Positions 1-64,000 of a DNA stretch of 64,000 nt are shown piece after piece. The stretch is from a virus (lineage: Duplodnaviria > Caudoviricetes). Numbering within the stretch: position 1 is the first letter of the stretch; each line of letters starts with the position of its first letter. The translations under genes and the position numbers were made by a program. The notes beneath the pieces are model-generated. The model was not told the DNA's origin and searched no databases. It worked only from the letters and a program-made list of their open reading frames with translations. Where the stretch lies: positions 1-64,000 of IMG/VR virus record IMGVR_UViG_3300035182_002389. One strand, 5' to 3'.

Positions 1-30
1 CGGCCCCCCCCCCCCCCCCCCCCACAATAG

Positions 31-80
31 CCCCACCGCAGGTGGTCCGGGAGGGTTTGGGAGGGGCGGACAGCCCCTTC
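31..80 (+). repeat. Family B G/C-run palindromic element (partial): ccccaccgcaggtgg hairpin module plus gggagggtttgggaggggc..gccccttcc module
   Basis: Modules match the copies at 3700, 3993, 11258 and (reverse complement) the ccacctgcggtgggg module at 9342 and 58913. Confidence 0.75.
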
Positions 81-228
81 CAAGTGAACGCGGAGAAAGG
101 ACGTAGGATGATGTCGGGCCTCGAAACGATCGACGTGCGCCTCGCAACCTGCACGGGCTGGGTGGAGGAAAAGCCCTGCGTCTGCTTCTTGGGCAAGGAC
201 CGGCCTACCATCGTGCGATGGTGAGGCG

Positions 229-432
229 GTGAGCGTCTCCGCCGAGATCGTGAGCTGGCTCCGAGAGTGCGCGAAGAACACGAGCGCCTTCGTCGGTCCG
301 AAGAATCGTACGAAGAACCAAGCGATCATCGAGTTCGCTGAGGAGCTGGCTCTGGAGATCGAACGCCGCTGGCCCGAGCCTGTGGCCCCCTACCGAGAGG
401 TGCAGGAAGATGGGAACGCTGAAGGCTCGTGA
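229..432 (+). CDS. hypothetical phage protein
   Basis: GTG start after GAGG, overlapping chain of short ORFs. Confidence 0.55.
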   Translation: MSVSAEIVSWLRECAKNTSAFVGPKNRTKNQAIIEFAEELALEIERRWPEPVAPYREVQEDGNAEGS

Positions 433-625
433 ACCGGAAGACGTCGAGATGGAGTACGCGCTCGGCCAGCGTCGGTCGGCGAGCGACGAGTGCATGATCT
501 GCACGAGCAACATGGCCGAGGACGGCGTGAAGGTGGACTTCAAGCTCGCCGACGGCTCGAAGGGCTTCTACTGCCGACCGTGCATCCTGCGCCTCGGCCG
601 CGTGCTGAAAGCGAAACTGCTCTAG
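410..625 (+). CDS. small C4 zinc-finger protein
   Basis: CMIC...YCRPC motif pair. Confidence 0.55.
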   Translation: MGTLKAREPEDVEMEYALGQRRSASDECMICTSNMAEDGVKVDFKLADGSKGFYCRPCILRLGRVLKAKLL

Positions 626-633
626 GAGGCCAC

Positions 634-903
634 GTGATAGAGCCGCAGAACGACCGAGAATGCGCCGAGCTGGAAAAGGGCAAACGGCTCCTTGGTTTGC
701 TCGCCGTCGAGCGCGACGCGCAGCTCACCTTCCGGGCCATGGCCCTTGGCTTTCAACAAGCCACTCCCGCAGAGGTTGCTGCGGCCAAGCGCGCCTACAT
801 CGACGCGAACGCGAAGGTGGCCGCTCTCGTGCCCCGCGCGACGGACACTCTCGTCGCCTACTTCAAGATGATCGAGCAGCAGCGCCTCGCGATGCGCCTG
901 TAG
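634..903 (+). CDS. hypothetical protein
   Basis: GGAGG RBS then GTG at 634; coding-like composition. Confidence 0.6.
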   Translation: MIEPQNDRECAELEKGKRLLGLLAVERDAQLTFRAMALGFQQATPAEVAAAKRAYIDANAKVAALVPRATDTLVAYFKMIEQQRLAMRL

Positions 904-913
904 GAGAAGTCCG

Positions 914-1150
914 ATGACCATTCGCAAAATCGACGACGGTGAGGTCTGGCGCAAGAAGGCCATCTGCCGCGACCGTGAGCACAACGTGCCGAGCATGATC
1001 TCGCTTCCTCCGGGCACCTACGAGCACGAGTGCCCGAGCTGCCACAAGCGCACGATCTTCCGCGTCGACAGCACGCAGATGAAGAGCAGCGGTTGGAGCC
1101 TCAAGCTGCCCGAAGACGTGACGAAGACCTACGCTTCGGCGCGGCCATGA
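914..1150 (+). CDS. hypothetical zinc-ribbon protein
   Basis: GGAG RBS; HECPSC motif. Confidence 0.6.
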   Translation: MTIRKIDDGEVWRKKAICRDREHNVPSMISLPPGTYEHECPSCHKRTIFRVDSTQMKSSGWSLKLPEDVTKTYASARP

Positions 1151-1359
1151 AGACGGAACTGTTCGGCCCGCACGAGATTTTCATGGGAGGGTTCGCGCTC
1201 GCGGCGGCCATCAGCATGCTGGCGCTCCTCTCGGTAGCAGCGCGCTCCGACAACGTCGCCGTGGTCTGCTGGATCTTCATCGCGCTCCTCAGCCTGATCA
1301 CCTGCGACATCTACTTCTTTCTGCGTCTGAGGGCCGACCGGCCGAAGAGGGCGCCATGA
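1147..1359 (+). CDS. small two-TM membrane protein
   Basis: ATGA overlap; two hydrophobic stretches. Confidence 0.55.
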   Translation: MKTELFGPHEIFMGGFALAAAISMLALLSVAARSDNVAVVCWIFIALLSLITCDIYFFLRLRADRPKRAP

Positions 1360-1688
1360 GCGACAAGCTGCTCCGAAGAACCGAATACCTCGCGGCCGAG
1401 CAAACGGCACGTGAGAAGGAGCAGGCCGACCGCTTTCGCGCGATGGTCGCCGACGTGGAAGCGTCAGCGGCGGCAGCTACCAATGTCGGCCTGACGAAAC
1501 ACGGTCGCAAAAGCTCGGAGGCGCAACGGACTCCGTCCTGCGTGTGCGGCGCGATCGGCGAGCACGACGACAAGCACGACGCCCACTACTGCCCTGTGAG
1601 CGGTACGTGGCTCGAAGAGTCGTGCGCGGACCGCATGTGCGTGTACTGCTTCAACCGCCCATCCTGCAAGATCCTGGAGACCCCGTGA
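1356..1688 (+). CDS. hypothetical Cys/His-rich protein
   Basis: ATGA overlap; CxC, H, C, CxxC residues. Confidence 0.55.
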   Translation: MSDKLLRRTEYLAAEQTAREKEQADRFRAMVADVEASAAAATNVGLTKHGRKSSEAQRTPSCVCGAIGEHDDKHDAHYCPVSGTWLEESCADRMCVYCFNRPSCKILETP

Positions 1689-2137
1689 AGATCAACGTCC
1701 AAGAACGCGTGCGCGAGATTCTCGACCTGCTCGAAGACTTCTCGCCTGGCATCGAGCGCGACGTCCGCATGGAGTGCAAGGAAGACTGGACGGCCGACTA
1801 CGCGATCTTCGCGCTCGACATCGTAGAGCCCTCGGACCACGACGAGCGCCGCTACCTCGACACGTTCCGGTTCATGCGCGACGTTGCCTCCTTCGTACAA
1901 GGGAAAGTGAGCAAGAACGCCATCCTCGCCGTCGGCCGCAACGGCGGCGCTGCTGCGCCGAACGGGACGCTGGTCGTGCACCTTCACGCGCAAAGCAACG
2001 GGTGGGGCGCGGAGATCGAGGTCTATCGCGTGATCCCGAAAGCTCTGAAGGGTGAGTACGTGGCGCCGAAGGTCGCTCCCGAGGTCGAAAAGGTCGCTCC
2101 GAAGCCCAAGAAAAAGGCCTCGAAGAAGAGGGCTTGA
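1685..2137 (+). CDS. hypothetical protein with Lys-rich tail
   Basis: GTGA overlap with the upstream stop. Confidence 0.6.
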   Translation: MKINVQERVREILDLLEDFSPGIERDVRMECKEDWTADYAIFALDIVEPSDHDERRYLDTFRFMRDVASFVQGKVSKNAILAVGRNGGAAAPNGTLVVHLHAQSNGWGAEIEVYRVIPKALKGEYVAPKVAPEVEKVAPKPKKKASKKRA

Positions 2138-2173
2138 CGGGTCTATAAAGGCGTGTAGTACATGTTTATGGAC
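2134..2173 (+). promoter_or_regulatory. sigma70-like promoter with GTACATGTTTATGGAC motif
   Basis: TTGACG-16-TAGTAC; the 16-mer at 2158-2173 is identical to 8796-8811. Confidence 0.55.
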
Positions 2174-2229
2174 GCGGCGCGCAGGGCGAACATCGCCGGC
2201 TCGCTTTCTCCTTGGATGAAGGAGCCCTC

Positions 2230-2727
2230 GTGAAGACCATTCGCCAGTGCGTGCACGACTACATCCGCGTCCAGATCGCGGACCCGTCCTCCGGCGCGGT
2301 CTGGGAGCGCGACACGCCGACGAGCCTCGCCGGTTTTCGTGACATGGTGATCAACCTCGCGCACGAAGAGCGGTGCGCGCCGATCAACATCGACTACGAT
2401 TGGGACGCAGCCCGGCGCCGAACGATCCTCTCGATGCTGCTGGTCGGCGGCGCTCGGCTGGTGTTTCGCCTGAACCCGGAGAAGGAATACCCGGACGCGC
2501 TTCTCGGGGCAGAGCACGCATCGTTCGACCAGGGCTTTTCGGCGGGCGTTCACGCCGCTGCGAGCATGGCCCTGCGCGCCTACCACGATCAGTCGGACGT
2601 CCGCTTTCGCGACCTCAGCGACGCGATGCTCCTGCGCCTCTTCAAGTGGCAGGAAAATGAAGGCGTCGTCTATCGCTCGAAGCTCCCCGAGAGCTGGGTC
2701 GGGATGGGCGACGAGGTGAAGCCGTGA
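2230..2727 (+). CDS. hypothetical protein
   Basis: GGAG RBS then GTG. Confidence 0.6.
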   Translation: MKTIRQCVHDYIRVQIADPSSGAVWERDTPTSLAGFRDMVINLAHEERCAPINIDYDWDAARRRTILSMLLVGGARLVFRLNPEKEYPDALLGAEHASFDQGFSAGVHAAASMALRAYHDQSDVRFRDLSDAMLLRLFKWQENEGVVYRSKLPESWVGMGDEVKP

Positions 2728-3113
2728 GCAGCGTCGGCAGGCGCATCAAGCGCGCGATGGACGGTCAGCACAAGATTTCCGTCTGGAGGTCGAAGCGCGA
2801 ACCGTTGCCGCTCTTCCCCGTCTCTCCGAACCCCGAGGCCTACCTCTTCCCGATCGAGTATTGGGCCGAGAGGCAGCTCGATGGGGGCGTCGAGGCGCGC
2901 GGAGGAGGATCGCCGCGTCGCAGAGCGATTGCGGGCCCTGGAGATTCGGGATCGCTGCTTCGCGAGGGGCTCGTCACGCTCCGAAGGGACGACTTGAAAC
3001 TCATCGGCGAAGACGACAAGGCCCGCGCCGATCTCATCGCGCGCATCAAGGAGGTCCTCGGCTCGGACTTCCAACAGGGCGTCCTCGATTCCGCGCCGAA
3101 GAAGGAGCCGTGA
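2724..3113 (+). CDS. hypothetical protein
   Basis: GTGA overlap. Confidence 0.55.
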   Translation: MSSVGRRIKRAMDGQHKISVWRSKREPLPLFPVSPNPEAYLFPIEYWAERQLDGGVEARGGGSPRRRAIAGPGDSGSLLREGLVTLRRDDLKLIGEDDKARADLIARIKEVLGSDFQQGVLDSAPKKEP

Positions 3114-3646
3114 TGCGCTTCTACAAGCACAAGGACCCGAACACCACGTTCGACGCTCCCTCGCACAAATGGCTCGTCGAGGCCGCGCCGGGCAAGTTCT
3201 TCTTCGTCCTCAAGGAGTCGGATCGCCCGACGGCGCCGCCGAACCTCGACACGTTCGACCTCGTGCCCGCAGGGGAGGTGCCGCTGCACGTTCGCAGGCT
3301 CGCAGCTTCGCGGTGGGGCGGTTTCTGCCGGCAAGAGAACGTCGAGCGCATGGCCCGTGTCGACGTGAACAAGCACGGTTTTGGTGTGAACGAGTACGGC
3401 CAGAACCTCCACAAGCCCGCCGAACACGTCCTTCACGCGAACCTGCGACGCGCGAGCTTCGAGAGCCCGTTCCGTTCGGTGTGCCCCGTGTGCGAGCGAG
3501 GACTCTTGCTCGTCGCGCGCCACCCCGAGACCTTCGATCTGGTCGATCGAGATCGCTGCGTCCGCTGCGGGCAGCTCTTCATCTACGAGGACGCGATGAT
3601 CGGCGGCGAGCCCGTACTGAAGATGAAGGCTGGAGAGACGCTATGA
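3113..3646 (+). CDS. hypothetical protein with C-terminal CPxC/CxxC zinc ribbon
   Basis: GGAG RBS; CPVC...CVRC. Confidence 0.6.
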   Translation: MRFYKHKDPNTTFDAPSHKWLVEAAPGKFFFVLKESDRPTAPPNLDTFDLVPAGEVPLHVRRLAASRWGGFCRQENVERMARVDVNKHGFGVNEYGQNLHKPAEHVLHANLRRASFESPFRSVCPVCERGLLLVARHPETFDLVDRDRCVRCGQLFIYEDAMIGGEPVLKMKAGETL

Positions 3647-3858
3647 CCTCCAAGGAAGTGCTGAAGAAGGTCTGCAAGACCTGCAAGGTCGAGTTCGGCG
3701 GGGAGTCTGAGGGGCGCGCCGAGAGCGCCCCTCAGCGGGGGTTCGGGGGCAGAGCCCCCGACGAATGGTGCAGCGGAACGCTGCCTCGGGAGGGTTCGGG
3801 AGGGGCGAGCAGCCCCTTCCGAGCGGGTGAAAAACGTTCGCGTCAGGTGCTGCCGTGA
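3643..3858 (+). CDS. truncated zinc-ribbon paralog whose 3' part is a family B repeat
   Basis: MTSKEVLKKVCKTCKVEF is nearly identical to the start of the next gene, then the frame runs through the repeat. Confidence 0.55.
   Translation: MTSKEVLKKVCKTCKVEFGGESEGRAESAPQRGFGGRAPDEWCSGTLPREGSGGASSPFRAGEKRSRQVLP
3700..3822 (+). repeat. Family B palindromic element inside CDS
   Basis: gggagtctgaggggcgc..gcgcccctcag / gggggcagagccccc / gggagggttcgggaggggc..gccccttcc; near-identical to 3993 and 11258. Confidence 0.9.
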
Positions 3859-4319
3859 CGTCCAGGGAAGTGCTCAAGAAGGTGTGCAAGACCTGCAAGG
3901 TCGAGTTCGTCATCCCGCCAGACATGGAGGCTTTCTACGTCGGCAAAGGTCTGCACCTTCCCGCGCGATGCAAGGCTTGCCGTAAGCCCGGCAGGGAGTC
4001 TGAGGGGCGCGCCGGAAGCGCCCCTCAGCGGGGTTTGGGGCAGAGCCCCAACGAAAGATGCAACGGAACGTTGCCTCGGGAGGGTCTGGGAGGGGCGAGC
4101 AGCCCCTCCCAGGCGCACGAGTGGAGAGAAGAGGCCACCAAGAACAAAGCCCTCATGGCCGCGAACGGTGGCAGGCCGCTCGTTCCGACCGACGCCGAGA
4201 TGGCGCCTGACTGGAAGAAGGGTTGCGAGGTGTGCGGCCAGAAGCCCACGCTACCGCTCACGGGGCTCTGCGGCCCTTGCACCTTCGGCGAGGCTGACAC
4301 GGCAGGCGGCAACTGGTGA
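3855..4319 (+). CDS. zinc-ribbon domain protein with in-frame repeat insertion
   Basis: CKTCKVEF..FY..KG..P.RCKACR resembles the zf-trcl type probable zinc ribbon; second Cys cluster at the C-terminus. Confidence 0.7.
   Translation: MTSREVLKKVCKTCKVEFVIPPDMEAFYVGKGLHLPARCKACRKPGRESEGRAGSAPQRGLGQSPNERCNGTLPREGLGGASSPSQAHEWREEATKNKALMAANGGRPLVPTDAEMAPDWKKGCEVCGQKPTLPLTGLCGPCTFGEADTAGGNW
3993..4112 (+). repeat. Family B palindromic element, 120 nt, in-frame (40 codons)
   Basis: Encodes RESEGRAG...ASSPSQ between zinc domains; matches the intergenic copy at 11258. Confidence 0.9.
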
Positions 4320-4329
4320 GGAGGCGATC

Positions 4330-4644
4330 GTGAAGTACAGCGACGAGATGCGCGCGGAGATCAGCAAGGACGCGGTGGGCAAAGTCGTCGAGTCGCTCGA
4401 CTGGTGCCCCGATTTTGTCGGCGGCTATTGGGTGATGGCCTTCAAGGACAACACCGAAATCTGCTTTCGGATGACGGGCGAGCCGATGTACACGCGCGAG
4501 TCGACCAGCGAGCAAGCGAAGAACAAGGTCGTCGAGTCGCTCACGTGGGACGCCGGGGGCCGTGGAGGGGGCTACTGGACCATGAGGCTGAAGGGCGGCG
4601 CGGAGTTCTGGTTTCGGCTTCGCCTGATGGCCGAGCTGGTTTGA
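4330..4644 (+). CDS. hypothetical protein with an internally duplicated domain
   Basis: KVVESL.W....GGYW.M..K...E..FR occurs twice. Confidence 0.65.
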   Translation: MKYSDEMRAEISKDAVGKVVESLDWCPDFVGGYWVMAFKDNTEICFRMTGEPMYTRESTSEQAKNKVVESLTWDAGGRGGGYWTMRLKGGAEFWFRLRLMAELV

Positions 4645-4657
4645 ACGGAGACGATTG

Positions 4658-5431
4658 ATGCCGACGACGAGGAATGACATTCGAGCGTGGCTCAAAGAGG
4701 CGGAGGAAAAAGGAGCGACCCATCTCATCGTCGCGACCGACGACTTCGGCCACGACGACTACCCCATCTACGTGATGCCGGGCGAAGACCCTCACGTGAG
4801 GGCGCAGAGGCTCGGCGATATGCAGAGGGTCATGGAGGTGTACGCGATGCACCTCGACCTCGGAGATCAGCTCGCCGAGCGCCGTTCGTTCCACTACGAG
4901 AGCGCTGAAGAGACCGCCCGCGCCATCTCGGCGGGGATGCCGAAACCGTCTAAAGGACCCACCATGCCAGGCCCCGGCCCCGCCCCGAAGCAGCCCCCTC
5001 CGAAGAAGCCGACCGCCGAGCAGGAGATCGAGACCCTCACGCGCGCGAAGGCGGAGTGGGAAGCCGCCTATCACGGCGCGCGGTCCGAGATCGAAACGAT
5101 GCGGGTCGGCCTCACGATCGCGGAGAACGATCTTGCGAAAGCGCTCGCCAAGAACGCGGACCTCGCGAGCCGCGTCGGCAAGCTCGAACTCGCCCTCCAG
5201 GTCAACAGGGGCGCCGCCACGACGCACAAGGAGATGGTCGAAAAGATGGTCGGGTCCGCTCGCGAGATGATCGAGCAGGCCCAAGCCGTCATCAAGGAGC
5301 AGACCGCCACCATGGCGAGCCAGCGCGAGCAGATCGGCAAGCTGCTCGACATGAACAAGCAGCTCATCGAGATGGCCCCGCGACGCGAGACGCGATCGAC
5401 GCTCGGCAACCCCGTGCTCGGCGAGGAGTGA
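4658..5431 (+). CDS. hypothetical protein, Pro-rich linker and coiled-coil C-terminus
   Basis: Long ORF with typical codon usage. Confidence 0.7.
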   Translation: MPTTRNDIRAWLKEAEEKGATHLIVATDDFGHDDYPIYVMPGEDPHVRAQRLGDMQRVMEVYAMHLDLGDQLAERRSFHYESAEETARAISAGMPKPSKGPTMPGPGPAPKQPPPKKPTAEQEIETLTRAKAEWEAAYHGARSEIETMRVGLTIAENDLAKALAKNADLASRVGKLELALQVNRGAATTHKEMVEKMVGSAREMIEQAQAVIKEQTATMASQREQIGKLLDMNKQLIEMAPRRETRSTLGNPVLGEE

Positions 5432-5432
5432 G

Positions 5433-5798
5433 ATGTCCGACGTCGAAATCGTGCACCTTGGTGTCGCCCCCGATCGGGTGAAGAAGCTCGTCGACGAACG
5501 CCTCTACGACACCTACTGGCGCGCGGTCGAACATTTCGGAACGACGGACCTCGTGGTGTTCCTCGAAACGGAGCGCGTCGAAAACGCCGTGAACGTTCTG
5601 CTTCGCAAGACGGTGATCGAGGACTTCGATGCTTCGTCTCGAATCGTGGAGATGATGTCCGTGCCCGCGTCAGAAATGGGTAATCCGTTGGGCGAAGGCG
5701 CGAGCACGTTCTGGTTCGTCGCGATCTTTTCCGACGGCGCGAGCGTCGTGAGGGTCGTGGCAAAACGGTTGAGCGGCGATTCTTCGGTTTCGTCGTAG
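5433..5798 (+). CDS. hypothetical protein
   Basis: GGAG RBS. Confidence 0.6.
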   Translation: MSDVEIVHLGVAPDRVKKLVDERLYDTYWRAVEHFGTTDLVVFLETERVENAVNVLLRKTVIEDFDASSRIVEMMSVPASEMGNPLGEGASTFWFVAIFSDGASVVRVVAKRLSGDSSVSS

Positions 5799-5806
5799 GG
5801 TGGGCC

Positions 5807-6541
5807 ATGAACGACATCGAAGCGACCAAGTTCTACATCCGCCACCGTGACGGCTATCCCGAGATGGAGATGCAGGACTGCGCGCGGCGCGGTTTCCACG
5901 CGCTCAACGTCGAGACGGTGCCGTATCACTGGATCGACGACATCGACGACATGAAGGATCTCGGGCCGACCGTCGGCGTGGCCGGGTACATCGGCGACGT
6001 TTGGAAGGCGCTCAAGAAGCTCGGCAAGCCGATTCCGCCCGCCCTCGACTACCCGAAGGAGCTGGAGGAGTTCCTCGGGCGCAAGGTGTGGCCCTCGACG
6101 CTCGGGGAGCTGCGCGGGCGCGTCTCGACGACCTTCGTGAAGCCCGTCGAGCAGAAGGCGTTCTCGGGCTTTCTGTGGAGCCCTGACGGGCAGAGCCGCA
6201 TGCGCCTCGTCGCGCACGACGACGAGACCCCCGTCTGGTGCTCGGAGCCGGTCGAGTTCGTCTCGGAGTATCGAGCATTCATCCTCTACCGGAAGATCGT
6301 CGGCTGCCGTCTCTACAAGGGCGACTGGTCGGTGGTCCCCGCGCGCGCGACGGTCGAGGCCGCCGTCAAGGCGATGGGGAGGAAGGCTCTACACGCCTAC
6401 GCCCTCGACTTCGGGGTCACGCGAGACGGTCGCACGCTGCTCGTCGAGGCCAACGAAGGCTACGCCCTCGGCCACTATGGGCTGCAAGACGTCACGTACG
6501 CGCGAATCCTCTCCGCCCGCTGGCACGAGCTGACCTCGTAG
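5807..6541 (+). CDS. ATP-grasp domain protein (DUF4343/R2K-like)
   Basis: FVKP, SEPVEFVSEYRAFI, YALDFGV..LLVEAN motifs. Confidence 0.75.
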   Translation: MNDIEATKFYIRHRDGYPEMEMQDCARRGFHALNVETVPYHWIDDIDDMKDLGPTVGVAGYIGDVWKALKKLGKPIPPALDYPKELEEFLGRKVWPSTLGELRGRVSTTFVKPVEQKAFSGFLWSPDGQSRMRLVAHDDETPVWCSEPVEFVSEYRAFILYRKIVGCRLYKGDWSVVPARATVEAAVKAMGRKALHAYALDFGVTRDGRTLLVEANEGYALGHYGLQDVTYARILSARWHELTS

Positions 6542-7584
6542 GAGAAGGCCATGCAGATCAACGTGTCGTGGAAGCTCGGGGCGACGGACGTCGTCAGGAT
6601 CCTGGCTTTCGAGAAGTCGAACCACGGGCGGGCCCTGCCGACCTCTCGCAAGCGGACGATGGAGATCGTTCGCAATCATCTCCGCGCGTACGGCGACGGC
6701 GCTTCGTACGAGGAGATCCAGGACGAAGACGACGCTGCGGCGAAAGGAGCTTGAGATGAGCGGCAAGAACAAGCCGGGCGCAAAGAAGCCCCGCTGCGAA
6801 ATCTGCAAGACGACCGAGAATGTGACCCTCGCGCCCGACCCCTTCAACGTCGACGTCTATGACGACGCGTCGCCGCGCTACCTGTGCGACGAGTGTCGTT
6901 TGCGACGTCGCGAAGACATCTGAGGCCGCATGACCGAACCGAAGACGTTCAAGGCCCATCCGGGATGTCCCCTCTGCGACATCCTCGTCAACCCTCCCCC
7001 GAACGACGCGTCGCTGCCCCTGCACGTCTCGGGCTTCACCCTCGCGCTCATCGCGGTGCAGGAGTTCACGCTCCCCGTGCTCCTCGCGACTCTCTGCCCG
7101 ACCCACGCCGACTTCTACAAGCGCGCTCGCGCGAGCGTCAGCGAGAAGCCGTGATGGCCGCCAAGAAAGCGCAGAAGGCCAAAGTTCCTCGGGCGAAGAA
7201 GGTGAAGGAGTACGTCCCCTCTTCGCCGCCCGAGCTGGCTGCGCAGGGTTCGTGCTGCCCGCACTGCGACACGGTGCACAGCTTCCCCATCTACGCCGCA
7301 GGCGTCGAAGACTGGCAACGTAGTCGCCGTCGCGGCGACAGCAACGATCGCTGGATCCCCTGCGGCGCATGGCGCGCGGTTGCGTGCGAGTCGCCCTACG
7401 ATTGCGTCCGATCGCTCCGCAACACGATCGAGAGCATCCAGGCCGACGTGGAGAGCTTGAACGAATGGCGGAGACGATAATCGCCCGAGGATTCGTGCTT
7501 GGATCGATGGATAACGAATAGTCTTGATCCTTACATCACCTCGTGTAGCATCTCGCTATCGAACGGGGCGAAAGGCGGGCGTCG

Positions 7585-7833
7585 ATGATCTGCAAGCTCA
7601 AGGTCGAGGCCGTAGAGCGCGAAGGGACGTGCGTGCGCGCGACGGTCTTCATGGGAGAGACCGAGGCAACGCTCATGAACTGCGGCGTGCTCACGTTGCG
7701 GCTCGGCGCCTATCAGCTCCTCGGCGCCGCCCTCGGCCTCGGCGCACAAGAGACGATGGGACGCCTCTCTTTTGTCTCTGAGGACGACGTGTTCGTCGCA
7801 TGGGTCAAGCGCTGCGCGTCGGAGGCGTCGTGA
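7585..7833 (+). CDS. hypothetical protein
   Basis: Follows an AT-richer intergenic region with TTGATC-16-TAGCAT. Confidence 0.55.
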   Translation: MICKLKVEAVEREGTCVRATVFMGETEATLMNCGVLTLRLGAYQLLGAALGLGAQETMGRLSFVSEDDVFVAWVKRCASEAS

Positions 7834-8040
7834 GCCGTCTGCAACGCTACCTGCTCTCCGCGCACTTTTCGAGGAAAGAAGCTAACTGCCGCGAAAGTTG
7901 AGACGATTGTCCGTCTTGCTCGCACGGGAAAGTGGACTGCTGTGGCGTTAGGTGAGCGATACAAGGTGTCGTCGTCGGCGATCTTGCACGTGGCAAAACA
8001 GTTCGGCGTTCGGTTCAAGAAGGGTCGGCCGAAACAATGA
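7834..8040 (+). pseudogene. start-less helix-turn-helix fragment (possible homing endonuclease remnant)
   Basis: Open frame RGKKLTAAKVETIVRL..TAVALGERYKVSSSAILHVAKQ with no start codon after the in-frame TGA at 7831; lower GC. Confidence 0.4.
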
Positions 8041-8777
8041 TCGTTGGTATTTCGGGCAGCGCAGGAGCGGGCAAAGACGCGGCTGCGGATTTTTTGGTGC
8101 GCGATTTCGGGTTCGCTCGCGTGGCGCTCGCCGATCCTTTGAAGCGCTTCATCAAAGACGTCTTCGATTTCGAGGACGACGCCTTGTGGGGGCCAAGCGA
8201 GGCGCGCAGCCGCCCTGACCTCCGCTACCCGAGACCGTGCCGCCCGTGCCGACAAACAGGTAAGGTCGCGGTCGGTGGCACCGTGGAGAGTGAGACGGGG
8301 CTCTACGTTGGCGGCGCGGAGAAAGACTGCGAACTCTGCGAAGGGCTCGGCCTTCTGTTCCTTGACGTTCGATATGCCGCCCAGAAACTCGGGACGGAAT
8401 GGGGACGCGACTGCTTCGACAGCGTGTGGGTCTGGTACGCACTTCGGATGGCGAAGGAAGTCCTCTCGGGGTGCTACGTCTACAGCCCGCAGCAGGGACT
8501 GATCCGAACCGTGTCGTGCGTGGCCGGCGTGGTCATCCCCGACGTCCGGTTCCGAAACGAGATCGTCGGCTTGCGGCAAGCCGGTGCGGTTCTCATTCGC
8601 ATCGTGCGGCCGGGCGCGGGGCTGCAAGGCGAGGCGGCGGCCCATCTCTCCGAGGCCGAACAATCGAGCATCGGCGACGAGGAGTTCGACGCCGTCATCC
8701 TCAACGACGGCAACCTGTCCGACCTGCAAACGAAGGTCGTAGAGACGGTTTCGAGGCTCCGCAAAGAGAGTCGTTGA
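8037..8777 (+). CDS. deoxynucleoside monophosphate kinase (T4 gp1-like) with zinc-finger insertion
   Basis: P-loop GSAGAGKD, ALADPLK, AQKLGTEWGR, VIPDVRFRNE. Confidence 0.85.
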   Translation: MIVGISGSAGAGKDAAADFLVRDFGFARVALADPLKRFIKDVFDFEDDALWGPSEARSRPDLRYPRPCRPCRQTGKVAVGGTVESETGLYVGGAEKDCELCEGLGLLFLDVRYAAQKLGTEWGRDCFDSVWVWYALRMAKEVLSGCYVYSPQQGLIRTVSCVAGVVIPDVRFRNEIVGLRQAGAVLIRIVRPGAGLQGEAAAHLSEAEQSSIGDEEFDAVILNDGNLSDLQTKVVETVSRLRKESR

Positions 8778-8811
8778 CATGCTTCACGTGGTGATGTACA
8801 TGTTTATGGAC
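8774..8811 (+). promoter_or_regulatory. sigma70-like promoter with GTACATGTTTATGGAC motif
   Basis: TTGACA at 8774; motif shared with 2158 and partly with 53148. Confidence 0.55.
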
Positions 8812-8852
8812 TCGCAGGCGAACCGGGCGATCACAAGGGGCAAGGCGAACAC

Positions 8853-11255
8853 ATGAGCAAGGCGAAAGCGGCGGGCGGCAAGGGCAAGACGGTCGTGGTG
8901 GAGGTCACCTCGGCGAAGATCGCGGACGCGCTCTACCTCGTGAGCCACCCGCTCCCCGAGGACGCGGTGAAGGCGGCGCCTCCGAAGCCGCCTCCGACGC
9001 ACCACATCGTCGTCGTCGACTGTTCGGGCTCGATGTACGGCGAGCTGCCGAAGCTGCGTGAGCAGCTCAAGAAGAAGCTGCCGAAGATGATCGGCGAGCA
9101 GGACACGTTCTCGTGCATCTGGTTCTCGGGCAAAGGCCAGTGCGGCGTGCTGCTCGAAGGCGAGAAGATCGGCAAAGCGACCGACCTTCAGACCGTCAAC
9201 AAGGTCATCGACAAGTACCTTCAGCCGATCGGGCTCACCGGCTTCAAGGAGCCGCTGGAGCTGGCCGCGGATCTGTGCGCGAAGCTTCTGAAACGCGATG
9301 AAGAATCGCGTGGGGGGCTGCGCACCCCCCACGCCCCCGCGCCACCTGCGGTGGGGCAAATGTTGGGGGAGGGGGCCGCCCCCCTCCCCCAAACCCCCTC
9401 TGCGTTCAGCCTGCTCTTCATGAGCGACGGCTGCGACAACCAGTGGCGCAAGGACGAGATCCTCACGGCGGTCGAGAGCGTCGGTGGCAAGGTGCAGGCG
9501 GCGACCTTCGTCGAGTACGGCTACTACGCCGATCGAGCCCTGCTCGCCGAGATGGCGGCGCGCTCCAGCGGCGCGCACATCTTCGCGGCCGACTTCGACG
9601 CGTTCGTCGTCGAGCTGGAGAAGAACCTCGGCAAGCACCCTTCGGGTCAGCCGCGTATCGACGTGCGCCTCGGCGGCGACGTCATCGGGGGGTTCGCCTT
9701 CGCGCTCGACGCGGGCGACGGCAAGACGTCGGGCGACGTGCTCGCGCTCGCCGCCAACGGCGAGACGGTCTACGTGCCCGACTCGATCAGGACCATCTGC
9801 TACCTGTCGCCGACGCCCGTCGGCACGGTCATCGAGACGCGCAACGATTTCAGCGCGCACTACGCCGCGCTCGGCCTCTACGCGACGCGCATGAAGAGCG
9901 ACGTCGTGTTCGCGATTCTGAAGGACCTCGCGGACGTCGACTTCATCGACAGCTACTGCAACTGTTTTGGCAAGCAGGCCTACTCGGCGTTCACCGCGCA
10001 GGCGAACGAGGCCGCGTTCGACGCGAAGAAGCGCTTCCTCAAGGGCCGTGACCCGAACCGCCTCCCGCGCGAGGACGCGTTCACGGTCGTCGAGCTGCTC
10101 GATCTGCTGAAAGAGAGCGGGAGCCGGCTGCTGCTCGACAGCGACGCCTTCGTCTACTCGAAGATCGGTCGGGCTCGCGTCGACACCGACCCGGACGCGC
10201 TGAAGTTCGAGCGCATCGCAAAGCCCGACGGCTACGTGATCCGCGGGCTCACGTGCAACCAGGAGCGCCCGAACGTGTCGGTGCTCGTGATCCGGGAGGG
10301 CACGGTCGACCTCACGAAGAAGAACCCGCCGGAGCAAGAGCCCGGCAAGATGGCCCTGCCGTCGCCGTTCCCCACGATCCAGTACAAGAACTACGCGATC
10401 GTGGAGGGAGGCCTCGTGAACGTGCGGTTCCTTCCCGCGCGCATCAAGGGAAAAACCTTCAAGGAGCTGCTCGCAGTCTACAAGGACGAGCGCCTGAAGT
10501 TCGGCGTCTTCTCGAACCTCGACCTGACCAAGCCTCCCGTCGTCGCCGACGACGCGGACCTCGACGTCACGTTCGATCTGCTCGCGATGCCGATGATGAA
10601 CCGCAAGAGCGTGAAGGAGACCAGCGCGGTCGACTACTTCACGCAGTGCTACGCGCTCATCGCCCAGAAGGCGCGCCAGAAGGTGTTCAACGCCTACGCC
10701 GAGGAGCTGCTGCCCGAGAAGATCGGCAACGAGGGCTTCGCCTTCATGTACGGCGAAACGGTCGCGGCGTTCCTCAAGAACGTCGGCATCGACCAGAAGA
10801 ATGGCCATCGCGCGCTGCACACGACCGGCGCGGTGAAGAGCGGCGACTTCTACATGGCAAAAAAGCTCGCGGGCGCCCTGAAGGGCCTCGGCACGCCGGC
10901 GAAGGCCTCCCTTCCGACCCTCGCGGAAGCGAAGGCGGGCAAGGGCGGCGCCGGCGGCAAGCTGATGAAGCCGATCGTCGACGAGGTGGAGAAGTTCCTC
11001 GCCTCGAACGCCTACAAGAAGTCCGCGAACCCGACCGCCGTGCTCACCGCGTGGCTCGATGCGGAACGTAAGGCCGCCATCGCCGCGACGCGGGCGGGGA
11101 TGCTGTCGCTCTCGAAGCTCACGTTCAACGTCATCGTCGGCCAGGTCTGGTTCTCGGAGTTCAAAGACTTGAGCGAAACGACCATGACGCTGAAGCTCGG
11201 CGGCGTCGACATCGCCTGCAACGCGAAGCTCGAAGAGGAAAAAATCGAGCTGTGA
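8853..11255 (+). CDS. von Willebrand factor A domain protein (800 aa)
   Basis: MIDAS DCSGSM, then T, and LFMSDG; long uncharacterised C-terminal region. Confidence 0.8.
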   Translation: MSKAKAAGGKGKTVVVEVTSAKIADALYLVSHPLPEDAVKAAPPKPPPTHHIVVVDCSGSMYGELPKLREQLKKKLPKMIGEQDTFSCIWFSGKGQCGVLLEGEKIGKATDLQTVNKVIDKYLQPIGLTGFKEPLELAADLCAKLLKRDEESRGGLRTPHAPAPPAVGQMLGEGAAPLPQTPSAFSLLFMSDGCDNQWRKDEILTAVESVGGKVQAATFVEYGYYADRALLAEMAARSSGAHIFAADFDAFVVELEKNLGKHPSGQPRIDVRLGGDVIGGFAFALDAGDGKTSGDVLALAANGETVYVPDSIRTICYLSPTPVGTVIETRNDFSAHYAALGLYATRMKSDVVFAILKDLADVDFIDSYCNCFGKQAYSAFTAQANEAAFDAKKRFLKGRDPNRLPREDAFTVVELLDLLKESGSRLLLDSDAFVYSKIGRARVDTDPDALKFERIAKPDGYVIRGLTCNQERPNVSVLVIREGTVDLTKKNPPEQEPGKMALPSPFPTIQYKNYAIVEGGLVNVRFLPARIKGKTFKELLAVYKDERLKFGVFSNLDLTKPPVVADDADLDVTFDLLAMPMMNRKSVKETSAVDYFTQCYALIAQKARQKVFNAYAEELLPEKIGNEGFAFMYGETVAAFLKNVGIDQKNGHRALHTTGAVKSGDFYMAKKLAGALKGLGTPAKASLPTLAEAKAGKGGAGGKLMKPIVDEVEKFLASNAYKKSANPTAVLTAWLDAERKAAIAATRAGMLSLSKLTFNVIVGQVWFSEFKDLSETTMTLKLGGVDIACNAKLEEEKIEL
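9309..9398 (+). repeat. Family B-related palindromic element, 90 nt, in-frame in the vWA gene
   Basis: ggggggctgcgcacccccc / ccacctgcggtgg / gggggagggggc..cccctccccc hairpins; encodes RGGLRTPH...PLPQTP just before the SDG strand. Confidence 0.85.
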
Positions 11256-11257
11256 GC

Positions 11258-11376
11258 AGGAGTCTGAGGGCGCGCTGAGCGCCCTCAGCGGGGGTTCGGG
11301 GGCAGAGCCCCCCGACAGAAGATGCAACGGCACGTTGCCTCGGGAGGGTTCGGGAGGGGCGAGCAGCCCCTCCCGG
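11258..11376 (+). repeat. Family B palindromic element, intergenic
   Basis: Directly after the vWA stop; near-identical to 3700 and 3993. Confidence 0.9.
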
Positions 11377-11556
11377 GCGAAAGATAGGGTGCCCAAGTGA
11401 GCGTCGACAACGAAGACGATGAGGACGCGGATTTCAGCAAGAAGCGTGGCGAGCCTCTCGCGTTCTCGGAAGAGGACATGGACGCTCGTAAAGAACCGGG
11501 CTTCGTCGCTCAACGTGTCGACGCCGCTGCGGACAAAGGCGCGAGCGGCAGGTGGG

Positions 11557-11955
11557 GTGAGCAAGAGCATGGGCTTCACCCAGCAAAACCTCGGCAACGC
11601 ACGGAGGGCCACGGGCGTGAGCGAAGAGGCGCTCGTCGCCGGCGCGGCCGACCAGGGAGGCGGCGAGCTGAGCGAGGAGGTCCAGGCGACGCTCAAGCGC
11701 ATGGGCCGGCGCGCCGCGAACGAGAGCAAGCGCAAGGAGAAGCTTCGCGAGAAGGTCGAAGAGGCCGTCAAGGAAGTGCTCCGAGCGGCCGACGCGCGTT
11801 CTCGCGAACTCTCCGCGCGCTCCGGCATGGGCAGCATGACCGTCACCGACAGCATGACGCAGGCGATGCGGGCGATGGCCGAGACGATGGGCATCCTCGC
11901 CGACGAGGTGCTCGGCAAGCGCTGGGCGCTCGAAGACCCGCCCGAACCGAAGTAG
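11557..11955 (+). CDS. hypothetical alpha-helical protein (start uncertain)
   Basis: Coding-like from VSKSMGFTQQ onward. Confidence 0.5.
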   Translation: MSKSMGFTQQNLGNARRATGVSEEALVAGAADQGGGELSEEVQATLKRMGRRAANESKRKEKLREKVEEAVKEVLRAADARSRELSARSGMGSMTVTDSMTQAMRAMAETMGILADEVLGKRWALEDPPEPK

Positions 11956-12005
11956 GCATCTGGCGGCTACCCAACGAAGTTCTGACGTTTCAACAGGAGA
12001 TTCCG

Positions 12006-12515
12006 ATGACCGACGCAGCCGAGACGATCGAGACGACTTCCGAGCAGACCAACGGCAAGAAGAGCACGGCGCACGACGCCTTGCGCGAGAAGGTTCGCGA
12101 GCTGTCCGTGCGCACGCGCGGCCTCAACGATCTCATCGCGCTCGCGGAGACCGAGGACGCCGCGCAGAAGGCCGAGATCGATCGGCTGCGCCTCATCGCC
12201 GACCAGAACGACGGGCTGCGCTCGCAGGCCGAGACCCTCAGCGCCGAACTGAAGGCCAACAAGGCCGACAAGAGCGCCGGGGCGAAGGCCGAGATGCAGA
12301 AGTCCGTGCTCAACGAGGAGCGTCGCTCGGGCCGCCAAGAGGTCATCGACGCCATCAAGACGCTCATCACCGCGCACCAGGAGAAGGTCCGCGAGGCCGT
12401 CGCTCTGCGCAGCGACCGCAACACCGACCGCTCGATCGCCCAGAAGGCCAACGCCGACGAGCGCGCCTTCATGCTGAAGGTCGAGACCCTGGAGGAGCTT
12501 CTCCGCTCGCTCTGA
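12006..12515 (+). CDS. coiled-coil protein
   Basis: AGGAG RBS; heptad-rich. Confidence 0.7.
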   Translation: MTDAAETIETTSEQTNGKKSTAHDALREKVRELSVRTRGLNDLIALAETEDAAQKAEIDRLRLIADQNDGLRSQAETLSAELKANKADKSAGAKAEMQKSVLNEERRSGRQEVIDAIKTLITAHQEKVREAVALRSDRNTDRSIAQKANADERAFMLKVETLEELLRSL

Positions 12516-12549
12516 CCGCGACGCGACCTCGACCACGGAGACACGACCT

Positions 12550-13083
12550 ATGCGCCCCGCCGAGTCCCTCTCGAAGCTCCTCGATGCCCTTCACCGCAAG
12601 CTGCGCGCTGTTCAGCGCGTGAGCTTGGGGCGTCATCTGCCTCGCGGGGTTACGCTCGGCGAGGCGAAGGTCGTGCGCGCGGTCGAGCGCGTCGGCAACT
12701 CGGGCGTCTCCGTCATCGCGCAGTACCTCGATCTCTCGCACCCCTCGGCCGCGAGCCTCATTGGCAAGCTGCGCGAACGCGGCCTCATCGCGATCCAGCA
12801 AGCGGGCGCCGCCGATGGGCGCAAGAAGCGCCTGCGGCTCACGGTGAAGGGTGCCGAGGTCGAAGAAGCCCAGGCGACCGCCGAGCGCGAGGCGGCCGAG
12901 ATGCTGCTCTCCGCGCTCAACAAGGAGGAACAGATCGCGTTCGTCCTGTTGCTCGAAAAGGTCGTCGCCGGCAAGGACGGGTTCCTCACGCCCGAGCAGA
13001 AGGACGCCGCGCCGAAGACCAAACCCATGAGCTTCTCGGCGGGCCCGCCGCCTGCCCCACGCGCCTCCTCGGCAGGAGCCTAG
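12550..13083 (+). CDS. MarR-family winged-helix regulator
   Basis: GVSVIAQYLDLSHPSAASLIGKLRERGLI...DGRKKRLRLTVKG. Confidence 0.8.
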   Translation: MRPAESLSKLLDALHRKLRAVQRVSLGRHLPRGVTLGEAKVVRAVERVGNSGVSVIAQYLDLSHPSAASLIGKLRERGLIAIQQAGAADGRKKRLRLTVKGAEVEEAQATAEREAAEMLLSALNKEEQIAFVLLLEKVVAGKDGFLTPEQKDAAPKTKPMSFSAGPPPAPRASSAGA

Positions 13084-13492
13084 ATGTCCGACTTGCCGCA
13101 AGCCACGACCCTCGCGGGAGGGATCTTCGATGCGCCCGAGGTCCGTGCCGCGATCAAGGCCGCCATCGTCAAGAACGTCGAGCCGGCCGAAGTGTGGGGC
13201 GACCCCGCCTACGATCCCGAGTTCGGCGGGTGGGTGGCCGTCGTCGCCGTCACGCCCACGGGGCCGCTGGTTCGGGCAGGGTTTCGCCTGAGCCTCGCGA
13301 GCGCGAAGTCGGAGCCCCTCGGATGACCGGCGCAGCCTCGAAGTACGGACACGAGCACGTCTGCTACGCGTGCGAGCTGTCGTTCGACAAAGAGATCGAG
13401 CGGCTGACCGAAGAGCGCGACGCGGCCATCCTCCGCGCCGAACGCGCCGAAAAGGCGCTGAAGACCTACCTCGACGAGCTGCGGAGCAAACC

Positions 13493-13771
13493 ATGATCGC
13501 CGTTTACAAATACGTCCTCGCCGAGACGGACGACCAGACGATCCTCATGCCCAAGGGCGCGAAGATCCTGAGCGTCGGCGCGCAGCGAGACCTCATCTGC
13601 CTCTGGGCGCTCATCAACGACGGAGAACCGATGATGGGCCATCGCTTCTACATCGTCGGCACGGGCTACCCGGCCTCGCACGTGGTCAGGTCGACGTTCC
13701 TCGGCACGGTCTCTCTGCACAACGCGGAGCTGATCTTTCAGGTCTTCCAGGACAACGCGGTGAACAAGTGA
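13493..13771 (+). CDS. conserved phage hypothetical protein
   Basis: MPKGAKILSVGAQ...LWAL...VGTG pattern common in phage ORFs. Confidence 0.6.
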   Translation: MIAVYKYVLAETDDQTILMPKGAKILSVGAQRDLICLWALINDGEPMMGHRFYIVGTGYPASHVVRSTFLGTVSLHNAELIFQVFQDNAVNK

Positions 13772-15174
13772 CTTCTCTCAAAGAGACCGTCGTGAAGGCA
13801 GGCGCGGCGCACTACGTGCTACCGAAGACGGGCGACATGAAGGTCGAGGCGCACGCGTTCCTCTCGGAGCCGCTGTTCGAGGCCTCCGAAGAGAACGTCT
13901 GGACGCAGATCGCGACCGGCGCCTCGTTCGACACCGTCACGGGCGCGTACCTGATGCCCGATTGTCACTCCGGCTACGGCGTGCCCATCGGCTCGGTCAT
14001 CGTGACCGACAATGTCATCATCCAGGGCGGCTCGGGTTACGACATCTCGTGCGGCGTCCTCTACATGAAGGCGTCCATGAAGGCGCATCAGGTCGCGGAC
14101 CGCGTGAAGCGGCGCACGTGGATCTCGGAGATCGAGCGCCGCATCTCCATGGGCAAGGGAAGCCACCGGGCCGACATGATGCCCTCTTTCACGACGGACA
14201 AGGCGCAGGAGATCCTCCGCTATGGAGCGAAAGCGCTCGGCGTCGACGAGATGCTCTGCGAGCGGCAGTACATCCCCGTCGCGGAGGGCTACGACCTCGG
14301 CAGCATCGAGCGCGCGGCCAAGCTCGTGCAGCCGCAGCTCGGGAGCGTCGGCGGCGGCAACCATTTCATCGAGATGCAGTGCGACAAGGAGACCGGCGAG
14401 GTCTTCATCATGATCCACTGCGGCAGCCGCGGGTACGGCTGGCAGACCGCGAACCACTTCTTCCACGAGGGCGCGAAGGTGCGTGGCCTGCCCGACAACC
14501 GTCGCGAGGACTCGTGGCTCTACGCCGACGAGCCGCTCGGCAAGGCGTATTGGGCCCACCACAACAGCGCCGCGAACTTCGCCGTCGCAAACCGTCACAT
14601 CATCGTCGACGGCGTGAGCCAGGCGACGCGCGTGGTCTTCGGCGGCGAGGTCGAGGTCTACTACGAGATCAGCCACAACCTCGTGCAAGAGGAGACGCTG
14701 GCGCTCCCCGACGGCGCAACCAAGCGCGGGTTCGTGCACAGAAAAGGCGCAACGCGGGCGTTCCCCGCGGGCCACCCCGACCTCGCGGGCACGCGTTGGG
14801 CGGAGACCGGCCACCCGTGTCTCATTCCCGGCTCGATGTACGAGGGCGCGGCCATCCTGTTTCCCTTGCAGGGCGCGTACAAGACCGGCTGCTCGGTCAA
14901 CCACGGCTCGGGACGGATCCTCGGACGCAAGGAGGCCCAGCGCCAGCTTGGGAGCAAGCAGGCCGACATCAACGAGGAGATGGCCACGGTCAAGCGCACG
15001 TTCAACGGCGTGCCCATCGAGGGCATCCTCTCGAACCACCGCCAGATCCCCCTCGACGAGTGCGCTCACGTTTATAAGGATTTGGACGCTGTCCTCGACG
15101 TGCTCAAGGTTGAGGGCATCGCGCGCGTGAAGAACCGCCTCTACCCGATCGCGAATCTGAAGGGCGCGGACTGA
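13768..15174 (+). CDS. rtcB: RtcB-family RNA ligase
   Basis: MPDCHSGYGVPIG, GYDISCG, GSVGGGNHFIE, IHCGSRG, HNL, HRKGAT, IPGSM, NHGSGR, DECAHVYKD. Confidence 0.93.
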   Translation: MTSLKETVVKAGAAHYVLPKTGDMKVEAHAFLSEPLFEASEENVWTQIATGASFDTVTGAYLMPDCHSGYGVPIGSVIVTDNVIIQGGSGYDISCGVLYMKASMKAHQVADRVKRRTWISEIERRISMGKGSHRADMMPSFTTDKAQEILRYGAKALGVDEMLCERQYIPVAEGYDLGSIERAAKLVQPQLGSVGGGNHFIEMQCDKETGEVFIMIHCGSRGYGWQTANHFFHEGAKVRGLPDNRREDSWLYADEPLGKAYWAHHNSAANFAVANRHIIVDGVSQATRVVFGGEVEVYYEISHNLVQEETLALPDGATKRGFVHRKGATRAFPAGHPDLAGTRWAETGHPCLIPGSMYEGAAILFPLQGAYKTGCSVNHGSGRILGRKEAQRQLGSKQADINEEMATVKRTFNGVPIEGILSNHRQIPLDECAHVYKDLDAVLDVLKVEGIARVKNRLYPIANLKGAD

Positions 15175-15475
15175 CCATGTGCGATCCACTTCGGTTGTCG
15201 ACGAGGCAGATGCGCGCGGCGACAAGGCGCTGCGCGGCGAAACCCACGAGTCGGAACCTGCGGACGCTTTTGAAGTGGTATCTGCGCTGCTGCAACGCAT
15301 GGACGAGGGTTCACCAGCCCTACCTTCCCGACCATCGTCAGGGCGTTTCTCGAAGTGTTCGTCACGACGGCAAGAAAGCGTTCAATCTCTCGGCGGCTCG
15401 GCAATTTGTCGAAGCGATGAATCGCACGCGTCAACAAGAGGCTCCGACCTGTCGCGAATCTGAAGGAGCGAACTG

Positions 15476-16066
15476 ATGGAGTCGCCTCCCTACTGGATGG
15501 TCTTCGACGTCGAAGCGGTCGGCCTGCACGGCGAAGGCTTTGCCGTCGGTTACGTGGTCATCGACACCAAGACCGGCGAAGAGGTCGACAGCGGCATCGC
15601 CATCGCGCACGAAGACCTCTCGCCGGGCCTGCCCGACGACAGGGACTGGATCAAGAAGAACGTCGTGCCCGCGCTCGAAACGTACGTGCCTCGGGTGCGC
15701 GCATCAAAACCCGTCGCCACGATGACGGCGCCCGACGTGCGCCTGTTCTTCTGGGAGCTGTGGCGCTTCTGGCGAGCCCAAGGCGCCTGGCTCGCGGCCG
15801 ACGTCGCCTGGCCCGTCGAAGCACGCTTCCTCGCCGCCTGCGTCGATGAGAGTCGAGGGCGCGCCGAGAAGGGCCCCTACCCCCTCATCGACATCGCTTC
15901 GGTGCGTTTCGGCGCCGGGCTCGACCCTCTCGCGCACGAAGACCGCTGGCCGACCGAGCTGCCCGCCCACAACCCCCTCGCGGACGCGAGGCAGTCGGCC
16001 CGCCTGCTCCTCAAGGCCCTCGCGAGCGGTAAGACCTGTGAAGACGGAGCCGACGATGCCCGATGA
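15476..16066 (+). CDS. DEDD 3'-5' exonuclease
   Basis: FDVE, D, HNPLADA motifs. Confidence 0.75.
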   Translation: MESPPYWMVFDVEAVGLHGEGFAVGYVVIDTKTGEEVDSGIAIAHEDLSPGLPDDRDWIKKNVVPALETYVPRVRASKPVATMTAPDVRLFFWELWRFWRAQGAWLAADVAWPVEARFLAACVDESRGRAEKGPYPLIDIASVRFGAGLDPLAHEDRWPTELPAHNPLADARQSARLLLKALASGKTCEDGADDAR

Positions 16067-16460
16067 GAAGTCCGACACGGTCTGGAGCTACGCGGACAGC
16101 GAGCACGCCGAAAGTCTCGACGGCGACTGCAAGACGCCTGAAGAAGCGATTGCCGAAGCACATCGCGAGTACGAGGGTCGCGAGTTCTGGCTGTACGAGT
16201 GCCGGCGCTGCGACGTGCGCGAGTTCGTCCCCGACCCGTCGGACATCATCGAGATCATGCGCGAGCGCGCGTGCGACGTCGCAGGCGACGCGGCGGAGGA
16301 CTTCCCCGACGTCAGCGACGCGGCGGCGAGCGAACTCGAAGGGCTCCTCGACGCGTGGGCCGAGAGGCACTGCAAAGCGCAGTTCTGGACCCACAGCGGG
16401 TGCGCCGACGCCGAGTACATCGCCGTCGACGATCCGCGCAGGTTTCCGAAGGAGTCGTGA
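16056..16460 (+). CDS. hypothetical acidic protein
   Basis: GGAG RBS; coding-like. Confidence 0.6.
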   Translation: MPDEKSDTVWSYADSEHAESLDGDCKTPEEAIAEAHREYEGREFWLYECRRCDVREFVPDPSDIIEIMRERACDVAGDAAEDFPDVSDAAASELEGLLDAWAERHCKAQFWTHSGCADAEYIAVDDPRRFPKES

Positions 16461-16620
16461 GCGAGCCGTCAAGCCGCCCTCACATGCTCCGCCTGGAATC
16501 TGCGTCTGATTCCACGCCCCCACCACCGGCCCCCTCGGGCGCCCCCGCGGCCTCCGCATTCGACTGTGAGCGCGAGGATGAGGCTGTGCATGCCCTCTGC
16601 CCCAAGGCTTGCCCGTTAGA

Positions 16621-16648
16621 TTGACACGTAATGAACCTCGTGTATTAT
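16621..16648 (+). promoter_or_regulatory. sigma70 promoter, probably leaderless for the gene at 16657
   Basis: TTGACA-16-TATTAT, 8 nt before ATG. Confidence 0.65.
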
Positions 16649-16656
16649 CTGCCCAC

Positions 16657-16980
16657 ATGAAGACCGTCGAGCTGACGCGCGAGAGCTTGCGAACCCTCCT
16701 CGACGACGAAGCGCACGAGAGCGCCCAGGTCACCGACCTGCAATCGCAGCTCACGCGTCACGTCCTCGAAGCCCGCACGATGCGCGAGGAGCTTCAGAAG
16801 GCCCGCGAACATGTCGACACGATGGAGGGCGTCATCCAAGACCAGTCGCGCCACATCGAGGGCCTTCGCGCGCTCGTGATGGAGCTGGGCAAGGAGGGGA
16901 AGGTCACGATCAAGCAGCTCGTCATCCTCTCCGAACGCCTCGGTGTCCACCTCTCGTTCATCGCCCGCAAGGCTCGCTAG
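16657..16980 (+). CDS. coiled-coil protein with C-terminal HTH-like segment
   Basis: VTIKQLVILSERLGVHL resembles an XRE C-terminal helix. Confidence 0.6.
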   Translation: MKTVELTRESLRTLLDDEAHESAQVTDLQSQLTRHVLEARTMREELQKAREHVDTMEGVIQDQSRHIEGLRALVMELGKEGKVTIKQLVILSERLGVHLSFIARKAR

Positions 16981-16987
16981 GAGATCG

Positions 16988-17878
16988 ATGAAGACCTTCC
17001 GCATCTACGCCCACGCCTCGACGGCCATCACGATGTACGTGCATGCGCCGAACGAAGACCTCGCGCTCGGCAGGGCGCGCGAGCGGCTCGCGGTCGACCT
17101 CTCGCCCACGCAGTACCGAACGGTGAGCCAGCCGACGGCGATCGGCGCGTGGGAGGCCGAACGGTTCGGCGTGAAGGAGCCGCGCGAGGTCGCCGACGGT
17201 CGCAAGCTTCGCGTGGGCGAGGTCGAATACTGCCGGATGCGCAGCTACGACGTCGGCTACGACATCGACGCGTTCCACGGCATTCAGTGGCGCCACATCG
17301 TCGACGATTCGGTGGCGCTGTGCCGGACCAACTCGCTCTGGGGCTCGGGCGGCACGATCGACGCGGACGTCAGGATCAGTTGCCCGTTCTGCCTCGACAT
17401 CCTGCACGCGGAGATGCGCTACCCGCATCCCGAGCTGATGGCCTACTACCGCCGCATGGGCAACCGCGCGGTCGCGGAGCTGTCGCCGGAGAGCGTGACG
17501 GGCAAGGTCTCGCTCCTGGTCAACGGCGTCGAGATCAAGAGCGTCTTTCGCACCGAAGGCTTGAACCCGAGCGTCTACGACGAGGCCTTCGGCGTCGCCT
17601 ACGGGCAGCTCCGTACGCTGTGCGAGACCATCAACAAAGCGGAAGCTCCTACCCCCGTCGAGCCCTCTCGCCCGCGCAAGGAGCTGCCCCTCGCGCGAGA
17701 CGACAACGCTCTGCGCGCGACGTACATCGCCCTGCGCTTGCAGATGGAGAACGCCGAGTCCGAAGGCCAGTTTGTCGCGCGCGACGTGCTCGCCGAGCGC
17801 CTCGCCGCCGTGGCAAAGGAGCTGACCGTGCCGATGCGTGAGGACGTCGAAGCCTACTTCGACCGAGACGACGAATGA
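16988..17878 (+). CDS. hypothetical protein
   Basis: AGGAG RBS; long ORF. Confidence 0.65.
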   Translation: MKTFRIYAHASTAITMYVHAPNEDLALGRARERLAVDLSPTQYRTVSQPTAIGAWEAERFGVKEPREVADGRKLRVGEVEYCRMRSYDVGYDIDAFHGIQWRHIVDDSVALCRTNSLWGSGGTIDADVRISCPFCLDILHAEMRYPHPELMAYYRRMGNRAVAELSPESVTGKVSLLVNGVEIKSVFRTEGLNPSVYDEAFGVAYGQLRTLCETINKAEAPTPVEPSRPRKELPLARDDNALRATYIALRLQMENAESEGQFVARDVLAERLAAVAKELTVPMREDVEAYFDRDDE

Positions 17879-18456
17879 ACGCCATCCACGAGTTCGGCTA
17901 CTTCAACGAGAAGGACGGCCTCTTCCTCCGGTACACGAACGACCGATGCCTCATCGTTCGGCGTAACGAAGGCGTCGACTGCGCGCTCGAAGAGCTGCCG
18001 CATCCGCCGGCGAGAAACGATCAGGTCGGCATGACCACGTGCCTCAGCGGCTGGTCGAACATGTTCCTCTGGCTCGGGCGGATCCAAGCACGCCGGAAGG
18101 AGAAGCGATGAGCGACAAGGGCGTCGGTGGACCCTCGCAGTCCGACCAAGAGATCCTGGAGAACGCGCAGAAGTGGGATCTGCTCGCGCGCGTCGTCGGC
18201 TACAACGAGCTGGTGAAGACGGCCGAGACCCTTGGCGAGAAGATGTACCTGCGCCTCGCGCGCGACAGCGCGCTCGCGAAGTACGCGTCGCTTGGCGGGC
18301 AGTTCGACGTCGAGCAGGACGAGCCCGTCCTCATCGTGCAGACGCGCCCGCCCTTTCTCGTGCTCTCCGACGACGACATGAAGCTGATGCGCGAAGCCGT
18401 CGCGGCCCACGACGAGCGCGTGGCTTCTCGCAAGTCGACGGAGTAATCTCTTTGCC

Positions 18457-19578
18457 ATGAAGGGCTCCGAGTTCGTCGCCACCGTCAAGAACGTCCGAGG
18501 CCCGCAGCTCTCGCGCATGGCCTTGCAAGCCATGTTCGACGAGGAGACGCCGAACTTCCTCGACGAGCGTCGCGAGTGCTTCACCGAGGCCATCATCGAC
18601 GGCGGCTACTACCGCTGCGACTACGAGGTGATGCCGAACTACCTCGCCATCGGCACCGACGACGATTTCGTCACCTGGCCGCTGTCGATCGTCGACCTGC
18701 AAGAATACTGCGACCGCGCGCCGATCGCGTGGACGGGCGCGGGCGGCGGCACGGTCAACGAGTGGTTCATCCCGCCAAAAAAGATCGTCTTCACGACGTG
18801 GGTCTTCAGCGACTGCAAGATCGTCCCCCAGGCGTTCGGCGCCATGGCGACGATGACCTGGCCCGAGACCATCCTCGCCGAGCAGGAGCGGATCAACGGC
18901 GCGATGGAACGCAATGGGTGTCTGCTTCGCGCGTTCGTGCGCGCGAAGAAGGCCTACATCACGGCGCCGAACGTGAAGACGGAAGGCGGCCCGAACGGCA
19001 ACGGCACGCTGCACTTCACCGGCTGGTACAGCTTCGATCCCATCATCCCCGAGGAGCGTACGGTCGGCACGCTCGACGGCAAGCTCGTGTACGCGGTGCA
19101 AGCGGGCGATGAGATCGGCGGCAAGATCGGCCACGAGCCCGAATACTTCGACTACTCGCACGGCTGCGACCTCGTCTACCACGAGGTCCTGATCAACGGA
19201 GAGCGGTTCACCTTCGACGAGGTGTGCAGCCATCCAAAGCTGTGCGTGCTCGTCTCGGACCAAGGCCCCTTCAACCCGCGCTACCCGAACGTCGGCGTGA
19301 GCGTTCCGCCGGCGCGCAAGACCTCGCGGATGCCCGCAGCGGCGCAAGTGCCCGCCGGCGCAAAGCCTCCCACGTTCGTGACCAAGGGCGGCGTCGCGAC
19401 GCTCGTCACGCCCGGGACCATCGGGCCGCACGTGGCGATGGACGTTTCGCCGTCGCAGGCCGCGCCCGTCGCCCTTGCGCCGACCGGCATGAGCGGCTCG
19501 ACGAAGCTCGCGATCGTGCTCGCGGCAGGGATCACCGGCTACGCGGCCTGGTACTTCTACAAGACGAGGGCGAGGTAG
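18457..19578 (+). CDS. conserved hypothetical protein with C-terminal membrane anchor, possibly envelope-active
   Basis: C-terminal LAIVLAAGITGYAAWYFY TM; H..EYFDYSHG core; TAATCT 7 nt before ATG. Confidence 0.6.
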   Translation: MKGSEFVATVKNVRGPQLSRMALQAMFDEETPNFLDERRECFTEAIIDGGYYRCDYEVMPNYLAIGTDDDFVTWPLSIVDLQEYCDRAPIAWTGAGGGTVNEWFIPPKKIVFTTWVFSDCKIVPQAFGAMATMTWPETILAEQERINGAMERNGCLLRAFVRAKKAYITAPNVKTEGGPNGNGTLHFTGWYSFDPIIPEERTVGTLDGKLVYAVQAGDEIGGKIGHEPEYFDYSHGCDLVYHEVLINGERFTFDEVCSHPKLCVLVSDQGPFNPRYPNVGVSVPPARKTSRMPAAAQVPAGAKPPTFVTKGGVATLVTPGTIGPHVAMDVSPSQAAPVALAPTGMSGSTKLAIVLAAGITGYAAWYFYKTRAR

Positions 19579-19584
19579 AGGATC

Positions 19585-19869
19585 ATGTCTCAGCCCTATT
19601 GCTACGCGGCCTCTCCCGTCTACATGCGAACGACCCTCGTCGCGCACACGAACGAGACCTACGTGCCCTCGTCGACCGTTCCCGCAGCGACGCCGCTGCC
19701 GATGGGATGGACCGTTCTTCAGTCGACGTCGCTGCCTCCGCGCTGGAAGCCGTGCATCGGCTGTGGCGGCACGGGCGGCTCCATGCAACCTGTCGATTGG
19801 GCCGTTCGGCCGCAGTGGATCACGTGCATTCACTGCGGCGGAGGGTGCGGGATGTTCTTGCCGGGCTAG
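19585..19869 (+). CDS. small protein with C-terminal CxxCxGxG zinc finger
   Basis: CIGCGGTG...CIHCGGGCG. Confidence 0.55.
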   Translation: MSQPYCYAASPVYMRTTLVAHTNETYVPSSTVPAATPLPMGWTVLQSTSLPPRWKPCIGCGGTGGSMQPVDWAVRPQWITCIHCGGGCGMFLPG

Positions 19870-20046
19870 CCCGTTCCCGTTCCCGTTCCCGTTCCCAGCG
19901 CGCCGAAGGCGCGCGTTCCCGTTCCCGAATCTCGTGCCGAAGGAGCGTCGAGAGCGAGAGCGAGACGAGATCGGGCAGCGGGAACGCTCGCTGCGCTCGC
20001 TGGGAACGGGAACGGGAACGGGAACGGGAACGGGAACGGGAACGGG
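19870..20046 (+). repeat. Family A element: (GTTCCC)n ... (GGGAAC)n inverted arms with internal cGAAg hairpins
   Basis: 4 GTTCCC units at left, 7 GGGAAC units at right, gcgcgccgaaggcgcgc hairpin, conserved core gagacgagatcgggcagcgggaacgctcgctgcg. Confidence 0.92.
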
Positions 20047-21263
20047 TGAGAATCGAGGAGCTGGGATCGAGGCGCGAGTGTGACGAGGCGACGGGGGTCG
20101 CCCGCGGGAGAGACCATGAAGGCGAAGTTGAAATGCGGCGCGCCCACGCGCACCGCGCAGTTGCATCCATCGATCCGCATCGGCGGCGTCGCGCTCGAAC
20201 GCTGCGAGCGCGACGTGCTGCCAACCATGACGGTGTGCGAGCTGCACGCGTCGCCCGACGCCGTCCGCATCGCGATGACCGCACTCGCGGCGCGGAGGAC
20301 GCCGTGAAGGTCCGTCTGAAGGTCGAGATGAGCGCGGACGTCGTCGTCGAGATGACCGCAGAGCAGTTCGCGGCGCTGGAGGAGAACCTTCCCTGCTGCG
20401 AAGACGGTCTCCCCGGCACGATCCAAATCGACTGGAGCGAGGCGATGAACGGTCTCACTGACCTGGAGATCGTCGACGCGGACGAGGTGAAGCCTCCAAA
20501 ATCGAAGGCGGTCGAACCGTGATCCGGCTCGCCGACCTCGTGAAGAGGGAAGGTTCGCTGAGCCCGAGGCAGGTCGGCCAGGTCCGAAGGTGGCTCGCGG
20601 ACGATTGGGAGACCGCGGATCTCGGCCGAGACGTCGTCAAGCTCATCAAGAGGATGCTCGCGACCATCGACCTCGCAGCGTCCCGCCCGAGGTAGCCCGT
20701 GCATTTCCTCGAAGCGGCAGTGCGCCGTGGAGAGCTTCGCCACCTCCTGCTCAACCAGCGCCACGCAGCCGTCCTCGTGCACGTCCGCGCGAAGGAGAAG
20801 GTCCTCGTCCTCGATCCCGGGCTCCACATCGCCAAGGGCGACGTGCAGTGGCTCGTGCTGCCCGAGGAGTGGCGCATCGTCAGCCCCGACGGCGACGTCA
20901 TTCGCCCTTCAGGGACCTTTCTTGTCACCGTAGAGACCTTCGACCCGTGTCACATGGTTGCCGACGTTCGCGACGATCTCATCCCCTTCTACCTTCGACC
21001 CAAGAAACGGCGCGCGAGATGACCGTTCCCGAAGAGTTTCCGCTCGACCTCATTCGCCTCTGTCGCAAGCACGATGTCGCGATCACGTCATGTCGGTGTG
21101 GCGATGGAATCAAGGCGACGCGCGCGAGCGAAGATGGACCCTTCCTCTGCGGCATCCTTGTTGACGCCGATCATGCCGAAGCGCACACGGGGTACTACAG
21201 CGGCGACGAGATTCGCGTGTCGCTCGACGAGATCGTGGTCGTCGAGCTACGAAAGGAGGAGCC

Positions 21264-21680
21264 ATGATCTCTTCCTTGCTCGCGACCGCATCCTCTTTCG
21301 ATTCCACGACTTACGCCCCGGAGGCCTACCCGTCGTGGAGGACGATCGTCTTGATCTTGACCGCCACTCTCTTGCCGATGCTCGCCGCGATGGTCGTGGT
21401 CATCTGGGCCGTGCTCGCAAAGCGCAAGGTGGTGGTCGCAGCGCCGCCCGTGAGCGCGAACTACAAGATCGAACGCCTGATTGTGCACGGTCCTCGCTGC
21501 CAAGCGTGCGACAAGGCGTTCGTTGACGACGATCTCGTGCTCGCGCTCGAAGGTCGCCCCCTCGCCCATGCGCGCTGCCTCGCGGTGGAAGCGAACAAGC
21601 GCCCCGGCAAGGCAACAGCCCTGCCGCTTCCGCGCACCGACGACGAGCCTTCCAGACCCTCCTCGGAGCGCGTCGTCTGA
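21264..21680 (+). CDS. membrane protein with a zinc/LIM-like motif
   Basis: TM followed by CQAC...HARC. Confidence 0.55.
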   Translation: MISSLLATASSFDSTTYAPEAYPSWRTIVLILTATLLPMLAAMVVVIWAVLAKRKVVVAAPPVSANYKIERLIVHGPRCQACDKAFVDDDLVLALEGRPLAHARCLAVEANKRPGKATALPLPRTDDEPSRPSSERVV

Positions 21681-22148
21681 TGGCCCGCGGACGCGTCAAG
21701 GGACGCCCCTACCGCTTCGCTGGCGCCCGCATCGCAGCGAGTGACAAGCTCGCGTGCATGGTCGAGAGCCCGTCGTTTCCGTTCTACTGCTGCTCGCGCG
21801 TGAAGAGGCACCCAGGCGATCACATCGCCTGCGTGTTTTCCGAATCGACCGACGAGCCATCGAGAACGGTCGCGCAATGGCCGCGCCGTGAGGAGCCCAA
21901 ATGGTGAAGCCGGACCGGCCGTTGAACCTCGACAAGCTGAGCCACCGCTTGCGAGCGAGCAAGCGCATCGGCGTCTCGATGACGTTCATCGATCTCGACG
22001 ACTTTCAGAAGCTCATCGATCTCGCCGAGAAGGTGGAGCTGCTCGGCGCGCTCTACGAGACGCGCAAGACCGATCGCACGACGTACGACGACGTGGCCGC
22101 CGAAGTGATCCGCGCAGGTCGCAGCCTCGCCAAAGGCTCTCTCTGACC

Positions 22149-22163
22149 GGCTCGTCGTAAGTC
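22149..22163. promoter_or_regulatory. GGCTT-N5-AAGCC palindromic operator candidate (variant)
   Basis: ggctc-gtcgt-aagtc, intergenic. Confidence 0.4.
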
Positions 22164-22759
22164 GCATAAGCCGCCGGATTCATAAGCACGTACTTTAGGT
22201 CGTCGATTGGCGTTGCGTTCGAGCCGTTGTGGTGTATTCTCGACATCTGATCTTCTCAGGCGAGGGAAGATCGATTCGGCGAGATGGGGCACATGGCGAA
22301 GAAGGCGGCGGACGAAGGTCTGACGGAGGGGCTGCTTGCTCCGAAGCGGACTCCCATGTTCGAGGCGAGGCTCACGGGCTTTCGCGATGCGCAGCGCGTC
22401 TGCCTTCGCGAGTCCGCGGCCTCGTTCGTCGAGTGGGGAAAACTCCGTGCGGCAGGGGAGCAGGCGAAGCTTGGGCCCGTCCAGGTCCGCTACCAGGCCA
22501 TCCGCGCGCTGCGTGAGAAGATCGAGGAAGCGAGCCGCTGGGCGTGGAACGAGACGACGCTGACGACCGAGTGCGACCACGACCTCACCGTGGACGAGAC
22601 CATCACGAGCGCGAAGTTCTGCCGCCGGTGCGGCGTCGTCGTCGCGGCCGAGTCGCACGAGAGCGTGCTCGAATGGCTGCTCGACAAGCTGAGGAAACGC
22701 GGCGACTCCGAAACTCTCGTCGCTGAAGCTGAAGCCCGCCTGCGTACAAGGAGCGCACC

Positions 22760-24274
22760 ATGAGGCGACGAGAAGGACTGCTTTCGACCGCGTTCGCCGC
22801 GCTCGCCGTGCCCGGATCGGGTTCGTCCATTCAGCACGTGATGGGCGAAACGCTGAAGTACCAGGATCGCTTGGAGGCCGCGGAGCATCTCCCCGACCCG
22901 CCGACGATGCCCCTGTGGGACATCTTCCTCGGGCTCGACACGCTGGACCTCGTCAAGCTCGTGCTCCTCATGAACGTGCAGAAGATTGTCGTCGAGAACG
23001 TTGCGAAGGCCGAAAAAGTCGGCAATCGGACGGTCGGCGAGGTCTGGGAAATGTGCGTTATGGCCGTGTCCAGTCGGAAGCTTCCGAAGCAGGCGGTGAT
23101 CGACGCGAAACGCATCATGACCAACGGCGCGAACATGGAGTCGCAGAACCAACTTCGATACGGGTGTCTGACCGCGATTCGATCTTTGCAAGAAGAGCCC
23201 GAGCGCCAGATCGAGGCGGCGCGCGCTCTTGCCAAGAGCGACTCGACGCTGATGGACGAAGAGACGCGCGAGGTGATCGAAGCGGTCGTCGAAGAAATCG
23301 AGCGCAACATGCGCAAGGACGGCAAGCTCGGAGCTTCGTCGCCAGCGCAGGCTTTTGCTTCCGCGGTGAATAGGAAGCTGTTGCAAAGGCCCACGTCGAC
23401 GATTCGGCAGCCCGCACGTCTCGTGATGATTGAGTGGGGGGCGCACGCGCTGGCCCTCTCCAACGCGGGCGAAGCCGACGGTCTCGACCGATCCGCATTC
23501 GAGCTGACGCGGGCAAGCCTCTCGGATCAAGAGCTGCGAGATGGTTCGGAAGAATCCGAAAAAATGGCCCAGGCGGCTGAGATTGCAGTCTTCATGGGCG
23601 TCGCTTGGGCCGCGTGCGGCTTTCCACAAATCGTACCTTCCCACAAACTCGCCGCCGCTCTCATGGCTACGGACTTGCCGGAAAACGTCGAACTTCACCT
23701 GCCGTGGAACTCTTTCGCCGTGGTTGTGCCTGACGGTCTTTTGCCCGAAGACGCTTCCAGTTCGCGTTACAAGTCGGTCGATATGATCGGCTTGGCGATC
23801 AGCGGAGAAGCGAAAATCGGCGTGTGGATTGGGCACAAAAACCACGGCATCATCGGGGTCGATACATTTCCTTCGCTTGGCGAGATGCTCGCCTGCAAGA
23901 GCTATGAGCCGGAGCAGGAGCTGCTCATGCGCCTTCTCATCGGCTGCATTTTGGAGATGGATTCGCCTCGCGCGCGCGAAGGTGTCCGCACAAGTGCCAT
24001 CGCAAGGAAGAAAAGCAGGGAAGACAAGCGTCCGACCGCGTGGAGTTTCGAGCTGAAGCGAGACGTGAAGGTCGACTGTCGCTCGTGGGTGCGCGACTAC
24101 GTCTCCTCGGGCGGGACTTCTCCGTCGGTCCGATCGCTTGTGCGCGGACACCAGAAGAGGCAACGCTACGGCCCCGGCGGAGCGCTCCGAAAGTGGATTC
24201 ACATCGAGCCTTATTGGAAGGGGCCGCTCGACGGCCCGATTGCTGTGCGAGCGCACAAAATCGGAGCCTCGTGA
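22760..24274 (+). CDS. large hypothetical protein with conserved phage C-terminal VRGH..RQ..G..RKWIHIEPYWKG domain
   Basis: C-terminal motif recurrent in phage ORFs; lower GC3 than neighbours. Confidence 0.65.
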   Translation: MRRREGLLSTAFAALAVPGSGSSIQHVMGETLKYQDRLEAAEHLPDPPTMPLWDIFLGLDTLDLVKLVLLMNVQKIVVENVAKAEKVGNRTVGEVWEMCVMAVSSRKLPKQAVIDAKRIMTNGANMESQNQLRYGCLTAIRSLQEEPERQIEAARALAKSDSTLMDEETREVIEAVVEEIERNMRKDGKLGASSPAQAFASAVNRKLLQRPTSTIRQPARLVMIEWGAHALALSNAGEADGLDRSAFELTRASLSDQELRDGSEESEKMAQAAEIAVFMGVAWAACGFPQIVPSHKLAAALMATDLPENVELHLPWNSFAVVVPDGLLPEDASSSRYKSVDMIGLAISGEAKIGVWIGHKNHGIIGVDTFPSLGEMLACKSYEPEQELLMRLLIGCILEMDSPRAREGVRTSAIARKKSREDKRPTAWSFELKRDVKVDCRSWVRDYVSSGGTSPSVRSLVRGHQKRQRYGPGGALRKWIHIEPYWKGPLDGPIAVRAHKIGAS

Positions 24275-25002
24275 AGCTCTACTTCAAGGTCGGCACGATG
24301 CCGGCTCGCTACTACGACGTCTACCGCAAGAGGAAGGCGCCTGTCGTCGGTGACGTCTTCAAGATCATCGACACCGCCGTCGCCGGCAGCAAACCGTTCC
24401 AGGTGCGTCTCACCGAGATCAAGCTGAACCCGTTTGCGGTCGCCATTTACTTCGTCGAGCAGTGGTGAAAGGAAACCGTTCGTTGGCCCTCATCGACCTC
24501 AAGCTCTCCCACAACGCGCTGCTCAGCATCTTCGACCTCCGAGGCGTCGGCGTCGACGGATGGCTCTCCATGAAGCGGGGAGAGGTCACGGCCCGCGACA
24601 CCATCCACGTCGACGAGGCGGTCACGATGGACGTCCTCTACATGCTCGTCGAGACGCTCGTGCGCGCCTCGCCGCCCATCTCCGAGCTGTTCGCCGTGGA
24701 GGTGTCGGAGAGCCGCGCTCGGGAGCTGTCCGGCGGCAGCGAGGAGCCATCATGAGCGAGAAGGACGAGTTCATCGCTCTGCCCGTCGACATCTCGAAGG
24801 TCGAGTTCGTTCCGATCGCTATCCATCTCTCGGCGGAGACGGTCCGCGGCATGTGCCGTCACTGTCGCGCGATGCGTGAGCAAGGGGCGAGCGAGGAGGA
24901 GATCAAGGCCTCCCACGACGCAGGGCTCAAGAAGCTCTTCAACGAGGGCGACGTCTACTACTGCGACACCGATCGCGACGACAGCAACAAGGAGGAACCT
25001 TC

Positions 25003-25308
25003 GTGAAGGTCATCGAACGCGCGCCGGCGAAGAAGCCGTGGTCGGCCGAAGCGGAGTGCATCGGCTACGGCAACGGCAGCCCGAAAGGCTGCGGCTCGAA
25101 GCTTCTGGTCGAGGAGGGCGACCTCTACAAGACGTACAGGGACTACTCCCGTGAGAACGCGGCCTCGGGCATCTACCCGACGTTCACGTGCCCGGTCTGC
25201 CACGCCGAGACCGACGTGCCGCTCAAGGGCTTCTCTTCGCATCTGCTCGCGAGGCTTCCCGCGAGGGGTGAACACCCTCTCTACCAGGCGGCGAGGGACG
25301 AGCGATGA
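25003..25308 (+). CDS. zinc-ribbon protein, tandem paralog 1
   Basis: C.G.GNG..GC..KLLVE.GDLYKT...FTC..C. Confidence 0.7.
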   Translation: MKVIERAPAKKPWSAEAECIGYGNGSPKGCGSKLLVEEGDLYKTYRDYSRENAASGIYPTFTCPVCHAETDVPLKGFSSHLLARLPARGEHPLYQAARDER

Positions 25309-25604
25309 AGGTCCTCGAAAAAGGGCGCCCGCAGGCGGGCTGGTCGGTCGAGACCATGTGCACGGGCGCAGGCAACGGCAACGGAGGTTGTCGCGCGAAG
25401 CTCCTCGTCGAGCAGGGCGACCTCTACAAGACCGAGAGCAGCGCTCGGGACGAGACGACGACGTACACCACCTTCACGTGCGCCGACTGCGGCGTCGAAA
25501 CCGACCTGCCCTCGCACATGGTCCCCGGACGCGTGCAGAACCTTCTGCCGAAGAAGTCCAATCACCCGATCTACCGCGACCAGAAAGACAAGGGCCTCCT
25601 ATGA
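25305..25604 (+). CDS. zinc-ribbon protein, tandem paralog 2
   Basis: Same motif as the upstream gene. Confidence 0.7.
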   Translation: MKVLEKGRPQAGWSVETMCTGAGNGNGGCRAKLLVEQGDLYKTESSARDETTTYTTFTCADCGVETDLPSHMVPGRVQNLLPKKSNHPIYRDQKDKGLL

Positions 25605-25915
25605 GCATCGACGGCAGCAAATACGAGTGGAAGCTCTGGGTCGGCCAGGACGAGACGATCAAGATCGAGATCGTCGGTGAGTTCGACGACGCCGGGCCCA
25701 TGCCGATGCCGAACCTCGGCCACACGGTCGACGCCTCCGTCTACGCGCAAGAGGAGACCGTCTGCCACGACAACCTCGACATGGAGAACGCCGTCGCGCT
25801 CTGGAACGCGATCGGCCTCGCGATCCTCCAGGCGGGCGGCAAGCTCGAAGTCGAGGATGCCATTCGTCAGGCCGTCCTCGAAGACCGTTTGTCCGACAAC
25901 TGAGGGAGCGTCGTC

Positions 25916-26353
25916 ATGAAGGAAGAAGTGAGAGCCCAGGTTCGAGAGATCGACGGACAGCTCGTGCTCGATGACCCCGACGCCCTCGCGGTCCTGAAGG
26001 TCGTCGCGAAGCTCAACTGCGCGGCCCTCTTCGACGACAGCAAGGAGCGCGTCGCCCACTTCGCGAGGCGCGTCGTCGAGCGCGGCCTCAAGTCCGAGGA
26101 CGTGGTCATCACGATCCTCAACGTCGACGACGTGCACGGCGGCCCCATCGCCGACATCCTCATGCCGAACCACCCGTGGGAGGAGTACCGAGCGCGCGGC
26201 GAGCTGCCCGTCGCGCGAGGGCTCGCCGGGCGCGAAGGCATCCAGGCCGTCCTCGAAGACTTCGACAAGGAGGCCGCGGCGAAGCTCCGGGCCTACAAGG
26301 GCGTCGCGGTCGTGGTCGTCGACCACGGCGTCGCCGAAGTCTACCCGACGTAG
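25916..26353 (+). CDS. hypothetical protein
   Basis: GGAG RBS; coding-like. Confidence 0.6.
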   Translation: MKEEVRAQVREIDGQLVLDDPDALAVLKVVAKLNCAALFDDSKERVAHFARRVVERGLKSEDVVITILNVDDVHGGPIADILMPNHPWEEYRARGELPVARGLAGREGIQAVLEDFDKEAAAKLRAYKGVAVVVVDHGVAEVYPT

Positions 26354-26621
26354 GAGGACGACCATGCACACCCTCGAAGTCAGTCACGGCTCGATCCGCG
26401 AAGGTCTCGCGACCATGCGCGTGCACCACAACAGCGATTGGTCGGGCACCGCGATCGTGCACATCGGCCGCAACGACTCGACGTACGATTTTGAGATCCC
26501 GGGCGAGATCCTCGTCAAGCTCGCCTCCTCGATCCTCGGCCCTTCGCTGCACAGCTCGCTCGACGACATGCTCGACAACCTCGTCCGAAGGGCGATGGAG
26601 TAGAGCGTCCGAGGTAAGGTC

Positions 26622-26636
26622 GGCTTTCGACAAGCC
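26622..26636. promoter_or_regulatory. GGCTT-N5-AAGCC operator candidate
   Basis: ggctt-tcgac-aagcc, intergenic; identical to 48523. Confidence 0.55.
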
Positions 26637-27239
26637 GGGATGGGCAGAGCAACGGTCATGGTGGACACCTGGCATCAATGCGTCGGTTGCCGGCGCTGGT
26701 TCTACGACGAGGAAGATCACGACGGCCACATGCCGTGCCCGGGGATGATGATGGAGCTGTTTCCCGAGACCTGTTCTCACGCGAAGCCCGACCTGCGAGC
26801 CCTCGACGATCTGCTGCTCGGCATCCAACGGGGCCGCGTCACCCTCGTGCGCGCGAAGGCGACCCTGGCGCGTTGGCTCGCGGGCGAGGACGTGAGGAAC
26901 GAGGTGCAGCTCGACGCGCCCATCCACGTCGACCCGGACTCGCCGCGGGCGGTGCTCGAATGGCTCATCGACACGCTCGGCCGACACATGTGGGCTTACC
27001 CCAAGTCGCTCGCAAAGCAGGCGGCCGAGGCCATCATGCGCAGCGACGCTGCCCCCTACCAAGCGTTCCCCGTCACGTCGCCCGATCTTCTCGACCGCGC
27101 GCTCGACCAGCTCGAACGCTCGAATGAGCAAGACCGCGAGCACTTCTTCCTCCGGCTTCGGGCGCGCTTCTGCCTCGCGTGCGGGAGCAAGACCGACCAC
27201 CGCCCCTGTTTCTGCGAAAACGATGAGTGAAGGAGAACC

Positions 27240-27875
27240 ATGTCGAACGTTCGCACCCTTTTCGGAGGCGGCCCGAACAGTCCGCCTCGCACGGCCAAGC
27301 GCCCTCGCGGCAAGAAGCTCGACCCGGACTTCGGCAACATGTCCGCGCCGTCTTTTGTCCGCCTCTACATGCGTATTCAGGAGTCCCTCATGATCACCTT
27401 GCCCACCTGGCGCGAGAAGCTCCAGGCCCAGATCCCCCGCGTCATCGGCGTTCTCAACCATCTCCAGCGCGGCGGGCCGACCGACCCCATCACGCTCGAC
27501 GCTTCCTACCGCCAGTCCGAGAAGGACGGCTACGGAGGCGACGGCCCGAAGAAGGTTTCGCCGGGGCAGAACGTGTCAATCGAGATCGAGTGCGAGCTGG
27601 GCTCGTTCGAGCCCGTCGACATCGTCGTCGACGCGTCCATCGCGCGCTACTTCGACATCATCTCGTTCAAGGTCGGTCGCGACGAGCAGCTCTGCTCGCA
27701 GAAGCCCGTCTCGGCGACGCACTACGCGAGCGATCAGGCTCTCCGGCGCCCGAACAAGATGATGACGTGCAAGACGCACCTCAAGATGTGCCTCGTGGTG
27801 CGCAACATCGGCCAGAAACCGCACACGTTCCGGGCAGTCGTCGTCGGCCGGCTCATGCCGACGCCGTGGGTGTAG
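27240..27875 (+). CDS. beta-sandwich (possible jelly-roll-like) protein related to the minus-strand paralogs
   Basis: FEPVDIVV..FDIISFKVGRDEQ..VRN....FRAVVVG pattern shared with ORFs at 48649 and 50541. Confidence 0.55.
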   Translation: MSNVRTLFGGGPNSPPRTAKRPRGKKLDPDFGNMSAPSFVRLYMRIQESLMITLPTWREKLQAQIPRVIGVLNHLQRGGPTDPITLDASYRQSEKDGYGGDGPKKVSPGQNVSIEIECELGSFEPVDIVVDASIARYFDIISFKVGRDEQLCSQKPVSATHYASDQALRRPNKMMTCKTHLKMCLVVRNIGQKPHTFRAVVVGRLMPTPWV

Positions 27876-27906
27876 CAGGGTCCGGGGCGCGCTCGATTTC
27901 GTCCTC

Positions 27907-28026
27907 GTTCCCGTTCCCGTTCCCAGCGCCGAAGGCGCGTTCCCGTTCCCGAAACCCGCCGAAAGCGAGACGAGATCGGGCAGCAGGAACGCTCGCTGCG
28001 CGAGCTGGGAACGGGAACGGGAACGG
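27907..28026 (+). repeat. Family A element, intergenic
   Basis: Same arms and core as 19870. Confidence 0.92.
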
Positions 28027-28029
28027 AGC

Positions 28030-28058
28030 TTGACGAGATGGATAAGGTCATATAGTAT
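28030..28058 (+). promoter_or_regulatory. sigma70 promoter
   Basis: TTGACG-17-TAGTAT immediately after the family A element. Confidence 0.65.
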
Positions 28059-28093
28059 GGCCTTATCAACGTTCGAGGCGAGGAGAGCGGACC

Positions 28094-28594
28094 ATGGCGA
28101 CGCGTAGGCCCACCATCCACAACGAAGAGGTCGTCGGCCTCGCGGCGAGAAACCTCGTCGCCAAAGCCGTGCGCGAAGATGCGAACTTGGAGGGTCGAGA
28201 GGACGATTTTCTCGTCGGCGTTTCCCACGCGATCCAGTACAACGACGACGGCTACGACATCTGCCGATCGCTGGAGAGCGACGGTTGGGAGCCCGACGCA
28301 AAGCTCGTCGAGATCATGGACCAAGCCATCTTCGAGAAGATGGAAGCGCTCTCGACCGCCGAGCAGGTGTGGGCGGCGAAGGAGAAGATCGTCATGCGGT
28401 TCGGCGTGCGGGAAGCCGTCACGTTCGCCGACCGCACCGGCGCGTGGCAGAGGGGCGTGATCCTCTCGGTGGACGAGCGCCGCGCGAAGTACACGGTCTT
28501 CTGCGAAGCGCTCGGACACGTCCCGCAAGGTCAGAGCGGTGTGAGCGGCGTCATCCTGAACGAAGAAGAATGTTCGGCCGCGGAGGGCGTGTGA
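28094..28594 (+). CDS. hypothetical protein
   Basis: AGGAG RBS. Confidence 0.65.
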   Translation: MATRRPTIHNEEVVGLAARNLVAKAVREDANLEGREDDFLVGVSHAIQYNDDGYDICRSLESDGWEPDAKLVEIMDQAIFEKMEALSTAEQVWAAKEKIVMRFGVREAVTFADRTGAWQRGVILSVDERRAKYTVFCEALGHVPQGQSGVSGVILNEEECSAAEGV

Positions 28595-28659
28595 AAGCCG
28601 GGAAGACTGCGAAGCCTGCGAAGCTGCCGACGCTCGCCGAGATCGAGGTCGCGCTCGGC

Positions 28660-28716
28660 GAGGTCGGGCAGCGGGAACGCTCGCTGCGCGAGCTGGCAAC
28701 GGGAACGGGAACGGGA
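28660..28716 (+). repeat. Family A right-half fragment
   Basis: gaggtcgggcagcgggaacgctcgctgcgcgagctggcaacgggaacgggaacggg. Confidence 0.85.
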
Positions 28717-28726
28717 TGGAGAAGCC

Positions 28727-29299
28727 ATGAAGCCGACGACGATCCTGGTGGAAGTGCCGCAAGCGATGATGGACGCCGCGCTCGCGGACGAGCACGGCGA
28801 CGACATCACGATCCTGACCAACCACGTGCTCGAAGCGGGCGCGCTGCGAAAGCGTCAGCACGCGTTCGTCGAGCCGGGGCTCTCTGCGCTCGAAGGACTC
28901 ACGATCAAGGGCGTCTACATCGGCGTGCTGCGCGACGAGCTGACGTTCGTCACCGAAGAGAAGGGGCTCATCTCCTTTCGCACGCACAACGGCCCCTGCG
29001 TGCGCACGACCTTCGCGGCCCAAGGTGCCGCGCACCTGCACGGCAAAATCTCGCACGTCGTCGCGATGCACGACCCGGCTCCCGGCGAAGAGCCCCACTA
29101 CAACGGCCGGTACGAGTGGTCGCTCGTGACCGTGAAGGGCAACCACCTCATCAAGATTTGGATCGAGGGTCACGGCGCCTGGGAGTCGTCGATGATGCCG
29201 GGCTACGAGGCCGACTACGAGCACGTCCCGCAGACTGTCGAACGACGCCTGCGCGGCGACTCGCCTCCGGTCGAGCTGAAGAAGCGAGCGACGCTGTGA
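28727..29299 (+). CDS. hypothetical protein
   Basis: GGAG RBS. Confidence 0.6.
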   Translation: MKPTTILVEVPQAMMDAALADEHGDDITILTNHVLEAGALRKRQHAFVEPGLSALEGLTIKGVYIGVLRDELTFVTEEKGLISFRTHNGPCVRTTFAAQGAAHLHGKISHVVAMHDPAPGEEPHYNGRYEWSLVTVKGNHLIKIWIEGHGAWESSMMPGYEADYEHVPQTVERRLRGDSPPVELKKRATL

Positions 29300-30081
29300 A
29301 CGAGCTGGGCGGCGTGACGGTCGATCTCATCGTCGAGATCAAGGTCGAGGACCGGCGCGCTGCCGCAGCCGCTTTCTACAAGGTTGCCCCCGACGCGACG
29401 TTCTCCGGCGCCGTCGAGCGTTGGATCCTCACGGGCGAAGCTGGTCACGTGCCCACCATCCTCATCGCCATCGCGAAAGCCATCGCCGAAGCGCACGCGC
29501 AAAGCTTCCGCCGCGGCTACGAGTGCGGCCACGAACACGCGCGCGCCGACCGCGAAATCTCGGAGCGAATGAACAAGCTGAGGATCAAACGATGACCTCC
29601 CGGATGCACTACGAAGCCGCCGTCGGCCGCGCCGCGATCAAGACGCAGAAGGCGAAAGACGCCCTGCGAAGCTTCCTCGTGAGGAAAGCCCTGGAGCAGC
29701 TCGACTACCGCTCGGACCCGAACTTCGCCGCGCCGCGCACGCTCAAACCCGTCGATCTCATTCGGGCGAGCACCTTCGATCTTGGGGTCATCGCCGCGAA
29801 CTTCGGACGTGGCGACTTGCACGACGCGCTGCTCGAAGCCGAGGTCGAGCTTGCGAGGGCCATCGACGCGCTGGAGAACGCCGAGAAGACCGAGACCTTC
29901 ACGGAGGAAGGGTCGTGAGCGCCGGATCGAAGTTCGCGGACGACTTTGCCATCGCGCTGCGAAGGGCGCTCGCCGCCCTCGCGGTCGGGATCGTGATGAT
30001 CGGCCTCGGCGCCTACCTCATCGGTTGGCACTTCGGGCACAAGAAGGCGTGCGAGATTCCGAGCACGTGTGGGAAAGCGCC

Positions 30082-32388
30082 ATGACCATCAAGGACGACA
30101 ACTTCTACACGAACCCGATGTTCACCTCCCCCGAGGAGGTGAAGGTTGCGGACCCTCCCGCGCGAGGCGGCTTGCCACAAGTCGCCGTCGATCCGACGTC
30201 TGTGCCCGCGTCGAAGGATTTTTCGTGGTCGTCGTACAAGGGCCAGCTCGACTGGCTGCCGCGGCGGACGATCTATTTGACGAGGCACGGATCGCACGCG
30301 TACGGCACCTCGCTGCCGACGAGCGATCTGGACATCCGCGGCGTCGCGATTGCGCCGATGCACTACTACACGGGTTTCCTCGACCGCTTCGAGCAAGCGG
30401 AATCGAAGGACCCGGATCTCGTCGTCTTCGAGCTGCGCAAGTTCTTCTCGCTCGCGGCCGACGCGAACCCGAACGCGCTGGAGATCCTGTTCACCGACCC
30501 GTCCGATTACCTGCGCGTGACGCCGTTCGGCGATCGGCTCCTGTCGATTCGCAAGATGTTCCTGAGCAAGAAGGCGAAGCACACGCTCTCGGGCTACGCC
30601 ATCAGCCAGCTCAAGCGCATCAACACGCACTACCGCTGGCTGAAGAACCCTCCGAAGGCGCCTCCGACGCGTAAGGAGTTCGGACTGCCGGAGCGCACGG
30701 TCATCCCGCAAGACCAGCTCGCGGCAGCTCAGGCCGCCGTCGACAAGCAGCTCGCGGTCTGGAACTTCACGGGCCTCGACACCGTGGACCCCGCCACGCG
30801 CATTGCCCTGCAAGGTTCGATGGCGGAGCTGCTCGCCGAGATCAAGGTCTCGGCCGACCGGCTCCCCGAGGTCGCCGCGCGCGCCATCGGCTACGACGAG
30901 AACTTCATCGAGCTGCTCGATCGCGAGCGCCACTACACCGGCCGCAAGCGCGAGTGGGACAACTACCAGACGTGGAAGAAGACGCGCAACCCCGCGAGAG
31001 CCGTGCTCGAAGAGCTGCACGGGTACGACTGCTACACCGATGACACGGAGTTTCTCACAGACGGAGGCTGGAAGTATTTCGACTCGGTAACCGCCAACGA
31101 CAAGCTTGCGACGGTGTTTGTGAACTGGTCGGACGATGCCATGACTCACCGTCGAGAATTTGGCGTCGAATACCAAGCGTTCACGGAGCGATTCGACGGA
31201 ACTTTCACGGGCAACCTTTACCATTTCGAGGGCAACCATCTCGACGTGCTCGTGACGCCGAATCACCGCATGCTCATGCGCAAGCGCGAACGTGCTTCAA
31301 GAAAAACGTCGGAGTGGGAGCTTTCTGAAGCCGCTCACGTGCCGGACACGTTCGAGTTCCTCCATACGGTTGCAGCGAAGGAGAAAACGTATGGCACGTC
31401 TTCCGTTTTCGACGGGCTGCCCATCGGCGAAACGCCATACCTTCGTCTGATGGGCTGGTACTTGTCCGACGGATCTATGGCGTTTCGCCCGTCCGGTATT
31501 CCTGACGACATTCGCATCAGTCAGAAGAAAGGCGGGCGACTCTACGGATCGATGCTCAAGTTCGCCCGAAAGTACGCTGGCAAGGGCGTTCCCTGCACGC
31601 TGTACGAGTACGAGCGCGAACCGACGGCGTTCAGGCCTTACAAGATCACCGAAGCCGTGTTGTCCGTCAGGCACCTGCCTATGGCGGAACGAATGCTTCG
31701 CGATTGCGGCTGCACCGACGGGAAGCGGATTCCGAGATGGGTCTTCACCCTCTCGGAGAGGCTTATGGAGATTCTGTTCGACGCCATGGCCGCAGGCGAC
31801 GGAACCATTCGCGACACGTCTCTGAAGTCGACGATTTACTACACAAATCTTCCTGGCCTGGCCGATGACGTTCAAGAGCTTGCGTTCTTGTGCGGCTGGG
31901 AGACGTCTATTTACGGCCCCTACGAGCCGCATGGCATGTATCACGTGCATGTCCACAAACACGCGGCAAGGACGCGCACGCTGATTCGGTGTCAGAACTT
32001 GTCGAAAGTCGCGGTCGAGAACCGTCGCATCGTCTGCTTCTCCGTTCCAAACTCGACGCTCGTGGTGCGCCGCAAAGGACACGTCAGCGTGCAGGGAAAC
32101 TGCAAGCACGGCATGCACCTCGTGCGACTCATGTGGACGTGTCGCGACCTGCTTACGACGGGTGAGTACATCGTCCGCCGCCCCGACGCCGAAGTGCTGC
32201 TCACGATTCGCAACGGCGCGTGGAGCTACGACAAGCTCATCGAGTTCGCCGAGGCCGAAGACAAGACGCTCACCGAGCTTGCGAAGACGTGCACGATCTT
32301 GCCGAAGGAGCCTCCGCGAAAGCAGCTCAACGAGCTGTGCGCCGGGCTCATCGAGGAGTTCAACGTCGAGATCATGCAGGGGCGGTGA
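30082..32388 (+). CDS. Pol-beta superfamily nucleotidyltransferase (Nuc-transf/RlaP-like) interrupted by an intein
   Basis: GSHAYGTSLPTSDLDIRG signature, ANPNALEILF, and the GYD/CKHGMHLVRL motif split by the intein. Confidence 0.85.
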   Translation: MTIKDDNFYTNPMFTSPEEVKVADPPARGGLPQVAVDPTSVPASKDFSWSSYKGQLDWLPRRTIYLTRHGSHAYGTSLPTSDLDIRGVAIAPMHYYTGFLDRFEQAESKDPDLVVFELRKFFSLAADANPNALEILFTDPSDYLRVTPFGDRLLSIRKMFLSKKAKHTLSGYAISQLKRINTHYRWLKNPPKAPPTRKEFGLPERTVIPQDQLAAAQAAVDKQLAVWNFTGLDTVDPATRIALQGSMAELLAEIKVSADRLPEVAARAIGYDENFIELLDRERHYTGRKREWDNYQTWKKTRNPARAVLEELHGYDCYTDDTEFLTDGGWKYFDSVTANDKLATVFVNWSDDAMTHRREFGVEYQAFTERFDGTFTGNLYHFEGNHLDVLVTPNHRMLMRKRERASRKTSEWELSEAAHVPDTFEFLHTVAAKEKTYGTSSVFDGLPIGETPYLRLMGWYLSDGSMAFRPSGIPDDIRISQKKGGRLYGSMLKFARKYAGKGVPCTLYEYEREPTAFRPYKITEAVLSVRHLPMAERMLRDCGCTDGKRIPRWVFTLSERLMEILFDAMAAGDGTIRDTSLKSTIYYTNLPGLADDVQELAFLCGWETSIYGPYEPHGMYHVHVHKHAARTRTLIRCQNLSKVAVENRRIVCFSVPNSTLVVRRKGHVSVQGNCKHGMHLVRLMWTCRDLLTTGEYIVRRPDAEVLLTIRNGAWSYDKLIEFAEAEDKTLTELAKTCTILPKEPPRKQLNELCAGLIEEFNVEIMQGR
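31030..32100 (+). mobile_element. intein (357 aa) with LAGLIDADG homing endonuclease
   Basis: Starts CYTDDTEFLT; block B VTPNHRM; LMGWYLSDG and FDAMAAGDG; ends VRRKGHVSVQGN followed by extein Cys; lower GC than flanks. Confidence 0.92.
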
Positions 32389-32750
32389 TGGTAACCGACA
32401 CCTACACGCCCATCCCGCAAATGGTCGGCGCGATCTTCTTCACCGCGTGCCGAACGAAGAAGCGCCTGCGGCTCGACGGGGACGTCTGGCACGCCCTGTT
32501 GTCTGGCGCTGAAGAAGGCAGCGGCAACGACGTCAGTATCGATCTGGAAGACGTGAGCGGGGATCTCAACGATCTCCTCGACTCGCCCATCACGCTCGCG
32601 GAAGAGGCGGCGCGCGAAGGTGAGGACAAGGCATCGTCGTGGACCTTCTACCGGATCGGCACGGCGAAAGGGATCGTCACGCTCCGCTTCTGGGGCGAGT
32701 CGAACGGGTACTACAGCACCGCCGCGGACGTATCCGTGTGGCGAACGTGA
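32388..32750 (+). CDS. conserved phage hypothetical protein
   Basis: LEDVSGDL.DL..SPI..AEE...WTFYRI.T.KG.VTLRF.GESNGYYS pattern. Confidence 0.65.
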   Translation: MVTDTYTPIPQMVGAIFFTACRTKKRLRLDGDVWHALLSGAEEGSGNDVSIDLEDVSGDLNDLLDSPITLAEEAAREGEDKASSWTFYRIGTAKGIVTLRFWGESNGYYSTAADVSVWRT

Positions 32751-32784
32751 AGGGGTCAATCATGAACGTGAAGGGGTCAATCAT
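32743..32784 (+). repeat. perfect 21-bp tandem duplication spanning stop, RBS and start
   Basis: gaacgtgaaggggtcaatcat twice; gives two in-frame ATGs. Confidence 0.9.
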
Positions 32785-33433
32785 GAGCGCGAAGGTCAAC
32801 GTTCGAGAGATGGACGCTCGTTACCGTCGCTACGAGTGGGGCTGCGGGGAGCTGGTCGAGGGGCTCACCGCCGACGAGATCAACGTCTGCTACTGCGACT
32901 GGAGCGGCTTCTGCCACGAGTCCATCGACAGCGGCAACCACTACAGGCGAATCTCGGGCGGCTGGACGCCGTGGGGCGTCTACGATCGCGTCGAGCGCCC
33001 CTTTGCGGAGGGCATCGAGTGCATCCGTCGGGGCACGCGCTTCAGCGAGCTGTACAACAAGCACTCGCGGGCTCGTTGCAGCGAAGGCTACACGAGCTTC
33101 ATCTTCCAGCCCGAGGTCGACACCGAAGCGCAGATTCGTGAGGGCGTCATCGAGATGCCGAACCTGCACCCCGTGCTGAAGGATCGCCTGCTCTACACGC
33201 TCGACATCGCGACGGGCAAGAAGGGAGGGTTCTACGCGACGCCCTCGCTCTGGGAGGAGACGCAAAACGCCGAGGGCGTCTTCTGCGACCGGATCGTGGA
33301 GCTTCATGGCGACGGCGCCTCGTTCGATCCCGCGCTGATTCGCGCGGGCATCGAGACCTCCCCGTTCCTCACCGAGAAGGCGCGCGAGAACCTCCTCTAC
33401 AACCTCGGCAACTTCGAGAGGAAGAGTGCGTGA
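32761..33433 (+). CDS. hypothetical protein
   Basis: ORF with two alternative starts created by the duplication. Confidence 0.65.
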
Positions 33434-34110
33434 TGCTCAAGAAGTTCTTCTCGACCGTGAGCGCCGAAATGTTCATGGACTCGGCCGGGCGATACGTCTT
33501 CCCCTTTGCCTCGGGCAGCAAGATGATGTGGGGCATCGAGCTTGCCGTTCGAGGGATCAAGGAGGACGACGACGTTGGTCCCCTGACGACGTTCTCGGAC
33601 CTGCTCGTCTTCGCGTACGGGCATACGAACGATCGCCGATACCGTGAAGGTCTCGGCGCGAAGGTGTTTCACATCCCGGGGCCGACGCGCGAGCTGGCGG
33701 GCTACGCCGGCCTCTACCGCGGGCAGAAGGCCTTCCTCGAATGCGTGAAGCGCGTCTCCGTCTGCGAGGACCACAACCTCCCCGTGATGCTCGCAGAGCC
33801 CCTGCAAGAGCACCGCTGCCTCGTCATCGGCCCCGTCGCCTCTCTCGGATGCGACGCGTACTTCTCGGATGAAGAGCCATGAGCGGGGGCAAAGGCGCAA
33901 GCCTTACCACTGGTATTGGGACTTCCTCTGGCACGCGCACCCGCCGGCCATCGGCGTGTACGGCAACAGCTACCAGAACGTTCTCGCGACCTTCCCTGCC
34001 GACGATGCGGGTTTCAGGGCCGCCGACAAGTTGCTCGACGATCTGCGTTCCGGTCGGACCCGTGAGAAGGTCGTGCTCAACGACTCCCTCAAAGCGATGA
34101 TGAGGATTTC

Positions 34111-34845
34111 GTGATCGTGCACATCCTCCTCATCGTCCTCTGCGCCGTCTCGTACGTCCTCATCGGCTACATGACGGCCGACTTCTTCAAGCAGCTCGCG
34201 CCGCCGCCGCCCTCACGCAAGGCGGCGGCCAAGCGCGGCGCCCCGGCCATCGAAGCGCCGAACCTCTTCATGGTTCGCACGGCCGCGCACGAGGCCGGCC
34301 ACGCCCTGCTCGCGCTCTCGACGACCGCCGTTGCGCGCGTGACGGGCATCCGTGTCGACGACGACGGGCTCGCGGGCGTGATGAACTACCGCAAATCGCA
34401 CCTCGTCTACCTCGACGAGAGCCCGCGGGCGCTCTGGTGCTTGCTCGTGATCGATCTCGGCGGCATGGTCGCTGAGATGATGGTGTGCGGTTCGGTGAAG
34501 ACCAACCCGTGCCGCGACGATCTGCTCTCGGCGCGCGCCTACGCGAAACAGATCGTCGACGTCTCGACGCTCGGCCGCTTTCCGTGGTCGAGGCCGCGGC
34601 GCACCAAGGCGCCCGATTTCCACCGCATGTTCGAGGGCGGCTTGCCCGAGGTCGAGCACGAGGTGATGAGCCTCGCCTACGGCCTCGCGTGGGACCTCTT
34701 GGAACGCCGCCGTGAGCAGCTCGACGAACTTGCCGCGCTGCTCGCACACAAGAAGGTGCTCAGCGAGCACGAGGTCGAGCAGTGGTTTGGCAACCGCAAC
34801 CTCTTGCTCGGCCTCGGCAAGATCATCGGCCATCGGTTCGTGTGA
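34111..34845 (+). CDS. membrane-anchored FtsH-type (M41) zinc peptidase domain without AAA module
   Basis: N-terminal TM; TAAHEAGHAL (HEXXH); LGGMVAE; DDL. Confidence 0.8.
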   Translation: MIVHILLIVLCAVSYVLIGYMTADFFKQLAPPPPSRKAAAKRGAPAIEAPNLFMVRTAAHEAGHALLALSTTAVARVTGIRVDDDGLAGVMNYRKSHLVYLDESPRALWCLLVIDLGGMVAEMMVCGSVKTNPCRDDLLSARAYAKQIVDVSTLGRFPWSRPRRTKAPDFHRMFEGGLPEVEHEVMSLAYGLAWDLLERRREQLDELAALLAHKKVLSEHEVEQWFGNRNLLLGLGKIIGHRFV

Positions 34846-35354
34846 GGAGCGCCATGCACCTGCATCGAGAAATGTCGGCCTGCAAAACCTGCCAGCGATA
34901 CGCCGCCGCGATGGCGGTCTTGATCGTGGTCTTGGCCGCCCTCGCCGTCCTCTCCGCCGTCTACCCCAACGCGACGTTCCCGTAGAGGAGCTTGTCGATG
35001 AAGCATGAAGCGCGAGGCTCCGGCCTCCTTCGGCAAGAGTGGTTCTCGGTCTGCTCGCGGCACAGGGCGCCTCACGAGGATTGCACGCTGTGCGATCAGG
35101 GCGAGTGGAAGTACGTCGCGTGGCTCGAAATCGAGCATGGCCTCTTCAGGCTCTCGCCGAGGCTGTGGAAGGCGTGGGCGAACCGGCCCTATCTGAACCC
35201 GAGCCGACGCTTCCTCGAAAGCGTGTTCCCCGGCCTGCGCAACAAGAGGTGACGAGATGGACAGCGGCCTCTTCAACATCTTCCTCGTGGGCGGCGTGCT
35301 CATCGGCACGCTCACCCACACCATCTGGACCACGTACCGACAAGGACCCGCGAA

Positions 35355-35882
35355 ATGAGCTACACGGCCCTCTGGTGGACCATCGGCATCCAAACGATCG
35401 TCATCATCGTCTACGACATCCTTTTGCGCGGCGCGAAGAAGGCCGGCGCGAAACAGGCCGTGAAGGAGCTGACGAAGGTCGAGGTTGTCGCAACGAGCCT
35501 CAACGACCTCGCAAAGCAGGTCCATGACCTGTCGTCGAGCAAGGGGTGGTGGGATGACCAGAAGGACAGCGAAGGCGTCCTCATCTACGACGAGGTCTGC
35601 GAGCAGGTCCCGCTCAAGCTCGTGCTCATCCACTCCGAGACGTCCGAGGCCGTCGAGGTCTACCGCGAGACCAAAGACCTCGCGGAGCTGCGCAAATCAA
35701 AGTTCGTCCTCGACAAGAACGGCGCCATGAAGCCCGTCGGATTTGACTCCGAGATTTCCGACGTGCTGATCCGCGCGCTCGACCTCACACACGCGCTCGG
35801 CATCGACATCGACAAGGCCGTCTCAGACAAGCACGCCTACAACCAGACCCGCGCGCATCGCCACGGCGGCAAGAGGGCGTAG
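35355..35882 (+). CDS. MazG-like nucleotide pyrophosphohydrolase with N-terminal TM
   Basis: LIHSETSEAVE...SEISDVLIRALD..IDIDKA..K..YN.TR.HRHGGK. Confidence 0.8.
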   Translation: MSYTALWWTIGIQTIVIIVYDILLRGAKKAGAKQAVKELTKVEVVATSLNDLAKQVHDLSSSKGWWDDQKDSEGVLIYDEVCEQVPLKLVLIHSETSEAVEVYRETKDLAELRKSKFVLDKNGAMKPVGFDSEISDVLIRALDLTHALGIDIDKAVSDKHAYNQTRAHRHGGKRA

Positions 35883-35888
35883 AGACGC

Positions 35889-35903
35889 GGCTTGTTGTAA
35901 GTC
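35889..35903. promoter_or_regulatory. GGCTT-N5-AAGCC operator candidate
   Basis: ggctt-gttgt-aagtc, intergenic. Confidence 0.45.
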
Positions 35904-36340
35904 GAACAGGCTGTGCTGCGCATCCTGTTTTGCGCAGCGTATGCCGCGTAAGCCGGCCATTTGGCAAGTCGCTTGCCGCGGGCCCCACACAGGAAGAGGA
36001 TCTCGCCATGCTCAAGGACGGCGCCGAGAACATCACGGTCAGCTTCAAGACGGAGGGTTCCGTCACCGCCGACGAGCTTGCACAGCTCGTCAAGGATTCG
36101 CCTTCGGGCATGGCGGGAGGCCAGGCGGGAGGCTGGAGCATCGTCTTCACGCGGCCTGGCTACAAGGCAAAGGCCGAGACGATCCACTACTGGTGCTTCT
36201 CGGCCCGCCGCATCGAGCAGGACGAGCCCTCGACGGAAGACCTGATGTTCATCCAGGGGTTCATCCGCAGCCTCGGCGGCCCCGACGTGCCGGGTGCGAC
36301 GACGACGCCGGGCGGCTGGTACTGGACGTGGGCGGTCGGC

Positions 36341-36490
36341 GGCGACTGAATCCCGCCAAAGGCGACTGAATCCCGCCAAAGGCGCCCGATCCCGCGCCGA
36401 AGGCGCGCCCGATCCCGCGTCGAAGGCGCGCCCGGTCCCGGTCCCGATCGCCCGGCCCCGGCCCCGGTCCCCGAGACGAGACGAGACGAA
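36341..36490 (+). repeat. Family A variant ((GGTCCC)n arms, cGAAg hairpins) preceded by a 20-bp tandem duplication
   Basis: ggcgactgaatcccgccaaa twice (36341-36380), then cgcgccgaaggcgcg, cgcgtcgaaggcgcg, ccggtcccggtccc, gagacgagacgagacg. Confidence 0.85.
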
Positions 36491-36566
36491 AAGGACGACC
36501 TTCGGTCGAGCACGGGCTTTGCCCGAGGACGCGCCTTCGGCGCGAGGACGGCCTTCGGCCGAGGAA
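36491..36566 (+). repeat. Family C array of four mini-hairpins
   Basis: Units [G/C]A-CG-stem-TTC/TTT-stem-CG-AG with different stems. Confidence 0.88.
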
Positions 36567-37044
36567 GGGAGAAGCGAGCCCGTGAAACGACAAGGCATCG
36601 ACTACATCCGGCCCTACATCGTCATCACGCGCGACCACGCCGAGGCCTTGTTCCCGGAGTGGCCGACACTTGTCGACGGGTGTGGCAAGGCCATCCTCGA
36701 CATGGGCGGCCCTGTCATCCTCCGCATTCACGAGCCTCGCGCGAAGGATAGGGGGCGCCACCACTTCACCTTCGAGGCCCCCTCGAACAACAAGACCCTC
36801 ACGATGTGGCGGTCGAGAGACGAGGTCGCCACCGCGGCCTTCAAGAACCCGCCGTGAGCGGCCCCATTCCCATCACGAAGTACGTCGACGGCAAGAAGGT
36901 TCCCTGCTGCCCGTACTGCGACGAGGCTCCGCTCGACGCTCGCAAACCGTCGAAGGATGGCAGCGTGCTCTGGGACTGCTGCGGATGCCTCGGCGTCTGG
37001 TTGTTTCGAGAAGGCTACTGGATCGCATTCTGAGAGGATTCGAG

Positions 37045-37722
37045 ATGATCATCGTAGAGCCCAGCGTCGTGATCGATGGCCCCGTGGACGGGGCCAAGAT
37101 GCTCCGCGATCTCGAATGGATCGCGCGCCACTGCTACAAGAGCGAAGGGCTCATCTGCGAGGGCAGCGCAGAGAAGATGGCGAAGAAGCTCTTCGAGAGC
37201 GACCCGCCCCACGTCGCCATGGGCGATCACATCACCCTGCGCTGCGTCTTCATCTGCGACCGCGGCGTCTCGCACGAGATGGTCCGCCACAAGATCGGCG
37301 TCGCCTTCGCGCAAGAGTCGACCCGCTACTGCAACTACAGCAAGGACAAGTTCGAGCGGCAGATCACGGTCATCCGTCCGCCGAACCTCAAGCGGCCCGA
37401 GCGATGGGAGAAGGCCATGCGAGACGCCGAAGAGGCGTACATGGAGATGCTCGACGCGGGCGACCCTCCCGAGATCGCGCGCTCGGTGTTGCCGAACGCG
37501 ACCAAGACCGAGGTCGTCTGCACGCACAACATCACGGCCTGGCGCCACATCTTCAACCAGCGGGCGGTGAGCAAGCGCGCGCACCCGCAGATGCGTCAGG
37601 TGATGGCGCCGCTGCTCTCGTGGTGCCGAGAGACGATCCCCGTCCTCTTCAACGACCGCGTCCCTGCGCCGCTCCCGGAGGGCGTGAAGCCCGCGATCGT
37701 CACCGTGGAGTGCCGGGAATGA
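37045..37722 (+). CDS. thyX: flavin-dependent thymidylate synthase
   Basis: RGVSHEMVRHK...QESTRY; ARSVLPNATKTE; NITAWRHIFNQR; AHPQMR. Confidence 0.92.
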   Translation: MIIVEPSVVIDGPVDGAKMLRDLEWIARHCYKSEGLICEGSAEKMAKKLFESDPPHVAMGDHITLRCVFICDRGVSHEMVRHKIGVAFAQESTRYCNYSKDKFERQITVIRPPNLKRPERWEKAMRDAEEAYMEMLDAGDPPEIARSVLPNATKTEVVCTHNITAWRHIFNQRAVSKRAHPQMRQVMAPLLSWCRETIPVLFNDRVPAPLPEGVKPAIVTVECRE

Positions 37723-38336
37723 GCGACCGCGAGGAGATGCGCAAGAACCCGTGGATCTTTCACGTCTTTCCTCCGAAGGTCGAGACGTGCACGGTGTGCG
37801 GCGGCTGCAAGTGTCAGAACCACCCGAAGATGCTCGTCTACCTCGACGGGCCGAGCTGGTCGCGCGAGCAGATGGTGCCTCCAGGCACAACGGTGCAAGA
37901 GCTGTCGGACTGGTGCGACAAGCTCCCTCACGTTCGACCTTTCCCGGTCCCCTGGGAAGGCATCGAGCGCCTTCACGCCGTCCTCAACGGCTTGCGGCAA
38001 GTCGTGCCCCCGGACGACGAGCTTCAGGCCATGGGGTTCGAGGTCGAGGGGCTCCTCGTCATCGTCGTGCCTCACAAGGCCGCGCGCCGGCCGATCTCGC
38101 CGCCCACCGTGAGCCCCTTGAACTGAGATGGACGCGAGGACCGCTTGGATCTTCGCGGGCGCAGTGTGGTGCTGCACCCTGCTCAGCATCGGCGTTACGC
38201 GGCTCTTGATCTGGAGGCTGCGCAAGAAGGTCGTCAGGCTCGAAAAGGCCGCCGCCCTGCACGACGAATGGTCGAAATCGAGGAAGGCGTCCGACAAAGG
38301 GACGCGCGTCCTCGACCTCGACCTTCACGACGAAGG

Positions 38337-38672
38337 CTAGTCGCGGTCTCGGAGCGCGCCGAGGACCGAGTAGGCCGCGCCGGCTGCGAGGCGGTCCATG
38401 TTCTCTTGGTGGCGGGCCTCTGGAGTCATCGAAGCGAGGCGGGTCTGGTCCTTGTTCCACATCCAGATGCCGACGCCCACCAGGCCGACCACGAGACCGC
38501 CGACGAGCAGGGTGCCGGTCGTGATCCCGGTCTGCTGCGGGGGCGCGGCATAGCCGATGGGCTGCGTGAACTGCGGGTCAGCGACGGGGACGACGGGAGC
38601 AACGACCGCTCCGGTGGAGGCGTTGCAAAGGAGGGGGCGACGGTACGGAGCGGCCATGGGCGGATCGTACAT
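38337..38672 (-). CDS. small membrane protein (virion-like)
   Basis: TM GTLLVGGLVVGLVGVGIWMW; isolated minus-strand gene. Confidence 0.55.
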   Translation of the reverse strand: MYDPPMAAPYRRPLLCNASTGAVVAPVVPVADPQFTQPIGYAAPPQQTGITTGTLLVGGLVVGLVGVGIWMWNKDQTRLASMTPEARHQENMDRLAAGAAYSVLGALRDRD

Positions 38673-38730
38673 GGCGTGAGATGACGCGACAACCGCGTCT
38701 ACGGGCAGGCGGCAGGAAAGGCGGGTGGCG

Positions 38731-40781
38731 ATGCTGAGTCGAATCACAGCGCAGCGCAAAAGGCGCTGTTTTATGGTCTACGACATGGAGTGGATCCCGG
38801 GCCAGTTGGAGGTCCGTCTCCTCGGCCTGTACGACGGCGACCGATACCGCGCGTTCCACAAGGTCGACGACTTCCTCAACGCGGTGCTGGTGCGTGAGAA
38901 CGCGGACAAATGGCTCTACGCCCACTACGGCGGCATGGCCGACGCGCAGTTCCTCCTCCAGCGCCTCGCCTCGCGCGCGGACGAGGGCTTTCAGATCGAC
39001 GCGTCCTTCTCGGGCTCGTCGGCCATCATCATCCACGTCACGCGCGGCGAGCTGAGCTGGCACTTCATCGACAGCTTCTGGCTGCTGCGCGATCGGCTCT
39101 CGAAGATCGGCGAAGCGGTCGGCCTCGAAAAGATGGGCGAAGAGTACGCCTGCGACAACTTCCCGAACTGCGGACACGTCGACAGCAACGAGATGAAGTA
39201 TCTCGATCCCTGCTCGTGCACGCACTCCTATGGAGCGCACGACAAGCAGCCGGGCACCAAGGACCTCGCGTGCCTCGCGTGCGGGTGCAGGAAATACGAC
39301 GGCGATCACCCCTACGCGATGTGCGTCTTCTGGGCGCCGATCGCCGAGCTGACGACGTACAACGAACGCGACTGCGTCATCTTGTACAAGGCCATCGAGC
39401 GCTTCGAGCAGACGCTGCTCGATCTCGGCGGCCAGCTCCAGATGACGATTGCCTCGTGCGCGATGCACCTCTTTCGTCGCAAGTACCTCCAAGACGACAT
39501 TCGCACCGTCGCCGCCGTCAACGGGTGGGCTCGAAAGGCCTACACGTCTTCACGCGTGGAGGTGTTCCAGACCCACTGTGAGAACGCTCACTATTTTGAC
39601 CTGAACTCGTCTTTTCCGTTCGCGATGACATTTGACTGTCCTGGCAACGTGAAGAAGATGCGCGCGAAGAAGCTGCCTCCCTACGGCAGCATCTACATCG
39701 CCGAGTGCGAGATCATCGTGCCCGAGATGTACCTGCCGCCGCTGCCGTTCCGGCACGACGGGCGCGTCTTCTTCCCGACGGGCACGTGGACGAGCTGGTT
39801 CTCGAACATCGACCTGGAGCTGCTTCAGAAGCGCGGCGGACGAATCGTGAAGGTGATTCAGTCCATCGAGTTCGAGAAGCAATCCTCTCTTCGCGAGTAC
39901 GCGATCGACATCTATGCAAAGAGAAAAGCCGCGACGACGAGCTACGAAAAGCTCATCCTCAAGTATCTGTTGAATAGCCTTGGGGGCGGGATGCGGATGG
40001 CGCCCTTGGCCGCATCCCGAGCCCCCTCTGGCGCCCATAGGAACTCTACGGAAAGTTCGGCGAGCGCACCGAGAAGACCTCGATGCTGCTCCATCCAACG
40101 TCGACCGACTGTCCTCACACGCCGAAGCATCGGTGCGACAGTTGGCCCATCTGCCCGCACGCCATCGAAGGCGTCGAGTGCAACCTCTGCATCCAGATGC
40201 TGTTCCCTGGGTGTTTGCTCGTCACCAACGAGGTCGAGCTGGCGCACGAGTGGGTGCCCATCGCGGTCCACATCACGGCCACCGCCCGCAAGAACCTCGA
40301 AGGTCACCTCTGGAATGCGCAGGAGGACATCTACTACTGCGACACCGACAGCGTCATCACGACCGTGCAGCTCCCGAGCGATCCGACCACCCTCGGCGCG
40401 CTCAAGCTCGAAGACGAGATCCGTAAGGGCGAGTTCATCGCCTGCAAAATCTACGCGGTCGAAGTCATCGACGAGAAGACTGGCCACGGTCACTGGAAGA
40501 CCAAAGCAAAAGGCTTCTCCAAGATGAACTACAGCAAGTTCGTCGACGTGAAGCTCGGCAACGACATCAAGCTCGCGCGCATGACGCGCATCCGCGAGCT
40601 GTATCGAAAGGGCAAGATCGTCCCCGAGGAGAACATCGTCGCCAAACGCCTCGTGCAGAAGTGCATGGCGAAGCGCTGCATGCTCCCGTCGGGACAAAGC
40701 CGCCCTTGGACGATCGAGGAAATCCAGAGAAACCGCATGGATCTCGGCATCGACATCGATCCCATGATCCTGTCGGATTGA
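38731..40781 (+). CDS. polB: family B DNA polymerase, reading frame interrupted by a 65-nt insertion in motif B
   Basis: ExoI YDME, ExoII HYGGMAD, ExoIII YNERD, motif A DLNSSFP and KYLLNSL in frame +1; LYGKFG, YCDTDS, KIY and KAKG in frame +3. Confidence 0.9.
39982..40046 (+). other. 65-nt hairpin-forming intervening sequence between CTT and CTC Leu codons
   Basis: gggggc-gggatgcgg / ccgcatccc-ga-gccccc stem; removal restores LNSLYGKFG. Confidence 0.85.
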
Positions 40782-40831
40782 CGTTCGCCCTGGGCGACAC
40801 ATATTACGCAGATCCGCAAAAGGCTGAACCG

Positions 40832-41416
40832 ATGGCGAAGATGAACCTGTCGACGCGCACCCTCTTGGCCGTGGGCATCACGATGATGGCGGTGGAAGCC
40901 GCCCGCATCCTGCTCGGCCTCACGGCAATCCTGTCGACGCGCCTCGTCGGGTTCATCTCCGTCGGTCTCGGCGCGTCCATCGTGATCGAGACCCTCGTCA
41001 TCGCGTTGCTGTCGCGCATCTCGTCGACGCCCAAGATCATGCGCTCGTTCGCGAACGCGGCGCTCCCCGGGCTCTGGATCGTCGCCTACTACTTCACGGG
41101 CGGGGCTCGCGCGGTCGCGGTCTCGCTCGGGATCTACTTCGTCATCTTGAACGCGATCGAGCTGTTCGGCGCGCGCAGCCGGAGCACCGCGAAGATTTCG
41201 ACGGCGGTGCAGCAATCCGGCGGGGTGACGATGGCGTGCAATGAGCTGTGCACGTGCGAAGCGTGCCAAGGCTACGACGACGCCGTTGAAGCGCTCGTCG
41301 CTGCGGAGGCGTCCCCGGACGACCTGCAAGACCCCGTGCGCCGATTCGTGCTCGCGAGAACGCGAATGGTGAAGGCCCACGAAGAAGACGAAGCTGTCGA
41401 ACCGCCGCTCGTGTGA
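40832..41416 (+). CDS. multi-TM membrane protein with C-terminal Cys motif
   Basis: About four TM segments; ALPGLW similar to ILPALW of the downstream paralog. Confidence 0.7.
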   Translation: MAKMNLSTRTLLAVGITMMAVEAARILLGLTAILSTRLVGFISVGLGASIVIETLVIALLSRISSTPKIMRSFANAALPGLWIVAYYFTGGARAVAVSLGIYFVILNAIELFGARSRSTAKISTAVQQSGGVTMACNELCTCEACQGYDDAVEALVAAEASPDDLQDPVRRFVLARTRMVKAHEEDEAVEPPLV

Positions 41417-41655
41417 GGAGAAGTCCATGAAGATCCTTCAAATCGTCCGCCGCACCACCCGCACCATCGCCGGTTCGTTCTTTCTCGGCCTCGGGTCGAG
41501 CCTCCTCGGCGTGCCGAACGAGACCTTCGACGAGTGGATGAAGATGGCTCTTCTCCACGACGTCGTGAGCGCGCCGTGAGCAACGACGAAGCCTCCGCCC
41601 CGCCCTCGAACTCAAGCACAAGGTCGGCCTCGCCGTCCTTGGTGCGACGTGGTTC

Positions 41656-42147
41656 GTGCAAGCGATCGCGGCAATCTACTTCATCGCCGTCGTTCCCGCG
41701 CATCACGTTGGAGCCCTCTGCACTCTCATCGCAGCGATGTATCTGATTCGAGGTGCAAGCGTCACGTTTCTCACGACGACCGTTTCGTTCCGCCCGGTTG
41801 CGAACGAGATCCTTTCGGCGATCCTTCCGGCGCTCTGGGCCGTCGCGCTCTACAAGGGCTCGGACTCCCGAGCGATCGTCCTGGTCTCGGCGGCGTGGTT
41901 GCTTGTAACCGCCGCGCAAGCGATCGGCGGGACCACCGTGAAGGTGTGGAGGGTCATACGGATGATGCGCGGCGAGATCGACGAGGATGGCGATGACCCG
42001 AGCTGTCCCGACTGCGTCGAGACGGGGCTTGCTCACAAAGCGTTCTTGGACGCGGGCCGCCGTGGCGACGACATGGACGAGACGGGGCGCGCACTTTTTG
42101 AGGCTACGGCGAGGATGTACAAGGCGCACGGCAAGGAGGGGCCGTGA
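41656..42147 (+). CDS. multi-TM membrane protein, paralog (5' end uncertain)
   Basis: TM segments then CPDC; the hydrophobic frame extends upstream without a start codon. Confidence 0.6.
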   Translation: MQAIAAIYFIAVVPAHHVGALCTLIAAMYLIRGASVTFLTTTVSFRPVANEILSAILPALWAVALYKGSDSRAIVLVSAAWLLVTAAQAIGGTTVKVWRVIRMMRGEIDEDGDDPSCPDCVETGLAHKAFLDAGRRGDDMDETGRALFEATARMYKAHGKEGP

Positions 42148-42576
42148 AGACGCCTCCCATGCGCGTCGAGGGCATGCCTGAGAGCCCCGAGCGAACCGCC
42201 AAGCGGCTCGGCTTGTCGAAAGCCGTCGTCGATTCGCTGCGGCGTCTGCTTGGCATGGGGCCGAAGAAGAAGACCGCGCCGAAGAAGGTCCGCCAGTTGC
42301 TCGATCTCCTCCACGGCGGACATCAAGAAGTGTGGGTCTTCTGGGAGGACACCGTCAAACCGACGAAGAACGTCCGGTCGGCCGCAGAGTGGCACTGCCA
42401 CGTGACCGGAACGCGCACGTTCGACCGCCACTCGCTGTCGGCCTTCACGGGCGTGCCCGTCGAGGTGCTGATGTCGGACGACCTGAAGCTGCTCCTCCCC
42501 TACGGCATCCGTCTTGCGCGGTAATGACAATCATGAGCTTGCCGCGCGAGAAGAGAGCCGCCTATTGCAAGCGTTC

Positions 42577-42585
42577 TGGTATCGT
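42577..42585 (+). promoter_or_regulatory. extended -10 (TGGTATCGT), leaderless promoter candidate
   Basis: 6 nt before ATG 42592; same motif precedes other virion-like genes. Confidence 0.5.
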
Positions 42586-42591
42586 CAAAAC

Positions 42592-43584
42592 ATGTCACAT
42601 GCGCCCGTGATGTACACGCTGTCCGCGCCGAGCCTTTCGGCCCTCGGACAGATCCAAGGAAACTTCAACGACGGCGATCTTGGCGTCGTGGGCCGCGTGT
42701 TCTACGTCTATCGCTCGGCCATTCCTGCGCTGCCGCCCATAGGTGGAACCCTCGCCTACGGAAAAGGGTATTGGGCGCCGTTCAACGATGTCCCCCTCAG
42801 TGAGACGACGCGCGAAATCATCGTCGTGGCAAGCGGGACAACCTCAGCGTTTCGGACGCCCGTCGGCTCGTATTTCGCGGCTCATTCCGAAGACGTGCAA
42901 GTCGACATTTCGACCGACGGCGGTACGAACTGGATCGAGCAGCAATACGGTCCCGACTACAACGCCTACTACTCGGGCATGTGGAACCCGCCGTACGAAC
43001 AGCCGATGAGCGTGCGCGATGTTGCTTCTGGCATCTGGATTTCGGGGGGCTTCCCGCCCGCGGGCTGGCTCGTCCGAATCCGATGGATCGAGCGGACCGC
43101 GGTCTTCTTTCCGCGCACCGTGAGCCCGACGAGGTTCGACTTCAACGGGATCGCCTGGATCGTGAACAACGCCGTGTCGTGGACGACGAGCAACGAGTTG
43201 TACAATCCCAACGGGGTTATCGTTCCGCCTGGGCCCAGCGGGTTCGTTCCTGAGCTGTGGCGCGTAGGACGACATCGCGGAGGGCTCAACCGATCCACGG
43301 TCGGCAAAGACTTTCACGGGTCGGGCCGCCGCTTGCTGCCTTATTTCCGCGGCCCGCAAGCCATCGTGGCCGATCCCAACGGGCTGGTGTTCATCGGCAC
43401 GTCCGACATCGCGGGCCCGTCGCTTTGCAAGTTGAAGTTTCGCGTCTGCTACTACAGTCCAACGCTTCGCGCCCGTACTCCGTTCGCGCCCGGACTCATC
43501 ACGCGTTTTGCGAAGCTCGATCGGCATAACGGCAACTCCACCACCGTCCGCAAGGCGCAAACGATCTACGTGGATCCGTCCTGA
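42592..43584 (+). CDS. beta-rich putative structural or receptor-binding protein
   Basis: Trp/Gly/Pro-rich, atypical codon usage; DISTDGGTNW motif. Confidence 0.55.
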   Translation: MSHAPVMYTLSAPSLSALGQIQGNFNDGDLGVVGRVFYVYRSAIPALPPIGGTLAYGKGYWAPFNDVPLSETTREIIVVASGTTSAFRTPVGSYFAAHSEDVQVDISTDGGTNWIEQQYGPDYNAYYSGMWNPPYEQPMSVRDVASGIWISGGFPPAGWLVRIRWIERTAVFFPRTVSPTRFDFNGIAWIVNNAVSWTTSNELYNPNGVIVPPGPSGFVPELWRVGRHRGGLNRSTVGKDFHGSGRRLLPYFRGPQAIVADPNGLVFIGTSDIAGPSLCKLKFRVCYYSPTLRARTPFAPGLITRFAKLDRHNGNSTTVRKAQTIYVDPS

Positions 43585-43605
43585 TGAAGTGGTAGTCTTT
43601 TTTCC

Positions 43606-43702
43606 GATGCGACCGTGAAGCCGTGGTCCTTTAGCATTCCGGTCGGAGTTCTTTAGGGTGCCGTTCGGCGCCACTTTAGGATCACGCCTCCACGGTCGCA
43701 TC
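43606..43702 (+). ncRNA. candidate structured small RNA
   Basis: 12-bp closing stem, 8-bp inner stem, two hairpins, three CTTTAG junction motifs; TGGTAGTCT promoter at 43590. Confidence 0.5.
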
Positions 43703-44676
43703 TGAGCTTTTGATGCTCCCCGCAGATTCTCTCCATCGCCCCATCACGCTCGCGCCCCTGACGGGGGCGGCGTGGAGGACGCCATGGGAGATCGAAGCCG
43801 TTGCAAAGATCGTGGTCGAGGGGATCGTCGAGACTGCACGCGCGCGTGCGCGCTGAGCGCCTGGAAGCTCTGGACGCGCGTCATGGGCTCAACGTGGCCC
43901 GTGCCCGCAGGGAAGTTCAAGAAGCGTCAGGCGATGAGCTGTCGGTGCCGCAAGCACCCCGTCGGGAGCCCCAAGGTCGGAGGGTCGCTCTGCCACGGGG
44001 GCGCCTATCATCCGGCGACCGTCGAGCGCATCGTCGGCAAGCGCCTCGCGCGCGATTGGCTACGCTTCGGTGAGACGGAGGAACGATGAAGCACGTGATC
44101 CTGGTCGGCCTCGGCCTCTACGTCGTCGTGATGTTCCTCGTCAGCGTCAACCGCACACGCTACGTGATGGCAGGGATGGCGAAGCTGAGGGGCGGAGCGA
44201 CGCTTCCCTTCGCTTGGGCCTACTGGAAGGGCTGGGTCGGGGTCGCGTGGTTCACGCTCTCGGGCATGGTCACCATCCCGTACGAACTCGCCCTCATCGC
44301 TCGCAAGTACGTCAAAGTCCGACGCTCGCAGGATGAGATGGGCGCTGTCGAGGTCCTCGCGGCGCCGAAGGATCCTCCGAGCGAGGAGCCGCCGAGCGAG
44401 GGCCCGTGATCAAGTACGCGATCCTCGCCTACGGGCTCGTCGGGATCACCAACGCGGTCTGGTGGTGCTGGACGGTGCTCGCATTTGCGGCGGCCAAGCA
44501 AGGCTACGACCGCATCCCCTTCGAGGATCTGACCGCACGAATGTGGTGGGGAGCCTTCCTGTTCGGGCTCAAGCAGGCGCTCACCTGGCCCGTGGACGTC
44601 GTGCGACGATTGCGCATGTACGCGTACGGGCGAGGGTGGGTGGACAGGCTCCCGCCCTCGTGAGGCTCGCGAGGGT

Positions 44677-45078
44677 TCAGATGCTGGAGCGGCGGCGCGG
44701 CGGCGAGATCGCGAGCGAGCCCATCGAGACGGGGCCGCGCGCGATCGAGTACCTGCCGCCGACCGAGATCCCCTCGCTGCGCAGGCTCGATCGACGCTTG
44801 TCCGACTCGACCTTGTGGATGGCCGCGTCGATCGTCTGAACCAGATGCGTGCGCAGCCAGCCCTTGACCTCGGCGCGCTCGGCGACCGTGAACTTCGATC
44901 GGTAGCCGATGAACTCGACGTGCTGGACGGCGGCGGCCACGAGGTTGCGGCGGTAGTCGTGAAGGTTTCGCCACACCTCCGAGTTCAGGTCCACGGCGAC
45001 CTTGTGCCGCATGGACGCGAGGTAGTCTTTCGGGCTCTGGCCCATGAGGGCCTCGAAGACATCGTTGAAGTGGCTCAT
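44677..45078 (-). CDS. hypothetical protein
   Basis: TATACT 7 nt upstream of ATG on the minus strand. Confidence 0.55.
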   Translation of the reverse strand: MSHFNDVFEALMGQSPKDYLASMRHKVAVDLNSEVWRNLHDYRRNLVAAAVQHVEFIGYRSKFTVAERAEVKGWLRTHLVQTIDAAIHKVESDKRRSSLRSEGISVGGRYSIARGPVSMGSLAISPPRRRSSI

Positions 45079-45099
45079 GTGCGCGAGTATAGCTCCGAG

Positions 45100-45114
45100 G
45101 GCTTGGCGCAAGCC
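45100..45114. promoter_or_regulatory. GGCTT-N5-AAGCC operator candidate between divergent genes
   Basis: ggctt-ggcgc-aagcc. Confidence 0.55.
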
Positions 45115-45142
45115 AGCGCGCAAACGGTGGTACGCTGCGCTC

Positions 45143-45535
45143 ATGGACAGCACCTGGAAGTGGGCGGCCGGAGCATTGGGGCTCGGCGTGGTCGGCTACT
45201 TGGTCCTGCGGCCGGGCGCTTCCGCGGACGCTCCCAAGCTCGTGCTTCGGACCGAGTGGAACGCATCGCACCGCTCGCCGCTGCTCACCGAGGTCTCCGC
45301 CGCGGAACTCGCGGCGGCCTCGGCACACATCCCGAGGCTCCCCACGCAGGGAGAGCTTGCCGCGACCATCGTGCGCGGCGGCGTCGTTTCGGTGCGCCCT
45401 GTCGGCATCGAGTCCTACGACGCGAGCACGGGCATCGGACAAATCTACGATCGCACCGATCTCGCCGCCCCGCAGTCGTGGTCGAACGTGCGCGTCGCCG
45501 ATTTCGTGGGCGCCGTTTCGTTCCTGATCCACTGA
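45143..45535 (+). CDS. N-terminally anchored membrane protein
   Basis: WAAGALGLGVVGYLVL TM; TGGTACGCT 6 nt upstream. Confidence 0.6.
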   Translation: MDSTWKWAAGALGLGVVGYLVLRPGASADAPKLVLRTEWNASHRSPLLTEVSAAELAAASAHIPRLPTQGELAATIVRGGVVSVRPVGIESYDASTGIGQIYDRTDLAAPQSWSNVRVADFVGAVSFLIH

Positions 45536-45552
45536 GGCGCCAAGCGCCGTTC

Positions 45553-45918
45553 CTAGACCGTCGAAGCCTTGAGCACGAGGTTTCGCGGCAGCGGGCCCCG
45601 GTAGAGGATCTGCTCCAGGATGACGTCGTCGCCGTCGAAGTCGTACCCGATCGAACCGCCCGCCTTTCGCAGCGCCGCGACGTTGATCTCGACGAGCATC
45701 GGCGTCGACTTGTCGTGACACCCCGCGCTCTCGGCGTAGTCGCACGCCGTGTCCTCGTTGTTCGTGAGGTAGAGGCCTTCGGTCAACGCGGCGCTGCGAA
45801 GCTTCCTCAACCCCTTCTCGCTCGTCCCGTGCCACAGGCGCGTGGGCCAGATCCAGACGGAGACAGGCTTGTGCGAAGTCGACGTCTTCGCGCGGGCGGG
45901 CTTCTTCACGGCGCTCAC
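45553..45918 (-). CDS. ADP-ribosyltransferase-like protein
   Basis: LWHGTS...GLYLT..A.DYA...EQI.Y. Confidence 0.55.
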   Translation of the reverse strand: MSAVKKPARAKTSTSHKPVSVWIWPTRLWHGTSEKGLRKLRSAALTEGLYLTNNEDTACDYAESAGCHDKSTPMLVEINVAALRKAGGSIGYDFDGDDVILEQILYRGPLPRNLVLKASTV

Positions 45919-46271
45919 CGCGGCAGATGGTCTTTTGCGAGCATCACGGTGCCGCCGAGGACCATCGCGGTGCCGGCGAGAAACCTCCACGACAGATCGC
46001 CCGCGGGCGAGTCGATCATGCCGCCGACGCCGAGTCCCGCGCCGGCGGTCGCGATCCCTGCGTAGACGAAATCGCTACGATGGGCGACGGTCCCGTAGAT
46101 GGAGAGCGCGGCGCCGGCGGCAGAGGCCACCATCGCGCCGGTCTTCATCCACGCCGGCAAGGGCGCGGGCGTCGTGGCCGGGGCGTCCGCGCCGACGCTC
46201 GCGCGGGCGGCGAGCGGAGCTGAACGAACCATCGAAACAGAGCGAGCGAGGGAGGGGCGGGCGTAGGACAT
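45915..46271 (-). CDS. three-TM membrane protein
   Basis: Three Gly/Ala-rich hydrophobic segments; TGGTAGCCT upstream. Confidence 0.6.
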   Translation of the reverse strand: MSYARPSLARSVSMVRSAPLAARASVGADAPATTPAPLPAWMKTGAMVASAAGAALSIYGTVAHRSDFVYAGIATAGAGLGVGGMIDSPAGDLSWRFLAGTAMVLGGTVMLAKDHLPR

Positions 46272-46311
46272 GAGGGACCTCGACGTCGAGGCTACCATGG
46301 ACGCGGGCCTT

Positions 46312-46977
46312 CTACGAACGCCGCGCGTTGCTCGCAGCGATCCTTCGTGCCTCGCGCGCGGCAGCTCGGCGCACGTCGGAGAGCTGCTTCTTCAGCCTCG
46401 CGATCTCGGCCTGCGGCATCGCGCGGACGTCCGGGCCCGGGTAGTGGTAGCTGCGGTACGGGTAGACGGCCTTGGGCAACGGCAGACCCGTGTCGAACTC
46501 GCGGCCGAGACGCTCTTCGATCCAGCCCGGCGCGCCGTACTCCTCGCGCACGTACGCGTCGAGCGGAATGACGCGCAACAGGGCAAGCTTGCGGTACGAG
46601 GTCGCGGGCACGAACATCTCGCCGCCGTAGCGCCCGTGCACGCCTGCGTCGTGAACGATGGAGGGGTCGACCCTGAACTCGGCGAGGAAGGGGCGCATGT
46701 ACCCGTGCTCGTTCACCCACGTCTCCGGGCGCGGGCCGAGGTAGATGCCGGGCCTTCCCGAGCGGTCTTCGAGCGCAAACGCGTTGTCCTCGGGCGCGAA
46801 CTTCGCGTCGAGCTTGAAGCGTGCGCGCTCGGTCAGGTGATACCAGACCGGCTGCACGAGGGAGTGGCGTTGCGACAGGCTCGACACCGATGACACCTCG
46901 GAAGGGATCGTACCACGCGCCCAGACTCGAAGGTTGTCGGCCGACAGCGTAGACTCGGGCGCATGCTCCTGTTCCAC
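46312..46977 (-). CDS. ADP-ribosyltransferase-like protein (start uncertain)
   Basis: WYHLT...GIYL...GEMFVP. Confidence 0.45.
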   Translation of the reverse strand: MEQEHAPESTLSADNLRVWARGTIPSEVSSVSSLSQRHSLVQPVWYHLTERARFKLDAKFAPEDNAFALEDRSGRPGIYLGPRPETWVNEHGYMRPFLAEFRVDPSIVHDAGVHGRYGGEMFVPATSYRKLALLRVIPLDAYVREEYGAPGWIEERLGREFDTGLPLPKAVYPYRSYHYPGPDVRAMPQAEIARLKKQLSDVRRAAAREARRIAASNARRS

Positions 46978-47319
46978 GGCACGTCCAAGCGGCAGTGGAG
47001 TCGCCGCCTTTCCGGCGAGCAGACGCTCTACCTCGTGAACAGCGCGAAGGAAGCTTGGAGCTACGCGTACCACGCCGCAGAAGAGGACGAGCTGGAAGGC
47101 CGCACTCCCGAGCCCATCGTGCTCGCGATTCAGCTCGGCGATCTGCGAGGCCTCACGCGCCTGCCGGACGACGCCGCGATCCGTTCCGGCGAGCTGCCCG
47201 CGTCGGCGAGCTGGCGCGACACGCTTCGCGCGGTCGGCTCGTTTGCGGTCTTCGGGCGCATCGAGCGCTACAAGCGGTTCTTCGCGAGGGTCAGGCCCGC
47301 GACGAGCTTGCGCGAATAG
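46963..47319 (+). CDS. ADP-ribosyltransferase-like protein
   Basis: LFHGTS...LYLV..A.SYA. Confidence 0.5.
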   Translation: MLLFHGTSKRQWSRRLSGEQTLYLVNSAKEAWSYAYHAAEEDELEGRTPEPIVLAIQLGDLRGLTRLPDDAAIRSGELPASASWRDTLRAVGSFAVFGRIERYKRFFARVRPATSLRE

Positions 47320-47540
47320 CCCGCCGAGAGTCGAGGGCTCGGCCCGATGCGCGAGTCGGGTGAGGGTAGCGGTGAGGGGCCCGCACAACCTCCCCCTGAG
47401 CCCGCGCCCGTCCAGCGCACGCACGGCCTCGGGTGAAGGCTGCGGCGCCGGGGGCACGGGCACCCCACGGCGCTGCTGGCTCAGATTCTAGGTGGAGCGG
47501 GTGGCTGCGGGGCGCGTCCAGCGTGCGAAGCACGCGCTGC

Positions 47541-47590
47541 CCGTTCCCGTTGCCAGTGAGCGAAGCGAACGTTCCCGTTCCCGCTCTCGC
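47541..47590 (-). repeat. Family A right-half fragment, inverted
   Basis: Reverse complement matches the copy at 53448. Confidence 0.8.
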
Positions 47591-47627
47591 TCTGCTGGCT
47601 GCGGGTGCGCCGACGCTCGCCCCAACG

Positions 47628-48452
47628 TCAACCGAGAACGCCGTAGAGCGTCACGTTGCGCGGCAGGCTGATCGTCTGGGGGCTGCCGTTCTTGAACTCG
47701 ATCGTGAAGGGCATGCCGCCGCCGAGAACGATCGGCTTGAGGTCCAGGGGCACCGAAATGGAATAGAACCCGTCGGCGATGGGCGCCATGAGCCCGTTGA
47801 CGCGCGTCTGATACATCGCCGCGGCGTTCGCGTTCTGCGTCTGCGCGGGAACGTTGGCGCTCGAAGGCGGCCAGACGATGTTACGCCCTGCTCGGACGAC
47901 GTCAGGCATCGCTGCCGCACCGTTTGCGTCGAACTCCCACGAGATGCCCGTCGGTCTGAACTGTCGACCGCTCACGAAGGCCATGATCGCCTGCGATCCG
48001 CCGTTGCCGGGAATGCTGGGAGCGATGCCCGGGGGCAGGTTCCACGCGAACGGAATGCTCGCGTCGAACGGGCCGAGCTTGGCACGCTGCGCCGGGTTGA
48101 GCGTCGCCCGCGCGGGAGCGCGCAGCGCCGCCGCGTTGAACGCCAGGGGCGCCGCGGTGCGCACGGGGGACGTTCCCTGCTGGCGAAGCGCAGCCATCGC
48201 CGCGCCGTCGGCACCGCCGAGGTGCGCGAGGGCGGAGGCCGCGTGGACGTCGGGCGTCACGAGGCCGCCGAAGGGCTGCACGCCGGCGGTGTGGGCGGCG
48301 TACATCGAGGCCGCGTGGACGTCCGCGGTGAGCAGGCCCGAGAGGGGATGGTTCGCCGAGCGACGGAGCTGCTCGGTGTACGAGAGGCCGCGCGCGGCGG
48401 GCGCGCCGCCGGTCTGGGCGTGGTTCTGACCGCAAGAGGGGCAATAGGGCAT
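47628..48452 (-). CDS. CPxC-family virion-like paralog 4
   Basis: MPYCPSCGQNH; PFGGLVTPDVHAASALAHLGG repeat; beta-rich C-terminal domain. Confidence 0.7.
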   Translation of the reverse strand: MPYCPSCGQNHAQTGGAPAARGLSYTEQLRRSANHPLSGLLTADVHAASMYAAHTAGVQPFGGLVTPDVHAASALAHLGGADGAAMAALRQQGTSPVRTAAPLAFNAAALRAPARATLNPAQRAKLGPFDASIPFAWNLPPGIAPSIPGNGGSQAIMAFVSGRQFRPTGISWEFDANGAAAMPDVVRAGRNIVWPPSSANVPAQTQNANAAAMYQTRVNGLMAPIADGFYSISVPLDLKPIVLGGGMPFTIEFKNGSPQTISLPRNVTLYGVLG

Positions 48453-48522
48453 GGAGGATCTCCTTGCTGCCGAGGCTACCACTTTTGCTTCGACTCGTGC
48501 CAAAACAAGAAGACGCCCTCGC

Positions 48523-48537
48523 GGCTTTCGACAAGCC
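48523..48537. promoter_or_regulatory. GGCTT-N5-AAGCC operator candidate
   Basis: ggctt-tcgac-aagcc, intergenic. Confidence 0.55.
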
Positions 48538-48556
48538 GTGCGCCTCACACCTCGCG

Positions 48557-48640
48557 AGACGAAAAGGACGCGCCTTCGGCGCGAGCACGACCTTCGGTCG
48601 AGGACGCTCCTTCGGAGCGAGGACGCGCTTCGCGCGAGGC
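48557..48640. repeat. Family C array of four mini-hairpins
   Basis: gagacgaaaaggacgcgccttcggcgcgag cacgaccttcggtcgag gacgctccttcggagcgag gacgcgcttcgcgcgag. Confidence 0.9.
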
Positions 48641-48648
48641 GAGAAGTC

Positions 48649-49131
48649 TCAGAAGCGGTTGTACGTGAGCTTGCCCGAAGGGAACGCGAGGGGCGCGTCG
48701 GTCGGGTTGTAGAGGATGACCGAGAGCTGCTTGGTCACAGGCCAGCCTGCGAACGCGGGGTTCAGGGCGACGTCTTGGTTCGCGCGGGCGAGGTAGAGCT
48801 GGCCCGCGCTCGTCGGCACGGGTTCGAGCGTGAGCTTGCCGAACGACCTGTGAGCCTTCGCACGGTTGATGACGTCGCGGCCGACCTTGATCTCGGCGAT
48901 GTAGAGGTCGGGGCTCTCGAAGGTCACCGTGACGGGCTTGATGGGCGAGCCCGTGTAGTAGATCGCCTCCTTGAACCCGTGCGCGGGGACGATCCCCGCG
49001 CCGGGCAAGGGCATCGCGTACGCCCCACGGTGGAACATGCTCTCGATCATCGCGAACGCTTTTGACGAGCGCGGCACGATGCCGGCGCCCGTTTGGGCGT
49101 GCGCGGTTCCACAGTGGGGGCAACGCTTCAT
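48649..49131 (-). CDS. CPxC-family virion-like paralog 3
   Basis: MKRCPHCGTAH; IAEIKVGR; VILYN..F..G. Confidence 0.7.
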   Translation of the reverse strand: MKRCPHCGTAHAQTGAGIVPRSSKAFAMIESMFHRGAYAMPLPGAGIVPAHGFKEAIYYTGSPIKPVTVTFESPDLYIAEIKVGRDVINRAKAHRSFGKLTLEPVPTSAGQLYLARANQDVALNPAFAGWPVTKQLSVILYNPTDAPLAFPSGKLTYNRF

Positions 49132-49153
49132 GGTGCGGCCTTCTCTCGCGAGA

Positions 49154-50464
49154 TCAGGAGACCAAAGCCGAGAGCGTCACGTTCTGCGGGACGCTCGTGA
49201 GCGCGACCGGACCGGGCCCGCGGTTGACGAACTCGACCCAGAAGCCCGAGCCCGCCTGACCGGGCGCCGACTGACCGAGCTTGAACGCCTTGAGCGCGCT
49301 GAGCGAGACCGATCGGGTTGCGCGCTGCTTCGTCCCCTGCGACGCGGCCCGCGGACCCGCGCTGCCCGCCTGGTAGACGTAGCCGTTGTTCGCGTGGATG
49401 GCCGACAGCTCCCAGCCCGCCGAGGCCGCAGCGCTCTGCCACTGGAGCGTGTTCGGCTTGATGGTCTCGCCGTTCTCGGGCAGGTACACGCGGAAGTTCG
49501 CGCCGACGGGGTAGTTGGTCCCCGGCGGGAAATGCGGCACCGGCGGGTCCGGGAACGCGAGGGTCGCTTGATGCGGCGCGACCGTTGCGCGGGCAGGGAC
49601 TGCGACCTTGGCGGCCGTGTTGCCGATGCGCCGATACGCGACGGGCGCCGCGGTGCGCGCCGGAAGCGCGTTCGCCTGCTGCATGGCCTGGGGGACGCTC
49701 TGCATGCCGGCCGGGCCGCCGAGGTGCGCGAGGGCCGAGGCCGCCTTCACGGGGGGCGTGACCAGGCCGCCGAAGGGGTTTGGCGCGCCCATGTGCGCGA
49801 GCGAAGAGGCCGCGTGCACGCCGGGGGTCACGAGGCCGCCGAAGGGCAGCGCCGCGCCGGTGTGCACGGGGGTCCACGACGCCGGCAGGTGGAGCACCTC
49901 GCCGACCTTGAGGTCCATGAAGTTGCCGTCGATCTTGTTGGTCGCCTTCTGCGGGTTCGCAGCGGCCAGCGCCTTCCACATGTCCTTGCGGCCCGTGTGC
50001 TTGTGCGCGATGTGCGAGGGCGTGTCGCCAGCCCGCACGATGTAGACGTTGCCGCTCGCCTTCTGCTCGGCGGGCTGCACGGTGGCGGCCTGCGCGGCGG
50101 CCTTCTGCGCGGAGGCGATGAGGTTCTTCTTCGCCGTGGTCGCGCCGGTGTGCATGGGGACCGTGCCGTTCACCGACTGGCCGTAGCCGTGGCTCTGGGC
50201 GCTCGGGGCGACGGAGCGGGCGTTGAACTGCGACACGGGAACGGGCATCGCCGTGAGGTGCTGCGGGGCGCCTGCGTGCGCGGCCTGGTAGGACGGACGG
50301 CGCGCGTTCTCGATGGCCGCCTTCGCCGCCGCTTCCTGGAGGACGGCGGCTGCGTACACCTGCTGCGTCTGCGAGCGGTAGGGGCTCGCCTGGGGGAGCG
50401 CGGGCGCCCCGGTCGCGGCGTGGGGGAGAGGGTGGTTCGTACCGCAAAAGGGGCAGAAGGGCAT
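49154..50464 (-). CDS. CPxC-family virion-like paralog 2 with LysM domain
   Basis: MPFCPFCGTNH; YIVRAGDTPSHIAHKH..W.ALAAAN..L.VGEVLHLP. Confidence 0.78.
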   Translation of the reverse strand: MPFCPFCGTNHPLPHAATGAPALPQASPYRSQTQQVYAAAVLQEAAAKAAIENARRPSYQAAHAGAPQHLTAMPVPVSQFNARSVAPSAQSHGYGQSVNGTVPMHTGATTAKKNLIASAQKAAAQAATVQPAEQKASGNVYIVRAGDTPSHIAHKHTGRKDMWKALAAANPQKATNKIDGNFMDLKVGEVLHLPASWTPVHTGAALPFGGLVTPGVHAASSLAHMGAPNPFGGLVTPPVKAASALAHLGGPAGMQSVPQAMQQANALPARTAAPVAYRRIGNTAAKVAVPARATVAPHQATLAFPDPPVPHFPPGTNYPVGANFRVYLPENGETIKPNTLQWQSAAASAGWELSAIHANNGYVYQAGSAGPRAASQGTKQRATRSVSLSALKAFKLGQSAPGQAGSGFWVEFVNRGPGPVALTSVPQNVTLSALVS

Positions 50465-50540
50465 GGGAGAGCTTCCTTGGTGGATCGAGAACGAAGCGGC
50501 GGACCTCGCGCGCGAGTTCACGCGCGAGATCCGCGGAGGA

Positions 50541-51281
50541 TCAGGAGACGAAGCCGGTCGGCATGATCGCCGCGCCCGTCGCGTTGTGGAACACGATGTA
50601 GAGGTGGTTGCTGTTGATGGTCGCACCCATCGGCAGGTTCTTCGTCCACACCATACCGCCCGTGTCGAGCTGAATCCCTCGGCACACGCCATCGTTGGCG
50701 GCGGGAACGCCGATCGGGGTCGCCGAGCACGCGTCGTACGTGCCGGTGCGACCGGAGGCGTCGAGGGTCGGGAGCGCCTCGTTGCGGCCGACCTTGACCG
50801 AGGAGACCTGAAGACCAGGACTCGTGATCGTGACGCTGCGCAGAGCGATGTCGCTCGGCGTCTGATAGAGCGCGAACACGGTCGCGCCCGGGGCGATGGG
50901 CTTGTCGAGCGCGGGCAGTGCGATCGCGCTCGGCGGCGTCGGCGGCGTCGACGGCGTCGAGGAACCGCCGGAAGGCGCCGTGAGGTTTAGTCGGAAGCGG
51001 CGCGCGTTGAACAGGAAGGGCGCGCCGGTCGCGGCGCCGGCCATGAGACCGTTGACGGCGGCGCGCTCCTTCTGCTGCTGCGCCTGGATGACCGAGGCGG
51101 CCTTCTTCGCCTTGAGCTGCTGCTGCACGTGGAAGCTCGACGGGCGAGCCGTCAAGCCGTGCTGGGCCTGCTCGGCAATGGCCGCGGCGTAGATCCGCTG
51201 GACCTGCGAGCGGTAGGGGCTCGCCTGGGGGACGGCCCCGACGGCGGCGTGGTTCTGGCGGCAGTGGGGGCAAAGCGACAT
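50541..51281 (-). CDS. CPxC-family virion-like paralog 1
   Basis: MSLCPHCRQNH; PQASPYRSQ shared with paralog 2; VSSVKVGRNE. Confidence 0.7.
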   Translation of the reverse strand: MSLCPHCRQNHAAVGAVPQASPYRSQVQRIYAAAIAEQAQHGLTARPSSFHVQQQLKAKKAASVIQAQQQKERAAVNGLMAGAATGAPFLFNARRFRLNLTAPSGGSSTPSTPPTPPSAIALPALDKPIAPGATVFALYQTPSDIALRSVTITSPGLQVSSVKVGRNEALPTLDASGRTGTYDACSATPIGVPAANDGVCRGIQLDTGGMVWTKNLPMGATINSNHLYIVFHNATGAAIMPTGFVS

Positions 51282-51345
51282 GAGGACGGCTCCTGATCTC
51301 TCGGGTTCGTCTCGCATCGTACCACTGCCGTACGGGTCCGAGAAC

Positions 51346-51360
51346 AGCTTGTCGCAAGCC
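51346..51360. promoter_or_regulatory. GGCTT-N5-AAGCC operator candidate
   Basis: agctt-gtcgc-aagcc in the divergent intergenic region. Confidence 0.5.
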
Positions 51361-51438
51361 GTGAAACCCTGAACGCTTTGCCAGCGACTAGATACATTGA
51401 CAACTCATGTACGTTGTGCGATCCTCACGTCTGACTCC

Positions 51439-53148
51439 ATGAAGAAACCGAACGCGGGAAGCGAAAAGAACGCGCCGTTGGCGCGAGCACGCGCTTCGCG
51501 CGAGGACGCTCCTGCGGAGCGAGGACGCTCCTTTGGAGCGAGCGGCGAGAAGCAAAAGTACGTCGCGGGGCGCCCCGTGCGGGTCGGCGACAGGTTCGGC
51601 GAGCTGACCGTCACCGAGCAGATCGAAGCGCCCGACCACAAGACCTACCAAGGTCGGCACTGGCTCTGCACGTGCGACTGCGGCAACCCTGCGATTCGCA
51701 CGACCACGACGCTTCAGCAAGCGCTCGCAAAAGGGCACGTCTCTTCCTGCCGAGAGTGCTGGCTGGAGCTGCTCCGATCGCGCACGGCGGAGACGTTCGA
51801 CCAGGAACGAACCAAGACGCGCACCGCGCTCGCATCGCTGTGGGCGCAGCATCGAACGCTCTACAGCGTCGCCTACGACGCGCGCGAAGAAGAACGGATT
51901 CGAGACGCCATCGAAGAGGACGGGATCCCGATCCGGTCGGAGGAGTCGCTCTCCGAGCAGTACGCCGTCGAGCCCTCACTGCTGAACGTCGACGCTCCCT
52001 CGTCGGCGGAGACGACCACGGCCCCGGTGCAGCGCGCCGCGTACCTCTATCCCGTCGGAGGCGGCGAGCTTTGCTGGGCGTGCATCACGTGTGGCGAGAC
52101 CTTTTCGCGAGGGTTCGGGTGCACGCTCTGCATCGAGCCCGTCTGCATGGACTGCGTGAGGAGCGAGGCGCACGTCCACACCGAAGACGAAGACGGCCTG
52201 ATGCTGCATCAGATTGCGGCGGAGTTCGATCGGAGCCGCGAGCGCGTCCGGCAGATGGAGACGCAGGGTCTCACCAAGCTGCGTCACCTCCACATGGCTT
52301 CACTCGTCAGGACCCTCGGGGCGGACTACGTGAGCGTGCACGCGTTTCTTCGCGCCTTGCACCCCGAGCTTCTCGACGTCGGCGAGATGCTTGCTGTGCT
52401 CGACTGGCGCGAGCGCATGGCGCGCGAAGCGAAGGTCGCCGCGTACAGGGCCGCAGAGGAGGCGGCCGAGAGGGCCGCAGAAACGCGGAGGATCATCGAA
52501 GAGCGTCGCCAGGCCAAGCGTGAAGAAGAACAGCGTCGCCGGGCCGAGCTTGCTGCCCAACCCGAGGAAGTGAGGGCGCTTCGTATTCAGCGCAACCTCG
52601 CGCGTCGTGAGACGGAGACGACGCGGCTGGCGAACGATCTCGCAGCCTGGCACGCGAACCTCGAAGCGTTGCGTGCGAGCGAGCCCGAACGAGATCGGCG
52701 CGCGGCCGAGGCGAAGAGCGCGCTCGAACTCGAACGCATCGAGAACGAGAAGAGGCGCAGCGCCGAGGTGATGGAAGAGGCCCGTAAGACCCTCGCCACG
52801 ACCTCCGCCGTCTTCGTCCCGAGCAAGCTCAGGGTCGCCGCGCGCAAGCAAGACCTCCTCGCGATCCTCATGCTCCCCGTCGGCGAGTTCGATTTCAGCG
52901 AGGAGGTGCGAGGCGCACTCGTCGAGGCCGGCGCCGAGTACATCGGCGATCTTCTCTGCGAGCTGTCGTGCCCGCCTTCGCGATGGGTCGGACCTCTGCT
53001 CGGCGCGGAGGTGCTGTTCGCGTTGCGAGAGGTCGGCCTCAACTTCGGCGTCAACATCTACGCGCTCACGGGCAGGAAAGGCTCGGAGCTGCCGTTCGCG
53101 ACCCCGTTCGTCAAGCGGATGGGGAAGGTTTCAACCAAAAAACATTGA
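51439..53148 (+). CDS. multidomain transcription-factor-like protein (CxCxC zinc module, sigma70 region-4 HTH, coiled coil, RNAP alpha-CTD-like domain)
   Basis: GELTV..WLCTCDCGN; LHQIAAEFDRSRERVRQME..GL.KLRH; LPVGEFDFS..GALVEAG..IGDL. Confidence 0.7.
   Translation: MKKPNAGSEKNAPLARARASREDAPAERGRSFGASGEKQKYVAGRPVRVGDRFGELTVTEQIEAPDHKTYQGRHWLCTCDCGNPAIRTTTTLQQALAKGHVSSCRECWLELLRSRTAETFDQERTKTRTALASLWAQHRTLYSVAYDAREEERIRDAIEEDGIPIRSEESLSEQYAVEPSLLNVDAPSSAETTTAPVQRAAYLYPVGGGELCWACITCGETFSRGFGCTLCIEPVCMDCVRSEAHVHTEDEDGLMLHQIAAEFDRSRERVRQMETQGLTKLRHLHMASLVRTLGADYVSVHAFLRALHPELLDVGEMLAVLDWRERMAREAKVAAYRAAEEAAERAAETRRIIEERRQAKREEEQRRRAELAAQPEEVRALRIQRNLARRETETTRLANDLAAWHANLEALRASEPERDRRAAEAKSALELERIENEKRRSAEVMEEARKTLATTSAVFVPSKLRVAARKQDLLAILMLPVGEFDFSEEVRGALVEAGAEYIGDLLCELSCPPSRWVGPLLGAEVLFALREVGLNFGVNIYALTGRKGSELPFATPFVKRMGKVSTKKH
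51463..51545 (+). repeat. Family C array, in-frame in the N-terminus of the 51439 gene
   Basis: Four units incl. gacgctcctgcggagcgag; encodes KNAPLARARASREDAPAERGRSFGAS. Confidence 0.8.
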
Positions 53149-53173
53149 CATGTTTATGTAGTTGATCCAAACT
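53145..53173 (+). promoter_or_regulatory. sigma70 promoter overlapped by the ACATGTTTATG motif
   Basis: TTGACA-17-CAAACT; AACAT-TGAC-ATGTT inverted repeat. Confidence 0.55.
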
Positions 53174-53447
53174 GAGCGTTCCCTCGCGAGGGTCTGAAGG
53201 AGACGGTATGGGCGAGACGTGCAAGCTGAGGGCGTGGGGGTCGGGCGACAAGGAAGACTGCGGCTCGCCGGCGGGCTCGCACGGCTACTGCCAGAAGTGC
53301 TACCCGCTCGTGCGAGGTGGCATCCTCGCGCGCATTCGAGAGGCCGAGCGCGACCTCGAATCCGACAGGTTGGAGCTGCGCCAGCTCGAAGCGGCAGAGG
53401 CTCGCGACATCGCCAAGCGCTGCTTCGGCGGAGACATCTGAGGCAAG

Positions 53448-53523
53448 GCGAGACGAGATGGGGAACGGGAACGCTCGCTTCGCGAGCTGGCAACGGGAAC
53501 GGGAACGCTCGCTTCGCGAGCTG
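53448..53523 (+). repeat. Family A right-half fragment with internal duplication
   Basis: gggaacgggaacgctcgcttcgcgagctg twice. Confidence 0.85.
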
Positions 53524-53537
53524 TGGAGAAGGCCATC

Positions 53538-53927
53538 GTGGCGAGCAACCCCCGCAAATCGCAACACCTCTGCGTCCACAACCTGTGCAAGAACCTTCGC
53601 GAGCCCGGCAAGGCTCGCTGCTGGGTGCACCTCGGTTGGGCTGCGCGCCATTCTGCGACCTACCGGCAGCGGCGCGAGAGCCAGGGGCTCTGTCACCACT
53701 CGGCGTGCAAGAAGCGCCCGGTGAAAGACCGCCGCTTCTGCAAGCCCCACCTCAAGCTCCACGCCGAGAAGACCAACGAGTACCTGAAGCGCAAAGCGAA
53801 GGAGCGCGAGCGTCTGAACGCCGACATCTCGCGCGCGATGGCGCAGTCGAGCATCGCGCAAACGAAGGCGGCCAAGCCCGCGAAGAAGACCGTGAAGAAG
53901 ACCGCGAAGAAGAGGGCAAGCCGATGA
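53538..53927 (+). CDS. protein with repeated C-x-C-K-C-xx-H zinc knuckles and basic tail
   Basis: CVHNLC..RCWVH; CHHSAC..FCKPH. Confidence 0.65.
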   Translation: MASNPRKSQHLCVHNLCKNLREPGKARCWVHLGWAARHSATYRQRRESQGLCHHSACKKRPVKDRRFCKPHLKLHAEKTNEYLKRKAKERERLNADISRAMAQSSIAQTKAAKPAKKTVKKTAKKRASR

Positions 53928-54172
53928 CCGAGCACTCCGTGGACGTGTCGATGGGCAGTGGCGAGGTGGCGGCGCACGAGGACGGCTCGATCGAGCTTCG
54001 CGCCTCGTCGATCGAGACGGCCCTGCTCGTGCTCGCGAAGATGCTCTCCGACCAAGGCAAGGTCATGGTCCGGGTGAAGGGCGACGGCTCGATGGGGATC
54101 GTCGCGACGCTCTCGATCCACGAAGCGCCCAAGCCGTCGTGAGAGGAAGAGGAAGAGGAAGAGGAAGCGACG

Positions 54173-55180
54173 ATGCGCCTTGGATGGATCACCGACCCCC
54201 ACATGAACTTCGTGAGCACGCTCGACTGGTGGCGCGAGCTGCTCAAAGAGGGCGACGACGCCTACCTCATCACGGGCGACATCGCGGAGGCCTCGTCCAT
54301 CATCCCGTCGCTCCAGGCGCTCGCGGCGGAACTGCCCGCCGGCAAGGTCATCTACTTCGTGCTCGGCAACCACGATTTTTACGGCTCCTCGATGCCGGGC
54401 CGTCCGAGGGCGACCATCGCGGACACGCGCGCGAGGGTCGCACACTTCGCGAAGTACGAGCCGAAGCTCGTCTACCTGCACGACCTCGATCCCTTTGCCA
54501 GCGCGCCGAAGGCGCGCGTTCCCGTTCCCGTTCCCGAATCCCGCGCCGAAGGCGCGTCTCGTCTCCCTGCGCTGGGACGAGACGAAATCGGGAAGGGGGA
54601 ACGCTCGCTGCGCGAGCTGGAAACGGGAACGGGAACGGGAAACGGGTACGTCGAGATCGCTCCGAACACCGCGCTGGTCGGCGTCGACGGCTGGTACGAC
54701 ACGCTCAACGGCGACGTGAAGAGGAGTCGCTGCGGACTCGCGGACTTCCACCTCATCCCGGACATGAACTGCCCGGCGAAGGAGAGGAACGCCCTCTGCC
54801 AGACCCTCACGATGATGGACGCCGTGCGGCTCCAGAAGATGATCGAGAACGCGCTCGGCGACAAGCGCGTCGTCGAGCTGGTCGTCGCGACGCACGTGCC
54901 GCCGTTTTCGGGCGCGGCGTGGCATCTCGGCGAAGTGAGCGACTCCGAGCACCTGCCCTACTTCTCGAACCGCCTCGTCGGCAAAGCCATCGTCGAGTCG
55001 ACCGAAGACTTTCGACAAGCCGGCGGCAAGGTGACGGTGCTGTGCGGCCACTCGCACTCGGAGGGGAAAATCTATCCCCACCACAACCTCAAGGTGCTCA
55101 CCGGCGCGGCCGAATACTACGCGCCGAAGAAGCACATGACGCTCGCGCTCGGCGAGCTTGTCCGTTCGGAGAACTGGTGA
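54173..55180 (+). CDS. calcineurin-like metallophosphoesterase with in-frame repeat insertion
   Basis: TDPH, TGDI, LGNHD, THVPP, CGHSH motifs. Confidence 0.88.
   Translation: MRLGWITDPHMNFVSTLDWWRELLKEGDDAYLITGDIAEASSIIPSLQALAAELPAGKVIYFVLGNHDFYGSSMPGRPRATIADTRARVAHFAKYEPKLVYLHDLDPFASAPKARVPVPVPESRAEGASRLPALGRDEIGKGERSLRELETGTGTGNGYVEIAPNTALVGVDGWYDTLNGDVKRSRCGLADFHLIPDMNCPAKERNALCQTLTMMDAVRLQKMIENALGDKRVVELVVATHVPPFSGAAWHLGEVSDSEHLPYFSNRLVGKAIVESTEDFRQAGGKVTVLCGHSHSEGKIYPHHNLKVLTGAAEYYAPKKHMTLALGELVRSENW
54497..54646 (+). repeat. Family A element, 150 nt, in-frame (50 codons)
   Basis: Encodes ASAPKARVPVPVPES...RELETGTGTGNG between YLHDLDPF and YVEIAPN. Confidence 0.92.
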
Positions 55181-55289
55181 CCTTCCCGGCGGGCGACCGA
55201 AGGTCGCGAGCCGCCCGATCCCGCACCGAAGGTGCGCCCGGTCCCGGTCCCGTTTTCCCCGGTTCCCGGTCCCCGCTTTCCCGTTTCTG
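55181..55289 (+). repeat. Family A variant, intergenic
   Basis: gcgaccgaaggtcgc and gcaccgaaggtgc hairpins, ccggtcccggtccc units; similar to 36381. Confidence 0.8.
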
Positions 55290-55301
55290 TAGGAGGACTC
55301 G

Positions 55302-55406
55302 ATGGCGTTCGCGTTTCAGAAGATGGACGTCTACCGGGCCTCGATGGAGTTCGTCTCCTTCGCGAAGCTCACTGAAGAAGAACAGGCCGCGCTCGGGATC
55401 CGCTGA
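55302..55406 (+). pseudogene. truncated four-helix-bundle (23S rRNA IVS protein / Avd-like) ORF
   Basis: Strong AGGAGG RBS; MAFAFQKMDVYRASMEFV resembles the family N-terminus F.F..LDVY..A.EF, then stops after 34 aa. Confidence 0.5.
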
Positions 55407-55744
55407 CTCATGCGCTTCAACAACGGTCTGATGGGCGACAAAGCCCCTTGCGACGACTGCAAGCGCCCGCGCAGTGAGCACGAGTGGCGATGTCGAAAGT
55501 GCGGGGCGCTCTCGGTCGAGAAGCATCCGTGCAACTGCGGCGCGCACTCGTTCCCGACGCCCGCGTGCGGGTGCAAGATCGGCAGCTCCCTCTACTGCGC
55601 GACTTCGGTGCGAAGGTTCACCGAGCACGACCGCCTCGAATGCGCGATGTACGACACGGTCGCGGTCAGTGCCGCGCTCGCGAAGCGGTGGCGCGACGAC
55701 ATGAAGTGGGAGCTGGACGAAGCCGCACGACTCAAGGATCTGCC

Positions 55745-56458
55745 ATGAAGTACAAATCGAGCCGGCCGGGCGGAGGGGGAGATTGCGCGACGTGCAAGCA
55801 GAGCACACTCGCACACGTGTGGCACTGCACGGGCTGCGGCAAAGAATCGAAGATCATTCGCCTGGACAAGCCCATGGCGGAGGCTGAGCCCGCGTGTTCG
55901 TGCGTCGACACTCTCATCCTTCCCTACTGCCCAAAAGACGTGCGAAGTCTGACTCAAGAGGACCTCGACGCCGACGATCTTCTGTCCGAGAAGCTCAGAC
56001 AACTCTTGTGCTTGGGCCCGGGGCCCTACGAGACCGCAATCTCGTGGATGCGATGGGAGCTGGAAGAGGTTGGACGGATGCGCGAGGAGATGGAAGAGAT
56101 CGCCCACCTTCGCAAAATGGAGGCGGCGCAGACCGACGAAGACCTCATCATGATCTTCCTTGGCGCGCTCTCCATCTTCCACGGCGCGACGACGGACGAA
56201 GCTTCCCAAACGTCGGCAAGCAAGAGCGTCGACGAGGCGCTCGATGCCCTTCGCGAGCGCATGAAGCGCCTTCGCGCGGTTGCCGTCGCCGCAAAGAAGG
56301 CGCGCCGCATCATCGAGTCTGAGGAGGATATTATCGACTCGTTGCGCGCGGGCTACGACGAAGAGAATGCGAGCCTCCGCTTCTCCAGGTTCCACGAGGC
56401 GCTCGCCGACCTGCGCGCGCACGACATGAATCCGATCGGATCGGTGAAACCAGCATGA
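55745..56458 (+). CDS. hypothetical protein with N-terminal Cys cluster
   Basis: CxxC..H.WHCxxC. Confidence 0.6.
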   Translation: MKYKSSRPGGGGDCATCKQSTLAHVWHCTGCGKESKIIRLDKPMAEAEPACSCVDTLILPYCPKDVRSLTQEDLDADDLLSEKLRQLLCLGPGPYETAISWMRWELEEVGRMREEMEEIAHLRKMEAAQTDEDLIMIFLGALSIFHGATTDEASQTSASKSVDEALDALRERMKRLRAVAVAAKKARRIIESEEDIIDSLRAGYDEENASLRFSRFHEALADLRAHDMNPIGSVKPA

Positions 56459-57399
56459 GTGAAAAGTCCGAAGACCCTCGCGAGGATGAAGGTCGCTGGT
56501 CGCGCTACCGACCGGGCGGCAAGGAGTTCACTTCGGAATCCGAAGTGCTCCGCAAATGCACGAAGTGTGGCCACTTCGAGTGCCCTTTCTGCCGCATTTG
56601 GTGCGACACCTTCATTGACCATGAGGACGATCCGTCCATCGAAGAAGGCGACCACGAGATGTGCTGTGATGGGGAGTGCACCTACGACAGAGAGCCCGAC
56701 CCGAGGCTTGACGCCTTCCTCGGCGCGCACGAAGGTCACACTCTCGGCGAGCGTGAGGACGGGGCCGTCCTCGCCTACGAAGAACCGCCGCTGACGCCCG
56801 AGGAGCTGGCCGAAAAGGCTGCCCAGAAGGCGCGCGACGAAGCGGAACGACTCCACAAGAGAACGAGGCGAGCCATGCGTGAAGTTCTGAGCAAGACGGT
56901 CAAGGCGGCGCTCAAGGCAGTGGGCAAGGACGGCACGGGGATCTACCTCGTCGTCGACTTCGGGGAAAAGGGCGTGATGAGCGCCATCCTCAAGGACGAC
57001 CAGGACCCGACGGCCCTCGACCGCATCCACAAGAAGATCGACGAGGATTGGGCCAAGCCGCCCTCGGCCGATGCCGAGCGCTCGACGACGGTCGTCGTGC
57101 CGATGGACGAGCGCATCACGGACTCGGTCGCGCCTCCCCCGGGCCCGATGAAGGCCGACGACCCGATGAAGGCGGACGACCCGCTGAAGCCCGCCTGCGA
57201 CGCCACCATCGCGTCTGCGAAGGACGAAGAGGCCAAGCGTGAGGCGCTCATCGAGCACGCGCGCGCGTGGGTCAAGGACCCCGAGAAGAACGGCGGTCTC
57301 GAATGGCTCCAGAACACGGGCGCGGACGCGCTCGCCGCCCTCTTCACCGTCATCGACCGCGAACCCGAAGCGCCGGAGTTCGACGCGGACAGAGGATGA
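56455..57399 (+). CDS. hypothetical protein with Cys cluster and MKADDP repeats
   Basis: ATGA overlap; coding-like. Confidence 0.65.
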   Translation: MSEKSEDPREDEGRWSRYRPGGKEFTSESEVLRKCTKCGHFECPFCRIWCDTFIDHEDDPSIEEGDHEMCCDGECTYDREPDPRLDAFLGAHEGHTLGEREDGAVLAYEEPPLTPEELAEKAAQKARDEAERLHKRTRRAMREVLSKTVKAALKAVGKDGTGIYLVVDFGEKGVMSAILKDDQDPTALDRIHKKIDEDWAKPPSADAERSTTVVVPMDERITDSVAPPPGPMKADDPMKADDPLKPACDATIASAKDEEAKREALIEHARAWVKDPEKNGGLEWLQNTGADALAALFTVIDREPEAPEFDADRG

Positions 57400-57533
57400 A
57401 ACCGCGTGTTTCATGCGGCAAAAACTGCATGAACACGTCAATGGCTTGACCCCTTATCTATTTTGTGAAAGCCTCGGTTTCGCGGAACGGGCGGACCTGG
57501 GCACGGAGCGCTTTTGGCGCGAGGGGCAAGAGC

Positions 57534-58175
57534 ATGAGCGTTCACATCGGAGACCGTTTCGGGCGCCTGCTCGTCGTCGCGAACGGTACGGAGGGGCCGA
57601 AGCGGATCGTCACGGTTCTCTGCGACTGCGGGCAGAAGCGCGAGGTCCAGGCCGGCAACCTCACGGTAGGGCACACGACCTCGTGCGGCTGCTATCGCGT
57701 CGAGCAGGTCAAGAAGGCGACCACGACGCACGGACACCGCGCGGGCGAGGACACGACGCCCGAGTACGAGGCGTGGCGAAGCACGATCGCTCGCTGCTAC
57801 GACTCCGCGTGCGAGTCCTTCCCCCACTACGGCGGCAAGGGCGGCGGCGTTTGCCAGGAGTGGCAGTCGAGCTTCGCGGCGTTCCTCGAAGATGTCGGTC
57901 CGAGGCCCAGCGAAGATCACGTCATCAGCCGTCGCCGGCGCGACGAAGACTTCACCAGGGAAAACACGTTCTGGGCGACGCGCGCCGAGGCGGCTCGCAA
58001 CAAGTCGACCACGCGCATGTATGAGGTGAACGGCGTGACCAAGTGCCTCGAAGATTGGGCGACCGAGTACGGCATCGGGAAATCAACGCTCCACTATCGG
58101 CTCAAGAAGGGGCTCTCGATGCGCGAGGCCCTCGATCTTGGGCATGGTCGGTCGGGCCGCCCGCTCCACGCGTGA
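57534..58175 (+). CDS. HNH homing-endonuclease-like protein, active site possibly degenerate
   Basis: GRLLV..CDCG..SCGC..EY.AW...RCY..YGG.G..VC.EW..F..FL.D.G.RP; the expected DRIDN region reads SRRRRD. Confidence 0.75.
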   Translation: MSVHIGDRFGRLLVVANGTEGPKRIVTVLCDCGQKREVQAGNLTVGHTTSCGCYRVEQVKKATTTHGHRAGEDTTPEYEAWRSTIARCYDSACESFPHYGGKGGGVCQEWQSSFAAFLEDVGPRPSEDHVISRRRRDEDFTRENTFWATRAEAARNKSTTRMYEVNGVTKCLEDWATEYGIGKSTLHYRLKKGLSMREALDLGHGRSGRPLHA

Positions 58176-58888
58176 GAAGAGGTCATGGACGAATCGAACG
58201 AACCGGACCAAGTCGTCATCCGCGTCTCGCGCGCGAAGCTGACGAACCTCATCGCCGCACGCGACGCGTATCGAAAGGCGCAGCGCGAGAACCACGAGCT
58301 GAGCGCCGCGTTCGAGAAGGCCGGCGAAGACCTCGACCACGCGACGATGGATCTTGTCGCCACCGTCGCGACTTCGATGCTGCTCGATGGCCTCGACCCG
58401 AGTGAGGTCCCCGAGGCCGAGCTTCAGCAGATCCGCGACGCGTACGACGCCGCCCTCAAGGTGCCGAGCCACGACACGATCCAAGAGCTGTTTCGGCTCG
58501 GCATCAACGCGCAGATCCAAGCGAACGCGCTCTCCAAACGCATCAACAAGCAGGAGCAGCTTCCGTGAAGCCGATGAGCGAAGAGGACCGGACCTCGTAC
58601 TTCGTGAAGCTCGCGTTCCTGAAGGGTCGAAGGGTCGCAACTCCATCCGAGGTCCCGAGGCGCGACTTCACCAATCCCGAGAACCGTCGCGCGAACGCGC
58701 GAGGGACCATCAAGGAGAACTCCAGCGGCCATGGGCTCTGCTTCCTCGTCGAGTACGACGACGGCGGCGAGGGGTGGTTCGATGCCGACGAGCTGAGCAT
58801 CGATCTGTCCGAGCTGATGGGGACCAGTCGGTGAGCGAGCGGTTCGCACAGCGGCGCTAAAACAAGACGAGACAAGACGAGACGAGAG

Positions 58889-58993
58889 TGGGGCTGCGCG
58901 CCCCACACCCGCGCCACCTGCGGTGGGGCTCCTGTTGGGGCTCTGCCCCAAACCCCGCTGAGGGGCGCTTCCAGCGCGCCCCTCAGACTCCCC
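58889..58993. repeat. Family B hybrid element (vWA-type left half plus inverted 3993-type right half)
   Basis: ccacctgcggtgggg joined to the reverse complement of gggagtctgaggggcgc..ggggtttggggcagagcccc; preceded by agacgagac repeats. Confidence 0.88.
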
Positions 58994-59025
58994 GCCGTTC
59001 AGATCAAGTGAAGGAGAGACCGTTC

Positions 59026-59421
59026 ATGGCTTCCAAGAAAATCACCCCCGCCGCGCCCCTGACCCCCGAGCAGCAGAGCAAGATGTTGGAGATCGCGGTG
59101 ACGGACGCTGTCGGTCACGCGATGGAGAACATTGTCGGCGCCCTGCCGAACGCCGTCTCGGTCGGCCTCGTCGTGAACTACATGACGCCCGCTGGCACCG
59201 AGGTGAAGAGCTTCCACGCGCTCGCCCAGCAGGGCGCGCACGACGAGAAGAAGGCAATGCTCGCGCTCGTCCAGAAATGGATGGAGCTGTCGGCGGAGCT
59301 GGCGAAGGCCGGCAGCCTGCCGAAGAGCGTCGTGCCCGTCGTCGAGACCGCCCTCGCGACGATCCGTGCGGCCTTCGAGTCGCCGGCGGCTACGCCCGTC
59401 GACGAGACGGAAGAGGCCTGA
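59026..59421 (+). CDS. hypothetical protein
   Basis: AAGGAG RBS. Confidence 0.65.
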   Translation: MASKKITPAAPLTPEQQSKMLEIAVTDAVGHAMENIVGALPNAVSVGLVVNYMTPAGTEVKSFHALAQQGAHDEKKAMLALVQKWMELSAELAKAGSLPKSVVPVVETALATIRAAFESPAATPVDETEEA

Positions 59422-59424
59422 GCC

Positions 59425-60126
59425 GTGGCCGACGCACTCGCCCTCTGCAAGCGGCAGATCCAGAACCTCACCCGCGGCTACGAGGCGTGCATGGCCTCGG
59501 GCTCGGACGACATCATCTACGTCGAGCGCCAGCTTCGCAGGCTCACGCGCCGGCGTACTTGGTTGCTCACGGACGCCGTGCGCCGCGAGCGCAAGCAGCT
59601 CGACATCCTCTACCGCACGGTCGATCAGATGCTGATGCTCGACCGCAAGCTCCCCGAGCCCGTGCGAGCCCCCGCCATCGCGCGCCTGCGCCGCCGCCAG
59701 ATGGCCCACAAGCGCACCATCAACCGCCTCTACGGCCCGTTCGCGGAGAAGGTGCAGCTCTCCTCCATGTACGACAAGTTCGAGTTCCAGAAGGAGGACG
59801 TTGCGAAGGCCGGAGAGGCCGTTCGCGCCTTCTACGAGGCCAAGCCCGCCGGAAATGGCGAAGTCGACATAGCGATCACCGTCGCCGTCAAGAAGGACGA
59901 CGGCGAACAGATCGAGGGCCGGTCGATGAACTACTACGACGTCTCGTCGAGCTTCCCCGAGGCGATGTCCTCCCAGAAGCCGAAGAAGCTCGTGAAGAAG
60001 GCCGCGACTTCCGACAAACCGGAGCCGAAGAAGCCGGCGGCGAAGAAGGCCGCGAAGGTCGAGGAGCCGGTGAAGAAGGCCGCGAAGCCAAAGGCGAAGC
60101 CAAAGGCGAAGAAGGAGGCACCGTGA
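59425..60126 (+). CDS. hypothetical protein with Lys/Ala/Pro-rich histone-like tail
   Basis: KKPAAKKAAK repeats. Confidence 0.65.
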   Translation: MADALALCKRQIQNLTRGYEACMASGSDDIIYVERQLRRLTRRRTWLLTDAVRRERKQLDILYRTVDQMLMLDRKLPEPVRAPAIARLRRRQMAHKRTINRLYGPFAEKVQLSSMYDKFEFQKEDVAKAGEAVRAFYEAKPAGNGEVDIAITVAVKKDDGEQIEGRSMNYYDVSSSFPEAMSSQKPKKLVKKAATSDKPEPKKPAAKKAAKVEEPVKKAAKPKAKPKAKKEAP

Positions 60127-60575
60127 GCAAGAGCATCGAGATCATCGACGGCGAAGACGAAGACGACATCCTCGCGAAAAAGCTCGCCGACGAGCTTGCT
60201 GTGGATGAGGAGAGGGTCCGAAAGAGCGGCAAGCGCATCTTCCGGGTCCGCGTCGTCCTCGAAACCGACGTCCTCGTGTTCGCGAAGGACGCGGAAGAGG
60301 CGTCCGATCTCGCTGAAATCCACTGGAACGGTTTCGGGGATCAAGAACCCTTCACCGACTACGAGCCCATCTCTTCGGAGGCCGAAGAGGTCGCGAACTT
60401 CTCACAGGTCGAAGACCTTCGAGACGTCCTGATGTTCGTTCCCGTCATCGACCCCAAGGACGAGATCGAGGATGAGATCAACGGTCTCGACTTCACTGTC
60501 CACGAGTACCTGCGCGCTCTCAAGGTGCCGGGAGAACCCGACGAATCGGACGAAGACGACGAGTCGGAGGAGTGA
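60123..60575 (+). CDS. hypothetical acidic protein
   Basis: GGAGG RBS then GTG. Confidence 0.6.
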   Translation: MSKSIEIIDGEDEDDILAKKLADELAVDEERVRKSGKRIFRVRVVLETDVLVFAKDAEEASDLAEIHWNGFGDQEPFTDYEPISSEAEEVANFSQVEDLRDVLMFVPVIDPKDEIEDEINGLDFTVHEYLRALKVPGEPDESDEDDESEE

Positions 60576-60980
60576 TGGAACACCCGACGTACATCCTGAT
60601 CGTCTTCATCCTCGCCGGGGTGTTCGCCGGGACCATCATCGCCACGATGTTCGTCTTCGCGTACCGCGAGCGCACCAAAGTCATCGAACGAGCCGGCCTC
60701 GATCAGAACGCCGCGCTCTACCGCATCGCCGCGGCCCTCACGCGTATGGAGCGGCCGTGAAGCTTGCGTGCCCGTGCTGCGGGCGAGAGGTCGAGGAGAA
60801 GGAGCGGCCCGGCCTCTTTCTCAACGCTCGCCTCTCGCTCCGTAGCGATCTCGTGCAGCTCAAGGCCACGATCGAGCGGCTGCCCACAAAGGGCGCCGAG
60901 GCCATTCGCGAAGTCCTCCAAGGTCGCTACGAAGCCCACGTTCAACGTCTCCGGCTGCTCGGCGACGCCTCGGAGATTGC

Positions 60981-61349
60981 ATGAACGAGGCGCCATTCGG
61001 CGAACATGAAGAGTGGAGGCCGATTCCTTCCCTCCCAGCCGGCTACGAGGCAAGCGATCTCGGGAGAATACGTTCCTGGCGACATCGAAAAGGAACCGCT
61101 TCGTCGCCTCTGATTCGCAAGCCTGTGAAACATACGAAGTATGGGCACATGTCGATGATGTTCTACGTCGACAAAAAGTTCGTATGCCGCCTCGTTCATC
61201 ACCTTGTTCTCGACGCTTTCGGCATTGCTCGACTACCCAACACGGAGACGCGCCACATCGACGAGTCGGGCGTCGATGCTGCCAAACGATGTGGCGTAAC
61301 GCCGGCGGTGATTACTCGTATTCGGAGAAGCAGAGGCTATGTCCGCTAG
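60981..61349 (+). pseudogene. internally deleted NUMOD4-HNH endonuclease
   Basis: EEWRPIP..YEASDLGRIRS and VHHLVL.AF..RHID joined directly to an HTH; HNH core missing. Confidence 0.65.
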
Positions 61350-62181
61350 ACCGTTCATCAAATACGTGGGGGGCAAGACGCAGCTTCTGCCAACGCTGCT
61401 CCCTCTCTTCCCTCCCAAGTTCAAGCGCTACATCGAGCCGTTCGTGGGCGGCGGCGCCGTGTTCTTCGCGCTCGCGGGAGAGAACCGATTCGAGGAGGCG
61501 GTCCTCAACGACTGGAACGCCGAACTGGTGCTTCTCTACGCCATCGTGAAGTTGGAGCCGGCAGCGCTCATGCGAGCGCTCGACGAGATCGAGGCGCAGT
61601 ACGTCAAGCAGCCGAGTGAGACCTACTACACAATCCGAGCGCTCGACCTGGCCGCGATGAGCGAAGTTGCGCAGGCGGCCCGCTTCATCGCGCTCAATAA
61701 AATGGGTTTCAACGGCCTGTACCGCGTAAACAAGGCGGGCAAGTTCAACGTGCCGTGGGGCAAGAAGGAGAAGGTCTCGACCTACGACGAGGCGAACATC
61801 CGCGACTGCTCGGCTGCGCTCCACCTCGCGACGGTGTTCGAGGGGGACTTCTCGCACGTGATGGACAGGGCCGACGAAGGCGACGTCATCTACCTCGACC
61901 CGCCCTACCTGCCCATCAGCGCGACGTCCGACTTCACCGCGTACACCGCCCGGGGATTCGACGTCTTCGCCCACGAGCGACTCGCGAACGTCGCGGAGGC
62001 CGCCGCGAAACGGGGAGCGCTCGTCATCGCGTCGAACTCCGACCACGCCGAGGTGCGCTGTCTCTACGAAGCGCGAGGGTTCTCCGTGACGGAGGTGCTC
62101 GCGAAACGCAACGTCAACAGCCAGGGCGACGGGCGCGGCAAGATCAAGGAGTTGGTCTTCGTGCGCGACGGGCGCGCGTAG
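61339..62181 (+). CDS. dam: Dam-family DNA adenine methyltransferase
   Basis: KYVGGK, YIEPFVGGGAV, ND.N, GFNGLYRVNKAGKFNVPWG, YLDPPY. Confidence 0.92.
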   Translation: MSARPFIKYVGGKTQLLPTLLPLFPPKFKRYIEPFVGGGAVFFALAGENRFEEAVLNDWNAELVLLYAIVKLEPAALMRALDEIEAQYVKQPSETYYTIRALDLAAMSEVAQAARFIALNKMGFNGLYRVNKAGKFNVPWGKKEKVSTYDEANIRDCSAALHLATVFEGDFSHVMDRADEGDVIYLDPPYLPISATSDFTAYTARGFDVFAHERLANVAEAAAKRGALVIASNSDHAEVRCLYEARGFSVTEVLAKRNVNSQGDGRGKIKELVFVRDGRA

Positions 62182-62190
62182 GAGGTCGTC

Positions 62191-62736
62191 GTGCCCTCGC
62201 TCTTTGCGGTTCTCACCGTCATCTTCGCGATCTGGTTCTTCTTCGGCGATGTCGTCGACGCATGGCTGCTGCTCACGATCAAGGAACGCCTGAAGGCGCG
62301 CGACGCAAAGAAGAAGGCAAAAGCGCTCGCCGACTCCATGGCCAAACCGAAGGACCATGGCCGCTGGCGCGTACTCGGCCGCTACGTGATCAAGTCCGAG
62401 AGCGCGCCGAAGACCTTGAGGGCGCCGAAAGAGAAGCGCAACTACCGCATCGGCCGCGACGCGTTCGGGCGCTACACGAGGGTCTACGAGACGGATGCTC
62501 CGCACGACCCGGAGCACCTCGCGCGCATCGAGGCGGAGCTGGACGCCGAGCTGTCGGGGCGCCGCGTCGACGACGAGGTCAAGAAGCTCTACCAGCCCAC
62601 CAAGAGCGCGTCTTCGCCGTTCATTCGCGTCGTCGAGAAGTTTCCGACCGACGTGGTGCAAGGCGACCTCATCGTCCGCCGCGGCGTCTACTACATGTTC
62701 GACGGCGGGCGCTTTCAACGGATGGACAAGGAGTAG
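62191..62736 (+). CDS. membrane-anchored hypothetical protein
   Basis: N-terminal TM. Confidence 0.6.
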   Translation: MPSLFAVLTVIFAIWFFFGDVVDAWLLLTIKERLKARDAKKKAKALADSMAKPKDHGRWRVLGRYVIKSESAPKTLRAPKEKRNYRIGRDAFGRYTRVYETDAPHDPEHLARIEAELDAELSGRRVDDEVKKLYQPTKSASSPFIRVVEKFPTDVVQGDLIVRRGVYYMFDGGRFQRMDKE

Positions 62737-62985
62737 CTCGTGAACGTCGCCGACCTGATGCACCAGCTCTCGAAGCTGCCGCCGCACTACAAGGTGTTCT
62801 TCGCCGATCCGGGCGGCCGAAGCGCGCCCCACCAAGTCGCGCCCGTCCACGGTCTTCGGCAGGGCCACTATCTGAACTACGACGGCCATCAAGTTCTGCC
62901 TGCCGCCGCGGCCGACGACCCCGAGGACGAGGTCGACGCAGTGGTGTTTCTCCGCGTCGCGCCTGAAGAGAAGAGGCGCTGAACC

Positions 62986-63903
62986 ATGAGCTTCACCGAA
63001 CCTCCCAAAGCCCATGCGGAGCCCGTTGCCACCGACGAAGAGCCGGCGAAAGAGCGGCACGGCAAGCTTACCCTCGTCGAGCCGCTGTTCATCGACCCCC
63101 GGCGCCGCTGCAAAATCTACCTGTGGCGGTGCGACTGTGGCAACGGCGTGCGCGCTTCGTTGAAGGACGTCCGCCACAAGCTCATCGCCTCTTGCCCGTC
63201 GAAAAGGTGCACGGGCGCGATGACTCCAAAACGCGTTCGTCGCGCGCCCGAGATCATCGCGTCGGCGCCCGAGATCATTGCGCCAGCGCCCAAGGCAGCA
63301 CCAGCGCCCAAGGTTGCGCCAGCGCTTGACTCTTCGCCGCCGACTCCCGATCGAGTGAGAAGCAAGAAGGTTGCGAGCAACGCCGAGCCCTCCGAGGTCG
63401 CCACGCGGTTTCAAGCTCTTCGGCGCCGCAAGCACTTCCTCGATCGCCTCCACGGCCTCCTTCAGCAGTACGAGCTGACCGTCGATGAGCAAGAGCAGCT
63501 CCTCTACGATCTCCTCTTCGACGTCACGACGCCCTCGAACGGGGCCGCACCTTCCACCGCTGCAACCCCTTCGGATGCGGCTCCGGCTCCGATCTTTACG
63601 CCCAAGGCGTCCTCGTGGCGCCTCATACCACCAACGTTCCCGCCTGTTAGGACCACCTTTCCCCCGATCCCGCGGTATCACGTCCTCGAATACTTGGTCC
63701 GCGAGGGGTGCACGAGGACTGCGGATGAGATGACCGTCGCCTTCTTCGGCGTGAGCCGATGCGACGTCCGATCCCGCGTCAAGACGCAGATCAAGGCCCT
63801 CTTCACCGCGGGCTTTTTGGAGCGCGTCGAAGACGGGTGGCGCGCGACGGAAAAGGGACGCAATCGGATCCACAACACATACGACTGGAAACGCTCGCTA
63901 TGA
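62986..63903 (+). CDS. protein with CxCxC zinc module and C-terminal winged helix
   Basis: GKLTL..WRCDCGN..SC; LEYL..TADE..F.AGFLER...W..TEKG. Confidence 0.65.
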   Translation: MSFTEPPKAHAEPVATDEEPAKERHGKLTLVEPLFIDPRRRCKIYLWRCDCGNGVRASLKDVRHKLIASCPSKRCTGAMTPKRVRRAPEIIASAPEIIAPAPKAAPAPKVAPALDSSPPTPDRVRSKKVASNAEPSEVATRFQALRRRKHFLDRLHGLLQQYELTVDEQEQLLYDLLFDVTTPSNGAAPSTAATPSDAAPAPIFTPKASSWRLIPPTFPPVRTTFPPIPRYHVLEYLVREGCTRTADEMTVAFFGVSRCDVRSRVKTQIKALFTAGFLERVEDGWRATEKGRNRIHNTYDWKRSL

Positions 63904-64000
63904 CAGAAGCCAGCGCTGAGATTCGAGAGTTGATCGCGCGCGCAGAGCGCCGCCGCGTCGTCGCCGCGCATCTGCGCAAAGCCTTCAACACCTCGACGCT

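Follow-up and report, generated by a model that had tools for sequence, protein, structure and literature searches.

A three-way-junction RNA with three-fold pseudo-symmetry adjoins a putative fibre gene in distantly related viruses

The DNA analysed here, called the window below, is a stretch of 64,000 nucleotides corresponding to the first 64 kb of a virus record of 202.5 kb (65% GC). Within it, the gap between the gene that we call gene A and the next gene, whose ATG lies at 43784, is filled by the RNA element that is the subject of this work (Table 1). Neither gene A nor its neighbouring genes gave a match in Pfam or PHROG, the polymerase alone being recognised: it is a protein-primed-type family B DNA polymerase encoded at 38725-40527, 3 kb upstream of the element (PF03175, E 2e-26). 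No toxin-like neighbour of the element was found with Pfam or PHROG. A separate 7-bp GC hairpin with a UGA triloop (GCGCCCC/GGGGGCG) is located at 43751-43769, just 5′ of the GGAGGA ribosome-binding site of the next gene.

Other repeated sequences are scattered over the window. A palindromic repeat family, (GTTCCC)n / (GGGAAC)n, is represented by at least five copies (19870-20030, 27900-28040, 47540-47590, 53440-53510 and 54490-54650). Arrays of four small UUCG-type hairpins with fixed AGGA or AGCA linkers occur at 36478-36565, 48553-48640 and 51455-51528, one of them directly preceding a gene start. They are another linker-plus-hairpin design of the same virus, and their GGA-containing linkers are reminiscent of CsrA-binding RNAs.

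Table 1. Features of gene A, the RNA element and the next gene (window coordinates)
Feature	Position	Strand	Remarks
Gene A extended -10 box TGGTATCGT	42577..42585	+	6 nt before the gene A ATG, leaderless layout
Gene A	42592..43584	+	330 aa, all-beta; constant partner of the RNA
Extended -10 box TGGTAGTCT	43590..43598	+	predicted start 43605-43606 = first base of P1
P1, 5′ strand	43606..43630	+	12 bp outer, unpaired A 43618, AG 43619-20, unpaired C 43621, 9 bp inner ending in CU 43629-30
Junction linker J1	43631..43632	+	UU
P2 hairpin	43633..43652	+	AG, 6-position stem (5 standard pairs and one C.U mismatch), GGUC loop 43641-44, CU
Junction linker J2	43653..43654	+	UU
P3 hairpin	43655..43675	+	AG, 6-bp stem, GUUC loop 43663-66, bulged A 43673, CU
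Junction linker J3	43676..43677	+	UU
P1, 3′ strand	43678..43702	+	AG 43678-79, inner part, unpaired C 43687 (C.C with 43621), CU 43688-89, unpaired C 43690, 12 bp outer
T-run TTTT	43709..43712	+	6 nt past P1; weak candidate for the 3′ end of the RNA
Next gene	43784..44089	+	ATG 43784, GGAGGA 43774-79; not conserved in other loci

A preliminary description of this DNA, made from the sequence alone, had proposed a small structured RNA at this place, and the pairings on which it relied are confirmed. The perfect 12-bp stem exists, GATGCGACCGTG (43606-17) being the exact reverse complement of CACGGTCGCATC (43691-702); the inner stem is formed by CGTGGTCC (43622-29) and GGATCACG (43679-86) with one G.U pair, and RNAfold gives the three-way junction with two hairpins that had been described. 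On the + strand, the segment 43606-43702 folds at -56.9 kcal/mol, compared with a mean of -34.2 kcal/mol for shuffled sequences (z -6.5), and none of 200 shuffles was as good. This segment encodes a real structured RNA of about 97 nt, read from the + strand. The three CTTTAG words pointed out earlier are also there, at 43629, 43651 and 43674, and represent three of the five copies present in the 64-kb window. Their supposed display as repeated single-stranded motifs is not what the fold provides: with their CU and AG ends they supply the two junction-proximal base pairs of each of the three helices, which leaves just the UU in their middle unpaired. A descriptor scan found the arrangement of the element once in the whole 202-kb genome.

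The search of Rfam that the same description had suggested as a check was run and matched no family: nothing in the 64 kb reached the gathering score of a family, and relaxing the threshold to E 10 added just two chance matches, to a miRNA and a snoRNA. ARAGORN detected no tRNA or tmRNA. Moreover, no description of the RNA family was found in Rfam or in the literature searched. The RNA is a member of a new, previously undescribed family of three-way-junction RNAs.

The motif TGGTAnnnT is a genome-wide extended -10 box (for example at 42577, 45128, 46297(-), 46915(-), 48481(-) and 51324(-) of the window), several copies being accompanied by a TTGCGACAAG-like box further upstream. The genome carries 18 copies, 16 of which are located at most 42 nt before the start of an ORF. 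Seven, among them that of gene A, stand 6-8 nt before an ATG in a leaderless layout, implying that many mRNAs of this virus would be leaderless. The copy at 43590 is one of only two without an ORF behind. The extended -10 box that had been recognised there, TGGTAGTCT (43590-98), is of the virus's own promoter type, with a predicted start at about 43605-06, which is the first base of P1. As for the T-run said to follow the 3′ end, TTTT is present at 43709-12, but it is placed 6 nt past the stem instead of being adjacent to it and makes a poor terminator; neither this T-run nor the element was called by the terminator scan.

Signals of the same kind accompany the element in other viruses. The closest relatives, L002, L006 and L013, show -10-like boxes 7-17 nt before P1: GATAGTCT, TGCTACGCT or TATAAT, the last preceded at 17 nt by a TCGACA box. 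The region 4733-4800 of L006 displays the element, then a canonical terminator hairpin with six T/U, then another TGGTATCCT box, so that this kind of promoter also serves related viruses. In L013, a terminator hairpin and then a convergent gene follow the element, while in L016 six U come directly after P1. Thus, in the window and its closest relatives, the RNA looks like both an independent transcription unit and the 3′ end of the gene A mRNA, and in the window's virus a separate RNA is probably produced from the TGGTAGTCT promoter. In distant members the element begins 0-7 nt after the stop codon; because this leaves no room for a separate promoter, it may exist there only as a 3′ UTR or as a processed product. 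Readthrough of the stop codon was considered and rejected, since the frame closes after 23 codons and the spacing varies from 0 to 62 nt.

Loci were fetched around relatives of gene A, with 27-58% protein identity, from genomes of 45-73% GC. In every locus with readable downstream DNA, the RNA architecture is found 0-62 nt 3′ of the stop codon of the gene A relative. This amounts to 15 distinct loci: the window and L002, L006, L013, L016, L017, L018, L019, L022, L025, L026, L027, L030, L031 and L032. L015, a near-identical copy of the window, is kept apart from them, and L023 and L024 carry an aberrant long-stem form of the element, also beside these 15. Loci with the element include those of a 960-aa fibre, of a collagen-bearing fibre and of a phage in which a terminase-like gene directly follows the element and starts a new module (L026). 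The downstream genes are convergent in L013 and L027; co-directional genes flank the element in the window, L002, L017 and L018.

The covariance model found exactly one copy of the element per virus record in the three records of 202, 199 and 64 kb. No homologue of the window's other neighbouring genes occurs in any of the other loci, gene A being the only common neighbour. With this single copy and this single common neighbour, gene A and the RNA thus form a cassette of two parts, mobile among genomes that are not otherwise related. In the INPHARED phage collection nothing matched at the DNA or protein level, and neither the RNA pattern nor gene A was found in representative bacterial genomes. 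A scan of viral contigs for three CTTTAG-like words returned only tandem repeats and chance matches in AT-rich DNA, all of which were rejected by the covariance model. The sole marginal pattern match, L107, is a 12-nt tandem repeat and was not retained as a member. In JGI sample 3300075153, a contig of 9254 nt carries five or six gene A paralogues in tandem; gaps of 140, 172 and 306 nt, big enough for the RNA, follow three of these genes, including the last one of each co-directional run.

Covariation was examined in an alignment (A7) of 15 sequences and 42 pairs, using as controls 3′ partners slid by 1-3 columns and 500 shuffles. Standard pairs occupy 91.2% of the pair cells of the 15 sequences, compared with 34-48% once the partners are slid. 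None of the 500 shuffles matches any of the covariation measures, keeping in mind that statistics of this sort are inflated by the shared ancestry of the sequences. Ancestry does not seem to be the whole story, given the slid controls and the variety of pair types. Homolog covariation had been named in the preliminary description as a means of checking its proposal, and the pairing is kept in the 15 sequences, with double changes in 33 of the 42 pairs. On the + strand, G.U combinations outnumber A.C ones (43 versus 15 over the 15 sequences), and two distant members have UUCG loops. Together, covariation, the G.U excess and the UUCG loops indicate that the element, as judged from these comparisons, is an RNA rather than a DNA structure; it would be read in the direction of gene A, the + strand being the one on which G.U outnumbers A.C. 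The structured RNA first suspected is consequently a conserved + strand RNA with strong covariation, and what the early reading had missed is its tie to the upstream gene across very distant viruses.

The fold of this RNA is three-fold pseudo-symmetric. Every helix joins the junction as 5′-AG...CU-3′, and the junction-proximal A-U pair is retained in 13 of 15 sequences for P1, in 13 of 15 for P2 and in 11 of 15 for P3. P2 and P3 consist of 8 bp plus a tetraloop, and P1 has a pyrimidine mismatch 9-10 bp from the junction, approximately where the other arms carry their loops. Each arm thereby measures 8-9 bp up to an irregularity, either a tetraloop (P2, P3) or a pyrimidine mismatch (P1). The P1 pair 20-88 is unpaired in 8 of 15 sequences, and the four closest members have a C.C, C.A or U.U mismatch at position 19/89.

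The linkers between these helices have 1-3 nt, UU in the window's group and UA, CA, CC or GA elsewhere. In 8 of the 15 elements the three strands carry one and the same linker, and in every element at least two of them do. The same holds for the loops: linkers and loops are alike within an element and differ between elements. For the loops of P2 and P3, 3.27 of 4 positions are common within an element versus 1.99 between elements, a value reached by none of 10000 permutations. Gene conversion does not easily account for this concerted change, since the stems between the linkers differ; selection for symmetry can explain it.

The protein partner in the cassette belongs to a large family, comprising 84 clusters at 50% identity. 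Its conserved part is the C-terminal region of about 260 residues, with which relatives as long as 1055 aa terminate. Collagen triple-helix repeats precede the A domain in one relative, and a DUF2793 in another. The AlphaFold model of gene A is all-beta (pLDDT 76.5), and fold searches (Foldseek against PDB and BFVD, and a wide VIA search) returned weak matches only, the best with a Z of 6.7, to phage fibre or tailspike adaptor and FN3-like domains. No known RNA-binding fold was identified among the Pfam, PHROG or structure matches. A copy of the first 65 residues, at 42% identity, starts a second gene outside the window (171188-171388 of the genome) and is probably an anchor domain common to two different fibre or spike proteins. 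Collagen repeats imply homotrimers. Taking the domain architecture as a whole, the gene A product is probably the distal domain of a trimeric fibre or spike.

We tentatively propose, with slightly less than even confidence, that the RNA is a docking RNA for the gene A fibre trimer, acting in assembly or in feedback on the mRNA. Its three equivalent sites would dock a three-fold symmetric protein, the likeliest partner being the homotrimeric fibre protein encoded by the adjoining gene A, and the RNA would aid assembly of the fibre or feed back on the fibre mRNA. The stable fold would also shield the 3′ end of the gene A mRNA, as a side effect. A symmetric partner is favoured because it would read just the features that are conserved, namely junction geometry, arm length, equally spaced irregularities and concerted linkers and loops; termination, a barrier to exonucleases or cleavage by RNase III does not need them. 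The fibre trimer is the preferred partner because gene A alone is inherited with the RNA and because its product is probably a homotrimer. The RNA is not a base-pairing sRNA, since it offers almost no free bases, with 1-3 unpaired nucleotides per junction strand and variable tetraloops. A narrower claim is that the RNA works as an assembly chaperone templating trimerisation of the A domain, or as a ribonucleoprotein cofactor regulating the fibre. The scaffold would then bind three copies of the newly made A domain, and its gene would take the slot that in other phages belongs to a protein chaperone. We regard this narrower claim as unlikely.

The main rival to the docking role is a generic 3′-end module, in which a branched, GC-rich structure terminates transcription partly or fully, blocks 3′ exonucleases, is maintained for its stability alone and travels with the fibre gene within its expression cassette. 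We consider it rather improbable, yet ahead of all the other rivals. It agrees with the position of the element, always directly past a stop codon and followed by convergent genes (L013, L027) or by a new module (L026), with the six U found directly after P1 in L016, and with the length of P1, which at 20-28 bp is very stable. Stability alone nevertheless leaves unexplained why A-U pairs persist next to the junction even where the genome reaches 73% GC, and it does not explain the fixed 8-bp arms, the P1 mismatch at a fixed distance or the concerted linkers and loops. Besides, an ordinary terminator, distinct from the element, comes immediately after it in L006 and L013, and the window copy fails the terminator scan.

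Two further proposals are clearly less probable, to the same degree. According to the first, the element is a processing site or retroregulator: a P1 of about two turns would be cut by an RNase III-like enzyme, setting the half-life of the fibre mRNA and splitting off the downstream genes. P1 does measure consistently about two helical turns, with 1x1 mismatches 9-10 bp from the junction, and the genes on either side of the element point the same way in the window, L002, L017 and L018. An RNase III site, however, can do without a branched top, a conserved junction or three-fold symmetry, and several loci have no co-transcribed downstream gene to be separated.

The second is a decoy or sponge for a host factor, for instance a three-fold symmetric enzyme like trimeric PNPase, a defence sensor or an RNA chaperone; the RNA would be made in excess from its own promoter. 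Such a role could make use of the promoter of the virus's standard type and of the three equivalent sites. Yet a host-directed RNA has no reason to stay by one viral gene across genomes of 45-73% GC, presumably in different hosts, and the variation of loops and linkers between viruses is a better fit to a virus-encoded partner. A sponge of the CsrA type binding through GGA was discarded separately, AGGA not being kept across the members.

A ligand-sensing riboswitch or a self-cleaving ribozyme built on the three-way junction is very improbable: a conserved junction with variable helices does recall purine riboswitches and hammerheads, and in the window a promoter precedes the element and genes follow it, but no Rfam family matches, the 1-3 unpaired bases per junction strand, of varying identity, are too little for a pocket or a catalytic core, and the element is not in a 5′ leader, its downstream genes being convergent in L013 and L027 and non-homologous between loci. 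Neither the hammerhead core (CUGANGA, GAAA) nor any other known ribozyme core is seen in these junction strands, which are short (1-3 nt) and variable.

At the same very low level we place a DNA-level feature or mobile palindromic repeat (REP- or MITE-like, a recombination or packaging site, or the target hairpin of a DGR), which would account for the element scoring on both strands but not for its single copy per genome, its fixed place behind one gene family, the excess of G.U over A.C pointing to one transcribed strand, or the different sequences of P2 and P3 within an element, both of which one DNA-binding protein could not read. Candidates of this type had been considered individually. 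A dispersed REP- or MITE-like repeat was rejected on finding exactly one copy in the records of 202, 199 and 64 kb, and a DGR target hairpin on finding that the genome lacks an RVT_1 match and contains the 3′ part of gene A only once. Mimicry of CRISPR repeats, suggested by CUAAG- and AAAG-like words, was also abandoned, the stems differing within and between elements.

The docking RNA proposed here can be compared with several known systems. The pRNA of the phi29 type (Rfam Phage_pRNA) is likewise a phage RNA of about 100-170 nt with a compact three-way junction and U-rich linkers, it docks on a symmetric protein assembly as we propose for the present RNA, and the window's virus too has a protein-primed-type DNA polymerase. 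On the other hand, the pRNA covariance model is not matched. A loop-loop ring is not possible, because P2 and P3 have similar rather than complementary loops in the 15 members (in the window, GGUC and GUUC). The RNA is, moreover, tied to a fibre-domain gene and not to the packaging motor, and the phage of L026 has a classical terminase-like gene.

The 3′-UTR sRNAs of the DapZ and MicL type have their promoter where the upstream gene finishes and share their 3′ end with its mRNA. The present RNA would resemble them as a UTR and putative free small RNA with a predicted promoter box near the end of a gene. DapZ- and MicL-type sRNAs act via single-stranded seeds and Hfq, whereas the RNA described here is almost fully paired, without conserved free sequence or seed. 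Lambda sib, the RNase III (R) sites of T7 and 3′ stabiliser hairpins are simple irregular hairpins. They are similar to our element in their position directly after a gene and in their approximately two helix turns with internal mismatches, and both probably influence how stable the mRNA upstream is; none of them has a three-fold symmetric junction with concerted arms.

Tfa, T4 gp38 and gp57A are tail-fibre assembly chaperones, proteins serving a homotrimer. The RNA occupies the same kind of slot, right after a fibre-tip gene, in a cassette that travels with the fibre gene. The difference is that these chaperones are proteins and not RNA, and the assembly role of the RNA is hypothetical. ToxI, the type III antitoxin, is made of tandem identical 36-nt repeats upstream of the gene of an endoribonuclease toxin, which cuts them into units. 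It too combines linkers and structured units in a repeated manner and assembles with its protein into a three-fold symmetric particle. Here, in contrast, the units differ in sequence (P2 versus P3 stems) and are joined by the closing stem P1, and the RNA follows its partner gene, with no toxin-like protein. The RNA fits none of these nearest analogues. The roles first suggested for it, namely a protein sponge, a packaging RNA or an antitoxin, thus find nothing specific to any of them, there being no match to pRNA or any other Rfam family and no toxin-like neighbour.

Orphan structured RNAs are common in phages. In the present case, the genetic partner is unusually clear and the design is itself unusual. 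A gene family and an RNA family have remained neighbours amid changing surroundings, and the arms of the RNA mutate in concert. Whichever function holds, the RNA merits its own entry as a new RNA family. If it were only a terminator or stabiliser, it would still illustrate that selection is able to hold a branched 3′ end strictly symmetric. If the docking role proves true, it would offer RNA engineers a natural symmetric three-way junction. Should the RNA be a chaperone or ribonucleoprotein cofactor, it would be the first one of this kind to serve the host-recognition protein of a virus, as well as a natural RNA fitted to the three-fold axis of a protein. The prediction is a 3:1 complex between the fibre-tip trimer and its own 3′ RNA; if it holds, it would represent a new viral route to build or control host-recognition proteins.
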